Shown: positions 1 through 64,000 of the stretch, in pieces
How the letters are laid out: the number at the start of each line of letters is the position of its first letter
How positions within the stretch are numbered: position 1 is the first letter of the stretch
DNA from: a virus
Direction: 5' to 3' (one strand)
IMG/VR virus record: IMGVR_UViG_3300043811_000032
Coordinates: 1-64,000 of that record
DNA length: 64,000 nucleotides
Made by a program: the position numbers and the translations under genes
The notes under the pieces: model-generated
Told to the model about the DNA's origin: nothing
Database searches by the model: none
The model's input: the letters and a program-made list of their open reading frames with translations, nothing else

Positions 1-1700
1 TCGCCGTTGACCTTGACCACGCGGGCGATTTTGCCTTCGACCGACTTGACGACGCACAGGTTGCCCCGCTTGGTGCGGACGAGTTTGCCGGCGGCGACGG
101 ACTTCTTCTTGTCCTTGTCGTCATCGTCGGCCTTGGACACGCTCTTGGAAAGTTGCTCTGGTTTGAACCACACGTGTCCTGTCCCCCTTGCCCCTTCAAT
201 AGCAACGCCGATCTTGCCGGGTTGGCCCATCGAACTTCCGTCTGCGTTGGTCACGGTTCCCTTTTCTCCTGCACTCGGACCGGAGACGACCTTGACTGAA
301 TCACCCTCGCTGAATGCAGCTTTGTTGACCATCTTGAGCAACGCCAGGTGCTTGATGCCCACGCGCATCGACTTGGGCAGGCCCCGCTCCTCCATCGCCA
401 TGTCCACGGCGGGCTCGTTGGCGATGCCGCTGCCGGTCAGATCGGTAGCACGCATGGCCACGTCGTCGGCGATGTCCTCGGCCTTGCCGCCGGGAGGCAT
501 CGCACCGGTGTCGCTACCAATCGGCGGGGCCATGTCCTCGGCCATCTGGACGTAGCCGTCGTCGGCCTTGGGCGGGGCGTCCTCTACCTGCACCTCGTCG
601 AGGCCGCGCATCTGCAAGTAATCTTTCATCTCGCCGTCGAGCATGCCGTTCCCGTCGGCGACGGGTCCGTCGCTCTTGAGCACCCACAGGGACTTGCCGT
701 AGTAGCTCGTCCCGTCCTGTCGCTTCATCAGCACTTTGGGGTTGACCCACGCCTTGCGCTTACGCATACTGTCTCCCTTCTTGTTAAGGCGATGGATCTC
801 ACCGCCGGATAGTGACTTGTAACCGGGATGCGACTGCCTGACGCCGATGCGCTCAGCACGGAAAGCAGCCGACCGCTTGTCGGAGAACGGTCCGATGTTC
901 AGCCGCTTCCCGCCTTCTTCGAGCCAGTAATGAGTGCCATCCCATACGATGTCGAACCCGTTGACCGTGTCCTGTACGCTGCCTGCCTTGTTCACGCTCT
1001 TGCTCCTTGACGCTGCCATGTAGCCCTCTTGCCACGCCTTCCACGCTGGTCCGCCCGGTGTGTATGGATTCGCCGACGGTTGGTAGCCACTGTCCGCTGC
1101 TGCCCAGCCTTCCTTGTAGGACGCCGAGCCCTCGTACATCTTGGGCAACGCGAGATGGTGTACCTTGCACTCGCACTTCGCCTTGCAGCGTAGGCACTTC
1201 TTGCTGGTGGCTACTGCGCTCGGGTTCGACCCCACGGAACACAGGGTGAACTCCAACAGCTTCCACTCGGGGTAGTGGTTGCCACCGCCGCTGTTGCGCT
1301 TGGTCTGGCCGGTCGGGACGAAGCTAATGCTGCCCCCCTTGACCGTGCCCTCCTGCACCTGTCCCCATATCTGTTCGGCCTTCGGGTTGGCCCGACTGAA
1401 TTGCACGCGACCGAGCAGGGCCATCCGCTTCGGGCCGAGGATCTCGGGGTAGTTGGTGCCCTCGCCCACGTAGTCGTTGAACGGCTGTCCGACGATCTGG
1501 CCGATAGGCTCGCTGTCCGTGTCGTGGTTCCACTGCACAGTTGGGTTGAGCGAGAACTCACTGAAGTTGCCGCCAGTCGGGTCTACCGTTTCTCCGTCGC
1601 GATCTGTGTCGCCCGTCGTCATGACCCAGACACGGGTCCGGGCCTGCTGGTCGACTTGATTGGTCGGCTGACCCTTCAGTTTCTTCAGTACTTTGTCCAC
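1..1700 (-). CDS. HK97-family prohead protease with long modular C-terminal extension (partial, runs off left edge; absent from ORF track)
   Basis: Manual translation from GTG at 1700: MDKVLKK...TGDTDRDGETVDPTG...NPTVQWNHD...PIG...GGSISFVP...WKLLEFTLCSVGSNP (HK97 protease His and Ser motifs). No stop before position 1; extension has RMF-like and KOW-like modules. Confidence 0.85.
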   Translation of the reverse strand, partial: MDKVLKKLKGQPTNQVDQQARTRVWVMTTGDTDRDGETVDPTGGNFSEFSLNPTVQWNHDTDSEPIGQIVGQPFNDYVGEGTNYPEILGPKRMALLGRVQFSRANPKAEQIWGQVQEGTVKGGSISFVPTGQTKRNSGGGNHYPEWKLLEFTLCSVGSNPSAVATSKKCLRCKAKCECKVHHLALPKMYEGSASYKEGWAAADSGYQPSANPYTPGGPAWKAWQEGYMAASRSKSVNKAGSVQDTVNGFDIVWDGTHYWLEEGGKRLNIGPFSDKRSAAFRAERIGVRQSHPGYKSLSGGEIHRLNKKGDSMRKRKAWVNPKVLMKRQDGTSYYGKSLWVLKSDGPVADGNGMLDGEMKDYLQMRGLDEVQVEDAPPKADDGYVQMAEDMAPPIGSDTGAMPPGGKAEDIADDVAMRATDLTGSGIANEPAVDMAMEERGLPKSMRVGIKHLALLKMVNKAAFSEGDSVKVVSGPSAGEKGTVTNADGSSMGQPGKIGVAIEGARGTGHVWFKPEQLSKSVSKADDDDKDKKKSVAAGKLVRTKRGNLCVVKSVEGKIARVVKVNG

Positions 1701-4700
1701 TTACGCCACTCCTCCTACGTGTTCTATCCCGCTCGCCCCTATCGTCGCCGGCTTGCCGCTCGGATCGTTGGGGAAGATAGCCCCGCCACCACCCTTATCC
1801 TTCTCCCAGTCTCGCTTGACTCCCTCCGCATCCCACAGGGCACAGCAGTCGCGGTCGGTCACGGCAAACTGGACCCGAGGCTCGGTGCAGAATCCGTCCT
1901 TCACCCAGCGACAGTTGCCGCAGTTCGTACCCTTCACGCTGGGCGGCAGGTGCACGAAGTCGACCTTCTCTGCCCGCTGTACCTCGTCCGGTGACAGGGC
2001 CTTCCCCATCCGCCAGTCGTAGTTCTCACCTGAAGGATAATCATCGGTGTTCGCTTTGCTCAACGACTTCAACGCATAAAGGGTTCCGCCAGGTTTCTTT
2101 AGATCGTCGATGTCGTGAGCCATGCCCATGCGCAGCATTCGGGAGAGGATGACCTCCATCAGCTTTGGCTCGCTGAACTTGGTGCGCAGCTCCTGCAGGG
2201 ACCGAGGACGCTCACGGAGCATGTTAGTTAGCCAACGTTCGTACTTGTCGTAATCCTCGTGCTCGTCCCACTTGTCTTCCCACGAAGCCTTGTTCATCAG
2301 TCGGTCCGCAGCCGAGTCCGCCTGCTCGAACGAGTCGAACGGTCCGTGCTCGTTCCAGGTGCCGACCGGTCCCAGCGTCCACCAGCCGTCCTCGCGACGC
2401 TCGGTGGAGAAGGGTGAGGTCTTGAACTGTTCTGGGACAGCACTACTGGGGACTCCTCGACGAGACAATTCATCATCTACCGCGGTTCGCCAAGCTAACG
2501 CATAAGTTCCTGCTTCGTCACTCCACTCAGCGTAAGTCATTGCGTCTAAGCGTGCCCCGTTTGAACGTCGACTCTCTAACAATTTGCGAGTGCTCATTTG
2601 ATGAGCTATCTGCCTCTGCTTTGCGTCAGGCTCAACCCTACCTCCGGCCTTTCCCTTCCACCCGCCGATCCACGCTGCCGGCCACGGATGGTCGTCGGGT
2701 GCGGTTCCTGGAAAGTAGTCGACGCTGTCGGGCTCGGGCGGCGGCTGCTCCGGGTAAATCTCGCCGTCCTTGTCCTTGACCTGTGGAGCGGAGCCGCTGT
2801 TACCGTCTTGCCAGCCAGCGGTCCATCCACTTGCTTTGTATGGTTCACCAACTATGTAGGGGTTGTCCTCAGGACGTTCGCCTGACTCGGCGGCTCGGTA
2901 CCCTTCGGAGTACGCCACCTTGATGTCCCGCGTGATCGTAGGATCATCGCTGAACCGCATCAGCGCTGGACCCGGACCCTCAGGACCGTCGCCGACTTTC
3001 TCCTCAGCTCGCATGTCCGGCGTGCCAGGCACCATCACCAGATCACCCACAGCGAACCTGCCCATCCGATCCACGCTCGTCACCCGCACCTTGGCTGTGT
3101 CGCGGTCCGTGCCCTCGACGACGCCGGCCACGGTCTGGTCGGGCGTGGTGAACAGCACTGGCCAGCCATCGCCGCCCACCTTGCTGATCGACTGCGCCTG
3201 CACCGGTGCCTCGTCTAGTCCCGTGCCGCTCTCCGCGTGGCTCAGGTCGGACGGCTGCACACCCTCGGCGGTGCCGGCTGCCCGCACCTGCGGTCGCATG
3301 TCGTCGGCCAGATCGCCCGCTGCCGCCAGGTTCCACGGTGCGTTGCCGAAGCGATCCCCGAGGAGTTCTTCCGCGTTAGGAGCGACCTCACCCGACTTCT
3401 CCGGCGGCTTCCCCGTCGCCAGCGCCTGCCCGGTCTGCGCCTGAGCGATGCGTGCTGCCGACCCCTCGTCGTGCCCCTCGCGGAGCAGTGCCTGGTAGAC
3501 GTCATCGACCTTGGTGCCGGAGGGCTTCGTCACCACGTTGTCACCACTCGGCGTGGCGAACCCGTTGGCGTATAGCGGCGGCTTGGCGGTCTGTGGCGCA
3601 CGCTCCCCGAACTCCTCGGCCGGCGGCAGCGTCGGGTACGCCTGCACGGGGGCCTTGGTCTTGTCGTCCGCCACTTGCACCTTGCCACTGCCGAGGCAGG
3701 TCGGGCAGTTGCTGCCGCCGTCCGGTGCGACGCCCTTGCCGCCGCAGTCCTCGCACGTGACCTCCTTGGCCTCCTTGTCCTGCGGCTCGAAGTAGATCCT
3801 CGGCGTGGCGGTGCTGTTGCCGGGCGGCACATTGACGCCGAGCACGCCGCCTGCGGTCGCCTTCGTCTCTGGCTCCAGCAGCCGCAGCTTGTCGAGGATC
3901 TTGTCGTACTTGCCCTTGAAGCGCATGCCGCGGTCGTCGAGGTAGACCTTGACCTTGGGCTTGTGGTCCTCTATCGCATCGATGTGCCGGTCGAACTTCC
4001 ACTTGGTCAGCCACGCCTCGATCTGCTGCGGCGGGCGGCAGGAGAAGATGACCACCCGCCCGACCTTGGAGTAGAGTTTGGCCACGAACTCCTGAGCACC
4101 CTTCTGCGGGGGTGGCACGGCGTCGCCGAACTCGTCGTCGGTGCCGGCCATCCCGTAGGTGTTGAGCGTGGCATCGAAGTCTAGTGCCACGCTATCGATC
4201 TCGTACTTACCCTTGAACCACCACGGCTCGAAGTCGAGGATGGCGTCGAGGGCCTCGTCGTAGTCACCCTTATACCGCACCATCCGATCGTCGATGTACT
4301 TCTCCGCCCTCGGCTTCTCGGATATGACCTTCGGGTACGGTTGTCCGCCCATCGGGTCCGCTGTGCCGCCGCTGATGAGGTCATAGAGCTGGTATTTCTG
4401 GAGCCACTGGGTCACCTCGTCGACAGGGTGCGCGCTGTTGATCACCGTGCCGACCCGGTGCTCGCGGAGCGCCTCCAGGAACTCCTTGCATCCTTCCAGT
4501 GGCTCCAGGTGTGCGTAGTCCTCGCTCGTGTCCTTGTTCGCCAGCACGCCGCCCACGTCGAGGCACACGAGGCGGGAGACGCCGGGGAGCTTCTGCACTA
4601 TCAGGCTCTTATCCAACACAGAACCCTCTCGGCAAGTTATCGTTCCTGCACTGAATCGCCTGACAGTACCAGGGCGGGCATCTCTAAGCCACCTAGCCGC

Positions 4701-4982
4701 CGCTTCCTTCTCGCCCTCCGTCATCTGAGTCTTATCCAGTAGCTCGTCGGTCTCCCCCTCTGTATATTTCTCGCTCGGGTTGCCAAGCGAAGGAGAGACT
4801 ATAAAGTGTCTGTCGGCTGCTTTTTGCTCAGGCGGAGACTGCACCGTGTCCTCCGTCATCACGCTGCCCGGCATCTCCGTGCCGACCCGGTCCGCCACCG
4901 CCGCGTTATCGGTGTCGAGGACGAAGCGATCCGTGTACGGGAACTGGCTGCCGGGGTGCTCTACTCGGTAGGTCGGCATCAC
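1701..4982 (-). CDS. 1093-aa modular head-region protein (2 HAD-like domains, DnaJ-type Zn finger, RMF-like, HiPIP-like Cys motif)
   Basis: CLDVGGVLA...KPRAEKYIDDR and ALDFDATL...KPKVKVYLDDR (HAD-like); CEDCGGKG/CPTCLGSG; GYRAAESG..NPY..W..GW; NCGNCRW..GFC..V..CCALW. Confidence 0.7.
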   Translation of the reverse strand: MMPTYRVEHPGSQFPYTDRFVLDTDNAAVADRVGTEMPGSVMTEDTVQSPPEQKAADRHFIVSPSLGNPSEKYTEGETDELLDKTQMTEGEKEAAARWLRDARPGTVRRFSAGTITCREGSVLDKSLIVQKLPGVSRLVCLDVGGVLANKDTSEDYAHLEPLEGCKEFLEALREHRVGTVINSAHPVDEVTQWLQKYQLYDLISGGTADPMGGQPYPKVISEKPRAEKYIDDRMVRYKGDYDEALDAILDFEPWWFKGKYEIDSVALDFDATLNTYGMAGTDDEFGDAVPPPQKGAQEFVAKLYSKVGRVVIFSCRPPQQIEAWLTKWKFDRHIDAIEDHKPKVKVYLDDRGMRFKGKYDKILDKLRLLEPETKATAGGVLGVNVPPGNSTATPRIYFEPQDKEAKEVTCEDCGGKGVAPDGGSNCPTCLGSGKVQVADDKTKAPVQAYPTLPPAEEFGERAPQTAKPPLYANGFATPSGDNVVTKPSGTKVDDVYQALLREGHDEGSAARIAQAQTGQALATGKPPEKSGEVAPNAEELLGDRFGNAPWNLAAAGDLADDMRPQVRAAGTAEGVQPSDLSHAESGTGLDEAPVQAQSISKVGGDGWPVLFTTPDQTVAGVVEGTDRDTAKVRVTSVDRMGRFAVGDLVMVPGTPDMRAEEKVGDGPEGPGPALMRFSDDPTITRDIKVAYSEGYRAAESGERPEDNPYIVGEPYKASGWTAGWQDGNSGSAPQVKDKDGEIYPEQPPPEPDSVDYFPGTAPDDHPWPAAWIGGWKGKAGGRVEPDAKQRQIAHQMSTRKLLESRRSNGARLDAMTYAEWSDEAGTYALAWRTAVDDELSRRGVPSSAVPEQFKTSPFSTERREDGWWTLGPVGTWNEHGPFDSFEQADSAADRLMNKASWEDKWDEHEDYDKYERWLTNMLRERPRSLQELRTKFSEPKLMEVILSRMLRMGMAHDIDDLKKPGGTLYALKSLSKANTDDYPSGENYDWRMGKALSPDEVQRAEKVDFVHLPPSVKGTNCGNCRWVKDGFCTEPRVQFAVTDRDCCALWDAEGVKRDWEKDKGGGGAIFPNDPSGKPATIGASGIEHVGGVA

Positions 4983-5233
4983 TCACCATCCTTGAAGTGC
5001 TTGAAAGCTTCTTCGACCGCCTTATCTTTCTCCTGCTCTGTCGACCCGTTGAATGCACAGGCGATTAACCTGTTCATCGCCTTTTTCTTGTCAGCGGGCA
5101 TCGCTTTCATCCAGCAGGAAGAGCATTGCCCTGCCTCGGCTTCTCGCAAGGAATGGAGAGTCCTGCCGCACCCGTCGGTTCGGCAAACGTCCCACACCGT
5201 CGTGGTTCGACTTTCTGGTATTCGATTCTTCAT
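4979..5233 (-). CDS. small Cys-containing hypothetical protein
   Basis: ATG at 5233 coupled to upstream stop; CRTDGC and CSSC. Confidence 0.55.
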   Translation of the reverse strand: MKNRIPESRTTTVWDVCRTDGCGRTLHSLREAEAGQCSSCWMKAMPADKKKAMNRLIACAFNGSTEQEKDKAVEEAFKHFKDGE

Positions 5234-5652
5234 GCCGCTCCCTCCGGTCCGTTGGCTGCTACCTCCCTGTACTTGTCCAGCACCGCCTGTGCGATGGCGT
5301 CGCGAGTCTCTCGATCCAGCGGGTGGCACACGTCTCGGTGCACGTCCAGCTTGCCGTTAGGCTTGCGATAGTCACGGGTACGTTCGTCGAACGACGGCAT
5401 TAACTCGCCGCAACGCCCGCAGAAATCGTCGGTCACCGCCGGCCCCGCGACGCCGTCCCAGCCGGTGGCGTGGCACTTGGGGCACTGCATCGTCACCTTG
5501 CGGTTCGGCATGCACACGGTCAGCCGGCCGGGCAGAGTCTCGATCACCTTGCAGCCGTGGACGGCAAAGCGGTCGTCGAGGACGAAGCTCGCGTATGCCC
5601 GCAGCTTGCCGCTCTGCTCGACCGGGTAGATCGTGACCTCGGTGACGTTCAC
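5230..5652 (-). CDS. spoVG: SpoVG family nucleic-acid-binding protein with Zn-ribbon insert
   Basis: VTEVTI..KLRAYASFVLDDRFAVHGCKVI..MPNRK..RDVCHPLDRETR; CPKC/CGRC insert as in planctomycete SpoVG; GTG start overlaps upstream stop. Confidence 0.85.
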   Translation of the reverse strand: MNVTEVTIYPVEQSGKLRAYASFVLDDRFAVHGCKVIETLPGRLTVCMPNRKVTMQCPKCHATGWDGVAGPAVTDDFCGRCGELMPSFDERTRDYRKPNGKLDVHRDVCHPLDRETRDAIAQAVLDKYREVAANGPEGAA

Positions 5653-6221
5653 CGTAACTTCCTCTTGGACGTCAGACTCACTTCGACCGTGGAGCACTTG
5701 CAGAACGGATGACTCGGGGCATGGTACACCACTTGTCCGTTGACGATACCGAACGCTTCGCCCGGCCTGACGATCTTCCTCGCCAGATTCTTGCACTCCT
5801 TGCACGGCTTGCTGTCCACATCCCAACGCAGTCCGTTGCCCTTCGCTTTCGCCGCTATGCCTAGACACCGTTGCCTTGCCACGTTGTCCTCCTGCACGCC
5901 CACCGCAGCGGCACGGTCGGGACCAAACACCTCACCCAGCGGCCGGTCGTTGGCGAGCATGTTGCCCGTGGCTTCGTTGAGCTGTGCCGCCAGCTCCTGA
6001 GCGTGGGCCTTGGCCTGTGCCAGCGCTTCGTCAGCTCGGTCCGCCGGGGCCTTGGCTGATTTCAGTCCGGCAAGGTAACTGTTCACGAGAGCGTCAGTCA
6101 GCTCGGTGGCGAACGCGGCCGTGGCCCCGTAGGCCCTGCGCGTGCCGGTCTCCTTGATCATTTGCCGCTGGCGGCGGAACCAAGAGGAACAGACTCGGGC
6201 CACCTGCTGGGCGGTTCTCAT
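5649..6221 (-). CDS. MuF/SPP1 gp7-like minor head protein
   Basis: W..DSKPCKECK..G..F and C-terminal APSHPFCKC (P.HP.CRC-like); head module context. Confidence 0.7.
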   Translation of the reverse strand: MRTAQQVARVCSSWFRRQRQMIKETGTRRAYGATAAFATELTDALVNSYLAGLKSAKAPADRADEALAQAKAHAQELAAQLNEATGNMLANDRPLGEVFGPDRAAAVGVQEDNVARQRCLGIAAKAKGNGLRWDVDSKPCKECKNLARKIVRPGEAFGIVNGQVVYHAPSHPFCKCSTVEVSLTSKRKLR

Positions 6222-6766
6222 GCTCCTGTATACCTGACCGGGACTTCAATAGCACCCATTAACGCAGTCTCCTGACCACCGATCACCGCCGTCACCTTGT
6301 AGAAGTAGATCGTGTTGTGAACCAAGCTGGTGTTGTCCGTGTAGGTCGTCGTGGTGTTGCCGGTGTGCAGCAGGGTCTCTCCGCCGCTGACCGTGCCTCG
6401 ATATATCTTGTAGCTCGCCGCCCCCTGCACCGCGTTCCACAGCAGGACCACGGTGTTGCCGACTGTGCTGCCAGTGAGTCCAGACACTCCCAAGAAGCCG
6501 CCGACGCTGTCCACCTCGCTATCCCGCATCATGATCAACCGCCGTAGGTGGGCGTCGATATGGTGGTGCCGGTGCGTGTGCCGCTGACCGACCGTGAAAT
6601 CCAGCGGTGGCATTTTCGGGCTGGGTTGCAGGTGCTCGGGACCGTCCCTCGGCAACGTCTGCGCTTCGGCGATGGTCTCCTGCATGTTGTAAGTGGAGAG
6701 GACCTGGTTCCTCGGCACCTCCTGCAACGTGTAGCGGTTGAACAGCTTGTCGATGGAGTTACGCAT
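6218..6766 (-). CDS. virion-associated protein with C-terminal fibronectin type III-like domain
   Basis: VVLLWNAVQGAASYKIYRG..YTD..YFYKVTAV. Confidence 0.65.
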   Translation of the reverse strand: MRNSIDKLFNRYTLQEVPRNQVLSTYNMQETIAEAQTLPRDGPEHLQPSPKMPPLDFTVGQRHTHRHHHIDAHLRRLIMMRDSEVDSVGGFLGVSGLTGSTVGNTVVLLWNAVQGAASYKIYRGTVSGGETLLHTGNTTTTYTDNTSLVHNTIYFYKVTAVIGGQETALMGAIEVPVRYTGA

Positions 6767-6767
6767 C

Positions 6768-8012
6768 TCAGTTGCCGCTCGCGTCGCCGAGCCCGACGTA
6801 CGCCGACACCGTAGTTGCACTCTGGTTGGCTAGCGTCATCGGCTTGGAGAGTGCCGGCAGACCATCGCCCCGCCATACTACTCGGAACGCCGCTTGGTTC
6901 TGCAGGAATGCCCACTGGTCGCTGTAGTCGATAAACAGCCCGCGATGGCCGATGATGTAGAGAGCCGGATCAAACAGCACCACGCAGCCGTCTTGCGGCG
7001 CGGCCACGCCGACATCCGGCAGCTTCTCGGTCTCGTAGAACGGCCGACCGTAGAGCAGGCCCTGGCTACCATCCTCACCGGGGATGTAGTAGAGAATGCC
7101 GCCGAGGCCGGTGAGGTTGGCGATGAACTGCATGGCGCCGGGGCTCATCGCCCACACTGCCCGCTTCTTGCTCTGTGGCAGAAGCCGCTGGTACATGTTA
7201 CTCAGGTCGGTCTGCGTCACGGTGCCGTTCACTTGCCGTGCCACCTTGAGCAGGCCGGGACATTGCAGGATGCCCTGCGGACCCGAGCTGTCGAACTGAC
7301 CGGTGAAGAAGTTCTGGTCCGTCCACCACGCCACGGCCCTCGTCGTGAACTGACGGATGAAGGCGTCGAGTCCGGGGTAGTCCTGCATCAACTGGTTGCT
7401 CGCCAGCAGATAGCCGTCGAGGTCGGTCGTGGTCAGTTCTACGGACCTGAACGATGGCTCGGTCTCGCTGATACCGCTGCCCTGCGTCTGGTTGAAGCTC
7501 ATCACCATGCCGGCGAACAGGTTGGTGATGCCGCTGGACGCGCTGGGTGTGGCAGCAGAGCCGGTCGGTGCCTTGTTGGGTGCCGTCACCGTCGGGTCGG
7601 GCAGCGGCATCATCAGCGTGTTGCTGGTCATCGGTTGGACGAAGGCGCGGGGCCAGAAGATGGAGTCCTCCGCCACGTCCTGCATCAGACCGTAGGCGTA
7701 CTCGTAGGGCACGAGGGCTCCGCCGGTGCCGAGGGTCAGCTCCGACAGGCTCGGGCTGGCCACCTTCTGCACGCCCCAGCCGGAGCGGTAGACCTTGTCG
7801 ATGCGCCGCACGGCCTCTTCGCGGACGATGCCCGGTCCCTTGTCGATCCCCTTGCCGCGGAGATCGTCGGAGATGGACTCGCACAGCTTGTAGCTCTTGG
7901 CCTTGACGACGCAGTGGAGCCACTCGCCGAATGACTTTTCCACGTTGCCAACCATCTCAGGTGGTGGAGCGTTGACTCCGGCCATTGTCTTGGTCTTCAT
8001 TTCGATCCTCAT
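6768..8012 (-). CDS. HK97-fold capsid protein (major capsid or paralog)
   Basis: GGALVP N-arm motif, G.SETEPSFRSVEL, G..GPQGIL, LYGRP..TE..P, F.QNQAAFRVV.R.DG. Confidence 0.85.
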   Translation of the reverse strand: MRIEMKTKTMAGVNAPPPEMVGNVEKSFGEWLHCVVKAKSYKLCESISDDLRGKGIDKGPGIVREEAVRRIDKVYRSGWGVQKVASPSLSELTLGTGGALVPYEYAYGLMQDVAEDSIFWPRAFVQPMTSNTLMMPLPDPTVTAPNKAPTGSAATPSASSGITNLFAGMVMSFNQTQGSGISETEPSFRSVELTTTDLDGYLLASNQLMQDYPGLDAFIRQFTTRAVAWWTDQNFFTGQFDSSGPQGILQCPGLLKVARQVNGTVTQTDLSNMYQRLLPQSKKRAVWAMSPGAMQFIANLTGLGGILYYIPGEDGSQGLLYGRPFYETEKLPDVGVAAPQDGCVVLFDPALYIIGHRGLFIDYSDQWAFLQNQAAFRVVWRGDGLPALSKPMTLANQSATTVSAYVGLGDASGN

Positions 8013-8029
8013 GTTCTGTCGGCCGATTC

Positions 8030-8275
8030 TCAGACGTCCAATTTCGCAGTTGGGAAGTACAACACGAGATCATTACCGCTGCTGCTGGTGTTAACCGCGG
8101 TGACCAAGATAATGTTCGGCACTAAACTGGACGCCTCCGGCCCAGTTACCATGCCCCAGTAGAGGCTGGCGGTGTGCCAAAAGACGCCGCCGACAGGCAG
8201 GGTCGAGAGCGCAACCGGAACAGGAACGATCACGGGTAACTCCTTTGGAACGATCATGGATACGTAAGAGTCCAA
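8030..8275 (-). CDS. hypothetical protein
   Basis: Fills gap between structural genes on coding strand. Confidence 0.45.
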   Translation of the reverse strand: MDSYVSMIVPKELPVIVPVPVALSTLPVGGVFWHTASLYWGMVTGPEASSLVPNIILVTAVNTSSSGNDLVLYFPTAKLDV

Positions 8276-9111
8276 GTGTTTTTCAGGTACGCCATTGCTT
8301 TGGTATCATCGATGGCATCAGTTGTTGGGGCGTCCGTGTTGGTCAGAAACTGCTCGCCGATGTATTGACCAGTGTCCGTGACGTTGCCACCCTGCACCCC
8401 GCCAACAATTGTGTTAATCGTGAAATTGCCGGACAGAGTGCCGAGAGAAGCCTCGCCCATACCAGTGGACGTGAAATGAATCACGTTCGAGGCGTCACGG
8501 CGCACCCGAATCAAGATCCAGCCCGTCGATCCGGTAAATGCCGTACTGACAAATGACGACGCGTCATTCTGGGAATACAGGTTGTTGTCGGAGAACATCA
8601 AGATCAAGATGCCGTTGGTCGTGGTGTTACCGGCCGGATTCATGATCTTGCTGGCGGCGCGCGACACTGCGGCATAGAGGGTGAACGTTCCGCTGAGGAC
8701 CACCGCACTTCCTTGGCTCATGAAACCGCTGCCGGACAACCCCTGCACAGCGGGCAAGTTGTTCTGCTGGTTCGTGTTGAAAGTCGGTCTGTTGCCGCCG
8801 GTGGTCTGCGTGGCGTTGTCCGCATTGGTGCTCTGGTCGTTCCATTGCTCGATCAGCTGACCGTTGGTAGCCGGGGTCGATCCAAGGTCGCTGTAGACGT
8901 TCTTGTACGCCGCGAACCACCACTGCAGAGCGGCGCCGAATGTCAGCGGGGACCATGCAGCAGGTGGGGAGGAAGGCTTGCTCCCACCCACCCCGTACAG
9001 CTGCATCATCCGCCGTCGATCCCGCTTCGCCCGCCTGCTGACGACGGGCTCCCGCTTCGGCTGCATCAGCTTCAGTGCAGTCTGGTAGTCCTCCCAATCA
9101 CTCGGTAGCAT
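8254..9111 (-). CDS. putative virion beta-sandwich (LamG-like) protein
   Basis: WSP..LQWWFAA..TPATNGQLIEQWNDQS..ATQ..RPTF pattern; Thr/Gly/Asn rich. Confidence 0.6.
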   Translation of the reverse strand: MLPSDWEDYQTALKLMQPKREPVVSRRAKRDRRRMMQLYGVGGSKPSSPPAAWSPLTFGAALQWWFAAYKNVYSDLGSTPATNGQLIEQWNDQSTNADNATQTTGGNRPTFNTNQQNNLPAVQGLSGSGFMSQGSAVVLSGTFTLYAAVSRAASKIMNPAGNTTTNGILILMFSDNNLYSQNDASSFVSTAFTGSTGWILIRVRRDASNVIHFTSTGMGEASLGTLSGNFTINTIVGGVQGGNVTDTGQYIGEQFLTNTDAPTTDAIDDTKAMAYLKNTWTLTYP

Positions 9112-10012
9112 CGACTTCCTCGCACACCACGGAGCCGTCGTACTGCTGCGTAAACGTCTTGGTCACCTTGCGCGCCGGTGGTGGTGCCGGCTGCTCGGAC
9201 AGCTTCTCCACGAGGGATTTCTGGATCGCCTGCTGCCGCTCCTCGTTCTTCTCCATCCGCTCCAGGGCCTTGCGGACCTGTCTGATCGCTTCGGTAGACT
9301 GCTCTGCTTGCACCCGCATATGCTCGGCCATCTCCGCCATCGCCTTGGCCACCGCGGCGTTGTCGTTGATGATCGGGTTCGGTAGTGGTTGCGGTCTCTC
9401 CAGCGACTTCTCGATCAGCCGTCCCTGCTCGCTGATGCTCTCTAGTACCGAGGTCAAGTCGACCGGTCCCGGCATCGCCTTGAAGATCGGGGCGAACGAC
9501 TCCGTCAGGGACTTGGCGATGCCCGTTGCCATCGTAGCGGTGTCTACGTAGACCACCGGCTTGACCACCACCGGCTCCACATTCTGTGCCAACCCCTCGC
9601 TGATCGACTTGGCCACCGGTGCCATGTCGATGTTGAGCTTGACGTTCTTGAGTGCCTTCTTGATCGCCAGCCCGGTCGCCCACGACATCGCCTTGCCGAT
9701 CTGGTCAGCGAGGTGGTCCGTGTCCATGTTCATCTGGACCGGCGGGTTCTTCTCCAGCCGCTCGACCGCCTTCTCTAGCAGTTGCACCTTGACCGTCAGT
9801 TGCCGGTTCTCGTCGGTCAGTCGGCGGTTGTCAGTGACCAGCTCATTGACTTTGGGAGGCAGGTCGAGCACCCCGGACTGCTCCAAGATATCCGCCGTGC
9901 CGTCTACCATTGCCTCGATGGCGGAACGGTCCACGGCGGGCAGCATCGAGTCACCGGAGGCTGCCGGGTCATAGTCGTCCCTGCTCAGCCACCTATCAGA
10001 AGTAGGTGTCAT
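9098..10012 (-). CDS. hypothetical coiled-coil protein
   Basis: 304-aa ORF coupled to portal stop. Confidence 0.6.
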   Translation of the reverse strand: MTPTSDRWLSRDDYDPAASGDSMLPAVDRSAIEAMVDGTADILEQSGVLDLPPKVNELVTDNRRLTDENRQLTVKVQLLEKAVERLEKNPPVQMNMDTDHLADQIGKAMSWATGLAIKKALKNVKLNIDMAPVAKSISEGLAQNVEPVVVKPVVYVDTATMATGIAKSLTESFAPIFKAMPGPVDLTSVLESISEQGRLIEKSLERPQPLPNPIINDNAAVAKAMAEMAEHMRVQAEQSTEAIRQVRKALERMEKNEERQQAIQKSLVEKLSEQPAPPPARKVTKTFTQQYDGSVVCEEVDATE

Positions 10013-11994
10013 CAGTGTACCCTTCCGTTGCCGTTGGTAGATGGCCGCAGCAAGCCCTTGAACCGCTTGCTGAGCAGCTCTCGGACGTCCTGCTGTACCC
10101 GGCGCCTGTCCTCGATGCTCACACCAGTCGGTGGCAGCACGTCAGCTCCGTCGAGGGCCGAGTGCCCCGAGTGAGCAGTACTGTTTGGCACGTAACGCTG
10201 ACCAAAGTTGCGGGTCTCCAGTTGCTCGACCGGCACCGTGTAGCCCCCGGCCGCGCCGCTGCCCTCGCCCATCGCCTTGGGAGCGGATGGGGTTGGACTT
10301 GCAGTGCCGGTGCCGACCGACCCGCCGATGGCCTTATTCTCCTCGTCCTCGGCGAACTTCTTGAGCAGCCCGCACGCCTGCGATTCGTTGAAGTGGGTAC
10401 CGTCCTTGTGCAGTACGTAGCCCTCCGGCGTCCGCTCGATGAACCAGCGCCCGCTCTGGCCGTGGGCCTCTTGGTGACCATCGCGGGTCTTGAACCAGCG
10501 GAGCAGTGGACCGGCGTCCTGGTCCTCGTCCTTGTCCACGATCAGCGGGTCATCGTCCTCGGGGTTCGGGTTGAGCGCGATCTGACCGCCCGAGGCCCGC
10601 TGCATGGCCTGGTCCAGCTCGGCGTCGTCCTGCTGCTTCTCGCCGGTGACCCACGGCAGGATCTGGCCGTTGACGATGGGGTCATCACCGCCGAATGGAT
10701 AGGGCTCCTGGTTCTGCATCGTCCTTGCTTCGTTCGGGCTGCGCAGGCCGTTGGCCATCGCCAGCGCAATGTCAGCACGAGTATTCTCCTCGCTGTACAG
10801 CACCCGGTCGTCCCAGAAGCAGATGCCGGTCTCGCAGTTGGGCGTACGTCGAATCAACCCATGCGTGATGCGCTGGCTCAGGAAGCCGAGGAACGGGTTG
10901 ATATGGTAGCGGCAGAACGAGCGGAGCGGTGCGTAGTCCGAGACGTTGCCGCCTTGGTCGAGCCCCAGCAACTCAGGCGGCACCCCGAACGCGGCGAGGA
11001 TGTTCTCACGGAGCTGCTTCTCGTTCTCCACGTACTGCATGTCGACAGGGCTGAGACCGAGCGGCTTGACCTCCACGCCGGGACCGGTGATCAGCGGCTT
11101 GCCGGTGTTGTCCTCGCCCTGGAACCGACCGAACCACTTGCTGTAGTAGCGATTGAGCATCGACTCGTCGGGGTCGACGTAGTCCTCGCTCAGCGCCACG
11201 TGGAACGTCGGGATGGCTCCGTTCTTGTACTGGGCCAACCGGGCGCGAACGTGGGCGTTGTAGGTATCGATCCACTCGTTGATCATCAACGGCACACCCC
11301 AACCCTCGTAGCGGTTGAGGGGGCTGTGATCGTAGAACGACAGCACGTCATCGTAGGGGGCATACTGCAACGTGCCCCACGGACTCTGGATCGCGTACGC
11401 CTCGGGCATGCCATCCCGTCCGGTGACGAGCCGCATCCAGTGCGTGGGAATCACCCACACCTCGACCGGCACCCCGAAGGCGTTCCGCATCACCCACCAG
11501 TGAGCCTCACCGGTAAGCTTGAAGAACATTGTGGTGAACGCCCACAGGTCGTAGCTGCAGTCGAGCAGGTTCGGCAGGTTGAACAACCGCACGATGGGGT
11601 GGTCGTCGTCCCACGCCTCGAACTCCTCGTGCTCGCGTGGTCCGCCCAGCGCCTTCTTGCGCAGGCCGCGATACTGCTGCTGCTGGTTGCGGTGCCTGTG
11701 CAGCTCGGCGTAGGACTTGCGGTTGTCCATGCCGAGCGACTTGCACTTGCGGAGAACCTTCTGCTCACCCTCGTCCTTAGGAGTCAGGTTGCCAAGCTTC
11801 GGTCCCTCGCCGCCGGCCACCTCGGCCATCCAGGCCTTGATCGCCACGCCGACCCAGAAGTACATGCTGATGGCTTCTTGCCACTTGTACGCCTGGCCGA
11901 AGTAGGTCGCTCCACCGTATGGCGCATTGAAGACGCGGGGCACGAGCTGGCGACTGCTCGTAATGCGGGCTCGGGCTTTCTGTAGTATCTTCAC
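10012..11994 (-). CDS. HK97-family portal protein with C-terminal extension
   Basis: HPIVRLFNLPN, LTGEAHW, PVEVWVIP, YKNGAIP, DMQY, ILAAFGVPPELLG, GLRSPNEAR, GGDD. Confidence 0.92.
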   Translation of the reverse strand: MKILQKARARITSSRQLVPRVFNAPYGGATYFGQAYKWQEAISMYFWVGVAIKAWMAEVAGGEGPKLGNLTPKDEGEQKVLRKCKSLGMDNRKSYAELHRHRNQQQQYRGLRKKALGGPREHEEFEAWDDDHPIVRLFNLPNLLDCSYDLWAFTTMFFKLTGEAHWWVMRNAFGVPVEVWVIPTHWMRLVTGRDGMPEAYAIQSPWGTLQYAPYDDVLSFYDHSPLNRYEGWGVPLMINEWIDTYNAHVRARLAQYKNGAIPTFHVALSEDYVDPDESMLNRYYSKWFGRFQGEDNTGKPLITGPGVEVKPLGLSPVDMQYVENEKQLRENILAAFGVPPELLGLDQGGNVSDYAPLRSFCRYHINPFLGFLSQRITHGLIRRTPNCETGICFWDDRVLYSEENTRADIALAMANGLRSPNEARTMQNQEPYPFGGDDPIVNGQILPWVTGEKQQDDAELDQAMQRASGGQIALNPNPEDDDPLIVDKDEDQDAGPLLRWFKTRDGHQEAHGQSGRWFIERTPEGYVLHKDGTHFNESQACGLLKKFAEDEENKAIGGSVGTGTASPTPSAPKAMGEGSGAAGGYTVPVEQLETRNFGQRYVPNSTAHSGHSALDGADVLPPTGVSIEDRRRVQQDVRELLSKRFKGLLRPSTNGNGRVH

Positions 11995-12314
11995 TTGCCC
12001 AGCACCTCCCACCCCAAGAACCTGTCCCCGTCCCACCGCGGCTCTACCGTAGGCAACTGATGCATCGTCAACGTAGCAGGTAGGTCGCGGTGCTCGATCA
12101 TGAACTCCAGCGCGTCGCCCTTAGGGTACGGTACCACGATCACCACGCGGGCGTCCTCGGGTATACCGAGCCCACGCTGGTCGAAGTCCTCGGTGACCTC
12201 GCAGCACTGCTGCTTGTAACCGTTCTGCCCGACGGTGCGCTGAAACATCCGCACCTTCTGGCACTGCGGGTGGTCGATAGGTGCCAGCATCAGTCCCATG
12301 CGGACGGTTGTCAC
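11991..12314 (-). CDS. hypothetical protein
   Basis: ORF coupled to portal start, GAGG RBS. Confidence 0.55.
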   Translation of the reverse strand: MTTVRMGLMLAPIDHPQCQKVRMFQRTVGQNGYKQQCCEVTEDFDQRGLGIPEDARVVIVVPYPKGDALEFMIEHRDLPATLTMHQLPTVEPRWDGDRFLGWEVLGK

Positions 12315-12327
12315 ATTACCTCGATGC

Positions 12328-12386
12328 AAAAAGAAAGGGACCGCAAGCAGCCACGGGAGTGTGTCCCATGTCCGCCCGCGGTCCCT
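12328..12386 (-). terminator. intrinsic terminator-like hairpin upstream of head genes
   Basis: Minus strand AGGGACCGC-GGGCGG-A-CATGGGA-CACAC-TCCCGTG-G-CTGCTT-GCGGTCCCT then TTCTTTTT. Confidence 0.75.
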
Positions 12387-12478
12387 GACTGGACCTACGA
12401 GTCGTCAGCCTCTTCCCGATGATCAGTCGAGTTCAGGCCCTAATCAGATTGTCGAGCGGATCTCGCCGCCCCGGTCCC

Positions 12479-12925
12479 CTATCCCCTCCTAAATGGTTTC
12501 ACCTTACCGTTGCCGTTCGGTTCCTCGGTCGCCTCCAGCATCTTCTCCGAGCGTTCGTCCAGTGGCATCTGGTAGCCGAACTGCCGCAACTGCATCTCCA
12601 GCGCCTTTGTGCTCATCACGTTCTGGAACGTCCGCTTCTCTGATGTCGTGATCATCTCGGCCACCAGCTGGTTCAGGAACCGCCACTTCTCGGTCAGCAG
12701 CTCCACGGTCTCGTTGGCGACCTCCAGCTTGCGGTTGGCCCGGCCGAGCTTGCGATAGAGCTTGTCGACCAGCCGCTGGTGCCGCTTGTGCCTCTTCGCG
12801 GCCAGCTCGGCTACCTCGACTGCCTCCTTGGTCGTCCGATGGCACTCAGTGTTAGTCTCACGCTCCTTGGCGAGTAGCCGCTCCAGACGCTTACACCGCT
12901 CGCGGAGGCGCTTCTTCTTGGTCAC
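12479..12925 (-). CDS. hypothetical basic coiled-coil protein
   Basis: Coupled ORF. Confidence 0.6.
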   Translation of the reverse strand: MTKKKRLRERCKRLERLLAKERETNTECHRTTKEAVEVAELAAKRHKRHQRLVDKLYRKLGRANRKLEVANETVELLTEKWRFLNQLVAEMITTSEKRTFQNVMSTKALEMQLRQFGYQMPLDERSEKMLEATEEPNGNGKVKPFRRG

Positions 12926-13158
12926 TCGATCACCCCGTACCGTTCCTTACAAGCCCTACACCATCCCAAATAATCCCGCCGCTCAGGAGAGTGGGGCAGC
13001 ACAGCCATCTTCGGGTAGACGATCCAGCTCTCGGCCTGCGCCGACTTGAGACTGATGATCGTGCGGCAACCGGGACCGACGCACTCGACCCTAGCCGGCT
13101 TTGGTTTGACTACGAGTACCATCTGGCCGCTCTCCGTTGGGGAGTACGAGGTGGTCAT
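12922..13158 (-). CDS. small Cys-containing hypothetical protein
   Basis: CVGPGC and CRAC. Confidence 0.5.
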   Translation of the reverse strand: MTTSYSPTESGQMVLVVKPKPARVECVGPGCRTIISLKSAQAESWIVYPKMAVLPHSPERRDYLGWCRACKERYGVIE

Positions 13159-13426
13159 AGTGCTCTAGCGGGTAGTGGGTTTCTAAGTTCGTCAGCATCT
13201 CGGTCGGATCATCGCCGCCCGCTGTCGCGTGCCATTCGGTCGGCTTGCCTAGAGTATCGCAGCGGCTCCAGGCGATGAACATGAACGTGCTTGGGCCGAC
13301 CGGTGGTGGTTGCTCCATCTCGCAGTGGAACAACTTGCGGATGACAGCGATGGCGCTTGCCGCCCAGCACACCACGAACGTCAAGGCTATCAGGGCAGCG
13401 AGGATGCCGATCACATCGTCGCTCAT
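13091..13426 (-). CDS. hypothetical membrane protein
   Basis: N-terminal hydrophobic segment. Confidence 0.55.
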   Translation of the reverse strand: MSDDVIGILAALIALTFVVCWAASAIAVIRKLFHCEMEQPPPVGPSTFMFIAWSRCDTLGKPTEWHATAGGDDPTEMLTNLETHYPLEHYDHLVLPNGERPDGTRSQTKAG

Positions 13427-13701
13427 GAGCCACTCGTCACCGGATTCTGGCCGATGTTGCCGAGGAGCTGGAGCAGGACGGGTAGCAGCGTGGTGAGAAG
13501 CTGGCCCCAGTTGATGTTCGGCGCGGCTTTCGGGCTCAGGCGAGCAGCGGGCGCAGCTGGTCCGAGGCTGGCGACGTAGCCAACCACGATCCAGGCTGCT
13601 TTGATCGAGCTGGGGGTGTTCAGCTGGCCCGTCGTCAGCGCCGTCACCTCGGCGGCCACCGCGGCTTCAGCTTCGGTCAGTGTCGGGTAGTTAGGTGTCA
13701 T
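13423..13701 (-). CDS. small amphipathic hypothetical protein
   Basis: GGAG RBS; WGQLLTTLLPVLLQLL. Confidence 0.6.
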   Translation of the reverse strand: MTPNYPTLTEAEAAVAAEVTALTTGQLNTPSSIKAAWIVVGYVASLGPAAPAARLSPKAAPNINWGQLLTTLLPVLLQLLGNIGQNPVTSGS

Positions 13702-13712
13702 GACTGTCTCCT

Positions 13713-15095
13713 TTAATGTGGCCACACGGCCGAGATCGCGTTGAACAGATCCTGCCCGACCGCGGCGATGAACGACGGTCGGTGCACGATGCCGATGCCT
13801 GGGTTGTTCGCCTCCAACCGTTGGCACTCCTTGACCATCACCGCTCCCACCTGAGCTAGGCTAAGTCCAGTCGGCAACGGCGTCGGAGGTGGAGCGGGGG
13901 GCGAGGTGGGCACCGGTGGAGTTGGTGGTGGAGCCGGTGCCGTCCCGCCCAGTGCCACACTGGCGAACGCTTGACCCTTGATCGAGCCAAGCCCGCTCGC
14001 AGTGTCCCATCCCGTGGTCGCTGGGAATCCGTTGCCAATCGAACCCGTCACAACATCAGTGAAACACGTCGCTTCGTTGGCGTACATCAAGGCATTGGGC
14101 AGGCCGAGCGGCGGCTTGCCGGCGGCGAGCAGCAGGGCGTTGACCCCGGCGAAGTACGCCGCCATGAACGGGGCCACTGCGCTTGTGCCACCGACGACTC
14201 CGAACGGCGTGTCCCAGCCCGTGGCCGGATCGCCGTTGGCACAGCAGTCAGGCTCTCCGCGATACCCGTTGGCTACCCCTACACTACTCTGCCAATTCGG
14301 TCGGGCGATGATCTTGCTGTACCCGCCGCCGCTTGCACCGCCGCCGGAGTTCCACGGCACCTGGTTGGCGATGCTGCCGTCGCTGTTGAGTGTGATCGTC
14401 GTCGCCCCGCAGTCCACACCCCAGGCACTGCAACCTGGATAGTCCGTCACCGGGATGCTCGTGCCGTCGTCGGGACCGTTGTCTCCGCTGGCGAAGGTAC
14501 AGGTGATGCCCTTGACCGCGAGTTGCTGGAGCAAGGACTCCATCGTCTGGATGTCGCTGCTGCTGTAACTGCTCTCCGGTCCACCCCAGCTCAGGCTGCA
14601 CGTGTCACCCGGCTTGGCATTGGCAAGCACGTACTGGTACGCCTCGGGCATGCCGCTCTCGGTATTCGGGGCGAAGACCACAGTGATATTGGCCGGTCGC
14701 GTGCTGCCGAACATGTAAGCGAGCGTGCCGATGACGTTGACGATGTCCAGCTCGACCTCGACGTCTGCGCTCTGCGGGTCGCCGGTGTAACTGTTGGTGG
14801 CGCCACCCACGCCAACTGCCATCAGGTTCGGCATCGGGAAGCTATGGGACTTGCACCAGTTGGCGATCTCCGTGCTGTCGAAACCGCCGCCCAGCTCTGG
14901 AATCCATACTGTAGGCATCGGGGCTGTGGTAGGCACGGACGGGAATCCGTACGCCTTGGCCATGTTGGCACCGGTGTAGCCGTTGCTGGGCACGGTCGCC
15001 AACTTGCCAAGACTGAGTCGATGGTAGTGATGGAAAACCCCGGTCGGCTTGGCCAGCACTCGCGGCATCACTCGCTTCGGTCTCACGGTGTACAT
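13713..15095 (-). CDS. S53 (sedolisin/kumamolisin) serine protease
   Basis: EVELD (Glu/Asp), SLSWG, FASGD (oxyanion Asp), GGTSAVAP (Ser), GWD..SGLG; AGGAG RBS. Confidence 0.92.
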   Translation of the reverse strand: MYTVRPKRVMPRVLAKPTGVFHHYHRLSLGKLATVPSNGYTGANMAKAYGFPSVPTTAPMPTVWIPELGGGFDSTEIANWCKSHSFPMPNLMAVGVGGATNSYTGDPQSADVEVELDIVNVIGTLAYMFGSTRPANITVVFAPNTESGMPEAYQYVLANAKPGDTCSLSWGGPESSYSSSDIQTMESLLQQLAVKGITCTFASGDNGPDDGTSIPVTDYPGCSAWGVDCGATTITLNSDGSIANQVPWNSGGGASGGGYSKIIARPNWQSSVGVANGYRGEPDCCANGDPATGWDTPFGVVGGTSAVAPFMAAYFAGVNALLLAAGKPPLGLPNALMYANEATCFTDVVTGSIGNGFPATTGWDTASGLGSIKGQAFASVALGGTAPAPPPTPPVPTSPPAPPPTPLPTGLSLAQVGAVMVKECQRLEANNPGIGIVHRPSFIAAVGQDLFNAISAVWPH

Positions 15096-15112
15096 CGTCG
15101 TCTCCTGTAAGC

Positions 15113-15232
15113 GGGCGCTGAGCAAGGAGTCGCACCTTGCCGCCCAACCTATACCCTCAAGCCTAGTTGCGTTACGCCGTAGGCCGGGAATTAACCGTGG
15201 TCAGGGTAAAGGGAGCGTCAACTCGAACGCCC
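15113..15232 (-). ncRNA. candidate tRNA-like structured RNA
   Basis: Ends GGGCGTT/AGCGCCC pair; T-arm-like GCAAGG-TGCGACT-CCTTGC; inner CCTTTACCCT/AGGGTATAGG stem; fully intergenic. Confidence 0.4.
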
Positions 15233-15233
15233 G

Positions 15234-15440
15234 TCAAAATGTCCCCACCCGTTGCCCGTTCCGCCACAGCTCCGTCCACTGCTTGCCGTTCGCTTCGATC
15301 ACTATCAACTTGTCACCAGCCTGGAACTGCTGCTCGGCAGCGGCGGCTAATACGCCCTGTCCCGCCCGATATGCCGCCACGCTGTCGTACTCGGCCACCT
15401 TGCGGGGTGGGCTGGCGCCAGACAGTGGTTGACTGCTCAT
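15234..15440 (-). CDS. hypothetical protein
   Basis: ORF MSSQPLS...VGTF. Confidence 0.45.
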   Translation of the reverse strand: MSSQPLSGASPPRKVAEYDSVAAYRAGQGVLAAAAEQQFQAGDKLIVIEANGKQWTELWRNGQRVGTF

Positions 15441-15538
15441 GTTAAGACCCCGGCGGCGAAGAGACGCCCTATTCCCGACACCGCCGGGGGCTCTCCCTCT
15501 GATCGGCATGCGCCGACCCTACACGCAACGAGCGTGGA

Positions 15539-16183
15539 TCAACGACGTCCTCGACGGACGTTGACGTTCACGGCGTTAGCTCCCGCGGTACTAACGGCCT
15601 GCACGTTCACGTTGCTGCGACGCAGACCGAACAGTCCACGACGCTCGTTCACGTTCACGCTGACCGCATTGCCGCCGAGCCCTCCTACCAATCCGCTCCT
15701 GAACCCGAGTCCGTTAAACCCAAGCCCATTGAACCGGTTGAACCCGAATCGATTGTAGTTCACGCCGAGGATGCCTCGGTCGAAGAACAGCGGTGCCCCG
15801 TAGCCGGCTCCCGTCGCGTAGGACGTCGCCCCGTAGAAGAGCGGCGAGCTGTAGGTCACCTGCGGCGCGAGGTATGCCGCCTGCACCTGCACCGGCTGCT
15901 GCACCAGGTACTCGGTGGAGAACTCGGCCGGCGCACCGACGCTGGCAGCGATCTGCGGCTGGGTCACGGTCCAGGTCGACTGCACCACCCCGGTCGGAAT
16001 GGCGCTGGCGTAGCTGTAGGTCACGGGAACGGAGTAGGCACCGAACGACGGAGCCAGCACGCCACCACCGTAGAACGCGCGGTTGAAGAAGTTCCGGTGG
16101 AAGGCGTTGAATCCAAAGTGCGATGCCTGCGACGGGCTTGCCATCGCGAGCAATGCGACGACTGCGAGAATGATGCGGTACAT
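15539..16183 (-). CDS. secreted Gly/Tyr-rich protein
   Basis: Signal peptide MYRIILAVVALLAMASPSQA; GAGGAG RBS. Confidence 0.75.
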   Translation of the reverse strand: MYRIILAVVALLAMASPSQASHFGFNAFHRNFFNRAFYGGGVLAPSFGAYSVPVTYSYASAIPTGVVQSTWTVTQPQIAASVGAPAEFSTEYLVQQPVQVQAAYLAPQVTYSSPLFYGATSYATGAGYGAPLFFDRGILGVNYNRFGFNRFNGLGFNGLGFRSGLVGGLGGNAVSVNVNERRGLFGLRRSNVNVQAVSTAGANAVNVNVRRGRR

Positions 16184-16265
16184 GTCAAGTCTCCTCTGTT
16201 TGGAATAGAGCGGTCGCCTAATCCGAGGTTGCCGCTAAACGTGTCGGAACACGCTACGTAGTCGT

Positions 16266-16556
16266 TCAGGGCTTATTGGCCAACGGCGGAGTCGCAGCCG
16301 GGTCAACCGGCGTGGCGATGGTGGTCTCGATGCTGGTCAGTGCCGCCTCCAGCGCTGTCGTATCGATGGGTGCTGGGTTGGCAATGATCTGCCGCAGCTG
16401 GGCGATGTCCGCCGCGATGGCGGTCAGCTTGTTGGTCAACGTGGTGTTGTCCGCCGTCAAGCGGGCGACGTCCTGTGCTAGTGTGGCCATGTTAGTCTCC
16501 AATGTGGTCAGACGATCTAGTATGTCGTCCAGACCGGGTAAATGGTGGGGACTCAT
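16266..16556 (-). CDS. small coiled-coil protein
   Basis: ATGA-coupled; heptad pattern. Confidence 0.6.
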   Translation of the reverse strand: MSPHHLPGLDDILDRLTTLETNMATLAQDVARLTADNTTLTNKLTAIAADIAQLRQIIANPAPIDTTALEAALTSIETTIATPVDPAATPPLANKP

Positions 16557-16978
16557 TTCGCTACCGGTGGTTGAGGCTTGCGCAGTTCCTTGAGCAGTTC
16601 TTTGAGGTCGGCGATGTCCTGAGCGGACAGTCCATTCTTCGGTGCGACGGTCTGGGCGGGTGGTGCCGGTTGCAGAGTCGTCATCTGCGGGAGTCCTGCT
16701 GGTAACGTGAGCACCTGCGTGGTCAGCGGGGCGGTCGGCAGGATGATGCCGTAGTCGTATCCGTAGCCCTGCCGGTAGTAGCCGTTCCAGTAGCCGGCGG
16801 CGAACCAACGACCTCCGTAGATGCCAGCGGCGTAGTAGGTAAATTGCGGCGCATAGTATCCACCACTGTAGTAAGGTTGGGCATATCCATAGCTGTAGTT
16901 TGCAAAGTAGCCATACCCACCTGCCAAAGAGACCGCAGGGGATATTGCCAGCACCAGCATCGCAACTAGCTTGAACAC
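16553..16978 (-). CDS. secreted Tyr/Gly-rich protein
   Basis: Signal peptide; YxxGY-rich; GGAGG RBS. Confidence 0.7.
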   Translation of the reverse strand: MFKLVAMLVLAISPAVSLAGGYGYFANYSYGYAQPYYSGGYYAPQFTYYAAGIYGGRWFAAGYWNGYYRQGYGYDYGIILPTAPLTTQVLTLPAGLPQMTTLQPAPPAQTVAPKNGLSAQDIADLKELLKELRKPQPPVAK

Positions 16979-17583
16979 AGAGACCTCCTCTTTCTTCGCT
17001 TAACCAGAGAAGCCATCAACTGCAACTCCTCCGGCGAGAACAAGTGCCGCCAAAGAATCCCCCGCTTGATCCCAGAGATGGGGCACGTCGATACAGAAAA
17101 GTGTCTGGCTATATCCTCTAGATTTCTACCAGCGACGATCATCACAAATGCTTCTCTGACTTGTTCCTCGGTCAGTTTAGCACTGGCGTTTTCTACTCCT
17201 ACCTTGATTGGAGGGTCTTTAGGAGTCCCATGACGCAGGGCGTCTTCCCTGTTTTGTAACTGAGTACCCCAAGCCAGATTGTCTTTCGTATTGTCTAACT
17301 TGTCGCCATTTAGATGCCTGCACTCTTGCCCATCTGGGCACGGTCCGTGAAAAGCCAACGCTACTAACCTGTGGACGGTGATCGAACGCCTTCTGCCGTC
17401 TGCTGTAGTAAGTCCGACGTGTAGATACTGCTTTCCTTTAGTTCCTTGCAGACCCGGCTTAAGTCGTTTCCACCAGTCTCTAAATCCGTGCCTAGCGTTC
17501 TTACAGGTCCATACTGACCCGTCCGCACCAACCCTGTAACCCGGAAATCCTAATGACTCCAAGTGTCTGTAGACTACTGGCAT
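16966..17583 (-). CDS. HNH homing endonuclease (NUMOD4-like N-terminus)
   Basis: FPGYRV..G.VW, TVHRLVALAFHGPCP..ECRHLNGDKLDN..NLAWGT..N, AKLTEEQV; visibly more AT-rich. Confidence 0.9.
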   Translation of the reverse strand: MPVVYRHLESLGFPGYRVGADGSVWTCKNARHGFRDWWKRLKPGLQGTKGKQYLHVGLTTADGRRRSITVHRLVALAFHGPCPDGQECRHLNGDKLDNTKDNLAWGTQLQNREDALRHGTPKDPPIKVGVENASAKLTEEQVREAFVMIVAGRNLEDIARHFSVSTCPISGIKRGILWRHLFSPEELQLMASLVKRRKRRSLCSS

Positions 17584-17591
17584 CGTCTTCT

Positions 17592-17670
17592 CCTGGAAAG
17601 TTGCCGTGGATGCCGTACCGCTTTCCAGGGACAGCACAGCACCACACGGCGTAGAAGGTTATTATACTAT
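17592..17670 (-). promoter_or_regulatory. TATAAT -10 element and RBS-sequestering hairpin for HNH gene
   Basis: ATAGTATAAT at 17670-17661; 9-bp inverted repeat CCTGGAAAG/CTTTCCAGG overlapping AGGAG. Confidence 0.6.
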
Positions 17671-18404
17671 TTCGTACCCCTCCTCAACTCATCCCAGATC
17701 ACCTTACGCTGAGCCGCCGGCACCTTCTTCGTCACGTCCGTGCCCGAGCCTGGCGGCATTGGCGTCACACAGCCGGGACACTTGGCGTCGCCCTCGACCG
17801 CCTGCAGCACGTCGAGCATCGTGAGCCGACCCTTCTTGCTGACCAACTGCACCTGTCCCTGATCGTTGAGCAACGTCACCCCGCCCGAACCGTTCGCCCC
17901 CTGGTGGCACTTGGCACAGTTCTGCTTGAGCACCTGGACCAGTTGCCCGCTGCCACCACCGACTGACGTGCCCCTAAAGCTCGTGTCGGCAGTCTCGGCT
18001 GATGCCACTGGCAACCCGTCGCCGATCTGCTGCGGCTGACCGGGCGTCACGGTAGTCACCCCGCCCACACCGATCTGTGCTCCCGCGTTGCCGTTGATCG
18101 TCTGCGTCTGCACTGTGCCGTTGCTCACTGCGCTGGTCGTGGTGGTAGTCACCGTCGAGCTGGTGATCTGCGGCACGCCGTAGACCTGGAGCAGTGCCTG
18201 TGGGGGCACATACTGGAACGAGAATGGCTGATAGAGCTGGACCGAGTTCACGTACGTCAGCTCGACCTGCGGCGGATAGTAATACTGCTGCGGAGCGTAG
18301 TAGGTCGGTGTATAGTAGCAGCTCCCGCAACTGCCGTAGTAGTGGGCGGCACCGGCGAAGGTCGGCATCAGCAGGAGCAGTGCAACCAGCAACGTCTTCA
18401 TCAT
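17667..18404 (-). CDS. secreted planctomycete-type c-type cytochrome domain protein
   Basis: Signal peptide; VLKQNCAKCHQG (CxxCH); distal MPP. Confidence 0.75.
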   Translation of the reverse strand: MMKTLLVALLLLMPTFAGAAHYYGSCGSCYYTPTYYAPQQYYYPPQVELTYVNSVQLYQPFSFQYVPPQALLQVYGVPQITSSTVTTTTTSAVSNGTVQTQTINGNAGAQIGVGGVTTVTPGQPQQIGDGLPVASAETADTSFRGTSVGGGSGQLVQVLKQNCAKCHQGANGSGGVTLLNDQGQVQLVSKKGRLTMLDVLQAVEGDAKCPGCVTPMPPGSGTDVTKKVPAAQRKVIWDELRRGTK

Positions 18405-18775
18405 GGCGCCTCCACGCAGTCCATCAGACCGTCTTCAATGTACTCGTATCCAGTCCCCTTGACAGCTTCTATAATCGCTTCAGCTTCCAGACGACCTATC
18501 CTTACCTGCCGCTTCTCGTGCGGGCTCGGCTCATTGCCCCTGATCGCGACTACACCGGCAGCCATTGGATACTCGTGATCGCCGTTAGCGACATACTCTC
18601 GTATATGGTTGGCCCAGGCACTACCCTGCTCTTCGAGCCAATCTGCAAACGCAAGATAGAGCATCACATCACCCGGTGGAGACAGATGCGACCACGACCC
18701 ATCCTTTTTCCACTTGGCCCAACGCTTGTCTCTGTCAACTCGCAGCGCCCGTATCCAGTCAGCAGGTCCAATCAC
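18401..18775 (-). CDS. TIGR02996-like motif protein
   Basis: LYLAFADWLEEQG..WANHIR. Confidence 0.6.
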   Translation of the reverse strand: MIGPADWIRALRVDRDKRWAKWKKDGSWSHLSPPGDVMLYLAFADWLEEQGSAWANHIREYVANGDHEYPMAAGVVAIRGNEPSPHEKRQVRIGRLEAEAIIEAVKGTGYEYIEDGLMDCVEAP

Positions 18776-20406
18776 CGTTGCCTCCCTCCGTCGCGTGCCT
18801 TTATTTTATCCTCACGAGCCCTCATCAGCTCCTCCCACGTGCGGCCTTTCTTTTGCTCTTGGTCGAGGAGTTGGCACAATTGCAGCGCGTGGTGATGGGC
18901 AGTTGCCTCGTAGTTATCCCTTCGGATGCCGCGACCCGAACCAATAGCGTTGCTGAGGCGAGGATCGATTCCAACTCCGAGAGCAAGAGCCTTCCGCGTG
19001 TGCTCTGGGCTGTAGCAACAGTTGATCGCGATCTCGTTGATCGTGAGCTGGTCTTGATGGTAGCCATAGACGATCCTCGCGATGTTGGCCGCGTTGTCCT
19101 GCGGGCTCATGCCGTTGCAGGAGAACAGTGCCTTGGCGTAGAGTGCTTGGTCGTCCTTGAGTGCTGCGTCAAAGTCCTGCTGGAAGAGCTGCTGCACCAG
19201 GTAGGAGTCGTCCTCATCCAGCACCAGTAGCCGCACGTTCTTCCGTATGTCCGTGACTAACCGCACCTCGTCGGCCACCTCCTTGAGTCCCTTGTCGTGG
19301 CAGATGATGCAACTCGCCCCCGGATAGATGCCCTTGTACTTGAAGTGCGTCTTCCGGTCCACGACGATGTTGGTGTCGCCAACATTGACCAGCTTGTCGT
19401 TCGCATCCGTGATCGCGTAGTACTGGAGCCGGTTGGGCAGACTCGCTATGAACTCCCCGGCGTCCCGCACCTTTTTCTTGCCATCGACCTTCTTTCCCTT
19501 GATGAACAGCAGCACGTTCAGCAGCAAGTCGTTCTCGTCCACTGAGGTCAGGTAATCGAAGCTGCTGTGCCGGTAGCCGAGGTTGGTGGTCTCTCGCACC
19601 AGTGCCCGGTTGTTGAGGCTCACCTCCGTGCTGTCGATCACCGTGCCGGCTGCCTTGATGTCCTCGTTGTCCTCGGGATGGTAGCGACCTATCTTGTCCC
19701 AGCTCTTCAGGTCCTTGCCGGCGCCGAGCAGCTCGTAGTAGATCGGCGCGAACAGGGCGTTGGCCACGAACCAGTCGGCCCGCACTATCGGGAAGTCGGT
19801 GCCCGTCAGCTTCGCCAGCTTGGCCACGCTCTGCTGGTTTAGTTCCGGTGCATGCTTCGTGACGAGAGTAAGCTTCTTCTCCCAGCACCAGTTGTACGTG
19901 TAGCCGTTGTGGACGTATGGCTCGCACTTCGTCTTGCACCATCCAAGGGCTTGTTCTTGCTGATGAAAGTACGGTTCGGGGAAGTCTTTGTCCGGCCTCG
20001 CCACCCGCAGCGGTCCGCCGCCATGCAGCCCCAGATTCTCCCACGCCTCGGGACTGATGCAGGCGTCCTTGAGGTTGAACCGCATCAGCCGGCCCTTGTC
20101 GACCGGCACAAACCCAAGCATCAGGACGTTGCGGCTCAGCGAGTTCCACGTGAACAGCACCGCCTGCACGAGTGCGAAGTACTCGTCGGGATGGATACCA
20201 GAGAGCGCAACGTACCGAGAGCAGTAGGCTTCGTTGGAATCAAGCGTGCCAGCGTCTGCGAGTGCCGATTCCACCGCCGCATCGTACCTGTAGACCTCCT
20301 TGTACGGGTCGAGCGGTTGGGCCGTGGGCGGCTCGCTCCGCAGCGGCGTCGAGAGCAGCGACCCGATCCCAGCTGCCAGCGTCTTGAGTGCTTCTCGGCG
20401 GTTCAT
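18772..20406 (-). CDS. twin-arginine-leader protein with single CxxCH motif
   Basis: MNRREALKTLAAG leader; RADWF, LPNRLQYY, GASCIICH. Confidence 0.75.
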   Translation of the reverse strand: MNRREALKTLAAGIGSLLSTPLRSEPPTAQPLDPYKEVYRYDAAVESALADAGTLDSNEAYCSRYVALSGIHPDEYFALVQAVLFTWNSLSRNVLMLGFVPVDKGRLMRFNLKDACISPEAWENLGLHGGGPLRVARPDKDFPEPYFHQQEQALGWCKTKCEPYVHNGYTYNWCWEKKLTLVTKHAPELNQQSVAKLAKLTGTDFPIVRADWFVANALFAPIYYELLGAGKDLKSWDKIGRYHPEDNEDIKAAGTVIDSTEVSLNNRALVRETTNLGYRHSSFDYLTSVDENDLLLNVLLFIKGKKVDGKKKVRDAGEFIASLPNRLQYYAITDANDKLVNVGDTNIVVDRKTHFKYKGIYPGASCIICHDKGLKEVADEVRLVTDIRKNVRLLVLDEDDSYLVQQLFQQDFDAALKDDQALYAKALFSCNGMSPQDNAANIARIVYGYHQDQLTINEIAINCCYSPEHTRKALALGVGIDPRLSNAIGSGRGIRRDNYEATAHHHALQLCQLLDQEQKKGRTWEELMRAREDKIKARDGGRQR

Positions 20407-20430
20407 CGTTGCTCGTCTACGGTTGCTTAA

Positions 20431-20609
20431 AGGCTGAGGATGGAATCGAACCACCGCCCTCCGGTTTATCAGACCGGTGCTCTTGCGACGGGGCCTACGG
20501 GGTAGCAGACGACCCGGTACCAGGCCCGCCCTTTCAACTTCCGCCGCCCCAAGACCCTACCGAAGCGTCCTCCGGTAAACGGCTCCTTGGCCTGCTGAGC
20601 TACTCAGCC
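20431..20609 (-). tRNA. tRNA-Ile(GAU) interrupted by 103-nt insertion
   Basis: GGCTGAG/CTCAGCC acceptor, TA-GCTC..GAGC D arm, CCGGT-CTGATAA-ACCGG anticodon arm, GGTGG-TTCGATT-CCATC T arm; 103 extra nt between two GAGC copies. Confidence 0.8.
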
Positions 20610-21373
20610 ACCTTCCTCACCAGCGCCGCCAGCCCGTCGGCCGTGGTCGGCACCTTCAGGGCACGACCCTCCGGCAGCACATGGCCGGCGGAGTCGAGGA
20701 TGATCAGGGCCGGCACGCCGCCACCGCCCGGCTTGGTAGCTATCTCGGTCAGCTTCCGTCGCACCGCCGCCTCGCTGCGGAAGTCGTAGGCGTGGAAGGC
20801 ATGACCCTCGGACTGAAGCCGCTTGGCCACGTCGCTGTTCAGGATCGCGTCCAGCTCGGGCGTCTTCTTGTCGACGTCGTAGACCAGGTTCACGTCCACC
20901 CGCTGGCTCGGTGCCTTGGTCGTCGGCTCCTTGGCCGTAGATGCCTCGCCGCCCTTGGCCCGCACCCGCACTTGAGCGCTGAACGGCTCGTCCTTCACCG
21001 CGCTGATCGCCGTCACCAGCACGAACCCTTGCCGCGGCACCGCCACGATGAGGATCGGTGCACCTGGGTATGCGAAGGTCTTGATCGGCTTGTCGTAGCC
21101 GTCGACGTGCACCAGCCACTTGACCTTACCCTGCGTCTTGGCCGGGATCACCACGAACGGGTCCGTGTCTGGATCCACCTCGATGTCGCCGAGTGGCTTG
21201 CCACTCGGGTCCACCAGTTGGATCGGTGGCTCGCTCGTCGGCGCCGGTGCGTCTGCCACCTTGGCGTCGGGCTCCTTCTGGCTGCGAGCGGCGAGCAGGC
21301 CACCGAGCATCAGGAGCAGGATGGCGACCGACACTACCGACAGCCGAAAGCCTCTAACCACGTTGATTGCCAT
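20600..21373 (-). CDS. secreted/membrane-anchored protein, possible thioredoxin-like C-terminal domain
   Basis: Hydrophobic leader; GVPALIILDSAG.VL..VP; no CxxC. Confidence 0.6.
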   Translation of the reverse strand: MAINVVRGFRLSVVSVAILLLMLGGLLAARSQKEPDAKVADAPAPTSEPPIQLVDPSGKPLGDIEVDPDTDPFVVIPAKTQGKVKWLVHVDGYDKPIKTFAYPGAPILIVAVPRQGFVLVTAISAVKDEPFSAQVRVRAKGGEASTAKEPTTKAPSQRVDVNLVYDVDKKTPELDAILNSDVAKRLQSEGHAFHAYDFRSEAAVRRKLTEIATKPGGGGVPALIILDSAGHVLPEGRALKVPTTADGLAALVRKVAE

Positions 21374-21457
21374 TGTTGCCTCTCTGCCAGGAGCAGATTT
21401 CCACCAGTAGCACGTAAGCGATAACGAACAGCACGCCAACCGTGAACAGTTGCAGGG

Positions 21458-21724
21458 TTACCCAGGTCGATGGACGTCCGGGTCGAGCTTCACTTGGGCC
21501 ATGAAGTGGACAGCTAGCCCAATGACACCGAACTGAATGATCGTCAGCAGCACCCACGCCAGCCACGGATTCGCTCGGCAGTAGTCGGTGATCGTGCCCT
21601 CGTTCCCGTACTCGCGGTACAAGTACAGATCGAAGGCAAGCACCAGCAGGATGCCAACCGCCGTGGTCACGAAACTGGTCAGGCCGAGTACTTGCCACGT
21701 CAGGTTATTCCACCATTGAATCAT
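21458..21724 (-). CDS. two-TM membrane protein
   Basis: Two hydrophobic segments. Confidence 0.6.
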   Translation of the reverse strand: MIQWWNNLTWQVLGLTSFVTTAVGILLVLAFDLYLYREYGNEGTITDYCRANPWLAWVLLTIIQFGVIGLAVHFMAQVKLDPDVHRPG

Positions 21725-21915
21725 TCCTTGACCTCACGCACCCTGCCACGAACCATACGGTACTTCTTCTGCGGCTTCTCCGTCCTGACGACGTTCAACC
21801 CGGCTAGCGTCTTTGGATCGTAATCAGTAACGAACTTGCGGAACCCTTCCTCTGTACCAGTCCACCACCACTCGCCAAAACCCTTTGGGTCGCCCATGTC
21901 GCTTATCTGGATCAT
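21721..21915 (-). CDS. hypothetical protein
   Basis: Coupled ORF. Confidence 0.5.
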   Translation of the reverse strand: MIQISDMGDPKGFGEWWWTGTEEGFRKFVTDYDPKTLAGLNVVRTEKPQKKYRMVRGRVREVKE

Positions 21916-22132
21916 TCGTCCCTCGCCTTCAGCCCGAACTTCTCTTCATTTACCACGCTCCGGTGCCCCTTGTATGCGTATGGGTCCGTGACGCCGACGT
22001 GGTCCAGCCGCTTCTGCCGGTCACAGCGCTTGTGCCCGGCGTCGATGCACTTGGTGCAAAGGTGACCCTTGTTGGCCGTCTCCTTGGTGCACATGCAGGT
22101 CACGCACTGACAGGACGGATGGCGTTCGTGGC

Positions 22133-22564
22133 TCACTTCTTGCTTGCCTCCACCTCGGCTCGGTATCGCAGCGCATCTTTGCGCACGTTCGGGTTGATTC
22201 GCTTGTAGTCGCCGAGGTGCCCGAACAATAGATGACAGTTGTGACTGTCCGGTGCCGGTCCGCAGAGGGTTATAAGATTGTTCGGGTCTAGCTCCAGCTC
22301 GGGGTGCTCGTGGAAGTCCTCCACATGGTGCACCTGCAGGTTGTGCGTATGGCCGCAGAACGCACAGGCGGGCTCCTTCTCCAAGTGAGCCTTCTGCACC
22401 GCCGGCCACTTGCCGCTGCGTGCCTCCTCATGTCCAACCAGCATCGGCACGGCAGGCGGCTCAGCCTTCTCCAACCAAGCCGTCAACGCCACGCTACCGA
22501 TGGCGGCGAGCACCACGCACACGATGCCGATTGCCGCGAGGGCGTCGAGGGTTCGTTGCTTCAC
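22133..22564 (-). CDS. HNH endonuclease with N-terminal hydrophobic segment
   Basis: CAFCG..LQVHHV..PNNLITLC..CHLLFGH. Confidence 0.8.
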   Translation of the reverse strand: MKQRTLDALAAIGIVCVVLAAIGSVALTAWLEKAEPPAVPMLVGHEEARSGKWPAVQKAHLEKEPACAFCGHTHNLQVHHVEDFHEHPELELDPNNLITLCGPAPDSHNCHLLFGHLGDYKRINPNVRKDALRYRAEVEASKK

Positions 22565-22800
22565 TTCTCGATCCTCTGTTGCGCCAATCGGCTTTTGGCT
22601 GCTGCTAACCGGATCTCCGCCACCCGTACCGCGCTCTTGGCCTGCTGAACGGACAGCAGCACCTTGCTGATCTCTTCGGGAGACTCGGGCACGCTGCGGA
22701 CCCGGTCCAGCTCGTCCCGCCAGTACGCCATCGTGGTCTGGGCCAGCTGTAACTCGACCTCCTTGACGGCGACGTCCTCTTCCTGCTCGGTCACGTTCAT
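22561..22800 (-). CDS. coiled-coil hypothetical protein
   Basis: Coupled ORF. Confidence 0.5.
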   Translation of the reverse strand: MNVTEQEEDVAVKEVELQLAQTTMAYWRDELDRVRSVPESPEEISKVLLSVQQAKSAVRVAEIRLAAAKSRLAQQRIEK

Positions 22801-22990
22801 TCCTCGTCGAACTCGCGGCACCCGCAGAGACTGCAAGGAGCCGTGGTACCGCAATGATGCAGCCGTTCATGCCCGCAGGAGCAGATGGCTCGATTCAACA
22901 ACCGCCATCTCTCGATGCCTCCATCCGCCTTAATCTGATCTTCGGTGGGCTTAACAGCAGCCAGAATATCTGCTTTAGTAATGATAACGG

Positions 22991-23350
22991 TCATCGTACC
23001 GTCGCTCCTCTAGCTATCGCATCGATCCGTTGCAGCAGGGCGTCGGGGTCCACCGGCTTGTGCATAACGTAGGCGGCGTCGCTGACCCTCGCACCCTCGG
23101 GGTAGTAGGCACTGATCACCATGAGCGGGCAGTTGAGCAACTTGGCATCCTTGGCCTTGGCGATGAACGCGATACCGTCCATGTGTGGCATCAACAGATC
23201 GGTAATCAGCAGGTCCGGCTTGAACTCGGCCAGCATCTTCAGTGCTATATCGCCGTCCGCCGCGTCACTCACCAGGTGCCCGTGCCTGGCGAACAGCTTG
23301 ATCAACGATTCGCGCGATCCCTTGTCGTCATCCACTAGCAGTATGTGCAT
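22991..23350 (-). CDS. single-domain CheY-like response regulator
   Basis: ILLVDDD, PDLLITDLLMPHMDG, VISA, KP. Confidence 0.9.
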   Translation of the reverse strand: MHILLVDDDKGSRESLIKLFARHGHLVSDAADGDIALKMLAEFKPDLLITDLLMPHMDGIAFIAKAKDAKLLNCPLMVISAYYPEGARVSDAAYVMHKPVDPDALLQRIDAIARGATVR

Positions 23351-23888
23351 CGTCGACCCTCCCGTTCTTGGCCACCGCCAACGCGATGAGCAGGCACTCA
23401 CCGTGGGTCATGTTGTACGGCTCGCACAGGTGCTCCACGAGGTAGTCGTCGAAGTTGCGGACGATGGCCAGCGTCATTACTCGGTCTCGTTCCGGCTGTG
23501 CTATGCCGGAGATGCTGGCGTAGAGGTCCGCTAGCTGGTTGCGTATCGGCGCCAGCGCGTCCCTCGCCTCGACCAGCACATCAGCGATGGCGGTGCCGTT
23601 CTGTTCCAGCCGCTTGTACTCTGTCTTGGCTCGGTTCATCTGGAATTTCCACATAGCCGCTTTGTCCTGACGCTCCCGCTCCAGTTCCCCGCGGATGCCG
23701 CTGAGCAACAATCCGTACTCGCGCATGACCTGGTCACGGTCGGAGAGTTTGGCATCGGCGTCCGCTTTGGCTATCGTCACCTTGGCCTCCGTCTTGCCGC
23801 GGATGATGCGGACATAGGCGATGGAGAGTGCCGCGGTCAGGATGGCCGCTCCCGACAAGGCGGTGTTGATCCAGGAATGCAGGTCCAC
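23328..23888 (-). CDS. membrane-anchored coiled-coil protein
   Basis: N-terminal TM; coupled to response regulator. Confidence 0.6.
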   Translation of the reverse strand: MDLHSWINTALSGAAILTAALSIAYVRIIRGKTEAKVTIAKADADAKLSDRDQVMREYGLLLSGIRGELERERQDKAAMWKFQMNRAKTEYKRLEQNGTAIADVLVEARDALAPIRNQLADLYASISGIAQPERDRVMTLAIVRNFDDYLVEHLCEPYNMTHGECLLIALAVAKNGRVDDAHTASG

Positions 23889-24110
23889 TCATTTGGTCTC
23901 CGGCTTTTCCTTTTCCTTGCTGACTGCTAAGGCATCACGCAGACCGTCGATCTTGGCTTCCATAGCCGTGCGTTGGCTGTTGACGATCTCATGGGTGAGT
24001 TCAGTGGTCTTGCCAATGCTGCGGAGCTTTAGCGTCATCCACACCTGCATGCCGCCAAGGATGATGGACACCACTCCACCGACGATGGCGGTGATTACCG
24101 AGTCGCTCAT
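23889..24110 (-). CDS. small one-TM protein (holin-like candidate)
   Basis: MSDSVITAIVGGVVSIILGG then charged tail. Confidence 0.55.
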   Translation of the reverse strand: MSDSVITAIVGGVVSIILGGMQVWMTLKLRSIGKTTELTHEIVNSQRTAMEAKIDGLRDALAVSKEKEKPETK

Positions 24111-24361
24111 CAACGGAACTCGATGAGCGGGTGCCCGATGAGAGACATCAGGATCGCTATGCACAGAAGCACGATGAGCACGACGAAAATAACGCGGATG
24201 ACCTTGAACGCTTGCGGCGGTCCCCAGCCCTGGGCCTCGACGTAACCGATCAGCCACCAAAGCAGGCCAAGCACCACCACCGCAATGAGCAGGTAGACGA
24301 TAAAAGTCACGATGCCTTCGAGCGACACCACCAGTCCGAGAGTAGCGAGCGCGGGTAACAT
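24110..24361 (-). CDS. two-TM membrane protein
   Basis: Highly hydrophobic; GGAGG RBS. Confidence 0.7.
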   Translation of the reverse strand: MLPALATLGLVVSLEGIVTFIVYLLIAVVVLGLLWWLIGYVEAQGWGPPQAFKVIRVIFVVLIVLLCIAILMSLIGHPLIEFR

Positions 24362-24461
24362 GACAAGCCTCCTCTCTGTTCCAACCCCGAGTAACCGGAA
24401 GTGCGGCCGTGCTGTCTACGCCGTTGTCCGGCAGGGCAGCCGCAGCGACCGGCAAGAAACA

Positions 24462-24899
24462 CTACTTCTTCGTCTCTGGAGGCGTATCAACGATACACCG
24501 CGCGACCATCCCGGTCCGGCCGTCCACAAACAACTCGACCTCGTCGTCGGTCTTCAGGGCGGTCAGGTCCGAGGAGACCCCACCCTTCTCAACGTAGCAA
24601 CCACCGATGCCCGTGGTGAGCGTACCCGAGTCCAGCGGCATTGACCACGTACCGTCGGCGTTCTTGCCCGGTGCCGCGAGCATCTTGCCGGACACCGCGT
24701 AAAAGCCCTTGTGCAGCTCTTCCTTCGCCGCGTTGGCGTTCGCCGCCATCGTCGATCCTTCGAGGATCTTGTCGTCGTGATCCTTCATCTGCTTGTCGTA
24801 GTCTTCCTTCGTGACCACCTTGTGCCCGTCTACGATGCGGTCCTTGGGTTTCTCGGGCGTCTTGTGCATTGGCTGCGGATGAGCGTGTGAGTGCGACAT
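24462..24899 (-). CDS. hypothetical protein
   Basis: AAGGAG RBS. Confidence 0.6.
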   Translation of the reverse strand: MSHSHAHPQPMHKTPEKPKDRIVDGHKVVTKEDYDKQMKDHDDKILEGSTMAANANAAKEELHKGFYAVSGKMLAAPGKNADGTWSMPLDSGTLTTGIGGCYVEKGGVSSDLTALKTDDEVELFVDGRTGMVARCIVDTPPETKK

Positions 24900-24985
24900 A
24901 GGTCAACTCCTTCACAGGGCGATTCTAGACCTACCGCTCAACCATCGCTCGGGCAACACTGGCCGCTTCGAGGGTCGCTCAGTAA

Positions 24986-25693
24986 CTAACGACGCTTCTT
25001 GCCCGTGTAGGGCTGTTTCGGTTGTTCGACCGGCTTGTTTACTAGTCTCTCGCCGTCTGCGTCTTCCACGACATACTTGCCGGGCGGCTCACCGTCACTC
25101 TTCTCCAGCGGACCGATCAGCCCCGGCGGCAGTGACCGCTCCGCCTCAGCAGCCATCTCGAACGTCGGTCCCCACTTCTCGACAAACTCCTGAATGACCT
25201 GAGGGGTCGTGTTGCACATCGTTCGGCCGTGAGCCTCGCTGTGCGGGCGCGTGGCATTAAGGCAGTAAGCGAACAGCTTGGGCTCCATCGTCGGGTCCTT
25301 GAACAGCTCCGGTGTGCCGTCACGTCCTTGCAGGATCAGACCAAAGATGTCCTCAGGCAGTGGGTTCGGCGTGGGCAACGTCTCCTCGGCCTTGACGTCC
25401 ACGCGGGGATCGCCCCACATCGCCACGAAGTCACCGATGATGTCGGGCAGGCTGCGGTAGAAGCTCCACGGGTCGATGAAGATGTGCGGGTTGGTAGTGC
25501 CGAACACGTGCCCCCAGAGCCTCGCCTCCATGCCCAACTGCTTGAGAGTCTGCGGGTGATCGCGGACGGCCGCAGTCACCATCTCGCATATCTCGGTCAT
25601 GTGATTGTCGCTGCTCACTGTTCGCTCCTTGCTTCTCGGTGCGGATTGGTCAGCCCACGCTTCCATCAGGCGACCGGCTAGTAACTCGTTCAT
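24986..25693 (-). CDS. hypothetical protein
   Basis: Coupled ORF. Confidence 0.6.
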   Translation of the reverse strand: MNELLAGRLMEAWADQSAPRSKERTVSSDNHMTEICEMVTAAVRDHPQTLKQLGMEARLWGHVFGTTNPHIFIDPWSFYRSLPDIIGDFVAMWGDPRVDVKAEETLPTPNPLPEDIFGLILQGRDGTPELFKDPTMEPKLFAYCLNATRPHSEAHGRTMCNTTPQVIQEFVEKWGPTFEMAAEAERSLPPGLIGPLEKSDGEPPGKYVVEDADGERLVNKPVEQPKQPYTGKKRR

Positions 25694-26466
25694 CGTTGGT
25701 GGCTAGCGGGGAAGCCCCACTGCTCCGGCCGCAGGGCGTTGGTGTAGAGCAGGCAAGAGAAGCATGGTGTCATCCCGTGCTTGCGGCACAGTCGCTCGAC
25801 CATGAATCCATCGGCGCACCACAGTGGTCCGAATCGCTCCTCGCGCAGCAGGTCTGCCCGCACGGTCAACACCTCGAACTTGGTCACGAACGTCCGGCAC
25901 GAGTTGAACTTCCAGTCGTCCCACCCCTCCACCTTCTTGTACGTCGGCGGGCACATGTTGCTGCCGGCGATGTAGCCGTTGATGATGACCTTGGGCGACT
26001 CGCCCTTTAGCTGCGGTGCCTGCTGCCAACCGTGCTCCTGCGGTGCGATCGCCTCGAACGTCTTGCGGATCTCCAGCAGCCCCTGATCGTTCCAGAGGCA
26101 GTCATCGGTGGCGAAGGTGACGTAATGCTTCGGCGAGAAGAATCCCGGATCGACGCTGGCCATCTTTCGGTCTTCAACAAGCATCGCGTCGAGGAACCGG
26201 TCGCACACCCAATGACCGACGTTGTACTCCGCCTTGCTCTCACAGCGCCACGGCTTGATCCACTCGGCGTCCTTCAGATCACTAGAGAAGTCGGCCTGCT
26301 CAAATCGGCATCCGGCTCGTTTCTCCGTGCCTTTGTCATCCTCCACTCGCAGTATGTTATCGTCACAGAGCGGTCGCCACTCGACCTTCTGCCCGCGCAT
26401 GTGTTCACGGAGTATACCGGCGAACCGCAGACGGGCGAAGGGCATAAGGACAGTATGACGTATCAT
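25690..26466 (-). CDS. putative divergent GT-A glycosyltransferase
   Basis: TVLMPF.R, YVTFATDD, ADG; cluster context. Confidence 0.5.
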   Translation of the reverse strand: MIRHTVLMPFARLRFAGILREHMRGQKVEWRPLCDDNILRVEDDKGTEKRAGCRFEQADFSSDLKDAEWIKPWRCESKAEYNVGHWVCDRFLDAMLVEDRKMASVDPGFFSPKHYVTFATDDCLWNDQGLLEIRKTFEAIAPQEHGWQQAPQLKGESPKVIINGYIAGSNMCPPTYKKVEGWDDWKFNSCRTFVTKFEVLTVRADLLREERFGPLWCADGFMVERLCRKHGMTPCFSCLLYTNALRPEQWGFPASHQR

Positions 26467-26471
26467 AGATG

Positions 26472-26762
26472 CTACTCCTTCTGTTGCGTTGCCACTTCGG
26501 TCAACCTCTCGAACGCCTCAGTCATCCGCTCTTGGGTACTCGGTTTATCCTCCGGGATGTACATGCCTATGATGTACCGATTCAGCACGGCGTAGTCTAA
26601 ACCAGCCAACAACTGAATGTTCCCATCGACGTCCTCGCCACGCTCTAGCCGTTCCTTGTGCCCCTGCACCCAGGCATTGACGAAGTCACGTGCCATCTGA
26701 TGCTTGGCGAAGTAAGCCGTGGCAAAGTTGCCGCCATGAGTCAGGATTATCACGCGGGTCAC
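26472..26762 (-). CDS. hypothetical protein
   Basis: ORF on coding strand. Confidence 0.5.
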   Translation of the reverse strand: MTRVIILTHGGNFATAYFAKHQMARDFVNAWVQGHKERLERGEDVDGNIQLLAGLDYAVLNRYIIGMYIPEDKPSTQERMTEAFERLTEVATQQKE

Positions 26763-26767
26763 CGGAG

Positions 26768-27778
26768 TTACTCCTCGAATGTATGTTTCACAGACTCGTA
26801 AGAGAACTCCTCGGGCCGCAGGAACATGTTATCTCGGATGAACGCTCGCAGCGGTCCAGCAGTCAGGCAGTTACCCTCGGAGTCATACAGCGACGGATCG
26901 TGCGGCAGCACTTGCTGACATAGCTCATAGCCGAAACCTACCCGTTTGCCCTCGTCGAAGATCCGCCGCCGGAACTCGTCCATTTCGATCTTGAACGTCA
27001 ACGGCTTGCCGCGGAAGCCGACGCTGGCGCCGTCCATGCTGTGCTCGTGCCTGACCGTCGGCTTGCCCATCAGCAGGAACCGGCGACCGATGGCGGCGGT
27101 CATGAACGTGAAGATGCTCTCGCCCGTGTCGCTGGCGAACACGTCCGGCAGGATGCGGCCGTAAGCCTGCCGCAGATCCTCGCTGAACGCCTGGCTGTGC
27201 AGGTTGATGGTCCGACCGACCGGGATCACGAAGTCCTCACCCCGTGGTGGTCGCAGGCCCCACCACTCGTAGCCGGTGTCCTCGTCGACGCCGACGGCAA
27301 CCATCGCGTTCTGCGAGTGCAGCATCCCTTCACACGGCACGTCGTGTAAGAACCCTCCATCACTAATCTCGACGTTGGACATCGCCACGACTTCGGAACG
27401 GATACGTTGGTGCAAGTTACGGAAGACTCCAACACGCTCGTCCTCCTCGTGCGGCCACGGCCCGGCGCCGATGTCCACGCCACTGTCGAGGTAGACATAG
27501 CCGTCGAAGGCTCCCCACCGCTGCACGCACTGGTCCACCGTGTGATTACAGGTCGTGAAGACGGGCAGCACCTGATCGATCCAGTTGAAGCTGACCCGGT
27601 TGCCCAGCTTCTGCCGCAACACGCTCTTGCAGGTCCGCGTCGAACAGCAGCCACTGACCACCACCCGCCAGCCGTCACCCTCTTGACGCAGGCACGACTC
27701 GATGTGACGGACGTAGCGATCGAGTCGTTCCAATCCGCGCACGCCACATACGTTGAAGATACAGAGAAGTTTATTCAC
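26768..27778 (-). CDS. putative GT-A glycosyltransferase
   Basis: RVVVSGC, N.TV, GYVYLDSGV; cluster context. Confidence 0.55.
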   Translation of the reverse strand: MNKLLCIFNVCGVRGLERLDRYVRHIESCLRQEGDGWRVVVSGCCSTRTCKSVLRQKLGNRVSFNWIDQVLPVFTTCNHTVDQCVQRWGAFDGYVYLDSGVDIGAGPWPHEEDERVGVFRNLHQRIRSEVVAMSNVEISDGGFLHDVPCEGMLHSQNAMVAVGVDEDTGYEWWGLRPPRGEDFVIPVGRTINLHSQAFSEDLRQAYGRILPDVFASDTGESIFTFMTAAIGRRFLLMGKPTVRHEHSMDGASVGFRGKPLTFKIEMDEFRRRIFDEGKRVGFGYELCQQVLPHDPSLYDSEGNCLTAGPLRAFIRDNMFLRPEEFSYESVKHTFEE

Positions 27779-27916
27779 TTGGCCGGCTCCCATGGTGAGA
27801 CGTTCTCTGGCACAGTCAACACCACAGTCCCCTTCTTGTCCGTGTCCAGCGCTATGGCTTTAGCGTTAGGGCGATACTCCTCGCCCCAGTCTGCCAGCTC
27901 CACCTTGGCGGTAGGA

Positions 27917-29718
27917 TCACATTGCATTAACCGACTGATCAGTTCCATGACAGTCACTGGTGCTCTCCTTCGGTTTGACTCTGTATCGCTGTGACCGCCG
28001 CCCGTGCCACATCGTCTCGATGCCCCACTGAATCGGGTCGCCCTCAGGCTTGGAAATCCGGCTCATCTGCTCAGTAACGTGGGGGAGCAAGTACGGGTAC
28101 TCTTCCTTAATGAACCCCTTGATCTCTTGCCGCAACTTGCTCGGGTCGCGAGCTAACCGCAGCCAGCTCGCTTCCTCCATCGGCCAAGTTACATCACCTA
28201 GCTCAGGATCGTAGTGGTCCCAGCCCTTGCCGTCGTACCCCTTCTGAGCGTGTTCCCAAGCCTTGCTGTACTCCTCACCGAAGAGGCTATGCTTGCACAA
28301 CCCGTCGCTCCTCCAGCAGTAGTTAGCTAGCGACTCGTAGAAGTCTGTGAACGTCTCACCGCTCTGTCTTGCCAGCAGGTTGGTCAGCCCGAACGCATGG
28401 AACGTCAGCATCAGCCAGTTCCACACGTAGACCTCGATGATGTCGTCGCCCGGCAGCGTCCTGGTCCGCCTGACCATCCGCTCGTACTCGCCCGTCGTTT
28501 CGCCCGGCTTGCTGTGGGCCACGAACATCGGGCTGTCGAACGTCTCGATGCCATGCTCGGTCAGGTACGCCGGATCGTTCATCGGGGCGTTGACGAACAC
28601 CGAGCAGTTCCACGTCATGATCGCCGGTGCCGGGTCCAGTGCCGCCAGCGTCTCCCACGTCCGCTTGAAGCTCTCGGCCGTCTCGCCGGGCAGGCCGAGG
28701 ATCAGCTCCGTGTAGCTCCGCAGGCCCTCGGCGTCGAAGCGGTCGATCAGTCCCTTGAAGCTGTCAAACTTCACGTTGCTCCTCTTGACGATCCGCAAGA
28801 CATCGGAGTCGAGGCTCTGCACAGATAAACTCACACCCCGTAGGAGTCCAGATGAGGCGAGTACCCTGGCTATCGGGATGATCCTCTCTGAAGAGGATTT
28901 CACCCATGTCAGCCCCAGTGCCTCGGGATATCCGGTTCGCTGCTTCGTCTCCGCGAGCTTCGTCGCTATCCACTGGTCACGCTCCTGGAACATCCCGAAG
29001 TTGGCGTCACAGCAGTCCACGTACGCGATCTCGTTGTCGCCGAACCACTCGATCTCCGCCTCAAGCCGCTCCTCGGAGAACTTCCGCACCTTGCTCTTCG
29101 TGGCCGATCCCCAGTCGCAGAAGGCTTCCTTCAGGTACAGGCGAACGGACATCCCCGGTTGGATTCCCAGGATGCCACCCACCTGTACCTACTCCTTTCT
29201 GCTAGCTTCCACATCAAGCCTGTTGTGAACGGCGACGGGATGCTTTCGAGGTCTTTGATACGTTCGCGCGGCAGTCCTTTACCTTCTCTCGTTTCGATAC
29301 CAAGGACCAGTCCACCACCTCGCCTGTAATAACTATCGGCTTGGAGAACTTCCGATAATGAAACCTCGCCTTCCCCGTGGACGAGTACATCAACATAGCT
29401 ATGCCGTTCAAAGAAACCTTCGGCATGGTCGGGCACCTCCGGGCCGCCGAACACCACTTTGAGCCGCGGGTTCAGTTCCTTGGCCCGCCTCGCCAGTCGG
29501 TTCGTCGCCCGCCAGTTCCAGCAGTAGCACGAGCACAGCAGCCAGTCGGAGTCGCGGCACGCCTCGGCGTCGGCGTCGATGTTCCGCTTGTCCACGAACG
29601 TCGGCTGCAGGTCCATGTCCACGAACTGCAGCGCGTAGCCGACCACCGTGGCGATGCTGCAGGGCAAGTGCAGCTGGTCGCCGAAGAAGACGCCGTACTG
29701 GGAGGAGGAGACTTTCAT
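27917..29718 (-). CDS. B12-binding radical SAM enzyme interrupted by 11-nt insertion (recoded gene or pseudogene)
   Basis: 5' part SCYCWN..VFGGPEV..HGEGE..WESNRGCPFACT* and 3' part FCDWGS..DANFG..LSVQS..ELILGLPGET join in frame if 29123-29133 is removed. Confidence 0.85.
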
Positions 29719-29721
29719 GCC

Positions 29722-29949
29722 TCACCTTGCAGGTTCAACGATTGGCGTCTGTCCGCGAGATACGATTCGTCTTGCCTGTTGCATTGCCTCTTCCTTGGTC
29801 TCCGCATAAACGGATTGAAGGAAGGTTTTCATATCACCGCGGTTCGGGTTGAAGACCATCTCAAAAACGTTCCACTTCATCAACTTCGACCGGTCACCAT
29901 CAGCCTTTCGCCACACCTCCGGCGACTTGCTCACTTGTACCCAGCTCAT
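29722..29949 (-). CDS. hypothetical protein
   Basis: MSWVQVSK.. with AGGAG RBS. Confidence 0.5.
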   Translation of the reverse strand: MSWVQVSKSPEVWRKADGDRSKLMKWNVFEMVFNPNRGDMKTFLQSVYAETKEEAMQQARRIVSRGQTPIVEPAR

Positions 29950-30881
29950 AGTCCTAGCTCCTTGAACACCTTGGCCCACCGTTCCGGGTAACTCTCGCAG
30001 TCGTGATCCCGCCGCTGCCGTTCCAATGCACCTCGGGACAATGCCGGCAACTGCTCGGGCAGCCGGCTGCACCGCTCCACCAGATCGTCGAAGTCCCTGG
30101 CGATGATGCCGTTCACGCCGTCCTCGATCAGCTCCCGCAGTGCCCAGTGCTCCAGGCCGACAGTCGGGATGCCGAAGCTGGCCGCGTAGGGCACGCTGAT
30201 GAAGTGGGCCTTTGAACTCGGCAGGAGCAGCACGTCGGAGCGGCGGTGGATGTCGTCAAGTTCGGCGTCAGACAGATAGTCGTGGTGCATTTCAACGTCG
30301 TCCGGCCACACCGCCTTGCTGATCAGGTCCGCATCCTTCGGTGCTCGCAAAATCAGCTTGCAATGGAACTTTGTATGAAGCCGGATGAAGAGATCGCAGA
30401 CCAGTTGTCCGCCCCGGTCCTTCCACGCCTTCTGCTCCCTGTCGTTGTGCGAGCCCCAGAAGAGGAACGTGATTAGAAATGCCGGTCCAGTCTTGTATAA
30501 GAAGTCCTGCCTCGGCACCCCCACCGGCACGTGGAACCTCGGCTTGCTCGGCAGCAGCGTGGCGAACTCGTCTAGGGTCTTCTTCGTGTGGCTGCACACG
30601 CCGAGGCATGCCGGCTGGCGGTCGATGTTACTAACGAACTTGGCATCGCAGTAGTCAGTCAGCCAAAACGTGCTCTCCATGTAGAGAAGAAACGGACGAC
30701 CTGCCATAACGTAGTTGGCGATCCGCTCTTGGCTCCTGCTGTTCTCCAGTGCCAGTATGGTTACGTCCGCATGCCCATCGTCATGCTTCGGCAGCCACTC
30801 GAACTTCTTCGGCTGACCGCTCCGCATGTAGCGATACAGCGTGTGCTCCGGCAGTTGCGCGTCGATGGTGACCTTCAACAT
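29946..30881 (-). CDS. GT-B (GT4-like) glycosyltransferase
   Basis: K..DRGG, SDVLLLPS, A.SFGIPTV, ELIEDGVNG. Confidence 0.8.
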   Translation of the reverse strand: MLKVTIDAQLPEHTLYRYMRSGQPKKFEWLPKHDDGHADVTILALENSRSQERIANYVMAGRPFLLYMESTFWLTDYCDAKFVSNIDRQPACLGVCSHTKKTLDEFATLLPSKPRFHVPVGVPRQDFLYKTGPAFLITFLFWGSHNDREQKAWKDRGGQLVCDLFIRLHTKFHCKLILRAPKDADLISKAVWPDDVEMHHDYLSDAELDDIHRRSDVLLLPSSKAHFISVPYAASFGIPTVGLEHWALRELIEDGVNGIIARDFDDLVERCSRLPEQLPALSRGALERQRRDHDCESYPERWAKVFKELGL

Positions 30882-30968
30882 GATGCTACTTCCTGTTGTT
30901 CCGTATGATGCTTACTGCTATCAAGATTCCAAACAAGCACGCGCCGAGCCAGATTACTTGCTGATAGA

Positions 30969-31910
30969 TTACTGGCATTTGAGTCCTACCAACCCCAGCA
31001 CCTTCGTCCAGAAGACCACCGGAGCGTGATTCCTTCGTACCTTGTCGCGGAGGCGGTCCGCCATTGCCTGTGCACGCGGCAGATCCGCCAGCAGGGCCTG
31101 CGCCTTAACGGCAGCGTCCGCAGCATCCGCATACTCTTCGTAGTCCTCTCCGGACATGAACCAGTGCCGTGAAGCCGAGTTCTGCGTCTCCAGCAGGCAG
31201 CAGCTAGCAGCACCGGCGTCGAGTACCCGACCCTTGACCTGCCTGGCGCCCGGCATATGGGCTACATTCAAGGCCACCTTATAGGTCGTCATCCGCTCGT
31301 AGTAGTCGCTGTAGTCCACCGTCGCGTCAACCCCCGGATGCTTGTCAGGGAAGTGCGGCCGGTGCGTGAAGGCCAGCCCAGCGGTGCGCCGCAACTCCTC
31401 GATGATCTCGTGCCGCGGGTGTCCCGGCCCTCCCGTGCCGCCGCTGAATCCGAAGTCCGTGGGTCGGTCCACCATCCGCTTGGTCTGCATGTCGGGGTAG
31501 CGGTTCGGAATCAGTTCGGACATGCAGTTGGGTCGGTTGGCTAGCGGCCAGTCCAAGCAGCCGTCGGTGTTCACCTGAGCCGAGAAGCAGCCGAGTCGGT
31601 CGTAGTGCCACAGGGTCTGCTCCCATCCTGGAATACCGCCGTCGAGCACCACGTGGACCAGTGGGGCTTGGTTTCGGAGCCTACGCAAGGTGGCGTCATC
31701 CAGTGCCCACTCTCGTGGTTCCAGATTCGGTCCAAGCGGTATGCCAAGGTAGACGATCACGTCGGCTTGGAAATCCGGCAACATCGCCCGGCCACCACCG
31801 ACGTGACTCCTCTGGTACCGGAACAGCCCCTTCTCCCACGGCCAGCTGTCGCTGACCAGATCCGCCAGACCGGGCATCGGGTTAAGGAACAGGACCTTCA
31901 CTTGGTACAT
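30969..31910 (-). CDS. CgeB/Glyco_trans_1_2-like glycosyltransferase, paralog 1
   Basis: DFGFSG, KVALN, QVKGRVLD, CCLLE, WF..DYEEY. Confidence 0.8.
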   Translation of the reverse strand: MYQVKVLFLNPMPGLADLVSDSWPWEKGLFRYQRSHVGGGRAMLPDFQADVIVYLGIPLGPNLEPREWALDDATLRRLRNQAPLVHVVLDGGIPGWEQTLWHYDRLGCFSAQVNTDGCLDWPLANRPNCMSELIPNRYPDMQTKRMVDRPTDFGFSGGTGGPGHPRHEIIEELRRTAGLAFTHRPHFPDKHPGVDATVDYSDYYERMTTYKVALNVAHMPGARQVKGRVLDAGAASCCLLETQNSASRHWFMSGEDYEEYADAADAAVKAQALLADLPRAQAMADRLRDKVRRNHAPVVFWTKVLGLVGLKCQ

Positions 31911-32515
31911 TCCACGTTGAGCGAGAGCAGTCGTCCTTTGCGATACTCCACCATGTCCTTGCAGTCACGGATGTGGGGTAGGTAGCAGGCACTGGCGTCA
32001 TCCACATCCGCGTGCTCGGTCTTGTCGCGGTCGTAGCGGCGGATGTCCTTGAAGCCGGCCTCCAGCAAGTCGCAGGTCAGGCTCGCCTCGTCCCAGCCCA
32101 TCTTGTGGTAATCTAGCGGCGTCCGCTGCCCGCCGTACAAGAATCCAAGGAACTCGTCCAACTTATGCGCCGGCCTTATCTGAAGCTCTCCGGTCTCCGA
32201 CTCACCCCAGGACAATCGCATGTGCGTCGCAAACACCCATCCTAGGTCCGGCACCGACAGCCGCAGCGTACCGCCCAGCTTAAGCACCTCGTGCCAGCGC
32301 CTGAGCACCGCCCGGTACTCGTGTCGCCCGGCATGCTCCAGCACGTGACAGGCATAGATGACGTCGACCGATTCTTCTACCCAGCCACTGACCCGACCGT
32401 GACCCTCCAATGTGAAGGCGTCTGCTACCACGTCCGGCTCGCAACGCGAGTCAGCGTCTACGTTGATCCATGGCGGCGGCAGTCTACGTTTCCCGCAGCC
32501 CAAATGAAGCTTCAC
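31898..32515 (-). CDS. class I SAM-dependent methyltransferase
   Basis: KLHLGCG, WINVD, HVLEH, LK.GG.LRLSVPD. Confidence 0.88.
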   Translation of the reverse strand: MKLHLGCGKRRLPPPWINVDADSRCEPDVVADAFTLEGHGRVSGWVEESVDVIYACHVLEHAGRHEYRAVLRRWHEVLKLGGTLRLSVPDLGWVFATHMRLSWGESETGELQIRPAHKLDEFLGFLYGGQRTPLDYHKMGWDEASLTCDLLEAGFKDIRRYDRDKTEHADVDDASACYLPHIRDCKDMVEYRKGRLLSLNVECTK

Positions 32516-33462
32516 TTGATGCCTGCCTTGCCCAGTACGCTGGTCCAGAATCGCTCGGCGTTGTACTGCTCGTTGACCTTCTTGCGGAGGTTGTCGGCGA
32601 ACACCTGACTACGATGCAAGTCGGCGAGTAACTCCTGTGCCAGCCCTGCCGCGTGTCCTGCGTCTTCGTATTCGATATAATCAACCCCCGGCGTAAACCA
32701 CTCCTTGGCCCAACTGCCCCGGTTCTCCAACAAGCAACAGCCGGCGAACCCGTACTCCAACACCCGTCCCTTGACGTGCAGGCAGGTCTCCATCCCGCTC
32801 CACGCCATGTTCAGGGCGATCTTGAACTCGCTGATCCGTCGGGCGTACTCGTTGTACGGCATGGTACAAGGATCACTGACGCAGCCGCGCGCATGAACGC
32901 TGAGTCCTGCCGTTCGCTTCAGCTCCTCGCACATCTGCCAGCGCCGGGAGCCCAGCCCTAAGGCACCGTGGAAGCCGAAGTCTACTGATCTCCGACTCAG
33001 AGCCTTGATCGGCAAGTCTGCCGGCCACGGCCACGGGTTCAGTCCCACGAAGCAGCCGGGCTTGTCCTTCAGCGGCCAGTCGAGCACACCATCGATGTCC
33101 ACCATCAGGTCGAAGCAGTTGCCGTCGTGGTAGCGGTGCAGCAGCCGCTCCCAGCCCACGTCACCACCGTCGCAGCAGATCATCACACTCGGGCAGGTAT
33201 CACGGACCTTGCGGAACGTGGAGTCGTAGGGCACGCCTTTATGGGGCTCGCTGCCGTCGAACTGCTTGGGGCTCAGGCACACCGCGATGTAGATGCAGAC
33301 GTCCGGCGCTTCCTCCTCGACGCGGCGGATCAGCTCGTCGTCCTTCTGCCGCGTGTCACCGTTAGCCTCATCCTCGAAGCGGAAGAATGTCTTCTCCCAC
33401 GAATAGCTGTTCATGATGACCGTCGAGTGCCCCGGACGGCCGACGAGGAAGAGTGCTTTCAC
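32512..33462 (-). CDS. CgeB/Glyco_trans_1_2-like glycosyltransferase, paralog 2
   Basis: DFGFHG, KIALN, HVKGRVLE, CCLLE, WFTPGVDYIEY. Confidence 0.8.
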   Translation of the reverse strand: MKALFLVGRPGHSTVIMNSYSWEKTFFRFEDEANGDTRQKDDELIRRVEEEAPDVCIYIAVCLSPKQFDGSEPHKGVPYDSTFRKVRDTCPSVMICCDGGDVGWERLLHRYHDGNCFDLMVDIDGVLDWPLKDKPGCFVGLNPWPWPADLPIKALSRRSVDFGFHGALGLGSRRWQMCEELKRTAGLSVHARGCVSDPCTMPYNEYARRISEFKIALNMAWSGMETCLHVKGRVLEYGFAGCCLLENRGSWAKEWFTPGVDYIEYEDAGHAAGLAQELLADLHRSQVFADNLRKKVNEQYNAERFWTSVLGKAGIK

Positions 33463-33749
33463 AGTTGCTCTCCCTTCGCCGGCACTCCCGCTTCGGTGTA
33501 GTACCGGTTAGCGTCATCCAGCTTCTTCATCGCCTCTTGATACAGCTCCTGTCCCCGCCGCAGAGCTAGGTCCCTCCTATCGGTCGAGCAATCCTTAACG
33601 TTACAGAGTACAAACTGCTCTGAATGGCCACCATAGTCTATGACCACCGCGTTCTCTTTGATAGTCACCACCTTGCCGGAACAGATACTCTCGCTATAGT
33701 TCCTAATGAAGTAGATTAGCGTACCCGGCGCCGTGTCTGCTGCTATCAT
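33459..33749 (-). CDS. hypothetical protein
   Basis: MIAADTAPG.. AGGAG RBS. Confidence 0.45.
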   Translation of the reverse strand: MIAADTAPGTLIYFIRNYSESICSGKVVTIKENAVVIDYGGHSEQFVLCNVKDCSTDRRDLALRRGQELYQEAMKKLDDANRYYTEAGVPAKGEQL

Positions 33750-34704
33750 CGTTGCTCTCCTTGATGCTGACTCCCACCAACTCGCACGCCTGTTGCCAGA
33801 ACTTCCTCGGGTTGTGATTCTCCATTGCCTTCCGTCGCAAGTTGTCGGCCAAATGCTGCGAGATATCGGTAGCAAGAAGCTCCTTAACCATCTTCGCCGC
33901 TTCAGCAGCATCTTCATACTCCCAGTAGTCAACCTCGGGAGTGAACCAATCTCGCGTCTTGCTGCCAGCGGTCTCCAGCAAGCAGCAACCCATCCAGCCG
34001 CTCTCAACCACCCGGCCCTTGACGTGGGTGTGCTGCTCGTCGCCGCTCCAGGCCGTGTTGAAGCTGATGCGGAAGCACCGCAGATGAGCACAGTAGTCTT
34101 CGTAGGAGTCCGCTGCCGCAGACGACAGGCACTTCCTGACCCAGACCTTGAGCCCTGCGGTCCGCTTCAACTCCTCGCACAGGGCATGTCGCTTGGTGCC
34201 GACCCCCATCGAACCGAAGTAACCGAAGTCGACCTGACGGTAGCTGAGTGGCAGCACCTGCACCTCTACCGGCGGGCATGGAGTCAAAGCCACCATCGCG
34301 TTCTTCTTGCCCGCCAGCGGCCAGTCCTTCACCCCATCGATGTTCACGTGAGCGGAGAAGGTGTCGACGTAATGCGCCAACCCATTGATCCAGCCAGGAT
34401 CGCCGCCATCGCTGCACACGTGAACCGTCGGAGCTATCTCCCGCAAGTGCCTCAGCGTCGAGGTTCGCGGTATGCCTTCCAAGTTCTCGTGCCCGATGAT
34501 CTGCCCGTCTCGTGGGCATACGCTCATGTAGAAGATGACGTCCGGCTTGTACTGCTTGGCGTGCTCCAGCAGATCGGCGTCCTTCTGCCTGACATCGCCC
34601 GCCGGTGCGTCCTCATAAACGAACACGTCCTTATCCCACAGCCAGCTCGGAATCATCACGGTAGAGCTGCCGGGTCGGCCGCGGAGGAAGAGTGCTTTGG
34701 TCAC
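33703..34704 (-). CDS. CgeB/Glyco_trans_1_2-like glycosyltransferase, paralog 3
   Basis: DFGYFG, HVKGRVVE, CCLLE, WFTPEVDYWEY; N-terminus KALFL.GRPG shared with paralog 2. Confidence 0.8.
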   Translation of the reverse strand: MTKALFLRGRPGSSTVMIPSWLWDKDVFVYEDAPAGDVRQKDADLLEHAKQYKPDVIFYMSVCPRDGQIIGHENLEGIPRTSTLRHLREIAPTVHVCSDGGDPGWINGLAHYVDTFSAHVNIDGVKDWPLAGKKNAMVALTPCPPVEVQVLPLSYRQVDFGYFGSMGVGTKRHALCEELKRTAGLKVWVRKCLSSAAADSYEDYCAHLRCFRISFNTAWSGDEQHTHVKGRVVESGWMGCCLLETAGSKTRDWFTPEVDYWEYEDAAEAAKMVKELLATDISQHLADNLRRKAMENHNPRKFWQQACELVGVSIKESNDDSSRHGAGYANLLH

Positions 34705-35516
34705 TTCACCCTCCTCGCCCACTGCTGCGGCTTGTCGGCATCGGGGCTGATCGGTAACACAGCTTGCCTCGGTTCTCGCCACAGGTGCTTGTACCGCTTC
34801 TCGTCTTCCTCGTAGGCACCTTGCAACGGCCCTCTCTCGGCCTTGGGTTCGTAGCCGAGGGCCTGCACGATGTGCTGCCAGACCATGAACTTGGTCCCGT
34901 TAGCCTGGAGCCGTAGCCCGAGGTCGATCTGTGCCTGCGCCGCCGTCTCGTACCCTTCGTCGAAACCACCCACGCTCAGCACCAAGTCCCGCTTGAGGAT
35001 GCCAAGGAGGAGCAGATTCGCGTTGGGAGTCACACCGGAGACCCGAGCACCCTTGTGGTAGCCGATGGTCCAGAAGTCATCCGACGCCACCATGTCTGGG
35101 TTCAGACCGACGTCACCCCGAGCAAACGCGATGACGTCCATCCGCGTGACCGGATCGACACCCTGCCATCGCTGGTCACGCAGGTCCGGTCTGCCCTCCA
35201 TGTACTTGCACAGGATCGCGTCGTCGTCCCAGTCGCGGTCGAGGCTACCGGGGAGCCACACCCCGTCGTCCGCCGCCCAGGTGACGTACTCGCCTCGACA
35301 GTGGAGCAGTGCCCGCTGCTGGCAGTGGCACGGGCTGCCATCGTCGGCGATGAATCGCCATCGGCCTCCCACCCACTCTGCCCCGCTCTCGACGTCTCGT
35401 GGACCTATCGCCGCCATCTCCCACGGGTAGCGGCCGTTGACTGCCTTCTCAGTGCTGGTCCACAGTTCGCGCAGGTTGTGGGGGCGGATGGTCGGTACGA
35501 TGATGCTGAGCTTCAC
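34701..35516 (-). CDS. GT2-family glycosyltransferase
   Basis: LSIIVPTIR, GEYVTWAADD, VGGFDE, DLGLRL. Confidence 0.85.
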   Translation of the reverse strand: MKLSIIVPTIRPHNLRELWTSTEKAVNGRYPWEMAAIGPRDVESGAEWVGGRWRFIADDGSPCHCQQRALLHCRGEYVTWAADDGVWLPGSLDRDWDDDAILCKYMEGRPDLRDQRWQGVDPVTRMDVIAFARGDVGLNPDMVASDDFWTIGYHKGARVSGVTPNANLLLLGILKRDLVLSVGGFDEGYETAAQAQIDLGLRLQANGTKFMVWQHIVQALGYEPKAERGPLQGAYEEDEKRYKHLWREPRQAVLPISPDADKPQQWARRVK

Positions 35517-35821
35517 GATGGATCGAATCTCCGGTATGGCGCCATCAACTGCTCGTATGCCGCTCGGTCGCTAGCACGTAAAAAAGCGTAGATAGAACTT
35601 TCCGAGGCACCTACCAACTCCTTCGGGATCCCGAACGCCTTTAGAATCATGTTCCGCATTCGCCGCACAAAAGCATCAGGCGTATCGTCTACAAGCAACG
35701 GCACCCGGTACAGTTCCGCCAACTCCGTCTCGCCGTCCTCCATCAAGGCGTCGACCAGAGCGAACCGACAATCGGCACCGGCGTCGAGGGCGTCACGGAG
35801 AGCGGTGCAAGTCGCGTTCAT
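35513..35821 (-). CDS. small protein with TIGR02996-like motif and portal-like motif
   Basis: RFALVDALMEDGE..AE; ILKAFGIPKELVG. Confidence 0.55.
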   Translation of the reverse strand: MNATCTALRDALDAGADCRFALVDALMEDGETELAELYRVPLLVDDTPDAFVRRMRNMILKAFGIPKELVGASESSIYAFLRASDRAAYEQLMAPYRRFDPS

Positions 35822-36696
35822 TCGCCCATCACCGTTGCCCAGAACTTCTGAGGCGGGTACTTGTCCCTGACCTTCTGCAGCATCCGCTTGGCGTACAGCG
35901 TACAGATGTCGTGGTAGCCACGGGACTGCACCACGTCAAGGATGTCCCGTGGCCGCTCCTCGTCGAACTCGAAGTAGTCCACGTTCGGCTCAAACCAGTG
36001 GGCCAGCGGGCTGCCCTTCGCCTCGAACAGGGCACTGCCGCCGAGCGCCGCCTCGATGCACCGGCCCTTCACGTGTCTAGCCATCGCCCGTCGCGGGTCG
36101 CCGATCCAGGCCGAGTTGAGCGTGGCCCAGCACCGCTTGACGAACCGAACGTACTCGGCGTCCGGTCCCGGTGGATTGCCTTTGTCACGCACGGTCACGA
36201 AGTCGGCTAGCTGCCGGAAGAGCCTCGCACGCGGATGGTCGTCGCTGATGCCGCCGCCGAAGCCCAGCTCGATATTCTTAGCTTCCGATGGACCTACCCA
36301 CCTGTCCGGGTCATTAGGGCTCGGGAACACGAAGTCCACGTCCACTCCAGGTGTACCATCCACCGCCGTCGTCAGGTCGAACACCTGCTGCTCACGGTAC
36401 GCTTTCAGGTGCGACCACCAATCGGGGCAGGCCGCGTCCCAGCAGATGAACACCGAGCGACACTGGGTGCGTACCCACTTGAGCGAGTTGAGCAGTGGCT
36501 GTCCCACTCCCAACGAACCGCTGAACACCGCCACGTCCGGCTTGTGCTTGGTTACCGCTTGGTGGATGCGTAGATCAGAGCAACCGGGCAGGAAGCCGTA
36601 GTGCTCGACGATGGCTCCTAGATGCCGCTCCGCCCAGCGCAGACACACGTCCCTTATCTGTGAGTCTTCTTGGATCAGCAGGAGCAGTTTCTTCAT
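35818..36696 (-). CDS. CgeB/Glyco_trans_1_2-like glycosyltransferase, paralog 4
   Basis: LGFGG, HVKGRCIE, LFE, WFEPNVDYFEF. Confidence 0.78.
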   Translation of the reverse strand: MKKLLLLIQEDSQIRDVCLRWAERHLGAIVEHYGFLPGCSDLRIHQAVTKHKPDVAVFSGSLGVGQPLLNSLKWVRTQCRSVFICWDAACPDWWSHLKAYREQQVFDLTTAVDGTPGVDVDFVFPSPNDPDRWVGPSEAKNIELGFGGGISDDHPRARLFRQLADFVTVRDKGNPPGPDAEYVRFVKRCWATLNSAWIGDPRRAMARHVKGRCIEAALGGSALFEAKGSPLAHWFEPNVDYFEFDEERPRDILDVVQSRGYHDICTLYAKRMLQKVRDKYPPQKFWATVMGE

Positions 36697-37562
36697 CGCG
36701 GTGTATGCTCAGGGCAACGCCAACCATTCGCAAACTGGGGATACTCACAGTGCCCAACCATCCAAGGTTCGGGTCTGCCTCCCTCTTGCCACGGCTTCAT
36801 TTCTCGCGGGCATACTCGACAATTACGACCGCCCACACCAACGAAGTTTCCTTTCACCTGGCAGCTCCAAGGCAACGCTTCTTGCCCTACCTTGAGACCG
36901 ACCCCAAACCACGACTTGTCTTGATCATACTGCTCAACGAACTCCAACCACTCCTGATCCTTTGCAGTGATTTCGTTCCAGTGCCGGCCTACGTCTGGAT
37001 CAAGACACGAGCAAATATCATGGAACGCCACGTGCTTGCAATGTGGAGATACCAGCCGATGGTCTCGTCGCACGCTCGCGAGGTCGTGGCTGGCATCGAT
37101 GAAGCACAGGTCCCATTTGGTATCCCGCAACTCGGCTCGCACTTCGTCGCTATCCGTATCGGCTTCGATGTAACTAAACCGTCGCATCGAGCCATACTCC
37201 TTCACGTTAGGATATGGCGGTCGGCGGTCGACCCCGCAGGCTCGCTTCACCTCCCAGAACTTGCCGAGGAACTCCACCGTCGCCACGAAGCTGCCGCCCG
37301 GCCCAACGCCCAGCTCCATGTAACTCTCGATGGGTCCGAGGTCCAGCAAGGCGAGCAAGTAGCGGGCAAACTGGTTCGGGTACTGGCACAGGTGCAGTCC
37401 ACAGTCGGTCGGCATCCAGCGCGGGTAGACCCGGTCACTGTAGCCCTTGACCCACGTCCGCACGCCGCAGTGGCATAGCAACCCGTGCAGGTAGTCGTAG
37501 CAACGTAGTTCCCGCTGACTGCTGGCACGGAACAGCGACACGCACTCGGAGAAGCTGATCAC
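36693..37562 (-). CDS. class I SAM-dependent (Methyltransf_24-like) methyltransferase
   Basis: YMELGVGPGGS, DLCFIDASH, AFHDI. Confidence 0.85.
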   Translation of the reverse strand: MISFSECVSLFRASSQRELRCYDYLHGLLCHCGVRTWVKGYSDRVYPRWMPTDCGLHLCQYPNQFARYLLALLDLGPIESYMELGVGPGGSFVATVEFLGKFWEVKRACGVDRRPPYPNVKEYGSMRRFSYIEADTDSDEVRAELRDTKWDLCFIDASHDLASVRRDHRLVSPHCKHVAFHDICSCLDPDVGRHWNEITAKDQEWLEFVEQYDQDKSWFGVGLKVGQEALPWSCQVKGNFVGVGGRNCRVCPREMKPWQEGGRPEPWMVGHCEYPQFANGWRCPEHTPR

Positions 37563-38494
37563 AGCAGCTGCACCGCCTTCGCCACTTCTTTGATCCCGTC
37601 CTCCAACGACCGCTTGGCCTCGAAGCCGGTGGCACGGAGCCGAGCACTGCTCACCTCGTAGTCACGCTTATCGGGGTCATTACTGTGTATCGCTTCGTGA
37701 ATGACGAACGGCTCGCCAACTATGTGGTACACTTTCCTAGCCATCTCCAGCTTCGTGCAATTCGCTGAGTCATTGCCGAGGTTCCACGGCTTGCCGACCA
37801 TCTTCATGGTCACATCACACCAATTCATCTCACTGCTCCGAACCGCCCACGCAAAGCAGTCCGCCACGTCCTGCACGTGGACGTAGTTGCGGCGGGCGTG
37901 GCCCTCGAACAGCACTATGGCTCGGTCCTGGACGGCCCGACGGGTGAAGTCGTTCACCAGCAGGTCCCAGCGCATCGCCGGGCTGACGCCGAACACCGTG
38001 GCGAGCCGGAAGCTGACCGTGTTGGGTGAGTCGAGCACCATCTCCTCGGCCATCTTCTTGCTCTTGCCGTAGACGCTCACCGGTTCCAGTGGCGTGTCCT
38101 CGTCACAGACCTTACCCGGCGCCGTCCTACCGTAACCCGAGTTGGTCATCGGGAACAAGAGCAACTGACCCGTGCGGCGACGTGCCAGCAGCATGCGGAT
38201 CGCCTGGCTGTTGACCTTCCAAGCGTTGTCAGGGTCACGGTCGCAGGCGGTCAGGCCAACCACACCGGCCAGCGGGATCACCGCATCAGCCTTGTCGAGC
38301 AACGGCTGCAAGACATCCTCATCGAAGCACTGGCCGCGAACGAACTCGAAGTTGGGATGCCCGCATACCGGCAGCAGACCGGCACCGCCCCGACTCAGGT
38401 TGTCGAGCACCGTCACCTCGTGCCCATCGGCCAGCAGCCGCGGCACCATGACGCTCCCGAGGAATCCGCAACCCCCGGTAATGAGGATCTTCAC
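37559..38494 (-). CDS. NAD-dependent nucleotide-sugar epimerase/dehydratase
   Basis: ITGGCGFLG, YGKSK, FRLATVFG.SP.MR.DLLVN. Confidence 0.92.
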   Translation of the reverse strand: MKILITGGCGFLGSVMVPRLLADGHEVTVLDNLSRGGAGLLPVCGHPNFEFVRGQCFDEDVLQPLLDKADAVIPLAGVVGLTACDRDPDNAWKVNSQAIRMLLARRRTGQLLLFPMTNSGYGRTAPGKVCDEDTPLEPVSVYGKSKKMAEEMVLDSPNTVSFRLATVFGVSPAMRWDLLVNDFTRRAVQDRAIVLFEGHARRNYVHVQDVADCFAWAVRSSEMNWCDVTMKMVGKPWNLGNDSANCTKLEMARKVYHIVGEPFVIHEAIHSNDPDKRDYEVSSARLRATGFEAKRSLEDGIKEVAKAVQLL

Positions 38495-38674
38495 TTGCAA
38501 GCCCTCGCAAGAAGGACTTGCAAAGCCGTCATGATGATTACTTGATTTGACATCACAAAGCTAAAGCATTCACCCGAGTTAGTATACTTATCAGAGTTCG
38601 CGAACTTCTCCGTTAGTTTAATGGCCTCAGCTAGGATTCTGATCGCTTCTTCAATCTCCATGTTTCATGCTCTC

Positions 38675-39598
38675 CTACAGTTGCTGCTCCACCGTTGCAC
38701 CTTCGTCGTCGAACTCTACCGCCTCGGGCCTGCAGTCCAGTCTCTCCATCGCCAGCATCACGTCCAGCCGCCGCTCCTCGGGAACGCACAGCAGCAGGTA
38801 GCCGCCGAGTCCCGCCCCGCACAGCTTGCCGCCCCAAGCACCAGTATCCATCGCGGCGGCGTACAGTATGTCCGCTCGCTCCGTCGTGCAGTTGCTAGAG
38901 CGCTTCTTCGCGTTCCAAGCATAGTGCAGATGCCTGCCGAACTTCTCAAGGTCGTCGTTGAGCAGTGCCGAAGTCATCACGAACGCTTGCCCCTTGAGGA
39001 TCATCATCGTCTCGAACTGACTGCCAACGTTCTCCGCCAACCGCTTCTGTATCCCAGCATGCGTGCGGGCGGCACCGGTGTGGACCAGCACCAGGCTACG
39101 TTGTAACGCCTCCCTGGTCTGGTCCGGCAGCACCACCGGCGAGACTTGGATCACCTCCTTAGTAAGAGAAGAGTCAGCTGCATTTGCATGCGGTGCCTCC
39201 TTCTTGCTAGGGAACTCGATCAGGTTCAGGCCGCCGAACGCCGCTGCATACTGGTCCTGCTTGCCGCCCGCTATCCGCAAGTGCTTCCGTTCCATCACAT
39301 ACGCGGCCTCAGCAAGATCGTGCTTGCTCCGCTCGATGCCGAGGCGGGCATCCATCGCCCTTATGATCGCCACGCACACACTGGAGCTGCCGCCAAGACC
39401 GCTGCCGGGAGGGGCGTCACACTTGACGTTGACGCTCAGCTCGCCGTTGTACGTCAGCTCGCAATGAGCATAGCGTTTGATGGTTGCGCTCAGCACCGCG
39501 CCGCCGTGGACGTCGCTGAACTCTGGCAGGTCCGTACCACCGCCGGCGAAGCTGACCCGCAACGGGGCTCGGGTACGGACGGTCGAGTGGTGAATCAC
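38675..39598 (-). CDS. GHMP sugar kinase, HddA (heptose-7-phosphate kinase)-like
   Basis: RAPLRVSFAGGGTD, PPGSGLGGSS, GKQDQYAAAFGG, GGKLCGAG.GG. Confidence 0.9.
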   Translation of the reverse strand: MIHHSTVRTRAPLRVSFAGGGTDLPEFSDVHGGAVLSATIKRYAHCELTYNGELSVNVKCDAPPGSGLGGSSSVCVAIIRAMDARLGIERSKHDLAEAAYVMERKHLRIAGGKQDQYAAAFGGLNLIEFPSKKEAPHANAADSSLTKEVIQVSPVVLPDQTREALQRSLVLVHTGAARTHAGIQKRLAENVGSQFETMMILKGQAFVMTSALLNDDLEKFGRHLHYAWNAKKRSSNCTTERADILYAAAMDTGAWGGKLCGAGLGGYLLLCVPEERRLDVMLAMERLDCRPEAVEFDDEGATVEQQL

Positions 39599-39819
39599 TT
39601 CTTCCGCACCCTCGTAACCTTGTACTTTTTACCGATATCTACGCCTGCTTCCAAGTCGTCCGCAAACTGTCGCAACCGACTGGCTATCTTCTCTACCACG
39701 GATGGCTTTGCCTTCTCTAAGCAGTCGCAGGGCATCATGTCAGCGAACCTGTTGCAGCATCCAATCGTGGCGTGGCTCCTCGCTTCCATCACTTCTGCCC
39801 GCGTTCGTTGCTTCGCCAT
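39595..39819 (-). CDS. hypothetical protein
   Basis: Coupled ORF with CC..CDC. Confidence 0.5.
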   Translation of the reverse strand: MAKQRTRAEVMEARSHATIGCCNRFADMMPCDCLEKAKPSVVEKIASRLRQFADDLEAGVDIGKKYKVTRVRKK

Positions 39820-39820
39820 G

Positions 39821-40786
39821 CTATATCCTCACGTTGGGGTACTCGGATGCGAACCAATCGTACGCACGATTGAGCGCCTCGCCCAGCGGCTCGAACCGGA
39901 AGTCGGGCAGCAGGGACCGCAGCAGGCTCGTGTCGGTCGGGCGGCGGCGCTGGCCGTTGGGCTTGTCGGTCTCGTACGTTGGAAACGGCTCGCGTCGTCC
40001 AACCGCCTTGTGGAGCTGGTCCACCAACTCACGGATCGTCACCGATTCACCGCTGCTCACGATCAGCCGCGGTGGTAGCTCGGGTAGGTCGACCAGCCGC
40101 ATCACGATCCTCGCCACGTCATCACTGCTCAAGAACTCTCGCTCGCTGCTGCCGTCGCCCCACACCCGCAGGGGCTCGCCGTTCTTGCGTGCCTGGTAGA
40201 GCTTATGGATCAAGGCGGGTACCACGTGGCAGGTGCCGAGGCGGTAGTTGTCGTGCGTACCGAAGATGTTGGCCGGGATGAGCGTGCATCCCTGGAGCCC
40301 GTGCTGCTTAGCCGCTCCGTCGATCAGCACGTCAATCATCCGCTTGGCGTGACCGTAGTGCCAGTTCTGGACCGGAGGCATTCCTCGGTGCAGATCGCCT
40401 TCCTCCAAGCCTCGTATGTTTGCACGTTCTGCGTCCAGAGCGACATAAGCAGGCATCGCACACACGCTGCTGAACGCGATCAACCGTGCCTTGTGACGGA
40501 CGCAGGCATCGACCACGTTGCAGGCCATCAACAGGTTCTTGTGGCACAGGTCGTAGGGCGCCTCCGTCTGCTGGCCGATGCCGCCCACGAAGGCCGCGGC
40601 GTGGATGACAACGTCGGGCTTGACTGCATCAAAGGCTTCATCAATATGTGACGGATAGCACAGGTCACCGAACTTGCCAGCATAAGCACCCTTGACACGA
40701 ACCGAGAACACCATCTCGTGCTTCGTCTCGACCCGCCGCAGGGCCTGTCCTACAAGTCCGTCGCTGCCCGTACAAAGTATCCTCAT
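39821..40786 (-). CDS. fcl: GDP-L-fucose synthase/ColC-like epimerase-reductase
   Basis: TGSDGLVG, HAAAFVGGI, FSSVC, YGHAKR, N.FG.HDN, HVVPALIHK, WGDG..REF. Confidence 0.88.
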   Translation of the reverse strand: MRILCTGSDGLVGQALRRVETKHEMVFSVRVKGAYAGKFGDLCYPSHIDEAFDAVKPDVVIHAAAFVGGIGQQTEAPYDLCHKNLLMACNVVDACVRHKARLIAFSSVCAMPAYVALDAERANIRGLEEGDLHRGMPPVQNWHYGHAKRMIDVLIDGAAKQHGLQGCTLIPANIFGTHDNYRLGTCHVVPALIHKLYQARKNGEPLRVWGDGSSEREFLSSDDVARIVMRLVDLPELPPRLIVSSGESVTIRELVDQLHKAVGRREPFPTYETDKPNGQRRRPTDTSLLRSLLPDFRFEPLGEALNRAYDWFASEYPNVRI

Positions 40787-40894
40787 GGCTGCTCTTCCGT
40801 AGAGATGGCGAACACTGTTCCAGACAACTTGGCCGTCTTGAAGTTCTCGATGAGCACTTGCTTCACTGCCTCTGTCTGCTTCAAGTCGCTGATC

Positions 40895-42583
40895 TTAAAC
40901 GGCCCCACCGACTGCAGACCGTGTTCCTGTGTCAGGATGCAGTACGTCACTAGTACCATCACCGTTGCCCTCCAGCAGGTTGCGTTGCAGTCGCTTGCCG
41001 TTCATCGCCTCGACCTGTGCCTTCGCGTCGGTGCCGAACTCCCGCTCGACGAGTGCCAGGTACTCGGGACGGGAGAAGTAGAAATTGTGAGCGTAGTCCC
41101 GGAATCGCAGCACTTGTCCGCTGGTTAGATGCTTCGTGGCCATCGGAGTGCAGTCGCGGCTGTGCTGGCTGAACGCGCTCCACTCCAGACCATGGTGGCT
41201 GGGTGTCTGCTTCCACAGGGCACTGCCTGGATATGGCATAGCGCTGTAGAAGTTGGCCCACGGCGTGTTCAACATCGTCGCCAACTTCAACGTCTGATCC
41301 ATCGACGTGTGGTCGTCCTCGGGTAGACCAAAGATGTAGTTGGCGAGCACGTGAATGCCAGCCGCTTGGATGCGGTCAACGCACTGACGGATCTGATCAT
41401 CGCCACCCTTGTAGTCTTTGTCCACGCCTGCTCGCACGTTGGTCGCTGCCGACTCGATGCCCAGCGCCAGCCAGCGGAAGCCGGCACGACGCATCCGTTC
41501 CAGCAGCCCACGGTCGTTGGCCGTATCCACCCGTGCGTACGCCCATACATTCAAAACTTCAGCTGGATCCTTGATCCGCTGCATGATGGCGTCGCACACG
41601 CCCTCGACGTGGCGCTTGTTCAGGACGAACATCTCGTCGGCGATCTTGATGTTGCCGACACCGTGATCGTAGTGGAGCTTGGCGATCTGCTGGCCAACGT
41701 GCTCGGGGCTCCAGGTGCGGTAGCTGTTGGGCACCTCAGCACCCGGCTTGAACTTGCCGGCCAGCTTCAGTGCGACCTTCTCGCCCTCCTTGAACGGCGA
41801 TTGTATACAGCAGAAGCTGCAGGCGAACGGACAACCAAGACTGGTGTAGATGGCGGCGTAGGGCGAGCGGGTTCTTGTTGCCTTGTTGCCTTTGTACGTT
41901 ATCCCACCAGCATCTTGAGCAAAGTACTCCAATCTATGAGCGACATCCCAAGTAGGTGAGGTCCAGCCGTGCCAATTGTGACAGCGATACTTACCGTAGC
42001 TCTCGATGCCGTGCATCGCCGGCATGTCCGCGTTCACGTCCGTCACGTTCGGGGCGCTGGTCGTCTCGAAGTAGGTCCGTGCGGCGAACGGGCTGGGACC
42101 GTAGAAGCCGATGCCACGGACGTCGTGATGGTTACGCCCTTGGAGCAACTCCGCGATGCTGGTGCAGCCCTCGCCCGTGCACACGTAGTCAGCACCTGAC
42201 TCCCGCAGCGTGCGGTCGGGCAACGCGGCGACGTGTCCGCCTACCATCACCACCTTGGTCGCCTCGTCCCACGCCTTGGCTGAGTAGCTGATCCGGTACG
42301 CCTCGGGCATCGTCTGCGTGCTGGCCGATGGGTTCTGGCCGTAGCACACAACGGCTGTGAGTCGGGGCTTGCGGTCCGCCGCCACCTTGCCGGCGTCACC
42401 AGCGTCCAGCCCCTCGGCGTTGGCATCGAGGATCTCCACGCTGAAGCCCTTGCGACGGACGTACTCGGCGATCAGACCGGCCCACACAGGCGGCTCTATC
42501 GCGGTCAGGTCTTCGGCGAGGTCTTGATAAACTTCTCGCCTGCCTCCCGGTGAGACTAACAACAAGTCGATTTGCTTGGTCAT
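40895..42583 (-). CDS. B12-binding radical SAM enzyme
   Basis: EPPVW, GGHVAALP, GEG, TSLGCPFACSFCC, DEMF, YARVD, LGIES, YIFGLP. Confidence 0.9.
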   Translation of the reverse strand: MTKQIDLLLVSPGGRREVYQDLAEDLTAIEPPVWAGLIAEYVRRKGFSVEILDANAEGLDAGDAGKVAADRKPRLTAVVCYGQNPSASTQTMPEAYRISYSAKAWDEATKVVMVGGHVAALPDRTLRESGADYVCTGEGCTSIAELLQGRNHHDVRGIGFYGPSPFAARTYFETTSAPNVTDVNADMPAMHGIESYGKYRCHNWHGWTSPTWDVAHRLEYFAQDAGGITYKGNKATRTRSPYAAIYTSLGCPFACSFCCIQSPFKEGEKVALKLAGKFKPGAEVPNSYRTWSPEHVGQQIAKLHYDHGVGNIKIADEMFVLNKRHVEGVCDAIMQRIKDPAEVLNVWAYARVDTANDRGLLERMRRAGFRWLALGIESAATNVRAGVDKDYKGGDDQIRQCVDRIQAAGIHVLANYIFGLPEDDHTSMDQTLKLATMLNTPWANFYSAMPYPGSALWKQTPSHHGLEWSAFSQHSRDCTPMATKHLTSGQVLRFRDYAHNFYFSRPEYLALVEREFGTDAKAQVEAMNGKRLQRNLLEGNGDGTSDVLHPDTGTRSAVGGAV

Positions 42584-42828
42584 TCTGATGCTGGCCCGCC
42601 GCAAGAGTAGCGATGCACTTCTACGTCAACACCCAAAGCCTTCAACTCATCGGCTTGTTCCGTCGCCTGTTTCTCGTCGGTATAGGCATAATCTTCCATC
42701 TTGATCGGGTTCTTCACCGTTGGCTGCATTGGTAGAAAAGCCAGTGCCTCACGACTCCACACCAAACTACCATAGCCGATGACGTAGATATCTGGAGGTA
42801 GTTCCTCGCCAATCTTCTCCTCGCTCAC
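42580..42828 (-). CDS. hypothetical protein
   Basis: Coupled ORF. Confidence 0.5.
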   Translation of the reverse strand: MSEEKIGEELPPDIYVIGYGSLVWSREALAFLPMQPTVKNPIKMEDYAYTDEKQATEQADELKALGVDVEVHRYSCGGPASE

Positions 42829-43316
42829 GTTACTACCCTCATAGACTTCTCGCCGGCCACCAGTTGCTCCGCCAGTCTGCGGGTCTCCTCCTTCACCTCT
42901 TCGGCGGTCCAGTAGTATTGCTGTCGACCGAACAGCCCACCTAGCCTCAATGAGTAAGACGGAGACATGTCATCGCAGTGGGCGCAGTCAAAACCGAACC
43001 ACCAGACGTCGTCCGGCTCCCCTGGATTCGGCACATGACAAACGCAACCGGCACACTGGTGAGCGTAGGTGATACCACCGTGTGCTTCTAGGTGCTCAGT
43101 CTCCGGCTCGCTATATCCTTTGCCGTGTAGCGGATGCTCTGGCGGTATCCCAACGTAACCGCACCACGAACCTCCACCACCGCGATGGATGATGCACGGG
43201 AAACCGGCGTGCTCGAACTGTTGTCGGTCCGGTCCCTCGTCCTGCCAAGGCCCGGGACCCCAGCTCGTCTTATCCGCATACTGTTCGCAAGAAGGACAAG
43301 AATGCTGCTCGCTCAT
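42825..43316 (-). CDS. conserved phage hypothetical protein
   Basis: WCGYVG.P..HP, HGGITY, WWFGFDCAH. Confidence 0.7.
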   Translation of the reverse strand: MSEQHSCPSCEQYADKTSWGPGPWQDEGPDRQQFEHAGFPCIIHRGGGGSWCGYVGIPPEHPLHGKGYSEPETEHLEAHGGITYAHQCAGCVCHVPNPGEPDDVWWFGFDCAHCDDMSPSYSLRLGGLFGRQQYYWTAEEVKEETRRLAEQLVAGEKSMRVVT

Positions 43317-44542
43317 GATGCTACCCTCGCTGGTGCTAGTTCGTTCAACTCCTCGCACAGTCGCAATATCGCCTCTCGTTCCAGCCCCGGATGATTGCCG
43401 ACGTACCATCCGTAGTGGTGGATGTGCTCGGCGACCGGGAACCGCTCGTGGTAGTGCTCGCCGTAGATCCGCTTCAGGTACGGCTGCCTAAGTTGATTGC
43501 CACCACCGGCAACACCTCGCCTAAACTCAACACCGTGACGTCGCAGTAGTCCCTCCACCGCATCCCGCAGGGTTGTATCAGGGCGCTGGAGGACGAGGGT
43601 GAAGGCGTAACTAGAGCACCCTTCGATGGCAAAGTCCGTTTGGTAGACTTCCGGGTCGAGGTGCTGCAGGAACGTCTTGAGATTCTCGTTGCGTTTCGCA
43701 TTGTTCTCGTCCAGTCGCTTGAGCTGCTCGATGCCCAGCACCGCGCCGATCTCAGTGTTGCGGCAGTTGAAGCCAGGCAGGGCGAACACAAACTCGGGGT
43801 TGAGGTCGGGATGCTTGTGGTGCACGTGCCGCTTGTAGCCATCGCCGCCGCACTCGCGGGTCATGCCGTGGCCCCGCAGCATCCGCACCGTGCGGGCAAA
43901 CTCGTCGTCGTCAGTCGCTACGATCCCACCCTCTATCGTCGTCATGTGATGGGCGTAGTACGTCGAGAAGTTCGATGCGAGTCCGAACGAGCCAACCTTC
44001 TTGCCCCAATATAGGGTCTCGGTGTTGATTGCACCGACAGCCTCACAGCAATCCTCAATGACCACCGGCCCCCAATCTTCCGGCGACTTGTTACAGACCA
44101 CGTCCAGCGCCGCGTTGTTGAAGGCATTGTATCCCATGCAATGCGTTGGGAAAATTGCGAGCGGTCGCTCATCCTTGAGCGACTTCGCTACCGACGATCC
44201 ATCCATCCCCAGCGTCCGTCTGTCCACGTCCACGAACACCGGCTCCAGCCCGGCGTGCAACACGCTCGTGATGTCGCTACTCCACGTCAGCGTTGGCACC
44301 ACCACCTTGCCCGGTCCGCGTAGCTCCTTGAGGGCGTGCATAGTCAGGAGGTTAGCGCTGCTGCCCGAGTTGACGAACACCGAGTGCTTGACTCCCAGCC
44401 ACTCGCTGAACTTGGCCTCGAACTCGCGGACCTTCGTGCCCTGCGTCAATCGCGGATCGTCCTGCGAGAGCAGCGCCTTCACCGCGTCGAGGTCCGAGCG
44501 GTGGAAGTTCTGTTGCATCAGGGGCCAGTTGAACTTGGTCAC
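43313..44542 (-). CDS. PLP-dependent DegT-family enzyme, ColD/RfbH-type 3-dehydratase
   Basis: FVNSGSSANL, IEDCCE, STYYAHHMTTIEGG (His at the position of the Schiff-base Lys, as in ColD). Confidence 0.88.
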   Translation of the reverse strand: MTKFNWPLMQQNFHRSDLDAVKALLSQDDPRLTQGTKVREFEAKFSEWLGVKHSVFVNSGSSANLLTMHALKELRGPGKVVVPTLTWSSDITSVLHAGLEPVFVDVDRRTLGMDGSSVAKSLKDERPLAIFPTHCMGYNAFNNAALDVVCNKSPEDWGPVVIEDCCEAVGAINTETLYWGKKVGSFGLASNFSTYYAHHMTTIEGGIVATDDDEFARTVRMLRGHGMTRECGGDGYKRHVHHKHPDLNPEFVFALPGFNCRNTEIGAVLGIEQLKRLDENNAKRNENLKTFLQHLDPEVYQTDFAIEGCSSYAFTLVLQRPDTTLRDAVEGLLRRHGVEFRRGVAGGGNQLRQPYLKRIYGEHYHERFPVAEHIHHYGWYVGNHPGLEREAILRLCEELNELAPARVAS

Positions 44543-44804
44543 TTGCTCAGCTTTCTCTTGAGTCGAGTGTCTGGTCCACCAGTTGGATAGCAACGATACC
44601 CACCGCCACACGCCTCCCGTCCCTGTTCCGGCTTGTCGATGCGGTTGTCACGTCGCACAGTAGCATTCTTCGGCAACCGAAAGTGCTTCTTCCTCACAGT
44701 GGTATCTCCGTTCAGCCAGTCGGGATCGTTGCGTGCATAGTAAGCATCCAACGACGACCACCGCTTCCAGGTCCCATCCTGCCAAACCGTGATGCACTCA
44801 TCCA
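44539..44804 (-). CDS. hypothetical protein
   Basis: Coupled ORF. Confidence 0.4.
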
Positions 44805-45136
44805 TAAGTGATCGGACTCCTGATCTCACCCTTGCGCTTGGCGTCGCGGTGCCAGTCTTCGAGGATCACGTTCTCGCCGCTGCTGATGTCGGCCGTCGCC
44901 AGCCAGGCGCTGAACGCCTTGAGCTTGGCCTTGTTCGCAGGGTCACTGCTCTGCAGCACCTTGGCCACCGCCTCCTGCAACAGCCGCTTATTCTCCTGCT
45001 CCTCGTCCGTTAGCTGCCGCTTCTGCTCCACTCGGAACCATCGGTGCAGAGCGATCAGGTTGCGGAAGGTCTGACTCATCAGCTCTCCGAAGAGCTTCTG
45101 GACGTGTGCCTTCTCGGCCCGTTGCTCCTGGTTCAC
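44798..45136 (-). CDS. hypothetical protein
   Basis: Coupled ORF. Confidence 0.55.
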   Translation of the reverse strand: MNQEQRAEKAHVQKLFGELMSQTFRNLIALHRWFRVEQKRQLTDEEQENKRLLQEAVAKVLQSSDPANKAKLKAFSAWLATADISSGENVILEDWHRDAKRKGEIRSPITYG

Positions 45137-45765
45137 AACAGATCCCCCTGCTGCACCAGCACGGTCGAGCCATCGGACTCCACTGCGTCCACAAACTCCT
45201 CGTAGACGGCGCCGTCACGACCCGGGCCACCGCACAAGTCGACGACCGGAATGTTGGTAAGCATCTGGTCCAAGGCATGACAGTAGTTGCCGCTGTGCTG
45301 CGGTCCCGGATCGAGCGGCTCGGTAGCACCGGTCTGCGTGACGATGATGACCTTGATCGGCTTGCCCGTCATCTGCTCGTACTTGTCGAGATGGTTGACG
45401 AGCTGGTCGGTCGCACAGAGCAGGAAGTTGATCCGCGGCACCACGCAGATCGGCAGCATCCCCGCCATCGCCATGCCCATCGCCATGCCGAGCTGCGTGT
45501 TCTCGAACACCGGCAGCTCTAACTTGCGGTCGTCGGGCAGGCCCAGCTCCGCGATCTGCTTGCTGATGGCATGAGCAGGATAGCGAACGCCTTGGCCAAG
45601 AAAGATTGCGTTGGACTGCTCGGCCAGCAGCTTCATCCCGCGCATGATCTCGGTGCGGTAGTTCATCTTTGGTAGCTGAACTAGAGTCTCCCCGTGGGAC
45701 ATAGCCTCTTGCAGCCGCTTGATGCGACCGGCATCTTTCGACCGAGGGTCAGTACAGTCGTGCAT
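45133..45765 (-). CDS. ThDP-dependent E1 beta/transketolase pyrimidine-binding subunit (short)
   Basis: IFLGQGV, ELPVFEN..GMAMGMA..G, NFLL.A.DQLVN, GPQHS; start may be 45666. Confidence 0.85.
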   Translation of the reverse strand: MHDCTDPRSKDAGRIKRLQEAMSHGETLVQLPKMNYRTEIMRGMKLLAEQSNAIFLGQGVRYPAHAISKQIAELGLPDDRKLELPVFENTQLGMAMGMAMAGMLPICVVPRINFLLCATDQLVNHLDKYEQMTGKPIKVIIVTQTGATEPLDPGPQHSGNYCHALDQMLTNIPVVDLCGGPGRDGAVYEEFVDAVESDGSTVLVQQGDLL

Positions 45766-45774
45766 CGTTGCTCC

Positions 45775-46041
45775 TCACTGTTGCTCTTCTCGCTGTATGA
45801 GTTGGTCCAGCGGGCTCAGCTCCTCGCTCGCCAGCCAGTGCATCGTCATCCGTCGGAAGTTCCGCTGTCGCAACGTCGGTCGTCGCTCTGGCTCGTGCGG
45901 CCCCTCGTAAGTATCCCGCCTCAGTACCACCGGCTTGCCCATCACAAAGTTGGGCGGTCCTAGCAGATCATCGATTTCCCTGAGCGTCAGGCCCTGCATC
46001 CGCAACTGGAACCGGCTGCGGTCGCGTGCGTAGGCTGGCAT
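45775..46041 (-). CDS. hypothetical protein
   Basis: ORF between E1 subunits. Confidence 0.45.
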   Translation of the reverse strand: MPAYARDRSRFQLRMQGLTLREIDDLLGPPNFVMGKPVVLRRDTYEGPHEPERRPTLRQRNFRRMTMHWLASEELSPLDQLIQREEQQ

Positions 46042-46059
46042 TCCGTTGCCCTCGTTAGT

Positions 46060-46743
46060 TTACATCCCGCCTGTAGGTTGAAGTTGCTTGGCGCCAAAGT
46101 CGATAAAGCGACCAGCACCCATGTGCGGCCAGCCGAGTTCGTAGCGGTAGCGCACGCTAGTCAGTCTTCTGCTGCCGTACATCGCCTCGATGCCGGGGTC
46201 AGAAGACCTGGTCTTACCCCATACCTCCGCCGTCGGCGTGTTCACGCACTTGCCGTTATCCTCGACCACGTAGGTGATCGGCAGATCGTGGTTGGCGGCA
46301 TAACGGGTGCACTCGGCGAACGCTCCCATCTCCGCGGCCATGTCGCCGACGAAACACCAAACGTGTCCTAGCTTGTAGACTCCGTCATTATCTCGGCTCA
46401 GCAACTTCTCGTGTTTGATCGACCACGCCACACCTAGTGCGATGGGCAGGTTGCCGCCGCAGATGGCACTGCTGTAGAACCGCCGCTCGGGCACGCAGAT
46501 CGTGATGGACTCGCCCTTGAGGATCTTCGCCATCAGCTCGTCGCGGGGGATGCCGTGGAGTAACGCATGGTAGTGACTTCTCCACGTTGAAAATACGTAG
46601 TCATGCGGCTTGACTCGCTTGAAGACCTCGATGAGCTGATCTTCGTTGCCAGCGCTCAGGTGCACTGGTGCGCGGATCTTACCGGCGTTGTAGGCCGTGG
46701 CGACCTCTTGCTCGAAGTCGATCAGTTCCTGCTTGGTGACCAC
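46060..46743 (-). CDS. ThDP-dependent E1 alpha-like subunit (short)
   Basis: PVHLS.GNE, STWRSHYHAL, GD..AE.G..E, VVEDN (ThDP motif). Confidence 0.88.
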   Translation of the reverse strand: MVTKQELIDFEQEVATAYNAGKIRAPVHLSAGNEDQLIEVFKRVKPHDYVFSTWRSHYHALLHGIPRDELMAKILKGESITICVPERRFYSSAICGGNLPIALGVAWSIKHEKLLSRDNDGVYKLGHVWCFVGDMAAEMGAFAECTRYAANHDLPITYVVEDNGKCVNTPTAEVWGKTRSSDPGIEAMYGSRRLTSVRYRYELGWPHMGAGRFIDFGAKQLQPTGGM

Positions 46744-46748
46744 TGGTG

Positions 46749-47120
46749 CTAGTCCTCTTCGGGGATGCTGCGAAGCCTCGACATATCCATCACGGGCACT
46801 GGTGCATGGGGCACAGCCAAGTCTGCTCGCTTGCGGGCTTCCCGTTCCCGCGTCTCGCGAGTCAACCGCTCCTCCGCCAGCTCCTGCAACAACTCAGGGG
46901 GACCCGACAGCGTGCCGGTGTCGTCGAACTCCGCCACCCGGTCACCGATCTGCACCGAAATACTGCTGGTACCGCCGACGTGAATGCCTTGGCTACGACG
47001 GTCGAGTGGACGTGCCTGGCAAGCCATAATACCTTGCAGCAAGTCGCACTCCAAACCGGCGAACGCCTCGTTGAAGCCCTTGATGAAGTTGCGGACCCAA
47101 CGCTCGGTAATCTGGCTCAT
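46749..47120 (-). CDS. hypothetical protein
   Basis: MSQITERW.. GGAGG RBS. Confidence 0.55.
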   Translation of the reverse strand: MSQITERWVRNFIKGFNEAFAGLECDLLQGIMACQARPLDRRSQGIHVGGTSSISVQIGDRVAEFDDTGTLSGPPELLQELAEERLTRETREREARKRADLAVPHAPVPVMDMSRLRSIPEED

Positions 47121-47304
47121 CGATGCCTCCTCCGCTGTTGCTGCCGCCACTTGGTAACGGCGCAGGCGTTCTGGTGCTGGTCGTCGTCGAGTCCTTGCAG
47201 GCGGAACGTGCAAGTGCAGGCCGGCTCTTTGCCTAGATAGCGAGAACAGTCTTTGTCATGCTCTCCTCGCAGATCTCGTTCGCACTCGCTGCACTCAACA
47301 CTCA

Positions 47305-48387
47305 TCACTTGCCTCCCACGTGCATCACCAGTCGCCTGTTGCCGATGCCAACATCGTACAGGGCGTTGGCACACGCCATCGTCAGGTCGCCGTGGTGCCG
47401 CACCCCACCGGCCGTGCCGCGGTGCTCCAAGTGAGTGTTGACCGCGTCGACCCCGCCCTTACGGATGTCCTGGAAGCTCTTCAGCTCCGCCATGAAGTGC
47501 TGGTACTCGCCCTTGAAGTACCGCTGCTCATATTCGTCGTCTCCCTCGTAGCGGAACCGCAGCTTGCGGCAGGCGGTACAACCGAAAGCATGCTGGCCGC
47601 TGACTCGGGTTAGCTCCGCTGCATCGTACTCCAGCCCCTCACCGTCGCTGAACTGCACACCCACACCATCGCTGCCAACGTAGACTACCGTGCCCGTCTC
47701 GCCCTCACGCTCGCCCTTCCACACCTTGGCCAGGTCCTTGATCTTCCAGTCCCGCAGGCCGACAGGGAAGTCGCAGTTGCGGCATGGGCTGGCGATGCGT
47801 GCCTGCTGGTACAGGTTGAGGATGTTAACCAGCTCCAGCTTCGGCACCGTCCTGCGCTGACGTCCCTTGCGGTCCGTGTGCATCATCGGGTTGGCGTTGC
47901 TCGTGATGCTGGTGATGGGGCTGACCCTACCGTGGAACCCCATCTGCTGGAGGAGCAGCCTGAGTTCGGCGCACCAACTCACCCCGCTGCCGTCGGGGAC
48001 AACCGACACGTCGCCCGTGTTCTGCAATCCGACAGCGAGTGCCGCCACGTCGTTCTTGATATCGAGGTAGAAGTCCGGGTCACCGGTCGGCCAGCGCTGC
48101 AGCCAGATCACGTCCACGTGCGGATCGCGCGGCCCCATGAACCGCTCGTCGTAGATCCGGGTCCGCACCACCGCCATCGCCGCCGGATCGACCATCGCCC
48201 CCAGGTCGACACCGATCACGAACAGCTGCCGCACTAGGTCGCCGCTGTCCTCGGCCCGCAGCCGCAGCTCGTGGCGATGCTGCCCGAGCCGGTAGTCACC
48301 ATCGATAGGCCGGTCGCGCTGCTGCTGACCGGAGCGACCAAGTACTCCGGGGCGGCGCTGCGGCATCATGTGGCTGGGGAAGATCAT
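47305..48387 (-). CDS. terminase large subunit nuclease domain (separate gene) with Zn-finger/SH3-like insert
   Basis: IGVDLG..DPAAMAV, LQRWP.G, VPDGSGV, VPKLELV, ELKSF, HGDL.MA. Confidence 0.75.
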   Translation of the reverse strand: MIFPSHMMPQRRPGVLGRSGQQQRDRPIDGDYRLGQHRHELRLRAEDSGDLVRQLFVIGVDLGAMVDPAAMAVVRTRIYDERFMGPRDPHVDVIWLQRWPTGDPDFYLDIKNDVAALAVGLQNTGDVSVVPDGSGVSWCAELRLLLQQMGFHGRVSPITSITSNANPMMHTDRKGRQRRTVPKLELVNILNLYQQARIASPCRNCDFPVGLRDWKIKDLAKVWKGEREGETGTVVYVGSDGVGVQFSDGEGLEYDAAELTRVSGQHAFGCTACRKLRFRYEGDDEYEQRYFKGEYQHFMAELKSFQDIRKGGVDAVNTHLEHRGTAGGVRHHGDLTMACANALYDVGIGNRRLVMHVGGK

Positions 48388-48494
48388 CGATCCAACCCAT
48401 AGAACCAACGACCAAGCGGGGACCACGATGGATCAAACAAAATACCCCATACAACCAACCCCATCGCTGCCCAGAAGAACCAAGGAGCATCCAT
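48384..48494 (-). CDS. small membrane peptide between terminase halves
   Basis: MDAPWFFWAAMGLVVWGILF..; ATGA-coupled to nuclease gene. Confidence 0.4.
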   Translation of the reverse strand: MDAPWFFWAAMGLVVWGILFDPSWSPLGRWFYGLDR

Positions 48495-48495
48495 C

Positions 48496-49311
48496 TCAGT
48501 TGCTCTCGTACAGTCCACCCCAGCCGCGGTCCACGTCGCCGAAGAAGCTGTGGACCTCTGCCAGGAACTCGGTCTCGTACTCTTGCTTGATCCACCAGTC
48601 ACCATGCGACTGCCGCTCCGTCTCGATGAACTGCGGTGTGATACGTGGGCAGTCGCGCCACGTATACCTGTGCCGCATCCAGTCCTTGCGGCGATTACCT
48701 TGCCACTCCTCGTAGAAGAACCCCCGCTGCCCATATGGTGTGGATAGCAGTGCCAGCCTCGACTTGATGCCTGTAGTAGCCTCGCTCACTGCCAGCATGG
48801 GCGTCACCACCGCGTAGAACTCGTCCTTGATGCGGGCTGCCTCGTCGATGCCCAGCAGCGTCACGCCGTGCTCGCCGATGATCGTATCGCCCGAGCAGGG
48901 CAGCGCTACCATCCTGCCACCGTTGGCTAGCTCCAACTCGTGCATCGTGTCCCGTGCGATATCTACCAAGTTAAGCCGCTGTGCGTACCCCTTAGCTCGA
49001 GCGATCAACCGCATCGCTTGTCGATCCGAGCGGCTCAGAATCATGGCGAAGCCGCCCAGTGCCGCTTCCAAGTACGCCGCACACGCAAACGTCTCTGTCT
49101 TGCCTCCTCCACGAGTAGTGCACATAAGTACGTTGTCTTGGCGCGTGACCAGTTCAACCAGAGCCTTCCGCTGCCACGGGTCTGGAGTCGGCATCGCCCG
49201 CCACGGTTGCAACCACAACCGAGCGGCGGAATCTCCTCGCAACGCCCGGCTCAACAGTTGCTGCTGCCGGCTGCTCAAACGGGACAGTTGGCTTGTCCAA
49301 TCCGCTGACAC
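48496..49311 (-). CDS. terminase large subunit ATPase domain
   Basis: PDPWQ, Walker A RGGGKT, Walker B GIDEAA, LSTPYG.RGFFY, QEYETEF. Confidence 0.9.
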   Translation of the reverse strand: MSADWTSQLSRLSSRQQQLLSRALRGDSAARLWLQPWRAMPTPDPWQRKALVELVTRQDNVLMCTTRGGGKTETFACAAYLEAALGGFAMILSRSDRQAMRLIARAKGYAQRLNLVDIARDTMHELELANGGRMVALPCSGDTIIGEHGVTLLGIDEAARIKDEFYAVVTPMLAVSEATTGIKSRLALLSTPYGQRGFFYEEWQGNRRKDWMRHRYTWRDCPRITPQFIETERQSHGDWWIKQEYETEFLAEVHSFFGDVDRGWGGLYESN

Positions 49312-49840
49312 CGTTCACCTCTGGAGGAAGGGAGCCGAGCAAGCCGGCGACTGCCGTGGCCAAGTCCGCTCGGTCATCCTCGGCCTCAACCTTCTGTTCC
49401 GACCCCGATCCCAGTTGCACCGCCACCGCCGCTTTGAGGAAGTTCGCCTTGCGGTCCGACGCCCGCTTGTCCCACTCGCCCAGTGCCATCCGAGATAACC
49501 CACACAGCGGGCTCTCTGGGTCTAGCGCGTCTTCCAGCTCAGCCTCGATGATCGCTCGGCGTTCACTGGGAGTCAACCCATCATCAGGGTCGCTCAGCGT
49601 TACCAGCGTCTGCCGCAACCGCTCCTGCAAGTCTACCTGTGCCAGCGGGATAGCCTCAGCCAACAACCTCTCCGTCGTCGCTGCCCGTCGCTTACGTCGA
49701 GCTGCGTTCTTCTTGCTCCTCTTGGCCTGCTGCTCGGCCTTGGTGTGGGTCTTGAGAGGCTTCATCTGTGATCGGGTCCGTTTAGTCCCGTTACTACCCC
49801 GCCCGCTCGTTTTTCTGGTCCGTTTCTTACCTAAGCCCAT
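49154..49840 (-). CDS. probable terminase small subunit / basic DNA-binding protein
   Basis: Directly upstream of the terminase ATPase gene; very basic N-terminus; assignment is positional only. Confidence 0.5.
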   Translation of the reverse strand: MGLGKKRTRKTSGRGSNGTKRTRSQMKPLKTHTKAEQQAKRSKKNAARRKRRAATTERLLAEAIPLAQVDLQERLRQTLVTLSDPDDGLTPSERRAIIEAELEDALDPESPLCGLSRMALGEWDKRASDRKANFLKAAVAVQLGSGSEQKVEAEDDRADLATAVAGLLGSLPPEVNGVSGLDKPTVPFEQPAAATVEPGVARRFRRSVVVATVAGDADSRPVAAEGSG

Positions 49841-49879
49841 GCGATGTATAGTATAATAGCCGAAAACAAGGGGCCGCTC
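49841..49879. promoter_or_regulatory. overlapping divergent -10 elements
   Basis: TATAAT (+) 49852-49857 overlaps TATACT/TACTAT (-) 49855-49848 in a 39-bp gap between divergent ATGs. Confidence 0.6.
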
Positions 49880-50365
49880 ATGACCACCGCATACGCCGCC
49901 GATGCCGCCCACCTCATCCGCGTAGCCCGCAAGGTATGCCGCCGTGCCGGCTTCCCCGTAGACGCCGACCCCGAGTACGATAGCGCCATCAACTACGCCG
50001 TATGCCTCGCTGTGGCCAAGTACAAGCCAGGCAAGAAGTCCCTGTGCACCACTGCCTGCGACTACGCCATCCACAAGTGCATCCAGGCGAGGAAGACCAT
50101 AGCCCGTTGGCGTCGTCAGGACGCTGCTGGGGCTAGCCGTCCGCAAGCCCTGGACCGTGGCCGTGCCCTGCTACCCGACCCCTTCCCCATCGCCATCCCG
50201 CTCCTCGACCGGCAAGTGCTGGACTTCGTTGCCGCCCAGATCGGCACCGGCTGTCCCAACCGCGGGCGGAGCCGTGCTGCTCGGCTGCTCCAAATGACCC
50301 GCCCCTCCCTCGACCGGTTGCTGGACGACATCTTCCTGCGCAACCCGAGCCTGCTCAGCCTTTGA
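49880..50365 (+). CDS. sigma-70-like transcription factor
   Basis: Region 2-like LIRVARK..AVAKYKPGK.SL.T.A..AI; region 4-like DRQVL..AARLLQMTRPSL. Confidence 0.6.
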   Translation: MTTAYAADAAHLIRVARKVCRRAGFPVDADPEYDSAINYAVCLAVAKYKPGKKSLCTTACDYAIHKCIQARKTIARWRRQDAAGASRPQALDRGRALLPDPFPIAIPLLDRQVLDFVAAQIGTGCPNRGRSRAARLLQMTRPSLDRLLDDIFLRNPSLLSL

Positions 50366-50872
50366 CCTGTTTCGCCCGCTGCCCGATGGCGTGGTCGGCT
50401 TCACCACCACCCCTACGCCGTGCCCGTTCTTCTCCGCCTCGATCTTCGCCGCTCGGCCATTGCGGTACTCCTCGATCTGTGCCGCCCGCAGCTCCGCCGC
50501 CTTCGCCTTCGCCGCCTTGCGCAGCTCACGCCGGATCTCTTTCGCCTCCAGCTTGGCTCGTGCCTCGTCCTGCCGAGCCCGCCGCTTCTCCGCGATGCTG
50601 CGCAGGCGCTTGTCCTGCAGGTTCTGCGGCTCCTCCCAGTAGGCTGTCGCCGAGACCTGCGCGACGATCTCCCGCACCCGCAGGGCATCGTCGTTGAAGT
50701 ACTCCACCACCTTGTCGCAGTGGGCGATCAGCCGATGCCCCGGTTGGTAGCAGCCGAGCAGGTAAGCCAGCAGCTCCGCCTCGTCCTCGGTCACCTGCAG
50801 CGGGCGCCACTGTGGCTGGAGGACGTAGCCCGTGGTCTGCTTCTTCTGGTGCTTGCGCTTCTTGCGTGGCAT
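50171..50872 (-). CDS. basic hypothetical protein
   Basis: Coupled to methyltransferase stop; 3' end overlaps convergent sigma-like gene. Confidence 0.5.
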   Translation of the reverse strand: MPRKKRKHQKKQTTGYVLQPQWRPLQVTEDEAELLAYLLGCYQPGHRLIAHCDKVVEYFNDDALRVREIVAQVSATAYWEEPQNLQDKRLRSIAEKRRARQDEARAKLEAKEIRRELRKAAKAKAAELRAAQIEEYRNGRAAKIEAEKNGHGVGVVVKPTTPSGSGRNRSKAEQARVAQEDVVQQPVEGGAGHLEQPSSTAPPAVGTAGADLGGNEVQHLPVEERDGDGEGVG

Positions 50873-53112
50873 CACTTCCTCTTGGGTATGAGGTGGCGAT
50901 ACGCAGGATACTTGTACAGGGCTCCCTCTATCCGTGGCACAGCGTTACAGCGCAGATATCGCTCCGATAGGTCGATCCCTACCGAATGTCGGCCGTGGTC
51001 GATACTGACCTCGCACGTAGTACCGCTCCCACAGAAGGGGTCCATAACTACGCACGGCACCACGTCGTAGTCGTAGCCGCAATGGCAACCCGGCTTCCAG
51101 CCCACCGTCTTCACCTCGACGCCGGCCACCGAGTTGGCGCAGCTGTTGCCCGTGCCCTCCTCGCCGGTCCGCTTGACGTAGTCGTTGGGTCGCTCCCGCT
51201 TCAGCTTCTTCTCCTCTGTCACCCGCTGCCACGGTGTGCCGCAGAAGCCGCAGGCGCCCTTCGCACTAGTGCCGGCGAGGATGCACGGCTCGATCAGTTT
51301 AGGTGGAAACGTGGCGAAGTGGGCACCAGGGTATCCGCCTGCACTAATAAGCCATACTGACCTCTTGTTCCGATTTGGTACACGGCCTAATACCGCTGAG
51401 GCGTGGTCTTCGTTGTGCGACACCTTCCCGTCGAACTCAGTGGACGCTTGCTTCGGAGCAAGCGTTCGAGGAGGTAAGTTAGCTGTGTCTGCCGGCTCCT
51501 TGATCGCCTCCGCGTCATAGAAGTAGTCCATCCCCTTCGTCAGCAGGAACACGTACTCATGCGCCTTGGTGCAACGGTTCCGCACGCTCTCGGGCATCGG
51601 CGACGGCTTGCTGTTATGGGTCAACACACCCGAAGCCAGTGCGAGCAGGTGTGGCTCGTCCTCAACGCCCAGTTCGTACACGTATCGCGACTTCGCCTTG
51701 CGGACCTCCACAACCTCCAGCCGGTCCTTCTCGTTCCAGTGCCCGCTTCGTGCCTTCCTGATCTCCCCCTTGTATCCTTTCCGCGGTTTGCCTTTGTATA
51801 TCCCGACACACGGATTCAATGTCAAGCAGTAGCCAAGCCGAGCGCAGACTGTCCGCAGATCCCTTTCCAAGTTAGCGTTCCTTGTGAACCCGAGTCGCCA
51901 GCGAACACCACCGTCGCTACCGTCTCCACTCAGGTAGCCGTCCAGCATCGCCTCCAAAAAGTCGTTGCCATACCGCCACACTACCGGCGAGAAGCCCTTG
52001 TCGTAAGCATCGACACCACTTACCAACTCCCTGATGACAGCACAGATTAACTTGCCATATACTCGGATGGTCTGATTGTTGCCGTCTACAGTCAACGTGG
52101 CAGAACCGCCGTAGTCCTCAGCAATCTTCTTTACAAACTCCCACCTGCTTACTTCGTTGACATGGCCCGACAGGCTGAACTTGTCCTTCCTATCTCGCGT
52201 AACACCGCTGCCTTCGGCGATGTAGAGCCCTGCCAACCATGCCGCATCAAGCCCTACGTGTGACGGATCTCTTGGTTCCTTTGGTGCCGGCAGGCGACAG
52301 CCTTCCAGTACATCGCCAACCCTAATGTCTTTGGATTCAACAAGACCACGATCCTTTACTGGGAACCTATGCGTTGGCGTGCAAGAAATGCGCTCACCAC
52401 TTCTAAGCACTAGCGTCCTCTCATCTCCGCACCGTGGCGACTTGCTCATCCCCTTGAGCTGTGTCCACTTATTGCCGTTCCATAGTTTGACCGTGCTCGG
52501 TTTGAGCCGGTACAGATCCTTGAGTGTCATTGGCATGTCGCCCTTCTGCGTGCGAGCGTAGACCCACGTGCCACCACTCAGGCACCAAATTATGTCCTGT
52601 CGCAGCACCCATCCATCAGCTTGCAACGCGAGGGCGACGCGCCACGGGACGCCGACGAGGTTGCCTGATCTTAAGCCGCTGGTGCCTCCGTCTTTTGGCC
52701 ACGAGCCGGCCGATTCCGACTGCTTATCGTTCTCGAACTTCTTGCCAAAGTAGCGTTCGTTGAACCCGCTTTTCACGTCTCCACCACCTCCCGCTCCGCC
52801 GTAACTGTCACCTAAATTAAGCCATAGCACCCCGTCGTCCCGCAGCACCCGCCGCACCTCGCGAAACACCTCGACCATCGTGGCGACAAACTCCTGCGGT
52901 GTCTTCTCACTGCCGATTTCCTGATGCTTGCTATCGTGCCCGTCCTCTAAGTACGAGCGGAGGCCCCAATAAGGCGGACTAGTCACGACACAGTGAACGC
53001 TCTGGGTCTTGAGCCCGCGCAGGACGTCTGTGACGTTGCCGTGATATATCTTCACGGTCTCTTGGTCCGAGGTCATCCAGTAGGGCGGCACTGCCCTGAC
53101 GTGTATCGGCAT
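50872..53112 (-). CDS. beta-class N4/N6 DNA methyltransferase with intein
   Basis: VTSPPYW, LWLNLGD, DIIW|SKPSPMPES, HFATFP, DPFCGSGT. Confidence 0.92.
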   Translation of the reverse strand: MPIHVRAVPPYWMTSDQETVKIYHGNVTDVLRGLKTQSVHCVVTSPPYWGLRSYLEDGHDSKHQEIGSEKTPQEFVATMVEVFREVRRVLRDDGVLWLNLGDSYGGAGGGGDVKSGFNERYFGKKFENDKQSESAGSWPKDGGTSGLRSGNLVGVPWRVALALQADGWVLRQDIIWCLSGGTWVYARTQKGDMPMTLKDLYRLKPSTVKLWNGNKWTQLKGMSKSPRCGDERTLVLRSGERISCTPTHRFPVKDRGLVESKDIRVGDVLEGCRLPAPKEPRDPSHVGLDAAWLAGLYIAEGSGVTRDRKDKFSLSGHVNEVSRWEFVKKIAEDYGGSATLTVDGNNQTIRVYGKLICAVIRELVSGVDAYDKGFSPVVWRYGNDFLEAMLDGYLSGDGSDGGVRWRLGFTRNANLERDLRTVCARLGYCLTLNPCVGIYKGKPRKGYKGEIRKARSGHWNEKDRLEVVEVRKAKSRYVYELGVEDEPHLLALASGVLTHNSKPSPMPESVRNRCTKAHEYVFLLTKGMDYFYDAEAIKEPADTANLPPRTLAPKQASTEFDGKVSHNEDHASAVLGRVPNRNKRSVWLISAGGYPGAHFATFPPKLIEPCILAGTSAKGACGFCGTPWQRVTEEKKLKRERPNDYVKRTGEEGTGNSCANSVAGVEVKTVGWKPGCHCGYDYDVVPCVVMDPFCGSGTTCEVSIDHGRHSVGIDLSERYLRCNAVPRIEGALYKYPAYRHLIPKRK
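51613..52584 (-). mobile_element. intein with LAGLIDADG endonuclease (324 aa)
   Basis: Begins CLSGGT, block B CTPTHRF, LAGLYIAEG/LDGYLSGDG, ends THN before Ser. Confidence 0.92.
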
Positions 53113-56100
53113 TAGCCTTCTCCCATTACTTCGCGGTACAACCCCGCCATCCTTCGGGTAAGTCTCCACCGAGTCCTCAGATTGACTCCGTTCTTCAGCG
53201 GCTGATGCGGCTCGCAGGCACCGATCCGCTTGAGGAACTTGAGCAGCCCGCGTTCCTTGTCCTCTCCTTCGTGAGTTAGGTGGATGAGTGCAGCCACCTC
53301 CAGTCCCATGTCCCCCGCCGCTGCCAAATGCCGGATGATCTCGTACGTGCGGCCCCGAGCCGTATCCATCGCCACCCGTCGCACGCGGACCATCACCTCG
53401 CCGTCAATGGCGGTGCGGTTGAGTACGATGGCGAGGCAGTACGCCAGCTTGCCGATCTGGGACGTGAGCCGAGCACTCATCTCTCGGCTTGTCTCCTCGT
53501 CCTGCTTCTTGCTAGGGCGGGCACGCAGGTACGCCACGAACTTGGCGTAGGCCATGCAGAGCCTTGCCGCCTCGTCGGTCATCGTGATGTGGGGTAGTAA
53601 CCTACCCACGTTCTGCCGCAGCCACTCGACGTAGCCGCCGGTGATGCGCTTGGCGGCGATCATTTCCGGCGTGTCGGTGGTCTCGACCTTGCCATCCACC
53701 TCGTATAGGTTCATGCGCACCTGGTTGATCTTCCGCCAGCTGATCTCGTCCTCCAGCGAGTCGTCGATCACGTCCATGATGCGGCAGCACAGGAACCGCT
53801 CGCCCAGCTCACTGGTGTCCAGCGCACGCAGCGCCCCCGTACCGCAGAGTATCCAGGCGAAGCGGATACCCTCGTAGTCGCGGGACATCTTGTTGTTGAA
53901 AGCCGACCTACCCACCGTGTCGTACAGGTCGCGGGCCTGCCCCAGCACCTGATCGCGGTTAGGTAATGTCAACACCGTGTCGCCATCTTTGACAACGAAC
54001 GCCTTGTCGCGGAGCTTGTTCACCAATCCGAGGTCCTCCGTGCCCTCCTTGTCCGTCTGGTAGCCGCTGTAGAAGCCGCGGAACGTGCTCTGGGCCTTGA
54101 CGTACTCGCGAGCCACGCTAATCGCCTCGCACAGGATACTCTTGCCGGTAGACGGAGGCGACACCGCCATGATCCAGATCTGGTCCCCCACCACCTTCAC
54201 CGAGGCGACCGCCGCCATGATGATGCTGAAGCCGTAGTCCAGCCCGTCCGTCCACTTCATCGCCTTGCGCCACGCCTGCACGCAGTCCCGCCAGTTGTCG
54301 CAGGGCTGGGTCGTGAGTAGGTCGCGGTGTGGCCCGGCCTCGCTCTTGACCAGCCACTCGGCAGGCACCGGCTCGATCCGGTCGTTGAGCCTCTCCTGTA
54401 GTTCGATGCGCTCCTCCGCCGTCGAGCCCTGCGTGAGCCAGTCCCGCACGTCGTAGCCGCTCGGCAGCTCGGGGTCGTAGCCGTCCGCGCCCCAGCGAAT
54501 GTACCTGATCTCCTTGGGTGGTGCCTCCTGGCTCGCCAACAGCCGGGCGACGCGCTCCATGCCGTCTAGTCCGGCCTTGGTGACTCGTCCCTGATGCTCG
54601 CGAGGATGGTCGTTGTCGAACAGTAGTACCACCGTCTTGCCTGCCAGCAGCGAGGCCCAGCTCGGGTTGAACACGCTACAGCCCGGCACCGCCAGCACGT
54701 TCGCCCGCTGGCCGAGTCCCGCACTGCGAGCCGCCTGTAGCGTCTCCCACCACGCCATCCCGTCCCACGGCCCTTCACAATTTCCAGACACCACCGCCTT
54801 GCCGTTCCGGCGGACCACCACAAACCCAGTGGAGACAGTCACGCAGTAGACCTTACCTTTGTAGTGCTCTCTAGTCGGTTTATTGACAATCACTCTCCAA
54901 GGTTTCTTGATCATACAGAGGACGTACTGGTCGTTGCAGTTCTCCTCCTCGGACGGTATGCGGTTGGTACCGCTGGAATAGCCGGAGATCACAGCCATCC
55001 TTGAGATGACGTCTGCGTTGGCAGCGTTGGAGGTAAAATACCGGATACAGTTCTGGCCCTTGTCGCCGTCCCAATGAGGAATCTCCTCAATGATAGTCTG
55101 GCGGGTCTTGAGCGGCCAAGCTAGCTCCTTGCCTGTCCATATCTTCTTAGGGCAGCATTCCAATAAGAATTGAGCCTCCGGCTGTCGCTTGTCTATGAGG
55201 ATAGACTCAGACTCGTCCACGCTCCCCCAGTGGTGAGTCTTGAACTTTATGCCAAGTTCGTTGAGCAGGCTCTTTAGCCGCTCTTTCTTGCGATCCTTGT
55301 AGAAGCTGAACTCGATCTGGAATCCGCCTCGGATACAACCGTCGGCTACGAAAGCCGTCAACAACTTGGCTTGCGTTTCTGATGGACCTGCTTCTTCCCC
55401 CACCATAGTACCGCTGACTGGCAACTGGAAGCCGGCACCAACGTCTTGGGCCTTTCTGACTTGGCTCTTGGTAGCCTGCTGCCTTTTGCACAGCATCCTG
55501 TGGTCTGGCGTAACCAACAGGTCACACCAGCGGCTGGCGAAGTTGACCATCTCTCCGTGGAAATCTAGGACCTGCTTGGCTCTAGGCCGCTCGAACCTTA
55601 TGCTCTCGTTCTCTGGTTTGTAGGAGGCCACTCTGTCCTCCTCTCCCAATTCCTTGAACAACATCCATCCACGGTTAGTAAGGATCTCTGTGTCGTCCGA
55701 GTAGCAGACGTAACACATCTCCTTGCTCGCGTCGAACAGCGGCACGCCATGAAGCCCGTGTCCAACGTGCTCTCCGCCTGATAGAGTCGTAGGAAGCAAC
55801 TTCATTCTCTTACTTGTATAGTCTCGCACGTAGCGGTACAGCTGGACGAGGTTGCCCTCGCGGTTGTACCCCGGCAGCGCGTAGTCAAGAGTGAGCGGAT
55901 GCCGAATAGCTCCCCACTTGACGAGCGTGTCGACACTGAGCAGCTTGCGATCCTCGGCCAGCTCCTCCAGATCCGTCGGCGGTTGTGCCGCAGCCCACAG
56001 CTCGCGTAGGAACGTAACCTGGTTACCAGCACGTCCGCAGACCTTACAGTCCCAGAGCCCGCTCGCTGTTGCCACTCGCCATTTGAGCTTACCGCAGAAC

Positions 56101-56201
56101 GGACACTCTGCCTCCGACTGGTCCTGCCCCTCCCACGACAGGTCCATCCCGTGTTGGACGTATGCTTTCAATACCGCAGGAACGGTCTTGACGACAGGCA
56201 T
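53112..56201 (-). CDS. primase-helicase (Zn finger + TOPRIM + MCM-like AAA+) with intein
   Basis: CPFC..WDCKVC, CEGPWD, FDND, SPPSTGKS, KDGDT, RDLYD, ERF. Confidence 0.85.
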   Translation of the reverse strand: MPVVKTVPAVLKAYVQHGMDLSWEGQDQSEAECPFCGKLKWRVATASGLWDCKVCGRAGNQVTFLRELWAAAQPPTDLEELAEDRKLLSVDTLVKWGAIRHPLTLDYALPGYNREGNLVQLYRYVRDYTSKRMKLLPTTLSGGEHVGHGLHGVPLFDASKEMCYVCYSDDTEILTNRGWMLFKELGEEDRVASYKPENESIRFERPRAKQVLDFHGEMVNFASRWCDLLVTPDHRMLCKRQQATKSQVRKAQDVGAGFQLPVSGTMVGEEAGPSETQAKLLTAFVADGCIRGGFQIEFSFYKDRKKERLKSLLNELGIKFKTHHWGSVDESESILIDKRQPEAQFLLECCPKKIWTGKELAWPLKTRQTIIEEIPHWDGDKGQNCIRYFTSNAANADVISRMAVISGYSSGTNRIPSEEENCNDQYVLCMIKKPWRVIVNKPTREHYKGKVYCVTVSTGFVVVRRNGKAVVSGNCEGPWDGMAWWETLQAARSAGLGQRANVLAVPGCSVFNPSWASLLAGKTVVLLFDNDHPREHQGRVTKAGLDGMERVARLLASQEAPPKEIRYIRWGADGYDPELPSGYDVRDWLTQGSTAEERIELQERLNDRIEPVPAEWLVKSEAGPHRDLLTTQPCDNWRDCVQAWRKAMKWTDGLDYGFSIIMAAVASVKVVGDQIWIMAVSPPSTGKSILCEAISVAREYVKAQSTFRGFYSGYQTDKEGTEDLGLVNKLRDKAFVVKDGDTVLTLPNRDQVLGQARDLYDTVGRSAFNNKMSRDYEGIRFAWILCGTGALRALDTSELGERFLCCRIMDVIDDSLEDEISWRKINQVRMNLYEVDGKVETTDTPEMIAAKRITGGYVEWLRQNVGRLLPHITMTDEAARLCMAYAKFVAYLRARPSKKQDEETSREMSARLTSQIGKLAYCLAIVLNRTAIDGEVMVRVRRVAMDTARGRTYEIIRHLAAAGDMGLEVAALIHLTHEGEDKERGLLKFLKRIGACEPHQPLKNGVNLRTRWRLTRRMAGLYREVMGEG
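54780..55706 (-). mobile_element. intein with LAGLIDADG-like domain (309 aa) in TOPRIM motif
   Basis: Begins CYSDDTEILT..GW, VTPDHRM, VYCVTV, ends SGN before Cys; removal restores YV-CEGPWD. Confidence 0.92.
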
Positions 56202-56749
56202 CAATAGCTCCTTACTTCCCACACGATCATCCGACGTTGGAGTACGCCACAGTGCACGCGATAGTGCGAGAACTCGACCACGTGGTCCTCGTAGGTATCC
56301 AGCAGCTCCATCAGCCAGTCGTAGTCGCCGGGGTCGAGCGTTGTCCGCAGTAACGAGGTAGCAATTATACCGTAAACCTCGGCCGAGCGGGTGGCTAAAG
56401 CGGGCCGCATCGGCATCGGCAACGTGCTGTAGAGCAAATAGAGCCCGCGATTGCTCTGCATCACCTCCCCTTGCAGCACCGTCGTCGCCGTGGGCGCCAT
56501 CTCGCTGCAGTACCAGTCCTGCGGATCACTCATCCGTAGCCACAGTCCTCGCACCGCGGAGTAGCTCTGGTCATAGTACGTCGCCCCAGCCGCCACCCGA
56601 TTGCGCAGGTGGTAGCTGCCCATCTGGTTAGCCCCACTCTCAAACGCAACGCGGTCGTGCCACGTGTTGGTGCGGTTGCCGAACTCCAGCGCTTGGTATC
56701 GCTGGGTGAAGTCCGTTTTACTTAGCACCGGCGGTCTGCTTGGCCACAT
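56201..56749 (-). CDS. hypothetical protein
   Basis: Coupled ORF between dUMP hydroxymethylase-like gene and primase. Confidence 0.65.
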   Translation of the reverse strand: MWPSRPPVLSKTDFTQRYQALEFGNRTNTWHDRVAFESGANQMGSYHLRNRVAAGATYYDQSYSAVRGLWLRMSDPQDWYCSEMAPTATTVLQGEVMQSNRGLYLLYSTLPMPMRPALATRSAEVYGIIATSLLRTTLDPGDYDWLMELLDTYEDHVVEFSHYRVHCGVLQRRMIVWEVRSY

Positions 56750-57821
56750 AGTTCGCCTCCCGTCTACAGAGCCACTCTACCGCCGCCAGACGCCAGTCAT
56801 CTCCCCAACACATCTGCGCCGCCTTGAGTGCGTGGGTGTAGTTCCTGCTCTTGCGGTGATGGAACGCCATCATCAGCGGCTGGGCGACGTTCCGCAGGAA
56901 GCTGCAGTGGTACGAGCCTGCCAGTGCGTCCTTGCTGTGCCGCTCGACAAATTCACTACACTCCTTGTCGAAGATTTCCAGCTCGTTGGGCGAGAGCAGC
57001 GGCCACTTGAGGTCGCGGTCGGTGTAGAAGTCGTCGTGCTTGGTGTCGGCGAGCCAGACCTCCGGTTTCCAATTGCTTTCGTACACGTGGCCATTCGTCG
57101 TGATCTGGTGGTACTGCCCTACGGCGACGCCGAGGTGCGCGGCGACGTATTCAAGCAAGACGCTGAAGTGTACCGCATTCGCTCCCAGCAGCCCCCAAAT
57201 CAAATCGTTAGAGCGATTGAACACCGTAAGGTTCAGCTGCCGCGGCTCGCCGTGCGTCCAACCCCCCGACATCTGGAACGTCGCGGCGAGGTTGCAGCAG
57301 ACATCGCGGCTACGGTCGATAGCCAATAGGTCCTGATCCACCGTCCACATCTGGAGCACTGCCCGCCGGCTCTCCGGCTTCTCCTTCAAGTGTCGTATGA
57401 TCTGGGCTATCTGGTCCCAAGGCTCTAGGGCGTACCTATCGCCGGCGCTGTCGATCTGGTCATCGGTCAAGGCGTAGCTCTTGCTGTGCCGCCATCGCTT
57501 TCCGTAGCCGCCATTGAACGTCTCGCCGTCGTCCGTGTACTCCTTGAACTGCTTAGCGTAGTAGACGAGCGGGCTTACATCGTTCCGCCCCGCCAACATG
57601 TATAACGCTTCGTAGAGCATCATGAATGGATTCGCGTCCCGAGCCCCATTCATCAAGACTCTTTCACATGGCCGCTCGTACGTCACCGTCAACGGCTCCT
57701 CGATGACCAACACCGACCCGTTGCGGCTAGGGCTGGGTGTAGTTGGAATCGATCCGTCGTGTATGCCCTGCACTATCGTCCTGAAGGCGGTTCCGACGTT
57801 GCGTGTCTTGATCTGTGGCAC
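56718..57821 (-). CDS. thymidylate synthase-family enzyme, dUMP hydroxymethylase-like
   Basis: SRNG, RDANPF..E.L.ML.G, GGYGKRWR, SRRAVLQMW, DVCCN, NRSND..WG..GAN. Confidence 0.85.
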   Translation of the reverse strand: MPQIKTRNVGTAFRTIVQGIHDGSIPTTPSPSRNGSVLVIEEPLTVTYERPCERVLMNGARDANPFMMLYEALYMLAGRNDVSPLVYYAKQFKEYTDDGETFNGGYGKRWRHSKSYALTDDQIDSAGDRYALEPWDQIAQIIRHLKEKPESRRAVLQMWTVDQDLLAIDRSRDVCCNLAATFQMSGGWTHGEPRQLNLTVFNRSNDLIWGLLGANAVHFSVLLEYVAAHLGVAVGQYHQITTNGHVYESNWKPEVWLADTKHDDFYTDRDLKWPLLSPNELEIFDKECSEFVERHSKDALAGSYHCSFLRNVAQPLMMAFHHRKSRNYTHALKAAQMCWGDDWRLAAVEWLCRREANYVAKQTAGAK

Positions 57822-58392
57822 GGTGCTCTCCTTTGTAAAGTTGCTCGAACGCGGCCAAGAACTCTACCTCGCTCTTCTGCCACGTCCACGGTATCCAATA
57901 CTTGACGCTGGCGATCTCCTCTGCCGTCAGCGGCGGGTAGTTCCGCTCCTGGTCTGGCTGCATCAGGGCGACGGTGCAGCCCGGTAGTAACTTGCTCATC
58001 TCGTAGCGGACCAGCACCCGGTCGGCGCGTTCCACTACCTCCGCCGTCTCCTCCGCGCAACCATACTTGCGGTAGATCGTCCTCTGCAGCCGGTCCTCCG
58101 CCGCTCGGTAGCCAGCCATCTCGGGCGTCTTCTTCAGCCACTTCGTCACATCCCCGAGATAGGTCTCACTGGCGTCGTGGAGCAGAGCTTGGAGCGCGTG
58201 GGGCGTGTCCCAGCAGATCCGAGCCGCGTAGACGCTGTGCTGGGCGACGCTGAGCGGCACCTTGGTTGCGCCTGCGAAGCGGTTGCATAGGGCAAGATGG
58301 TGGGCGATGTCCTCGATGACGATGTCCGCCGGCTGGACGTCGAGGGGGTTGATCTTGCGGCCGGTGAACGAGTACATAAAGGGCTGAGTCAT
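57727..58392 (-). CDS. HD-domain (YfbR-like) nucleotide hydrolase
   Basis: IEDIAHHL..NRF.G, SVAQHS, ALLHDASE.YLGD. Confidence 0.85.
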   Translation of the reverse strand: MTQPFMYSFTGRKINPLDVQPADIVIEDIAHHLALCNRFAGATKVPLSVAQHSVYAARICWDTPHALQALLHDASETYLGDVTKWLKKTPEMAGYRAAEDRLQRTIYRKYGCAEETAEVVERADRVLVRYEMSKLLPGCTVALMQPDQERNYPPLTAEEIASVKYWIPWTWQKSEVEFLAAFEQLYKGEHRATDQDTQRRNRLQDDSAGHTRRIDSNYTQP

Positions 58393-58451
58393 CCTGAACT
58401 CCTTATGGATCAACGGGATCGGAAAACTTGGTTCAATCTAGATATTTCGCC

Positions 58452-58479
58452 TTGCTTCAGGCTACAGTCGGCGTATACT
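58452..58479 (+). promoter_or_regulatory. sigma70-like promoter
   Basis: TTGCTT-16 nt-TATACT upstream of GGAG RBS and plus-strand gene. Confidence 0.55.
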
Positions 58480-58533
58480 TTACCAAGGCGACAGGGGGCA
58501 CACCGCCACCCGGCCACCATCTGGAGAACCGCA

Positions 58534-58944
58534 ATGACCGCTACCATGACCGAAGCCCCCGTCAGCACCAATGGCCACACCAGCAGCACCAAGCCGGTTG
58601 CCAAGAAGACTCGCAAGGCCAAGCCTGCCGCCACCAAGACCGAGGCCCAGTACGGCATCGACCGCAGCCACGACCTGCCGTGGCACGACAAGAAGGTTGC
58701 CATCTTCAAGGCACTGAAGGCGCTGGGTGCCACCAAGAGCGGTGACGCCGTGTCGGCCGTGCAGGTTGCTGCCAAGGCCAAGGTGACCGCCCGCGACGTC
58801 CGCCACTACTGCTACCACGCCAAGGCGGCTGGGCTGGTTGACTTGGCCACCATCGAGGACGTTCGCGGCCACGCCTTCTACCTGACCGCCAAGGGCCGCA
58901 ACATCGACCCCGTGCAGGCACAGAAGGCTGAACAGGCCGAGTAA
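58534..58944 (+). CDS. Lys/Ala-rich winged-helix DNA-binding protein
   Basis: GGAG RBS; SAVQVAAKAKV..GLV..FYLTAKG. Confidence 0.75.
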   Translation: MTATMTEAPVSTNGHTSSTKPVAKKTRKAKPAATKTEAQYGIDRSHDLPWHDKKVAIFKALKALGATKSGDAVSAVQVAAKAKVTARDVRHYCYHAKAAGLVDLATIEDVRGHAFYLTAKGRNIDPVQAQKAEQAE

Positions 58945-58971
58945 CGCTGCCACCATTACCAACCCCCTTAC

Positions 58972-59005
58972 AGGCCCGTACAATGGTGTGCGGGCCTTTA
59001 TTGTT
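58972..59005 (+). terminator. hairpin, possible terminator
   Basis: AGGCCCGTAC..GTGCGGGCCT followed by TTATTGTT. Confidence 0.45.
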
Positions 59006-59015
59006 GGAGCCACTT

Positions 59016-59249
59016 ATGGAACTCAACCGCGCTCAGCTCTGCCTGCTCCGCAGTATCAAGTCCACCGGCTTCCCTGCCGAGTTACTGCAGATCTTCCTCG
59101 GTCGCTGCGGTGCCACCGTTGCCGAGTGGCAAGCCCTGCTGGATGCCGACTTGGTTACTGCCGGCAAACGTGCCGAACGTGGTCGCTACGTGATTACCAA
59201 GGCTGGCACCACCGCTTACAACCACCGCCCGAAGCACATCTACTTCTAG
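59016..59249 (+). CDS. small winged-helix-like protein
   Basis: GGAG RBS; L.DADLV..YVITKAG. Confidence 0.55.
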   Translation: MELNRAQLCLLRSIKSTGFPAELLQIFLGRCGATVAEWQALLDADLVTAGKRAERGRYVITKAGTTAYNHRPKHIYF

Positions 59250-60211
59250 CCCATCTCCCACGGCTGCAGTACCGGCAAAGTATAACAACCTTTGCCGAGT
59301 GCTGTGGCTATCGCCCGCTCATCCTCTGCTGTTGGCAGCGGCAGGCTCTTCTTACCCTTCTTGTCCGGTAGCAGCCCCGGTCGATAGCTCAGTGCATCGC
59401 AGCCGGCACACGGACCGAAGTCACGCAGCCCGTGGTACAGCTTGCGCCGTGCCGCTCGCATTGCCGGCCCCTGCCAGATCTGCTCTAGTGTCTGTTGCAC
59501 CACGTTGCCACACTGGTACTCACCGCGCCAGTCGTTGCAGCATACTGCCACGCTACCATCCCAGCGTATGCTCAGCTCCCTGAACGGTTTGGCACACCGC
59601 TTGCCCATCGCGTTGTCGTTCTTGGGGCTGCCGCAGCCCGCGTGGTTGTTCAGACTGGCGTGGGTGCCCTTGGTCGCCTCGGCGATGTCCTGCACGATGA
59701 CCAGGTCGTGCTCGTCTGGCTTGCGGCGCCGGTGCGGGTTGCCCGACTTGTCTGCTGGGTACATCGTCGGCTCGTGCTTGCCGCTGTACCGCTGCAGGAT
59801 CTTGGGCACGATTTGCACCCCTTCGTAGGCATCCAAGGCCAGCACGTTCAGGCTCTGCAGGGCAGTGTCGATTGTCTCCGTCGGTGTCCTCAGGAACCCC
59901 GCCCCGTTGCTGGTCATCATCAGGTGAGCACGCTTGGGCAGTCGTCGCCGGAACGTGCCAAGTATCTCCAGCATCTGTGGGTTAGCACTAGGCTCACCGT
60001 GCATAGCAAACTCGATGCGTGGCAGCCAATTGTCCTGCTTGAGCAAGTACACAATCCGCTCCGCTAGCAACACAGTCATGAACTTGTAGTCGTTGTCCTT
60101 ACCGCGGATGCCGTTTAACCCACAGAACTGACAGCGTAGCTGACACCCTTCAGTGAGTTCTACTTGTAGGGCGAACGGCGGTTCCTGTCGCTCAGGATTG
60201 TGAAGAGGCAT
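59246..60211 (-). CDS. radical SAM/SPASM-twitch domain protein
   Basis: CQLRCQFC, HGEP, TSNG, CAKPF..IRWDG.V..CCND..GN..CAGC. Confidence 0.9.
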   Translation of the reverse strand: MPLHNPERQEPPFALQVELTEGCQLRCQFCGLNGIRGKDNDYKFMTVLLAERIVYLLKQDNWLPRIEFAMHGEPSANPQMLEILGTFRRRLPKRAHLMMTSNGAGFLRTPTETIDTALQSLNVLALDAYEGVQIVPKILQRYSGKHEPTMYPADKSGNPHRRRKPDEHDLVIVQDIAEATKGTHASLNNHAGCGSPKNDNAMGKRCAKPFRELSIRWDGSVAVCCNDWRGEYQCGNVVQQTLEQIWQGPAMRAARRKLYHGLRDFGPCAGCDALSYRPGLLPDKKGKKSLPLPTAEDERAIATALGKGCYTLPVLQPWEMG

Positions 60212-60983
60212 ATGCTTTGCTCCAGTAGACAACCACGTCGGTACGCTCCTCCATCCCCTGCCAGTTCTTCGTCTGCTTCTTGACCACCTTGACGAACCCG
60301 GGATGTAGCTCGGCCAGCCGCTCGGCTGCTTGGCTCTGCATCGCTGTTGTCCGGTACTGACTGCATCCGCCTGGCAGATTGCTGCCGCCTTGGTTCCAGC
60401 ACCATCGGTAGATCATCGCGTTGGGCAAGCCCTTGCGCAGCATCTGCAGGGTCAGATCGAAGTCCTCCATAACCGGCAACCGCCCTGCCTCCACACCGGC
60501 TTGCCGCACCTGCTCCAAGTCATACATGTAGGTATTGAACATGCGACGACACTCGGCCACGTCTTCGGTCTCTCGGTTGTTCCCCTGCCGTGCCGACAGT
60601 CCCACATGAGCGTACTTGTCTAGCAACAATCGCCAGTACTCAAACAGCTCGGTGATCATCTTGCTCTGCGGTTCCAGACTTACCAGCTTGGGAGACGCCA
60701 TATCCGGTCGGTACGCGAACGTCATGTCGTCGTCGATCATCGCTAGGTAGCGAGTCTGACACGTCTCCATCAAGTACTTCCTAGTGCCGCTGATGCCCTT
60801 GACGGTGCTTGGGACATACCACAACGGTGCCAGCGCTCCCCATGACCTGTACGACGGCGTCTCGTTGTTGGGAATAGCCAGCTTGGTGACCCTGAGCAGC
60901 TCATTGGGCAACTGCTCCAAGGTTGTCTGCTTGGACGATCTGCCCGAGCTGGGGATCACAATGGTAACGTCTTCAAGCCCCAT
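60192..60983 (-). CDS. TET-associated (GREB1/TAGT-like) glycosyltransferase
   Basis: IVIPSSGR, GI..TR, MIDDD, EDFDLTLQ.L..G, GGCS.YRT, HP. Confidence 0.75.
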   Translation of the reverse strand: MGLEDVTIVIPSSGRSSKQTTLEQLPNELLRVTKLAIPNNETPSYRSWGALAPLWYVPSTVKGISGTRKYLMETCQTRYLAMIDDDMTFAYRPDMASPKLVSLEPQSKMITELFEYWRLLLDKYAHVGLSARQGNNRETEDVAECRRMFNTYMYDLEQVRQAGVEAGRLPVMEDFDLTLQMLRKGLPNAMIYRWCWNQGGSNLPGGCSQYRTTAMQSQAAERLAELHPGFVKVVKKQTKNWQGMEERTDVVVYWSKAYASSQS

Positions 60984-61836
60984 TGTACTTCCTCTTCAGG
61001 TGCCCATCCCTACTTAGTGCCCGCTCCATCTTATCGTACTCACATAATGAATGTTCAACCTCGCGGGCCTCGAACGGCGGCATCTTGGGCAGTTGCTTGG
61101 TCAACACGCGCAGCAACCGCTGGCTCTCCTCTTGCCACAGATCACGGGACACCGGTTCATTCAGCCCACGCCCTAGCAATCGGTTCAGCCCACGCTTGGC
61201 ACCTGGCCCTGGATTGGACCACGTCAGCTTGTCTGTGGCGTGCTCCAGCAGTGTCGTGTACCGCAGGTCGCACACCACTTCGTACGCCATGAAGCCGCTG
61301 CCGCCCAGCCCTAGATACTGTTTGAGTCGGCTGTGTGCCTGCTGCATCGTCCGCCACTTGGCAGCATCCGCCAGCAGGCTTGGCAGGTCATCCCACACTG
61401 GCTGGATGTAGTCGTCACACACACGGTCGATCTTGGGCTTGGTGCTGCCGCTGTTGCTGATGTTGAACGCCCCCGTGAACACACGGTCCAACTTGCGCAG
61501 GTGTTGCTTGGCGTAGCCGAGCCGCCAATTGGTCAGCAGATCGTGCTCCAGCAGCAGCTCGCCGGTCGGTATCCAGTTAAACCACCGGAAGCACACGGTA
61601 GCGAACAGCACCGCAGGGTCGTCCCGCATCGGCTCACGCACATGCTCTCTGAACCATGCCGTCACCTTGTCGTTCTCGCGGTATGGATTGGTGAAGAATG
61701 TCAAACGCAACACGGCATCATCTGTCCACGGCTTGGGCTTGCCGGCTCGCCGCTTAAGATAGATCTGGTGGCGTTCACGCACCCAGTAGATGAACCGGTC
61801 GAGCGGGCTCAGCTTGATTACTTCTGACGTTATCAT
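60973..61836 (-). CDS. aGPT-Pplase1 / amino acid:DNA transferase, paralog 1
   Basis: ERHQIY..R..G.P.PWTDD, FTNPYRE.D, FRWFN, FMAYEVVCD, GPG..RGL, EHSLCEYDK. Confidence 0.85.
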   Translation of the reverse strand: MITSEVIKLSPLDRFIYWVRERHQIYLKRRAGKPKPWTDDAVLRLTFFTNPYRENDKVTAWFREHVREPMRDDPAVLFATVCFRWFNWIPTGELLLEHDLLTNWRLGYAKQHLRKLDRVFTGAFNISNSGSTKPKIDRVCDDYIQPVWDDLPSLLADAAKWRTMQQAHSRLKQYLGLGGSGFMAYEVVCDLRYTTLLEHATDKLTWSNPGPGAKRGLNRLLGRGLNEPVSRDLWQEESQRLLRVLTKQLPKMPPFEAREVEHSLCEYDKMERALSRDGHLKRKYNGA

Positions 61837-62705
61837 CTTTTGCCGCCATACTTCTTAGTAGTGCCTTGCTCCAAGCTGGCTCGTTCGTATTTGTCGAACT
61901 CACAGAGGCTGTGTTCTATGTCTCGCATCTCAAACCGCATCCGTAGCCGTTTGGTAGCTACACTGAGCAGACCCTCTATCTTGTCCAATGCATTTGGAAC
62001 GTCGTCTTGCTTTGCGTACATCCAACCGACCTTTCCAGTGCGATGGTCTACGCCTGCCACTACCGGCATACCAAGCACTCTGCGCAGCCCGCGAAGACAT
62101 CCTGGTCCTACGTTGCACCATGTCATGGTGTCGTGTGCCTTATCTAGCAACGACGTGTGTCTGAGGTCACTCACAACTTCATAAGCCATGAAGTCCCCCA
62201 AGTATTTCTGCTGTCGTAGCTCCTTCCAAGCTCCTTGCAGGCTGTTAGATCTCAGAGTGACTGTCTTGAGCCATTCAATAGCTGTACATACGCCCTCTAT
62301 CTTAGACATCCCTGTCGGTGCTGCTATGACGAAGGCGCCAGTAAATACCGGACCATTTACAGTAGACAGCACGTGGATGGCCTTATTCTTGTCCCACGCA
62401 TGTAGCAGCCCATTATCAAGTAGTATCTGTCCAGTGTCGATACGGTTGAACCAACGGAAAACTATAGTTCCTAAGAGCACCCGCACATCACTCCTCATCG
62501 GCTCCCTGAACTGCGTTCTGAACCATGCTGTGGTTTTATCGTTCTCCCTATACGGGTTGGTAAACCAGAACTTTTGCATGACCGTATCGTCAGTCCAAGG
62601 TGGTAGCTTGCCTACCTTGCGCCTGCGGTATATCTGGTCTCTCTCTCTAATCCAGTAGAGAAACCTATCAACAGGGGATAGATTTCGCACGTCCTCGATC
62701 AGCAC
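61833..62705 (-). CDS. aGPT-Pplase1 / amino acid:DNA transferase, paralog 2
   Basis: Same motifs: PWTDD, FTNPYREND, FRWFN, FMAYEVVSD, GPG, EHSLCEFDK. Confidence 0.85.
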   Translation of the reverse strand: MLIEDVRNLSPVDRFLYWIRERDQIYRRRKVGKLPPWTDDTVMQKFWFTNPYRENDKTTAWFRTQFREPMRSDVRVLLGTIVFRWFNRIDTGQILLDNGLLHAWDKNKAIHVLSTVNGPVFTGAFVIAAPTGMSKIEGVCTAIEWLKTVTLRSNSLQGAWKELRQQKYLGDFMAYEVVSDLRHTSLLDKAHDTMTWCNVGPGCLRGLRRVLGMPVVAGVDHRTGKVGWMYAKQDDVPNALDKIEGLLSVATKRLRMRFEMRDIEHSLCEFDKYERASLEQGTTKKYGGKR

Positions 62706-64000
62706 GCCTCCGCCTCCCCCCAGTTGCTCGGATGATAGTTAATCGCCACGCGGAGGGGCACGCCAATATCCACCCCCGACTCCTCCATCAGCTTTGCCAG
62801 CTTGCGCACCTTGGGCAGGTTCCGCTTGCCGCCGGCTGGGAAGTCGAAGTCGATCTCGTCGTGTACTTGCAGCACCATCCGCCCGTCGAAGCCGTCCTCG
62901 CGGCGCCACTTGTCCAGTTGCTCTCGGCAGCGGATCATAGCCTTGAGTGTGCACCACATCGCCCCGCCCTGCGTCCGGTAGTTCAGCGGGATCGTCGGAC
63001 TGATCTTACCCCACTCGGTCCGAGTGCACATCAGCGGATAACCGTGGTGCGGGTCCACCGTCTTGTCGGGCGGTGTCTCAATGTAGCCGTGCTTGTTGGC
63101 GAAGTCTATGCAGTGCTGGTTCCATCGCGTCAGTTCTTTGAGCTTGTCGCTTACCGCCTTGCGGGCACCCTGCTTGTGGGCAGCTCGGTCCGCCGTCTCG
63201 TCGCCGGCCCCGTATTCATAACTGAACCCGAAGTTCTTGCACCACTGGTACCAGGTCGTGCTATACTTCTTCTTGAACGCCCCCTTGGTATCGGCTAGCG
63301 GCCAGAACAGGTCAGGGTAGATGATACTGGCATTCATCAAGTGGTAGCTGCCATAATACGGCGGCTCGTCTGGCTTCTCGAACAGGTCTATCATTAGCCG
63401 CTCGCCAGATTCCCAGGCCGGGATTCTGAGTTCTATGTTTTCATAGTCCAGTGCCCACCATTCGCGCCCTTCGGCTGGACCGAACGCATACCGCAGGCTC
63501 TGCGTCTCCAAGCCAGTTCCACAACACGCTGAGCAGCCTTCGCCCTCGCACTCGCTGCATTCAGCCTCCTGCTTCGACACGTTCTGGCTGTTAGGGTTGG
63601 ATGACGACCAGCGGAGCGTATCCGTGCCAGTCGGTGAGAGCGATGGGTGGATATGATACCAGTCCTCCTTGATTGGTATCCAGAACCGGCGATACGCCTC
63701 CATGTACGCGACCGACGTATCCCGCTTGCGCTTGCGTTGTATCGCCTTGACGAAGTCTAGTTGCTTACCTTCCAAGGTTAGTTCGTACTTATCCATCGCC
63801 ACCTTGTTCAGCGACGGGTTGCCAGTGTCCGTCCACTCCACCACCGGTAGCTTGAGGTATTGCTGCTTGGGACTACCCTCCTGCGGCTTACCGAAGCAGA
63901 AGTTCAGCAGCGAGTTGTTGTTCCCGCTCTTGGGCAGTTTCAGGTCGTAGTCCAGCCCTTTGGCTATCGCCACGCACTTGGCCCCTGCCTCGGCACTCTC
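62699..64000 (-). CDS. family A DNA polymerase (5' part outside window)
   Basis: T.TLRWSSSNPNSQN, motif A DYENIELRI, motif B K..GF..YGAG, motif C QVHDEI. Confidence 0.92.
   Translation of the reverse strand, partial: ESAEAGAKCVAIAKGLDYDLKLPKSGNNNSLLNFCFGKPQEGSPKQQYLKLPVVEWTDTGNPSLNKVAMDKYELTLEGKQLDFVKAIQRKRKRDTSVAYMEAYRRFWIPIKEDWYHIHPSLSPTGTDTLRWSSSNPNSQNVSKQEAECSECEGEGCSACCGTGLETQSLRYAFGPAEGREWWALDYENIELRIPAWESGERLMIDLFEKPDEPPYYGSYHLMNASIIYPDLFWPLADTKGAFKKKYSTTWYQWCKNFGFSYEYGAGDETADRAAHKQGARKAVSDKLKELTRWNQHCIDFANKHGYIETPPDKTVDPHHGYPLMCTRTEWGKISPTIPLNYRTQGGAMWCTLKAMIRCREQLDKWRREDGFDGRMVLQVHDEIDFDFPAGGKRNLPKVRKLAKLMEESGVDIGVPLRVAINYHPSNWGEAEAC

Follow-up and report, generated by a model that had tools for sequence, protein, structure and literature searches.

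A tRNA-Ile(GAU) gene interrupted by about 104 nt in its D loop in a soil phage

The locus and its phage

The virus record, assembled from a soil metagenome, is 98,691 bp long, and the window analyzed here covers its first 64 kb. The record ends in direct terminal repeats, which would suit a linear genome of lytic type better than an integrating one. The phage is tailed, with a portal gene at 10012-12036 and a major capsid gene at 6768-8012, and the minus strand carries almost all genes of the window. Two free-standing HNH endonuclease genes (16966-17637 and 22133-22870) lie 1.5-3 kb from the interrupted tRNA gene described below.

On the minus strand, the 179 nt at positions 20609-20431 hold a canonical tRNA-Ile(GAU) gene in two halves, with 103-104 nt lying between them. 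The 5’ strand of the acceptor stem, GGCUGAG (20603-20609), is a perfect 7-bp complement of 20432-20438. It is followed at 20587-20602 by U8-A9, the 5’ strand of the D stem, GCUC (20600-20597), and the 5’ part of the D loop, AGCAGGCCAA; the D loop is read as AGCAGGCCAAG, with G18 and G19 at 20592-20591. On the far side of the insert (20483-20586), a GAGC at 20479-20482, preceded by AA (A21) at 20484-20483, is likely the authentic 3’ strand of the D stem. A26 (20478) and the anticodon arm CCGGU-CUGAUAA-ACCGG, with the anticodon GAU at 20470-20468, occupy 20461-20478. The remainder, 20431-20460, consists of the variable loop AGGGC, the T arm GGUGG-UUCGAUU-CCAUC (20455-20439), the 3’ strand of the acceptor stem, CUCAGCC (20438-20432), and the discriminator U (20431), after which TTA follows and no CCA is encoded. 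An earlier note on this DNA had described the overlap of the 5’ end with the upstream stop codon, the U discriminator and the missing CCA, all of which can be read in the sequence.

All 21 stem pairs are intact in the exons, which also carry U8, A14, G18-G19, U33 and the T-loop consensus, with the tertiary partners G15-C48, A9-A23-U12 and G46-G22-C13 in place. The discriminator is the exception: it is A in the comparison tRNA-Ile genes that were read (L009, L010, L012 and L014), and A73 is an identity element for IleRS in E. coli. GGCTGAG occurs 14 times on both strands of the 98.7-kb genome, but only in the copy belonging to the tRNA is it followed by the start of a D arm, and no second T arm with five pairs was found elsewhere in the phage genome; the two halves therefore belong together. 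The insertion-bearing tRNA gene is real, and it is the only tRNA-like gene of this 99-kb phage.

Default tRNA scanning misses the gene, as the earlier note had anticipated. ARAGORN with default settings reported no tRNA in the 64-kb window, and the Rfam tRNA model (RF00005) aligned only to the 3’ 65 nt (20495-20431, 34.6 bits), with a false acceptor strand, three broken pairs and a 4-nt D loop. In a deletion scan, every possible segment was removed and the remainder rescored with ARAGORN. The maximum, a tRNA-Ile(GAT) with a score of 123.5, was reached after taking out 103 or 104 nt, and the repaired gene then satisfied the tRNA-Ile(GAU) cloverleaf with its conserved nucleotides and GAU anticodon. 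This bears out the claim of four intact arms around an interruption of about 103 nt, and gives the comparison with and without the insert that had been proposed. The score is on a par with the best of the uninterrupted tRNA-Ile(GAU) genes from other phages and an acidobacterium (109.6-123.1). Among the other tRNA-Ile(GAU) genes found by pattern, 14 of 15 are uninterrupted; the fifteenth (L013) has a non-canonical 5’ half and is not called by ARAGORN. The cloverleaf is the minimum-energy fold of the 75-nt form left by removal of 104 nt, but not of the 76-nt version.

The upstream protein gene (20600-21373, minus strand) encodes 257 aa as called, with a longest ORF reaching 21439 and a GC3 of 0.83. 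This gene is real: four homologues (P0002-P0005) with 53-58% identity share its C-terminal end position, and all five proteins end in ...VRK(V/I)A(E/G/S). The acceptor 5’ strand overlaps the last codons of this ORF (Ala-Glu), so that its last two codons and TAG stop correspond to tRNA positions 2-10, and U8-A9-G10 of the tRNA is the stop codon itself (20602-20600). Since the TAG lies within the tRNA, RNase P cleavage at G1 would cut the upstream message 7 nt short of this codon. All five proteins have Ala (GCN) at -2, a codon that would fit G2-C3 of an overlapping tRNA, a hint that the tRNA has possibly long been present at this locus. The downstream gene (18772-20405, minus strand) begins with an ATG at 20405-20403, 25 nt past the 3’ end of the tRNA, and its product has an N-terminus that resembles a twin-arginine export signal. 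The genome is densely packed, and the tRNA element takes up nearly all of the 195-nt intergenic space between these two genes.

The best clue to the host is a DUF1559 (SBP_bac_10) protein, pilin-like with N-terminal methylation, encoded within 62-99 kb of the genome and belonging to a family that is typical of planctomycetes and expanded in them. Together with a ribosome modulation factor domain, this pilin-like gene makes a bacterial host very probable, and that host is probably a planctomycete. The modulation factor domain (PF04957, residues 686-727) is found in a 1093-aa protein (1701-4982, minus strand) that also matches the PHROG phosphoheptose isomerase, an odd fusion adjoining the head genes.

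Several other features of the phage were recorded. Two regions, 25690-57821 in the window and 62699-98584 in the genome, hold a large sugar-nucleotide and glycosyltransferase cluster with epimerases, a DegT aminotransferase, a GHMP kinase, TPP enzymes and B12-radical SAM enzymes. They also hold a thymidine-hypermodification set, namely two 5-hmdU DNA kinases, a thymidylate-synthase homologue, a TET-associated glycosyltransferase and a radical SAM/SPASM enzyme. One protein of the terminase (Terminase_6N) set, located in 23331-56222, matches an intein splicing domain (PF14890, E=5e-6), and the terminase of this phage may carry an intein. An 11-nt stretch, TGAAGGAAGCC (29123-29133, minus strand), with an in-frame TGA, lies inside the CxxxCxxC of a B12/radical SAM gene; deleting it restores ...RGCPFACTFCDWG..., making it a second small disruptive insert of this phage.

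The insert and its junctions

GAGC, the sequence of the D-stem 3’ strand, is present twice, at the start of the insert (20585-20582) and directly after it (20482-20479). The figure of 103 nt between the two copies, given in the earlier note, holds as the copy-to-copy distance (the 103-nt removal being 20483-20585), while strictly between them there are 99 nt (20581-20483). The junctions themselves read CAAG-G-AGC and CAAG-AGC, so that the flanking repeat is not a 4-nt duplication of GAGC, as had been proposed, but an imperfect direct repeat of 7-8 nt, CAAG(G)AGC. It allows four equivalent cut registers for removal of 104 nt and five for removal of 103 nt.

The insert had been assigned to the junction of the D arm and the anticodon arm; it is better placed inside the D loop, because of three results. 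tRNA fragments from other organisms in the soil runs match the 3’ half but stop at 20483/20484, with the AA still included; one of them goes on with an ordinary, contiguous 5’ half. Taking out 104 nt (20586-20483) joins ...GGCCAA to GAGCACCGG... and leaves a canonical 10-nt D loop, AGCAGGCCAA, with A21, of the same length as the loop of the uninterrupted phage gene in L012 and similar to it in sequence. In the minimum-energy fold of the full 179 nt, the D stem is closed by the second GAGC, and the acceptor, anticodon and T arms are kept.

The description of the insert as structured agrees with its potential for pairing but has no statistical support. Of the pairs seen earlier, TACCGGAG-GACG-CTTCGGTA (20577-20558) is a real hairpin of 8 pairs with one G-U (20558-20577, minus strand; UACCGGAG-GACG-CUUCGGUA as RNA), and GGGCCT is complementary to AGGCCC. 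The predicted fold adds a long, imperfect, branched stem (20491-20557, minus strand) in which GGGUCUUGGGG... pairs with ...CCCCGUAGGCCC and whose stability is within the range of shuffled sequences. Against dinucleotide shuffles, z is -0.29 for the insert and -1.09 for the whole element, and no helix joining the two ends of the insert appeared in the predicted folds. With the native insert, the stems of the acceptor, anticodon and T arms had a mean pair probability of 0.74; with 400 shuffled inserts it was 0.50 +/- 0.26. The difference in compatibility with the cloverleaf is not significant, as 18% of the shuffles reached the native value.

The identity of the insert was examined by the covariance and sequence searches that had been suggested. 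No Rfam family was found in it at E<=10 with permissive filters, including group I introns, small self-cleaving ribozymes and Y RNAs, and inspection by eye revealed neither an HDV-like P1 complement nor a hammerhead CUGANGA core. It matched none of 50,697 phage records and had no second copy in the phage or in the related phage G001 (below). No sigma-70-like promoter or terminator was found within the element. We also considered whether the insert represents the decayed inner halves of a tandem tRNA duplication, which was not supported: its local alignment to tRNA gave p=0.34, and position-constrained alignments gave p=0.59, 0.24 and 0.37.

Conservation and origin of the interrupted gene

A 46.8-kb contig from an independent assembler, perhaps of the same sample, spans 18500-22500 with no differences and a depth of 67. 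Together with the perfect pairing of the two halves, this identity makes it hard to credit that the locus is an assembly artefact joining two tRNA-bearing reads, even though 20438-20484 is matched by tRNA fragments that come from other organisms in this sample. The contigs of two soil runs contained no insert-less DNA form, the second run, in which the phage is at low depth, not bridging the element; none of the runs listed as holding the stretch is an RNA run.

Searches for related elements returned few matches. The exact 28-nt 5’ half had no hit in IMG/VR, and the same acceptor stem occurred there only in unrelated Phe and Asn tRNAs. The T arm plus acceptor had no hit in GTDB genomes, while the anticodon arm had two, a normal acidobacterial tRNA-Ile (L014) and an Aminicenantes locus not called by ARAGORN. 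A gapped pattern for a tRNA-Ile interrupted in the D loop retrieved no like case from IMG/VR: nine matches were tandem tRNA arrays or odd upstream tRNAs followed by an intact tRNA-Ile, and the tenth (L022) was coding-looking sequence beside an oddly called tRNA, with one locus among the matches a repeat of another. The upstream protein, searched singly and as an alignment, had no relatives in IMG/VR, and its alignment retrieved from JGI metagenomes one contig, which ends inside the upstream gene.

Two unrelated IMG/VR phages carry other unusual elements, both upstream of normal tRNA-Ile genes. In one (L025:2367-2584), a tRNA 5’ half comprising the acceptor strand, the D arm and the start of the anticodon arm runs into sequence whose product would contain an HNH-like CANCH motif. 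The other (L030:10857-11079) has a tRNA-like gene of ~105 nt with matching acceptor strands, an encoded CCA and ~30 extra nt between the anticodon and T arms.

A portal-based search identified one real relative, G001 (IMGVR_UViG_3300025536_000013), which is syntenic and has a portal 53% identical, in addition to two distant ones. G001 contains a tRNA-like element of 110-122 nt (contig 8520-8641, plus strand; L002:1490-1611) at a different spot in the same variable region. The T arm of this element is good, its D arm is of class-II type (GGU-GAGCGGCCUAA-ACC), and its acceptor has two possible 5’ strands, offset by 12 nt; no single deletion gives it a clean anticodon arm. Its best ARAGORN reading requires a 17-nt deletion beside the D arm and has the anticodon AAA, with an alternative 7-nt loop GACUAGA (CUA), and its score against the Rfam tRNA model is 27.5 bits, below the cut-off. 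It may be read as a product of decay or as a second expanded tRNA-like RNA.

The reading that we prefer, with a confidence somewhat short of even, is that the element is a young copy of a tRNA gene, crippled or dead and not yet decayed. In such a scenario, the only tRNA gene of the phage would have taken up ~104 nt of unrelated sequence in its D loop, in an event that left the CAAG(G)AGC repeat at both junctions; such a repeat would be the usual footprint of illegitimate (microhomology-mediated) recombination or of a small duplication-insertion. Lying between two genes of one minus-strand operon, the element would be co-transcribed with them. Three arms (acceptor, anticodon and T) could still form in its RNA, where the D stem would be closed by the second GAGC and the insert would protrude from the D loop. 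Because these remaining arms would form, RNase P and the 3’-end trimming enzymes could still excise the RNA from the operon transcript. Neither the insert, the phage nor known bacterial biology seems to offer a route for removing ~100 nt from a D loop, and an extra domain of that size at the tRNA elbow should hinder use of the RNA by the ribosome.

The flanking repeat, the unusual U discriminator and an insert with no catalytic, structural or comparative sign beyond random sequence are all consistent with a young dead gene, as is the uninterrupted state of 14 of the 15 other tRNA-Ile(GAU) genes. The degenerate tRNA-like element of G001 suggests that tRNA decay occurs in the lineage, and the insert in the radical SAM gene is another small disruption in the same genome. 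Against a dead gene, the exons are flawless save for the discriminator and the score of 123.5 equals that of working genes, so that a dead gene must be very young. The 195-nt intergenic space is also almost wholly given over to this element in an otherwise dense genome, and the tRNA introns of Lak phages provide a precedent (PMC6784885) for the possibility that a phage tRNA splicing pathway exists that is yet to be recognized. The earlier note, which had proposed an atypical intron, a tRNA-scaffolded non-coding RNA or decoy, or a miniature element, was right that an interrupted gene is present, but did not list recent disruption, the simplest reading.

A working RNA of either kind, with the insert removed or kept, is in our judgement, when the two are taken jointly, about as probable as the young dead gene, if slightly less so. 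That the phage needs the gene and makes a working RNA from it, through excision of the ~104 nt from the D loop by a protein route independent of a bulge-helix-bulge (BHB) motif or as a tRNA that is itself active with its ~100-nt domain, is possible but doubtful. Excision by host or phage proteins, which taken separately we think unlikely, would produce a 75/76-nt tRNA decoding AUC and AUU, its halves either rejoined by an RtcB-type ligase or left unjoined and kept together by the 7 bp of the acceptor stem and by D-T loop contacts, as happens in fragmented rRNAs once their intervening sequences are excised. The pristine exons would reflect either selection or a very recent event; AUC and AUU make up 88% of the Ile codons of the phage, this is the only tRNA that the phage has kept, and splicing to 75 nt would leave an RNA whose minimum-energy fold is the cloverleaf. 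There is precedent, too, for phage tRNA genes that carry unexplained inserts (PMC6784885). The insert nevertheless lacks a catalytic RNA signature in Rfam, a BHB motif at every allowed register on inspection, and a long stem at its base for RNase III, and no ligase or endonuclease for the purpose was found in the phage: no RtcB was present, and no RNA ligase, polynucleotide kinase or splicing endonuclease was detected among the 82 phage proteins scanned against Pfam. We know of no D-loop intron in bacteria or phages, and no bacterial or phage tRNA interrupted in the D loop is described in the literature searched.

Retention of the insert is likewise improbable when considered separately. The 179-nt product would be a tRNA-shaped non-coding RNA with a large D-loop domain, which might divert a host nuclease or toxin directed at tRNAs, acting as a decoy, or might simply be an RNase P/RNase Z cleavage site separating the flanking messages. 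The predicted full-length minimum-energy fold, which would retain the acceptor, anticodon and T arms and the D stem via the second GAGC, is consistent with such a role, as are the perfect anticodon stem-loop and the multi-armed tRNA-like RNA of G001, which is 110-122 nt long, has a good acceptor and a good T arm, and lies in the same variable region. That tRNA-like Y RNAs occur in phages (PMC4201824) lends this reading further plausibility. Both the fold and the cloverleaf compatibility are, however, within the shuffle range; there is no match to YrlA, the GNCGAA motif is absent and the phage has no Ro60 gene, and RNase P cleavage at G1 would remove the stop codon of the upstream gene. To our knowledge, no anticodon nuclease is aimed at tRNA-Ile(GAU).

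That the locus is the footprint of a mobile or integrating element, be it a miniature transposon that duplicated its target or an attachment site on the tRNA 3’ half, is very improbable. A direct repeat does flank the insert, and the two free-standing HNH endonuclease genes are 1.5-3 kb away, but the insert lacks terminal inverted repeats and occurs nowhere else in the phage, which weakens the miniature element proposed earlier. No tyrosine integrase (PF00589) was found in the genome, an attachment site would leave the intact 5’ half unexplained, and the direct terminal repeats would again suit a linear, lytic-type genome. ARAGORN in intron mode (-i) also offered a tRNA-Ser(GGA), with a 100-nt intron at the canonical position 37/38 and the anticodon stem GUUUA/UAAAC, at a score of 108.4. 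This call falls 15 points short of the Ile reading, has C33 in place of U33 and a variable region of 8-9 nt that cannot form the long arm needed by bacterial tRNA-Ser, and discards the perfect CCGGU-CUGAUAA-ACCGG arm. It arises only because the start of the insert (UUUACCGGAGGACG) resembles AUAAACCGGAGGGCG, the 3’ strand of the anticodon stem, a similarity that intron mode exploits but that is not significant, and we regard a tRNA-Ser as scarcely conceivable.

The consequences differ among these readings. A young dead gene would offer a snapshot of tRNA loss by a phage. If instead the RNA is matured or used, the phenomenon of interrupted phage tRNAs would extend from the anticodon loop to the D loop, for which no bacterial splicing route is known, and the 179-nt element would be a compact substrate for an enzyme search. 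Excision by proteins would constitute a non-BHB route of tRNA splicing or fragmentation new to bacteria, while an active form retaining the insert might act, for example, as a decoy against tRNA-directed defence. Default tRNA scanners, meanwhile, report this 99-kb phage as tRNA-free.

Comparison with known interrupted and tRNA-like RNAs

Bacterial group I introns in tRNA genes, such as those in cyanobacterial tRNA-Leu(UAA) and Azoarcus tRNA-Ile, likewise interrupt a bacterial-type tRNA gene. They are located in the anticodon loop, measure at least 200 nt and contain the P3-P9 catalytic core, whereas the present insert is ~104 nt long, half the size of the smallest natural group I introns, and lies in the D loop. 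A group I intron was rejected on this position and length and on the lack of an RF00028 match at E<=10.

The BHB introns of archaea and red algae offer a parallel in position, since sites in the D loop or D arm are known among them and their exons become canonical once the insert is removed. Such introns need a BHB motif (two 3-nt bulges and a 4-bp helix) and a splicing endonuclease. In the present element, no allowed register lets a 4-mer from the start of the insert pair with one from the start of exon 2, and no BHB occurs in the predicted folds. Intervening sequences of 23S rRNA are a further case of extra sequence in a stable RNA that is cut out without rejoining, possibly as here; RNase III releases them by cutting at the base of their long stem, while the present insert has no such closing stem.

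Among RNAs that combine a tRNA shape with an additional module, the tRNA-like Y RNAs (YrlA) of bacteria and mycobacteriophages, described by Chen et al. in 2014 (PMC4201824), resemble the element in having an extra non-tRNA module, and are sometimes phage-encoded and cut by RNase P (PMC4201824). YrlA RNAs have no anticodon arm, carry a GNCGAA motif and adjoin a Ro60 gene (PMC4201824); the present element has a perfect anticodon arm. A YrlA or Y RNA identity was rejected: GNCGAA(N)G is absent from the element, no TROVE/Ro60 gene was found in the phage, and there is no Rfam match.

A further likeness is to the tRNA genes with “enigmatic” introns reported in Lak megaphages by Devoto et al. in 2019 (PMC6784885). 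There, as here, a short non-coding insert interrupts a phage tRNA, with no recognised self-splicing fold and no known removal route in bacteria (PMC6784885). The Lak inserts were found by eukaryote-mode tRNAscan, that is, by way of the anticodon loop (PMC6784885). They are conserved, and often identical, across cohorts in 540-kb gut phages (PMC6784885), whereas the present insert occupies the D loop of a tRNA in a 99-kb soil phage and has no known second example. Its D-loop position would make this locus, one sequence from one sample, a candidate new variant of the interrupted phage tRNA gene.

Follow-up and report, generated by a model that had tools for sequence, protein, structure and literature searches.

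An 11-nt insertion inside the radical SAM cysteine motif of a soil phage methylase gene: a possible lesion at a structural indel hot spot

A soil phage gene for a vitamin B12-dependent methylase is split by 11 extra nucleotides that lie inside its iron–sulfur motif. The gene belongs to the sugar-tailoring cluster of the phage and lies in a window of 64,000 nucleotides (positions 1 to 64,000 of IMG/VR record IMGVR_UViG_3300043811_000032); all features of the split gene given below are on the minus strand. With somewhat less than even confidence, we read the insert as a genuine lesion that abolishes or strongly knocks down function and that lies at a structural indel hot spot. In minus-strand order the break runs TGT (29139–29137), ACC (29136–29134), TGAAGGAAGCC (29133–29123), TTC (29122–29120) and TGC (29119–29117). 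The frame-breaking insert (29123–29133) comprises a stop codon, an SD-like AGGAAG and a GAAG-GAAG tandem. Because CCT...CCT flanks the insert, its exact position is ambiguous by as much as 3 nt.

The upstream ORF (29131–29718, 195 aa) encodes the B12-binding domain (PF02310, E 3.5e-10), a linker, strand β1 and the first two cluster cysteines. It ends in ...NRGCPFACT, and the TGA at 29133–29131 follows directly after ACC, as the original prediction had it. The downstream coding part (27917–29122, 401 aa) lies in the −1 frame with respect to the upstream ORF and contains the third cluster cysteine (FCDWG), the radical SAM barrel (PF04055 Radical_SAM) and a TokK-like C-terminal domain. Its frame reads FCDWGSATKSK... 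from 29122 and runs to 27917. Both frames were read through, and beyond the TGA at 29133–29131 neither half contains a further stop, again in agreement with the prediction. The 11-mer has no second copy anywhere in the genome, so we rejected a dispersed mobile "byp"-like element. A non-exhaustive screen of the window for overlapping high-GC3 frames, with Pfam searches on the best candidates, gave no second split gene.

Exact contiguity with known proteins was obtained only when the 11 nt were skipped. With this skip, the translation runs without a residue lost or gained along TokK (PDB 7kdx; residues 56–211, then 212–483), CysS (PDB 9n1b; ...202, then 203...) and the NCBIfam profile NF033712 (63–209, then 210–369). 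The separate halves match TokK with E values of 4e-28 (N half) and about 2e-49 (C half, 1.6e-49). These comparisons identify the predicted product as a TokK/KedN5-like class B (cobalamin) radical SAM methylase whose CxxxCxxC motif is complete only across the gap. The C-methyltransferases TokK, ThnK, CysS and KedN5 have a similar domain order, and the motif WE(T/S)NRGCPxxCxFCDWG and a long C-terminal domain are common to all. The phage protein is a relative at the subfamily level only, as NF033712 is its top NCBIfam match but the score falls under the profile cut-off, and it differs from these enzymes in being encoded in two frames. The sequence WE(T/S)NRGCP(F/Y)xCT(F/Y)CDWG is found in one frame in 81 of the 82 homologs with DNA; the exception, L046, has a point change that leaves the frame unbroken.

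An assembly error is an unlikely origin of the insert. A Logan contig of run X1 (13,458 bp, depth 67.7) spans 28021–29750 without a single difference or gap. Since X1 probably is the source sample, the contig amounts to a second assembly of the same reads and not to an independent sample. The X1 contigs hold only the insert allele, at about 68x, although contigs drop rare variants. Runs X2 and X3 contain identical short pieces of the phage, and the junction lies outside them. Contigs of distant homologs in X3 and X4 pass directly from ...C-T into F-C without the insert (loose ends at 29122 and 29124), and runs X4–X7, which are labelled RNA-Seq, contain distant homologs only. The source genome is a metagenome-assembled viral contig, which leaves some room for an assembly or sequencing artefact. 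Against this, a different assembler gives the same insert (probably from the same reads) with 0 differences at a depth of about 68, an 11-nt non-repeat insertion is atypical of Illumina errors, and the motif is also broken in relatives taken from other assemblies; we regard an artefact as highly improbable. The 11-nt stop-containing insert in CxxxCxxC is thus confirmed by the minus-strand frames, by the contiguity with TokK, CysS and NF033712 and by the Logan contig. The original prediction had left a choice between recoding or a switch and a mutation or an error. This choice still brackets the likely truth, except that assembly error has become unlikely in view of the Logan contig.

The gene was compared with its relatives in several collections. 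Neither its DNA nor its protein has a match in the phage GenBank collection, and scans of IMG/VR and of JGI/ENA metagenomes gave relatives of at most 57% identity, all of them intact. No relative was found in the GTDB genomes, nor any spacer-like or prophage sequence that matches the junction with 0–12 nt allowed between its flanks; an origin of the lesion in CRISPR escape finds no support. The close relatives are ENA contigs represented by proteins only (P0004, P0005 and P0123–P0133), and their lesions were deduced from shifted-frame protein sequences. All of them (74–77% identity) are also broken inside CxxxCxxC. The N-terminal ORFs of P0123, P0125, P0127 and P0128 read ...GCPF|CLHVLRLGKCYQEQGAEVRRAAA, and that of P0129 reads ...GCPFACTF|LRLGLGHEEQGAEVPRAAA, each followed by a stop. 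These tails are apparently +1-frame readings of ACTFCDWGSATKSKVRKF..., which would imply single-base insertions at two sites, and one of the two sites coincides with the 11-nt junction. The 11-nt gap itself is absent from the relatives, which have the 1-nt lesions instead. Across the clade there are thus three different lesions within eight codons, all of them insertions. In the 210-aa variant P0126, the sequence past ...CLHVLR has no match in this window.

The broken clade is monophyletic (support 1.0), and this phage is separated from its relatives by about 0.45 substitutions per site. No intact protein of more than 58% identity was found among 5.8 billion clusters; the best intact ones reach 57–58%, and more than 200 distant homologs are intact. 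Within the clade, substitutions fall at 7% of family-conserved columns and at 44–47% of variable columns (p about 1e-11). No half of any clade member has a secondary stop or frameshift. This phage keeps 77 of the 79 family-invariant positions of the C half. Of the columns conserved at 95%, only two carry changes private to its lineage, T to S and I to M, and each of these is conservative. In the GSATK segment just after the break, the lineages appear to differ by synonymous changes only. Judged from these substitution patterns, both halves have evolved under clear purifying selection within the clade. It is unusual for a whole clade to share a break while both halves stay under such selection. 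The original prediction had set against itself intact relatives together with a relaxed downstream half; we found all close relatives broken and no relaxed selection in that half.

The mRNA at the break folds into an interrupted 33-bp hairpin with six G·U pairs (29117–29202; −51.6 kcal/mol, z −4.0, 0/200 shuffles). Its upper stem (29191–29166 with 29158–29132) pairs the codons for RYRWVASW with those for GCPFACT and the UG of the stop, and its lower stem joins 29202–29194 to 29124–29117. The insert supplies a 7-nt internal loop, AAGGAAG (29131–29125). The upper 58-nt hairpin (29191–29134), whose last codon is ACC, reaches −36.4 kcal/mol alone (z −5.15). Only 11 of 1000 synonymous resamplings are as stable as the 33-bp hairpin, and in each of the 82 homologs the equivalent region is less extreme. 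Of the 4929 windows of the genome, those on the hairpin take ranks 4, 8 and 13; the locus is among the three or four most structured. Folded as DNA, either strand gives a significant hairpin (z −2.6 and −2.4). The RNA-level hairpin, with its six G·U pairs, is much weaker on the antisense strand. The hairpin matches no Rfam family. A smaller hairpin named in the original prediction, GAAGG-AAG-CCTTC, exists (−4.5 kcal/mol, z −1.2 to −1.45) but is no better than shuffles (20–38 of 200 were as good) and is displaced by other pairings in the best 111-nt fold. The strong hairpin that ends at the candidate take-off codon had not been part of that prediction; it keeps a forward-hop reading alive.

In the reading that we favour, a real, fixed 11-nt insertion breaks the methylase gene between cysteines 2 and 3 of the [4Fe-4S] motif. 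With ordinary decoding, ribosomes would halt at the UGA and release a 195-aa B12-domain fragment with two of the three cysteines. The remainder would be made only as a separate one-cysteine chain, from an internal ribosome-binding site (RBS) and GTG 29182 or from ATG 29152. The ATG (29150–29152) belongs to the downstream frame, precedes the stop by 19 nt and is the start of the 411-aa gene call P0003. The canonical enzyme would then be absent or present in traces through translational errors, and the lesion would for that reason be a loss-of-function or strong knock-down allele. The lesion may have arisen at a local indel hot spot, at the foot of the unusually stable hairpin or quasi-palindrome, where the DNA of the Cys motif is itself a quasi-repeat (CCG TTC GCC TGY / ACS TTC TGC). 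Such a hot spot would account for the different small insertions of the relatives in the same eight codons, and three different lesions within so short a stretch fit it better than they fit one evolved recoding signal. Simple template switching on the hairpin was rejected, as it would insert ...CCTGTACC-TACTCCTT-TCTGC, unlike the observed insert. Some redundancy is conceivable because the phage has a second B12 radical SAM enzyme, intact, at 40895–42604. The two conservative lineage-private changes would be compatible with a young lesion.

Several observations stand against a lesion. The whole clade is broken and no intact protein exceeds 58% identity, while distant homologs, more than 200 of them, have kept the frame. 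Substitutions within the clade avoid the family-conserved columns and no half has a second break in any lineage, so that death of the gene would have had to strike every lineage in parallel and very recently. Each of the three lesions is an insertion and would need forward movement of the ribosome. The rare-codon AAAGGAG and the GTG behind it would be useless in an intact gene, and together with the RNA-level hairpin they look like an adaptation to the gene being broken. In ordinary frameshift pseudogenes at quasi-palindrome or hairpin hot spots, an indel likewise marks the exact foot of a long imperfect inverted repeat, and their relatives have different indels at the same place. The phage gene shares with them a frame disrupted relative to intact homologs. 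It differs in that no lineage shows further decay, whether as relaxed constraint or as secondary lesions, in that no close ortholog is intact (the 74–77% relatives are all broken), and in that the inserted sequence is unlike the template-switch prediction.

The alternative that the gene still works, by a hairpin-powered stop-hop or forward shift (11 nt here and 1 nt in the relatives, through re-zipping of a 23-bp stem) or, as a variant, as a coupled two-chain enzyme, is possible but doubtful. For the two-chain variant, there is a candidate hidden start for the downstream half. A phage-type Shine-Dalgarno sequence, AAAGGAG (29192–29198), lies inside the upstream ORF in the codons GAA-AGG-AGT, which are rare in the phage (shares of 15% for GAA, 10% for AGG and 10% for AGT within their codon families). 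In many genes of the phage, AAGGAG precedes the ATG or GTG start by 5–9 nt. Here a GTG in the downstream frame (29180–29182) follows 9 nt past the SD, with a TAG two codons upstream, and the predicted 421-aa product from GTG 29182 reads MGGILG...KEA-FCDWG. AAAGGAG (29198–29192) is paired with 29124–29117 in the lower stem and the GTG with 29141–29143, so that the putative RBS would be partly masked by pairing with the end of the upstream ORF. Ribosomes on the last approximately 13 codons of the upstream ORF could open the hairpin and free the SD and GTG (29198–29180), which would give two chains at about 1:1 that assemble, with the [4Fe-4S] cluster held by two cysteines of one chain and one of the other, or with the pair turned non-catalytic. 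Sequestration of a start opposite the end of the upstream ORF is the hairpin-opening layout, and hairpin opening by upstream translation is classic in MS2-type coupling. The phage-type RBS of rare codons (AAAGGAGT + 9 nt + GTG) with an in-frame stop two codons upstream, and the conservation of both halves, including the 77 of 79 invariant C-half positions, argue for such a split gene. Its junction would need only one stop and one start, which would leave the exact sequence free to vary. However, we know of no radical SAM enzyme that divides its CxxxCxxC ligands between chains, the split point depends on the lineage (1 + 2 cysteines in the P0123 type and 2 + 1 here), and junk tails of 20 aa here and 23 aa in the relatives would lie at the active site. 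The SD may also be a by-product of selection for stem pairing. A coupled split gene appears rather unlikely.

Forward recoding driven by the upstream hairpin, with the canonical enzyme made at some low level, we consider unlikely. The candidate take-off codon is ACC (Thr, 29134–29136), the last sense codon. With ACC in the P site and a slow UGA in the A site, the last 9–11 nt of the 3' arm of the hairpin would be inside the ribosome. Zipping of the stem behind it would pull the mRNA forward by about 11 nt, and the peptidyl-tRNA-Thr would re-pair with GCC (29125–29123; G·U at codon position 1), the only near-cognate in-frame landing codon. Decoding would resume at UUC UGC to give CPFACTFCDWG and the predicted junction peptide GCPFACTFCDWGSATK. 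A like pull in the relatives would cause a +1 shift where Phe codons are extended (UUU_U, UUU_C). In this view the break would be a built-in expression attenuator, or heritable throttle, and the gene would not be dead. Consistent with this, the upper hairpin (−36.4 kcal/mol, z −5.15) ends exactly with the take-off codon, a stop follows directly, and, judging by the pair list, an 11-nt move would leave the full stem 6 nt behind the codon newly in the P site. The clade-wide break, the purifying selection on both halves and the fact that all lesions are insertions also point this way. At a UGA site, stable upstream hairpins that refold make 70S ribosomes shift more to +1 and less to −1 (Huang, Cho & Chang 2018, PMC6321510), and for gene 60 it has been proposed that forward bypassing is driven by pairing of the mRNA that exits the ribosome (bioRxiv 10.1101/2024.12.09.627546). 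The prfB-type shift at UGA (PMC6321510) is similarly favoured by a stable duplex right behind the stalled ribosome, but it is a 1-nt shift on CUU_U with an SD 3 nt upstream, whereas here +1 re-pairing is impossible and the +1 frame is wrong.

The original prediction saw in the break the layout of T4 gene 60. Like gene 60 and the mobA cassette (bioRxiv 10.1101/2022.08.31.505936; 10.1101/2024.12.09.627546), this is a phage gene with a short stop-first gap that contains an SD-like purine tract, the skip restores the exact protein, and a 5' stem-loop upstream of take-off could push ribosomes forward as it re-forms. The UGA right after the take-off codon (29133–29131) thus agrees with that layout, but other elements do not. 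Gene 60-type bypassing uses the same tRNA at take-off and landing, a mini-SD 5–7 nt 5' of the landing codon and, in natural cases, gaps no shorter than 20 nt (bioRxiv 10.1101/2022.08.31.505936). The gap is 11 nt here against 50 nt in gene 60, and ACC and GCC are not read by the same tRNA, with no frame-restoring ACC or ACU present. The SD-like AGGAAG of the prediction is present in the insert, but its GGA (29129–29127) lies 1 nt before the non-cognate landing codon at 29125, and the A-site hairpin is insignificant (−4.5 kcal/mol). No homing endonuclease (HNH, GIY-YIG or other) was found in the flanking ORFs with Pfam and PHROGs, there is no CTE/NTE cassette, and the gap is not conserved in the relatives. 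Three lesions in two frames would require different recoding events. The UUU_U and UUU_C sites are deduced from proteins only, TTC makes up 90% of the Phe codons of the phage, and the 0-frame codons past the shift sites of the relatives are common, not slow. The "savior" or problem indels and "pseudo-pseudogenes" (Atkins et al. 2016, PMC5009743) also combine a frame-breaking indel with a well-kept gene; there the product without a shift has no use, and small amounts of the shifted one could be enough. The phage gene differs in having no homopolymer run or known shift-prone site and in needing a move of 11 nt, not 1 nt.

Programmed frameshifting has no signal here: there is no X XXY YYZ heptamer or slippery site before the stop, a −1 shift at the site would give CPFACTLKEAFC (Cx3Cx6C), and +1 leads to the wrong frame. 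Pattern scans of IMG/VR gave canonical spacing in at least 120 contigs and no variant with an in-frame insert of 3–12 nt. ARAGORN found no tRNA in the window, which rules out a suppressor or expanded-anticodon tRNA encoded there. Reading of UGA as a sense codon was rejected because the frame would remain wrong. An on-off (contingency) locus, in which the motif is hypermutable, OFF alleles dominate and rare ON alleles sustain the lineage, would explain several lesions at one spot, the lack of decay elsewhere and a clade sampled wholly as OFF. The CCT direct repeats around the 11 nt would permit its precise loss, and the lesions of the relatives may be T-run expansions. We nevertheless think such a locus improbable, as the site has no simple-sequence repeat tract, a precise 11-nt loss is expected to be rare, and no intact allele turned up in any assembly, the X1 Logan contigs being insert-only at 68x although rare variants are lost in contigs.

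The B12 and radical SAM domains of this gene are called as two genes, which is a warning to annotators. If the enzyme is still made by a hop, this would be the shortest natural bypass known, without a matched landing codon and with an upstream hairpin as its driver, and the "exit-side pairing" force would be directly testable with a 110-nt cassette. A two-chain enzyme, if true, would be the first case in which two chains share the cluster ligands of a radical SAM enzyme. If the gene is dead, as we tentatively favour, it would be a clean natural example of how a hairpin or quasi-repeat can make one part of a phage auxiliary gene an indel hot spot in a particular lineage.

By sequence, the broken gene on the minus strand is a class B (cobalamin-dependent) radical SAM enzyme of the TokK/ThnK/CysS/KedN5 type. 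It belongs to a genome of 98,691 bp from soil with direct terminal repeats, rated complete in IMG/VR, of which the window covers the first 64 kb. The upstream ORF (29718..29131, minus strand) is 195 aa long, carries a B12-binding domain and closes with ...WESNRGCPFACT, followed by TGA. The downstream half, with the Radical_SAM domain, begins 11 bases past the upstream ORF in the -1 frame and runs for 401 codons from FCDWGSATKSKVRKF... to 27917 on the same strand. The 11-nt insert (TGAAGGAAGCC) occupies 29133..29123 (minus strand). The two halves abut residue-exactly on TokK (7kdx; 56-211 and 212-483), on CysS (9n1b; through 202, then 203 onward) and on the NCBIfam NF033712 (KedN5 family) profile (63-209 and 210-369). 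With this abutment on three independent references, and with intact homologs, the frame break described in the original prediction is exact and far beyond chance. A Logan contig of 13,458 bp (depth 67.7) from sequencing run X1 spans 28021-29750 with 0 differences and 0 gaps. X1 is probably the source sample of the phage genome, so the contig is not an independent sample. It reproduces the insert and thus rules out an assembler quirk as its origin; that the insert is an artefact is very improbable.

The gene's neighbours are glycosyltransferases and a SAM methyltransferase, and it lies inside a large sugar-tailoring cluster. A second B12-binding radical SAM enzyme in this cluster is intact (569 aa; 40895-42604, minus strand; PF02310 and PF04055). 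It is no close paralog of the broken gene, and local identity between the two is only about 25%. The region 56721-60995 resembles a DNA-hypermodification module, with a thymidylate-synthase-like protein (56721-57863), a radical SAM/SPASM protein (59249-60412) and a TET-associated glycosyltransferase (60195-60995; PF20691), all on the minus strand; judging from these genes, the phage may glycosylate modified bases. Rfam matches a tRNA at 20431-20495 (minus strand; 34.6 bits, full model), and ARAGORN finds no tRNA anywhere in the window.

In intact relatives the gene product is one protein of ~640 aa that carries the motif WE(T/S)NRGCP(F/Y)xCT(F/Y)CDWGS. The motif is intact and in one frame in 81 of 82 loci from IMG/VR and metagenome scans; the sole exception (L046) has a Cys-to-Tyr point change in an unbroken frame. 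This marine homolog (L046:2880-3060, contig MDSW01087372.1) reads WETHRGYPYLCTFCDWGS, with Tyr (TAT) as its first cluster cysteine position in an otherwise intact gene of the 640-aa type. The intact pattern occurs in at least 120 IMG/VR contigs, and degenerate patterns with 1-12 extra bases at either break site gave no match in IMG/VR. The closest intact protein shares 57-58% identity with the broken phage gene, none being nearer among 5.8 billion clusters.

The nearest proteins in those clusters are never full-length. The C-terminal pieces (P0004, P0005 and cluster mates; 379-384 aa, 76-77% identity) all begin MRKFDE, a start that corresponds to the GTG of ...KVRKF, 12 codons past FCDWGSATKSK. 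The N-terminal pieces (199-210 aa, 74% identity) pass through the motif into the wrong frame, and the lesions of these relatives were deduced from the shifted-frame protein sequence alone. P0123, P0125 (present on 8 contigs), P0127 and P0128 end in ...NRGCPF, then CLHVLRLGKCYQEQGAEVRRAAA and a stop. Since CLHVLRLGKCYQEQGAEVRRAAA is the +1-frame reading of ACTFCDWGSATKSKVRKFDERRLE, they carry one extra base after the first Phe codon. P0129 ends in ...NRGCPFACTF, then LRLGLGHEEQGAEVPRAAA and a stop, which implies one extra base at the Thr-Phe junction, the same junction as the 11-nt insert. The shifted residues (KCYQ or LGHE) indicate that one lineage encodes the true-frame GSATK with AGT GCT ACC and the other with TCG GCC ACG. 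The latter matches the window phage, and the GSATK differences between lineages are synonymous only. P0126 (ENA, 2 contigs) keeps to the P0123-type shifted frame over six codons (CLHVLR) and continues with 27 residues unmatched in the window; this hints at yet another variant, rearranged or deleted at the motif. In the C-half tree the broken genes form one clade (support 1.0) on a long stem, with the intact P0006/L002/P0008 as sister; the window phage lies ~0.45 substitutions per site from the ENA group. Two allele types are mixed, in at least two segments (residues ~38-80 and roughly the final 130), in the C-halves P0004, P0005, P0131 and P0133; the broken genes therefore recombine freely within their population.

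The original prediction raised ribosomal bypassing across the 11 nt, as in T4 gene 60, as one option beside a recent mutation or assembly error. Set against the cassette criteria of Manning & Atkins (bioRxiv 10.1101/2022.08.31.505936), the gene has a stop directly after the take-off codon and a stem-loop upstream of take-off, as gene 60 does. It differs in its unmatched take-off and landing codons (ACC vs GCC), in a mini-SD 1 nt before landing instead of 5-7 nt, in the absence of a stable A-site stem-loop, and in a gap that is not conserved in relatives. No homing endonuclease was found in the flanking ORFs. The break has no -1 or +1 slippery site leading into the correct frame. The product of a -1 shift would carry Cx3Cx6C, and no in-frame variant of this type was found in IMG/VR (patterns with 1-12 extra bases at these sites). 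As codon match, mini-SD, A-site stem-loop, endonuclease and conservation fail and a slippery site is lacking, membership of the gap in the gene 60-type family is rejected.

The small hairpin described in the original prediction is weak (-4.5 kcal/mol) and not significant. A large hairpin (29202-29117, minus strand) has 33 base pairs including 6 G.U; the 111-nt segment containing it folds at -51.6 kcal/mol (z -4.0), and 0 of 200 shuffles are equally stable. Its upper part (29191-29134, minus strand; alone -36.4 kcal/mol, z -5.15) pairs the RYRWVASW codons with the GCPFACT codons and ends exactly at ACC. Within the complete fold, two further pairs come from U and G of the stop codon, seven insert nucleotides (AAGGAAG) form an internal loop, and the insert CC with TTCTGC pairs with the upstream GCAGAAAGG. 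The stability is unusual even with the protein sequence kept fixed, since 11 of 1000 synonymous resamplings were as stable as the native hairpin. The region is more extreme than its counterpart in all 82 homologs (median z -0.14), and its windows rank 4th, 8th and 13th of 4929 on the minus strand of the genome. The strongest hairpin of the genome on the minus strand lies at 12336-12386, with arms of 23 nt, a loop of 5 nt and a stability of about -55 kcal/mol per 111-nt window; it probably serves as an intergenic terminator. The antisense fold of the hairpin at the break keeps only its 9-bp base stem and some scattered pairs. This weak antisense fold points to selection on the mRNA, though DNA hairpins at the break are significant on both strands. 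In the 5' arm, AAAGGAGT and 9 nt precede a GTG (29182) that lies in the downstream frame and has a stop two codons upstream of it. AAGGAG, 5-9 nt and ATG/GTG mark the beginning of many genes in this phage. The SD-like copy in the arm consists of the rare codons GAA, AGG and AGT (10-15% of their codon families), and this candidate RBS would be purposeless in an unbroken gene.

On the simplest reading the enzyme is plainly lost or knocked down, which we consider quite possible, if short of an even chance. The site may be an indel hot spot, at the foot of a quasi-palindrome and within the quasi-repeat CCG-TTC-GCC-TGY / ACS-TTC-TGC. Such a hot spot would account for three different lesions that fall within eight codons and involve two frames, which a single evolved recoding signal explains poorly. 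Hairpin-assisted forward recoding, against which this counts, is unlikely but deserves attention. Refolding of stable hairpins behind a 70S ribosome stalled at UGA stimulates forward shifts (PMC6321510), and exit-side mRNA pairing has been proposed to drive forward bypassing (bioRxiv 10.1101/2024.12.09.627546). By functional analogy, a forward move of ~11 nt would allow formation of the last 9-11 stem pairs, the perfect Watson-Crick part, and would place GCC in the P site. Plain loss, for its part, has to treat the RBS and the RNA-level hairpin as coincidental. A two-chain arrangement with translational coupling is rather unlikely, and a reversible switch improbable.

Plain loss also requires that every sampled lineage of a deep clade was hit in parallel and very recently, while over 200 homologs outside it are intact. 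These burdens lead us to keep substantial weight on the alternatives. With columns classed on an alignment of 83 intact homologs, the window halves differ from the relatives' halves at 7% of well-conserved columns versus 44-47% of variable ones (chi-square p from 6e-5 to 1e-12), and P0004 and P0005 differ from each other with the same bias. At columns at least 95% conserved the window protein deviates at nine; seven are common to the broken relatives, and the other two, T to S and I to M, are private to it. No further stop or frameshift interrupts the halves of any lineage compared. Almost all divergence within the clade has therefore accumulated under purifying selection on both halves. Either the gene would have been broken in parallel and very recently in every lineage, or the break would be old and compatible with function.

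Follow-up and report, generated by a model that had tools for sequence, protein, structure and literature searches.

A candidate thymidine-hypermodification island pairing a TAGT-family glycosyltransferase with a BtrN-like radical SAM enzyme in a complete phage genome

The window analysed here comprises 64,000 nucleotides of the IMG/VR virus record IMGVR_UViG_3300043811_000032, a complete, DTR-bounded genome of 98.7 kb (127-bp DTR, CheckV estimate 100%). One part of it carries a tightly packed run of minus-strand genes for a family A DNA polymerase (polA), two paralogous proteins, a glycosyltransferase (GT), a radical SAM enzyme (rSAM), an HD-domain protein and a thymidylate synthase (TS) homolog. 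The features are as follows.

56201..56749, minus strand: conserved 182-aa protein, at the same position in L005, L006, L008 and L039
56718..57821, minus strand: predicted TS-fold pyrimidine hydroxymethylase (367 aa; PF00303, 73.6 bits)
57727..58413, minus strand: HD-domain nucleotidase (phrog_318, dNMP phosphatase, 8.7e-47)
58534..58944, plus strand: small gene of ~136 aa (GC3, GGAG, homologs in L005/L007)
58983..59249, plus strand: tentative small ORF, probable ATG at 59015 (ORF list and sequence reading)
59246..60232, minus strand: BtrN-like Twitch radical SAM enzyme (PF04055 and PF13186)
60192..60983, minus strand: TAGT-family GT-A glycosyltransferase (263 aa; PF20691, phrog_842)
60973..61836, minus strand: P1A, second PF18723 paralog (287 aa; 154.4 bits)
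61833..62705, minus strand: P1B, PF18723 protein (290 aa; 154.7 bits)
62699..64000 in the window, continuing to genome position 64831, minus strand: family A DNA polymerase, polA (710 aa; PF00476, 93.5 bits)

A first-pass annotation of this DNA had described these genes as one run, and all those it named are present, co-oriented and closely spaced. The window holds only the 3′ part of polA, which flanks the island; its full ORF was read from the whole genome. The same flank occurs in the close relatives L005-L008 and L039, and in close relatives the 182-aa protein, which is without a match in Pfam, PHROG and NCBIfam, also comes after the TS gene. Across a comparison set of 144 IMG/VR loci, the recurring core consists of a PF18723 gene and a TS homolog. 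The order PF18723 family, GT, rSAM and TS is found in 23 other viral loci, indicating that the grouping is not due to chance. The reading that fits best is an island for DNA hypermodification in the complete genome of a tailed phage.

The TS homolog matches phrog_5131 (1.7e-87) and PaMx11 gp51 (203 bits), and every one of the ThyA equivalog models falls far short of its cut-off. It groups with gp51 and not with canonical ThyA; a grouping with ThyA was among the outcomes that the first-pass annotation had named as refuting its hypermodification reading. Among PDB entries it matches the CMP hydroxymethylase MilA best, and an Asn of the query lines up with the Asp of MilA; the residues that distinguish the two substrate types are Asn177 in ThyA and Asp179 in T4 dCMP hydroxymethylase. 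This uracil-type Asn (RSND..GAN) is conserved in 47 of 47 aligned homologs, including PaMx11 gp51, as is the catalytic Cys column. We therefore predict from the sequence that the enzyme makes 5-hmdUMP from dUMP. The HD nucleotidase matches PDB 2gz4 (1.5e-13), and HD genes of another, YfbR-like subfamily take its position in 32 of the first 64 related loci as well as in PaMx11 and PhiJL001. Presumably, it removes dTMP and dUMP so that hmdU replaces dT. Hydroxymethyluracil (hmU)-based thymidine hypermodification is supported as the function of the island.

The GT matches PF20691 at 49.1 bits (cut-off 27.5) and phrog_842 at 4e-48, contains an invariant DDD (DxD) motif at D84-D86, and is encoded by a gene overlapping its neighbors on both sides. 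Its homologs include PhiJL001 gp22 and LuckyBarnes gp39/gp40. A second, AGT-like GT family at other loci is similar to T4 DNA alpha-glucosyltransferase (atlas score 0.98, TM 0.8 to GT4). The closest named relatives of the GT itself are the T-even beta-glucosyl-HMC alpha-glucosyltransferases, and the substrate of the characterised TAGT-context enzymes is 5hmC, not hmU (PMC8256090). The target of GT and rSAM might accordingly be hmC, or a glycan outside DNA on the virion or cell surface, and not thymine in DNA, in line with the large nucleotide-sugar and glycan pathway that the genome encodes separately from the island. This appears very unlikely: the uracil-type Asn is present throughout the hydroxymethylase homologs, no cytosine-specific hydroxymethylase was seen, TET/JBP is unrecognisable in the whole genome, and dozens of phage backbones unrelated to each other have GT and rSAM enclosed by polA and the TS homolog.

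For the rSAM, the longest ORF encodes 328 aa; because the public gene call has 321 aa, the true start is likely at 60211. The AF2 model (pLDDT 94.1) matches BtrN (PDB 4m7t) over the whole chain (Foldseek E 9e-15; Z 24.7, rmsd 2.7 over 236 of 246 residues), with the next entry at Z 15.1. BtrN is the 2-deoxy-scyllo-inosamine dehydrogenase of butirosin biosynthesis; SpeY and DesII are other Twitch dehydrogenases. Like these enzymes, the rSAM carries a CX3CX2C motif (C30/C34/C37, invariant), and its invariant C-terminal domain cysteines (C213, C231, C232, C275 and C278) suffice for one auxiliary cluster. Unlike BtrN, to which it is only 19% identical, it has ~80 extra residues, resides in a phage DNA-modification context, and presumably acts on a DNA-linked or nucleotide-linked sugar instead of a free aminocyclitol. 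The modelled structure suggests a Twitch sugar-alcohol dehydrogenase of specifically BtrN-like type. Since the BtrN substrate is a free small molecule, the phage enzyme could by analogy tailor the nucleotide sugar before transfer. The rSAM has 1509 relatives at E≤1e-20; a phage collection that includes M6-like genomes gave only one match at 1e-3, a weak metagenomic one. The proposed likeness to the M6 radical SAM enzyme is therefore not borne out.

Gene linkage points to a sugar substrate. A TAGT-like or AGT-like GT lies within 8 kb in 69 of 86 rSAM loci, and 55 of 73 GT/rSAM pairs are adjacent, 46 overlap and 61 are ordered GT then rSAM. The remaining 17 rSAM loci have no GT within 8 kb, and L051 and L055 pair the rSAM with a kinase, so that a sugar may not be its sole substrate. 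Some rSAM relatives also adjoin very large UDG-containing ORFs, which may be polymerases of the SP-15-like type (PMC13697223, PMC12686479). These loci, together with anSME and other dehydrogenases as the next structural relatives, would fit an rSAM that acts on the base, either oxidising 5-hydroxymethyl- to 5-formyluracil (as anSME does with Ser/Cys) or forming a C-C bond at the 5-methylene toward an alkyl linker of the SP-15 kind, to which a sugar would then be added. We regard action on the base as unlikely: the linkage to the GT gene is tight and directional, BtrN ranks ~10 Z units above anSME, and oxidation of the hydroxyl would abolish the glycosylation site.

The two tandem paralogs had been annotated as amino acid:DNA transferases. 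Both match PF18723 (154 bits each), the former aGPT-Pplase clade 1, and neither matches PF18724 (ADDT), the proven transferase family. As a control, PaMx11 gp46, a proven transferase, matches PF18724 only, while PaMx11 gp50 matches PF18723. Against gp50, P1B scores 201 bits and its paralog 163 bits. P1A and P1B are 45% identical; P1A is orthologous to the one PF18723 protein that the closest relatives encode (68% identity to that of L005), and among the 144 loci the duplication is unique to this genome. P1B has ~975 single-domain homologs and is HhH-glycosylase-like, with an E-H-S-L-C-E motif. The P1A model (AF2, pLDDT 93.9), with invariant C265, E266, K269, D190, D202 and GPGxxRG, has QNG1/DUF2419 as its top structural match (Z 10.7), followed by PaMx11 gp46 (8z2m, Z 10.3) and HhH glycosylases (Z 8-10). 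Because QNG1 is a nucleotide glycosylase, the model leaves room for paralogs that could act on free nucleotides.

Pfam currently names PF18723 HMUDK_hel, "5-hmdU DNA kinase, helical domain", and in PaMx11 the end of the kinase gene gp49 meets the start of gp50. That the paralogs are 5-hmdU DNA kinases or parts thereof, phosphorylating hmU as in M6, is nevertheless hardly credible: neither contains a P-loop or other nucleotide-binding motif (no Walker A was found in P1B), the fold is HhH-glycosylase- and transferase-like, and no kinase domain occurs in any of the 120 near-length homologs listed or in either of the two longer ones found. A P-loop kinase partner is also missing from the genome. 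The PF18748 kinase and the PF18724 transferase give no match at E≤1 in the whole genome, nor does phmmer find relatives of PaMx11 gp49 or gp46 there; the same kind of search recovers both PF18723 genes. A dCMP deaminase and a dUTPase are likewise unrecognisable in the genome. The sole Walker A in the genome that pointed to a kinase-sized protein lies in an AAA_24 recombination ATPase. The first-pass annotation had noted the lack of a 5-hmU DNA kinase in the cluster and suggested a genome-wide search; none is recognisable in either. Of its two explanations, a kinase gene elsewhere falls away and a differing chemistry stands: with kinase and transferase unrecognisable in a complete genome, the chemistry must differ from that of M6, ViI and PhiW-14. 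In the island we saw neither a PLP decarboxylase nor an FAD lyase or acetyltransferase. Kinase and GT are mutually exclusive, co-occurring in 0 of 144 loci.

These searches also bear on the possibility that the paralogs transfer amines or amino acids to activated hmU, perhaps in two sequence contexts, with sugar and rSAM chemistry on top and an unrecognised or host kinase. PF18723 shares its fold and invariant Cys motif with the PF18724 family including gp46, and a profile alignment (hhalign) is colinear over 143 columns, matching a GxG hairpin, an invariant Asp and E-[HT]-x-L-C, with weak statistics (E 0.028). The first prediction for the family was pyrophosphorylase or transferase activity (see the summary in PMC8989533), and the unique duplication fits the gain of a second specificity. 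However, the E-T metal dyad required for transferase activity (PMC13458397) is invariant in all five PF18724 sequences aligned, whereas positions 261 and 262 of PF18723 hold E/Q and H/N and are not strictly kept. The M6 clade-1 member gp55 is dispensable for glycine transfer in lysate reactions (PMC8989533). In most of the architectures sampled, PF18723 adjoins the TS homolog, and 30 loci have this pair without any other searched family. Combined with the missing PF18724 match and kinase, this makes transfer of amines or amino acids quite unlikely. At the level of protein family the transferase assignment, and with it the idea of two amino-acid or sequence contexts, is not upheld; of the suggested "amine and/or sugar", the evidence favors the sugar.

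Most likely, the genes put hmU in place of thymine, glycosylate it and rework the sugar through the rSAM. We give somewhat better than even chances to the specific reading in which a glycosyl-hmU similar to base J is formed without a kinase and its sugar is tailored by the rSAM, with the PF18723 step left undefined. Judging by family and residues, the TS-fold enzyme would convert dUMP to 5-hydroxymethyl-dUMP while the HD nucleotidase clears competing thymidine and uridine nucleotides, so that the polymerase would build hmU-DNA. Family and conserved context suggest that the GT would then act post-replicatively, moving a sugar from a nucleotide sugar to the 5-hydroxymethyl oxygen and giving a product that resembles base J. 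Structure and gene coupling point to an rSAM that would abstract a hydrogen from a carbinol carbon of the sugar and oxidise it to a ketone; the pathway may stop there or use the ketone as a handle for later modification. As a leading guess, the paralogs would use their conserved Cys to attack C6 of hmU in DNA, or of its derivative, with no prior activation by phosphate, there being no recognisable kinase in the genome to supply a phosphate leaving group; their duplication would give two specificities. Such a pathway would involve neither DNA phosphorylation nor transfer by a PF18724 enzyme. The phage genome has no dUMP-supply gene, which counts against this reading. To our knowledge, every characterised thymine-hypermodifying phage has the DNA kinase and the amino-acid transferase that are not recognised here, and we found no paper describing such kinase-free, sugar-type thymine chemistry.

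In kinetoplastids, base J is made by the thymidine hydroxylases JBP1/2 and the glucosyltransferase JGT. In the predicted phage product, too, the hydroxymethyl group of hmU in the DNA carries a sugar; unlike in base J synthesis, hmU would arise before replication through a TS-fold enzyme without a TET/JBP dioxygenase, the GT belongs to the TAGT family, and an rSAM step and PF18723 enzymes are added. Thymidine hypermodification is otherwise represented by M6/YuA and PaMx11 (Pseudomonas), ViI (Salmonella), PhiW-14, SP10 and Acinetobacter phage SH-Ab 15599 (PMC5889632, PMC8989533, PMC11472151, PMC13458397). Their clusters share with the island a TS-fold dUMP hydroxymethylase, an HD nucleotidase and a PF18723 protein next to a family A polymerase, as well as post-replicative tailoring of hmU, which is predicted for the island. 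They differ in that the island lacks a recognisable P-loop 5-hmU DNA kinase and PF18724 transferase, has GT and BtrN-like rSAM in place of such genes, and carries PF18723 twice. The phage 5hmC pathways, TET/5mYOX with TAGT or other GTs and T-even gp42 with alpha/beta-glucosyltransferases, use the same GT family (PF20691, phrog_842) and also make the hydroxymethylpyrimidine first and add the sugar second (PMC8256090, bioRxiv 10.1101/2023.12.21.572611, PMC13229309). Here, by contrast, the predicted base is uracil, no methyltransferase-dioxygenase route is involved, and an rSAM partner is present, unlike in those pathways as described. SP-15, YerA41 and Carin-5 contain glycosylated alkyl-linker thymidines (PMC13697223, PMC12686479); a sugar-containing T-hypermodification is predicted here too, with nucleotide-sugar genes in the same genome, but the polymerase type differs, the rSAM has no match in the phage collection at 1e-3 apart from the one metagenomic record, and linker chemistry is not implied.

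Comparable gene sets occur in two cultured phages, PhiJL001 of Alphaproteobacteria (gp19, gp22, gp24, gp25) and Brevibacterium phage LuckyBarnes (gp38-gp41). Each has PF18723, one or two TAGT-like GTs, the TS homolog and no kinase match, and PhiJL001 has the HD gene as well. Unlike the present genome, both lack an rSAM gene and have a single PF18723 copy; we found no report on the DNA chemistry of either.

Between the HD and rSAM genes lie two small genes on the plus strand that the first-pass annotation had overlooked. The tentative ORF at 58983..59249 has no family match and no homolog cluster; its sequence gives the impression of a winged-helix-like protein. The gene at 58534..58944, which runs opposite to the island, is without a Pfam or NCBIfam match, and we can only guess at a DNA-binding regulator as its product. 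Its GC3 is 0.86 in frame and 0.61 and 0.47 out of frame, its ATG is preceded by GGAG, and homologs occur at the same position and in the same orientation in L005 (59% identity) and L007 (52%).

The source record of the island comprises 98,691 bp with a 127-bp direct terminal repeat and is rated complete by CheckV; the window covers its first 64 kb. The G+C content is ~60%, and the minus strand carries nearly all of the genes. The island itself is tightly packed, with overlaps of 4 to about 40 bases between neighbouring genes. In the direction of transcription, it follows the order polymerase, P1B, P1A, glycosyltransferase, radical SAM enzyme, HD-domain protein and thymidylate-synthase (TS) homolog, where P1A and P1B denote two tandem paralogs of the Pfam family PF18723:

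62699 to genome position 64831, minus strand: family A polymerase (PF00476)
61833-62705, minus strand: P1B, 290 aa (PF18723)
60973-61836, minus strand: P1A, 287 aa (PF18723)
60192-60983, minus strand: glycosyltransferase, 263 aa (PF20691)
59246-60232, minus strand: radical SAM enzyme; the start is more likely 60211, because the public gene call has 321 aa
58983-59249, plus strand: small gene between the HD and radical SAM genes
58534-58944, plus strand: small gene between the HD and radical SAM genes
57727-58413, minus strand: HD-domain protein
56718-57821, minus strand: TS homolog, 367 aa (PF00303)

Downstream of the TS gene follow a conserved uncharacterised 182-aa protein and an intein-bearing primase-helicase. 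The first-pass annotation had described this run as a thymine hypermodification cluster. The gene run proved to be real and conserved and its interpretation right in outline, but the tandem pair had been misread, as it belongs to PF18723 and not to the transferase family. The two small plus-strand genes, which oppose the direction of the island and had been overlooked, may be regulators; the one at 58534-58944 has an in-frame GC3 of 0.86 and homologs at the same place in two other IMG/VR loci (L005 and L007).

P1A and P1B match PF18723 with 154.4 and 154.7 bits (cut-off 25) over model positions 4-278 of 281, and no other Pfam family is matched by either protein. Neither matches PF18724 at E<=0.01, and a six-frame search of the whole genome with this family gave no match at E<=1. 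In a control scan of the PaMx11 cluster, the proven glycine:DNA transferase gp46 was assigned to PF18724 (‘ADDT’, 97 bits), the kinase gp49 to P-loop families and gp50 to PF18723. Based on this control, PF18723 corresponds to the former aGPT-Pplase clade 1, a name still kept by phage annotators; Pfam's current name for the family is ‘HMUDK_hel’. The aGPT-Pplase families were reportedly defined by Iyer et al. in 2013. Against gp50, the two paralogs reach 201 and 163 bits, and phmmer reveals no relation to gp46. For M6, lysates containing the kinase gp54 and the clade-2 protein gp51 sufficed for glycine transfer, and the clade-1 protein gp55 was dispensable (PMC8989533). Our literature search found no paper on a function for clade 1. 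Given the PF18723 match, the controls and the M6 gp55 data, neither “amino acid:DNA transferase” nor “5-hmdU kinase” is justified as a label for this family. P1A and P1B are 45% identical and lack a Walker A motif. The family counts about 975 homologs, and all 120 among the matches listed carry PF18723 only; the two longer PF18723 proteins that we found contain no kinase domain.

Since the genome is complete, absences from it carry weight, and no co-encoded 5-hmU DNA kinase for making 5-PmdU is recognisable in it. The kinase family PF18748 gave no match in the whole genome in six frames at E<=1, with the same kind of search recovering both PF18723 genes as a positive control, and phmmer with PaMx11 gp46, gp47, gp48 and gp49 detected no relative in the genome. 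Walker A motifs are present in an AAA_24 recombination ATPase, a 794-aa protein, a few short ORFs and the primase-helicase; the kinase-sized candidate is the AAA_24 protein, identified by its family match. The kinase HMM built in this analysis does detect kinases, in 11 other loci. Whole-genome searches for a TET/JBP dioxygenase (PF12851), a dCMP deaminase and a dUTPase likewise gave no match.

An AlphaFold model of P1A built from 34 homologs reached a pLDDT of 93.9, and Foldseek found no match for it at E<=0.001; PDB sequence searches with P1A and P1B returned nothing real. Relations became visible only with an exhaustive structural aligner, which matched P1A to the queuosine-nucleotide glycosylase QNG1/DUF2419 (Z 10.7), to PaMx11 gp46/PUGT (8z2m; Z 10.3, rmsd 4.3 over 219 residues), an HhH-containing fold, and to HhH DNA glycosylases (Z 8-10). 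The gp46 match thus ties with QNG1 and lies just above the glycosylases. By analogy to QNG1, it is possible that PF18723 proteins act on free nucleotides.

Invariant positions in 34 PF18723 sequences are R22, R53, D56, R84, D190, D202, a G-P-G-x-x-R-G motif, C265, E266 and K269. C265 aligns with a Cys that is invariant in five PF18724 sequences, so that the catalytic Cys and a nearby Glu are present. With gp46 alone as the target, hhalign could align the PF18723 profile over no more than 17 residues. The comparison with a five-sequence PF18724 profile was colinear over 143 columns, at a statistically weak E of 0.028; a GxG hairpin, the motif E-[H/T]-x-L-C and an invariant Asp coincide in this alignment. 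In the transferases, a Glu-Thr dyad binds an essential metal and is required for activity (PMC13458397). This dyad, four residues before the Cys, is invariant as E-T in the five PF18724 sequences, whereas PF18723 proteins carry E/Q (21/12) and H/N (20/13) at these positions, with E-H in both P1A and P1B. This difference is suggestive. Taken together, the assignment to PF18723 instead of PF18724, the unconserved dyad and a genome without a recognisable kinase speak against the earlier proposal that the tandem pair encodes two amino acid:DNA transferases. The tandem duplication may provide two specificities; a complex prediction for P1A and P1B scored 0.00 and gives no verdict on a heterodimer.

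The TS homolog is clearly separated from canonical ThyA, an identity that the first-pass annotation had named as one that would overturn its reading. It scores 73.6 bits against PF00303 and 16-71 bits on ThyA equivalog models, far under their cut-offs of 108-576. Its closest phage relative is PaMx11 gp51 (203 bits), and among solved structures the CMP hydroxymethylase MilA is the best match. An Asp of MilA is replaced by Asn in the TS homolog; all 47 homologs aligned, PaMx11 gp51 and PhiJL001 gp24 among them, share this Asn, and the catalytic Cys column is kept across the same proteins. Within the TS fold, Asn is typical of enzymes for uracil and Asp of those for cytosine, as in ThyA (N177) versus T4 dCMP hydroxymethylase (D179). 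Its kinship with PaMx11 gp51 and the gene context lead us to predict that the TS homolog produces 5-hmdUMP rather than dTMP.

The glycosyltransferase belongs to the TAGT family (PF20691; 49.1 bits, cut-off 27.5) and contains a GT-A DxD motif (D84-D85-D86) that is invariant in 29 homologs. This family is also the one found in phage 5hmC pathways. The genome offers no TET/JBP dioxygenase as its partner; here, the partner is the TS-fold hydroxymethylase.

For the radical SAM enzyme, NCBIfam provides no specific subfamily. The cysteines of its CX3CX2C motif (C30/C34/C37) are invariant, as are another five in the C-terminal domain. The model (pLDDT 94.1) matches BtrN in Foldseek with an E of 9e-15 and a target TM-score of 0.81, and in VIA with Z 24.7 and an rmsd of 2.7 Å over 236 of the 246 BtrN residues. 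The next matches in VIA are ChlB (15.1) and SuiB, anSME, DesII and SpeY (13-15). BtrN, a Twitch radical SAM dehydrogenase, converts a ring carbinol of an aminocyclitol to the ketone. Based on the structural model, we therefore predict a two-electron oxidation of a secondary alcohol, for which a sugar hydroxyl would be the obvious substrate by analogy. A tblastn search of 50,697 phage records, a collection that includes M6-like genomes such as SN1 and AN14, returned one weak metagenomic record with 21.7% identity. By this search, the enzyme appears not to be detectably related to the M6-group isomerase (the M6 gp53-type glycinyl-thymine isomerase). Its relatives (1509 at E<=1e-20) are all generically named, and the longest contig carrying one measures ~99 kb among the matches listed (120).

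The same genome contains a large nucleotide-sugar/glycan pathway at 25690-46743. Its confirmed genes encode two SDR epimerase/dehydratases, a DegT/DnrJ-type PLP enzyme and three GT4-like transferases, and a B12-radical SAM enzyme and a further radical SAM enzyme are also present. In analogy to what has been suggested for Carin-5, this pathway could supply the donor sugar for DNA modification, or it may serve the virion.

We compared 64 IMG/VR loci collected via the radical SAM protein and 80 collected via the PF18723 profile, with six contigs present in both sets; the latter are a sample of at least 554 such loci in IMG/VR. All sampled loci were scanned with HMMs made for this analysis. The recurring core consists of PF18723 and the TS homolog. 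The commonest orders are PF18723-TS alone (30 loci), PF18723-GT-radical SAM-TS (23) and PF18723-c9-TS (11), and the M6-type order PF18723-kinase-transferase-TS occurs in a handful. A glycosyltransferase, either TAGT-like or c9, lies within 8 kb in 69 of 86 radical SAM loci. Among 73 pairs of a glycosyltransferase and a radical SAM gene, the two are adjacent in 55 cases and overlapping in 46, and 61 show the order glycosyltransferase then radical SAM. Kinases were detected in 11 loci, none of which also has a glycosyltransferase. The minimal PF18723 and TS modules, often directly abutting (L077-L079, L081, L084-L086 and others among the 30), suggest that the role of PF18723 is tied to hmU itself.

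No second PF18723 gene was found in any other sampled locus. In a quick tree, the single PF18723 protein of the closest relatives is orthologous to P1A, and the PF18723 proteins from kinase and glycosyltransferase contexts intermix. This intermixing led us to reject a division into a kinase-linked subclade with P1B and a glycosyltransferase-linked one with P1A.

The family termed c9 (340 aa) has no Pfam or PHROG match, and PDB profile searches with the TAGT-like and c9 families gave no match. In the protein atlas, c9 is found with T4 DNA alpha-glucosyltransferase (PF11440, score 0.98), which it resembles in language-model features, and with GT4 folds (TM 0.8), which it resembles in structure. 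We read it as another family of DNA glycosyltransferases, of the GT-B type, which replaces the TAGT-like enzyme in many islands (L005:4837-5841, L034:6967-7995 and 17 further loci).

In seven loci (L028, L029, L042-L045 and L059), the radical SAM relatives adjoin 860-1120-aa ORFs containing a UDG-like segment, in some cases together with a glycosyltransferase and a second radical SAM protein of 475 aa. Neither PF18723 nor a TS gene lies within 8 kb at these loci, which may represent phages with an SP-15-like polymerase.

A simpler version of the island is present in two cultured phages, PhiJL001 (gp19, gp22, gp24 and gp25) and Brevibacterium phage LuckyBarnes (gp38-gp41). Both encode PF18723, one or two TAGT-like glycosyltransferases and the TS homolog, without any kinase or radical SAM match; PhiJL001 also carries the HD gene. 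We found no report on the DNA chemistry of either phage in our literature search, and the core claim is testable now because both are in culture.

To our knowledge, the first steps of every solved thymidine hypermodification pathway are carried out by a DNA kinase together with a PF18724 transferase. The island described here follows the same logic as those of M6 and PaMx11, but their defining kinase and transferase pair is replaced. Among thymidine hypermodification systems it is a new variant, and its product is predicted from the genes. In the mechanism that we consider most likely, synthesis of hmdUMP and removal of competing nucleotides would lead to hmU-DNA, the TAGT-family enzyme would glycosylate the hydroxymethyl group of hmU, as JGT does in making base J, and the coupled BtrN-like enzyme would oxidise the attached sugar. 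The predicted product is similar to base J, but the route is unrelated. This model does not account for two loci, in which a PaMx11-gp49-like kinase is paired with a BtrN-like radical SAM enzyme and no glycosyltransferase is present (L051:9002-9577 and L055:9287-9952).

For PF18723, a Cys-C6 mechanism without a phosphate leaving group fits the constant company of the hydroxymethylase, the transferase-like Cys motif and the unconserved metal site. A more far-reaching reading strikes us as rather unlikely: the new base would be hmU with a keto or derivatised rare sugar, its donor coming from the 21-kb pathway of the phage, and PF18723 proteins would transfer or edit groups on hydroxymethyl-pyrimidine DNA via a Cys-C6 adduct and independently of a kinase, as the first enzymes known to do so. 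Such a kinase-independent role would explain why the family accompanies the hydroxymethylase in most of the hmU-hypermodifying phages sampled.

Sugar-bearing thymidines exist in the phages SP-15, YerA41 and Carin-5 (PMC13697223; PMC12686479), but their chemistry and genes look different from those of the island. No paper describing this gene combination was found in a literature search that did not extend to Iyer et al. 2013, where part of the combination may already have been predicted. Three features are specific to the genome studied here: PF18723 is duplicated, the assignment to BtrN is quantitative, and a large nucleotide-sugar pathway is present.

Together with well over a hundred similar islands in viral metagenomes, this island points to a second, sugar-based route. 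One of its steps would depend on a radical SAM enzyme of a type that has until now been known from the biosynthesis of aminoglycosides. Confirmation of this route would extend the natural DNA bases by a new class and show that a radical SAM enzyme can work on a sugar linked to DNA. It would also offer a first way into the function of PF18723, a family of roughly a thousand members with an obscure role even in M6 and PaMx11. DNA modified in this way is likely to be refractory to restriction enzymes and may distort sequencing libraries, and the island enzymes could serve as hmU-tagging tools.

Some further genes of this phage deserve mention. A separate UDG-superfamily gene (PF03167, 71.5 bits) is located at L002:5298-5897, minus strand (genome positions 69298-69897), which fits the idea that modified-T phages remove misincorporated dU (PMC13697223). 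The primase-helicase (53112-56222, minus strand, 1036 aa) carries an intein whose first residues are C-Y-S-D-D-T-E-I-L-T; a LAGLIDADG-like segment lies inside the intein, and its last residues are S-G-N, with C as the next residue. The PHROG matches of residues 166-483 of the primase-helicase to ribonucleotide reductase, TS and PhoH probably reflect shared intein/endonuclease sequence. In the adjacent N6/N4 DNA methyltransferase gene (50872-53169, minus strand), PF01555 is split into three stretches with an intein-like insertion at residues 251-519, which scores 26.8 bits for Intein_splicing, under the cut-off of that model. Directly upstream of polA, an HNH homing-type endonuclease is encoded at L002:828-1424, minus strand (genome positions 64828-65424), and its relatives occupy other positions around polA and TS in the related contigs L006 and L007.
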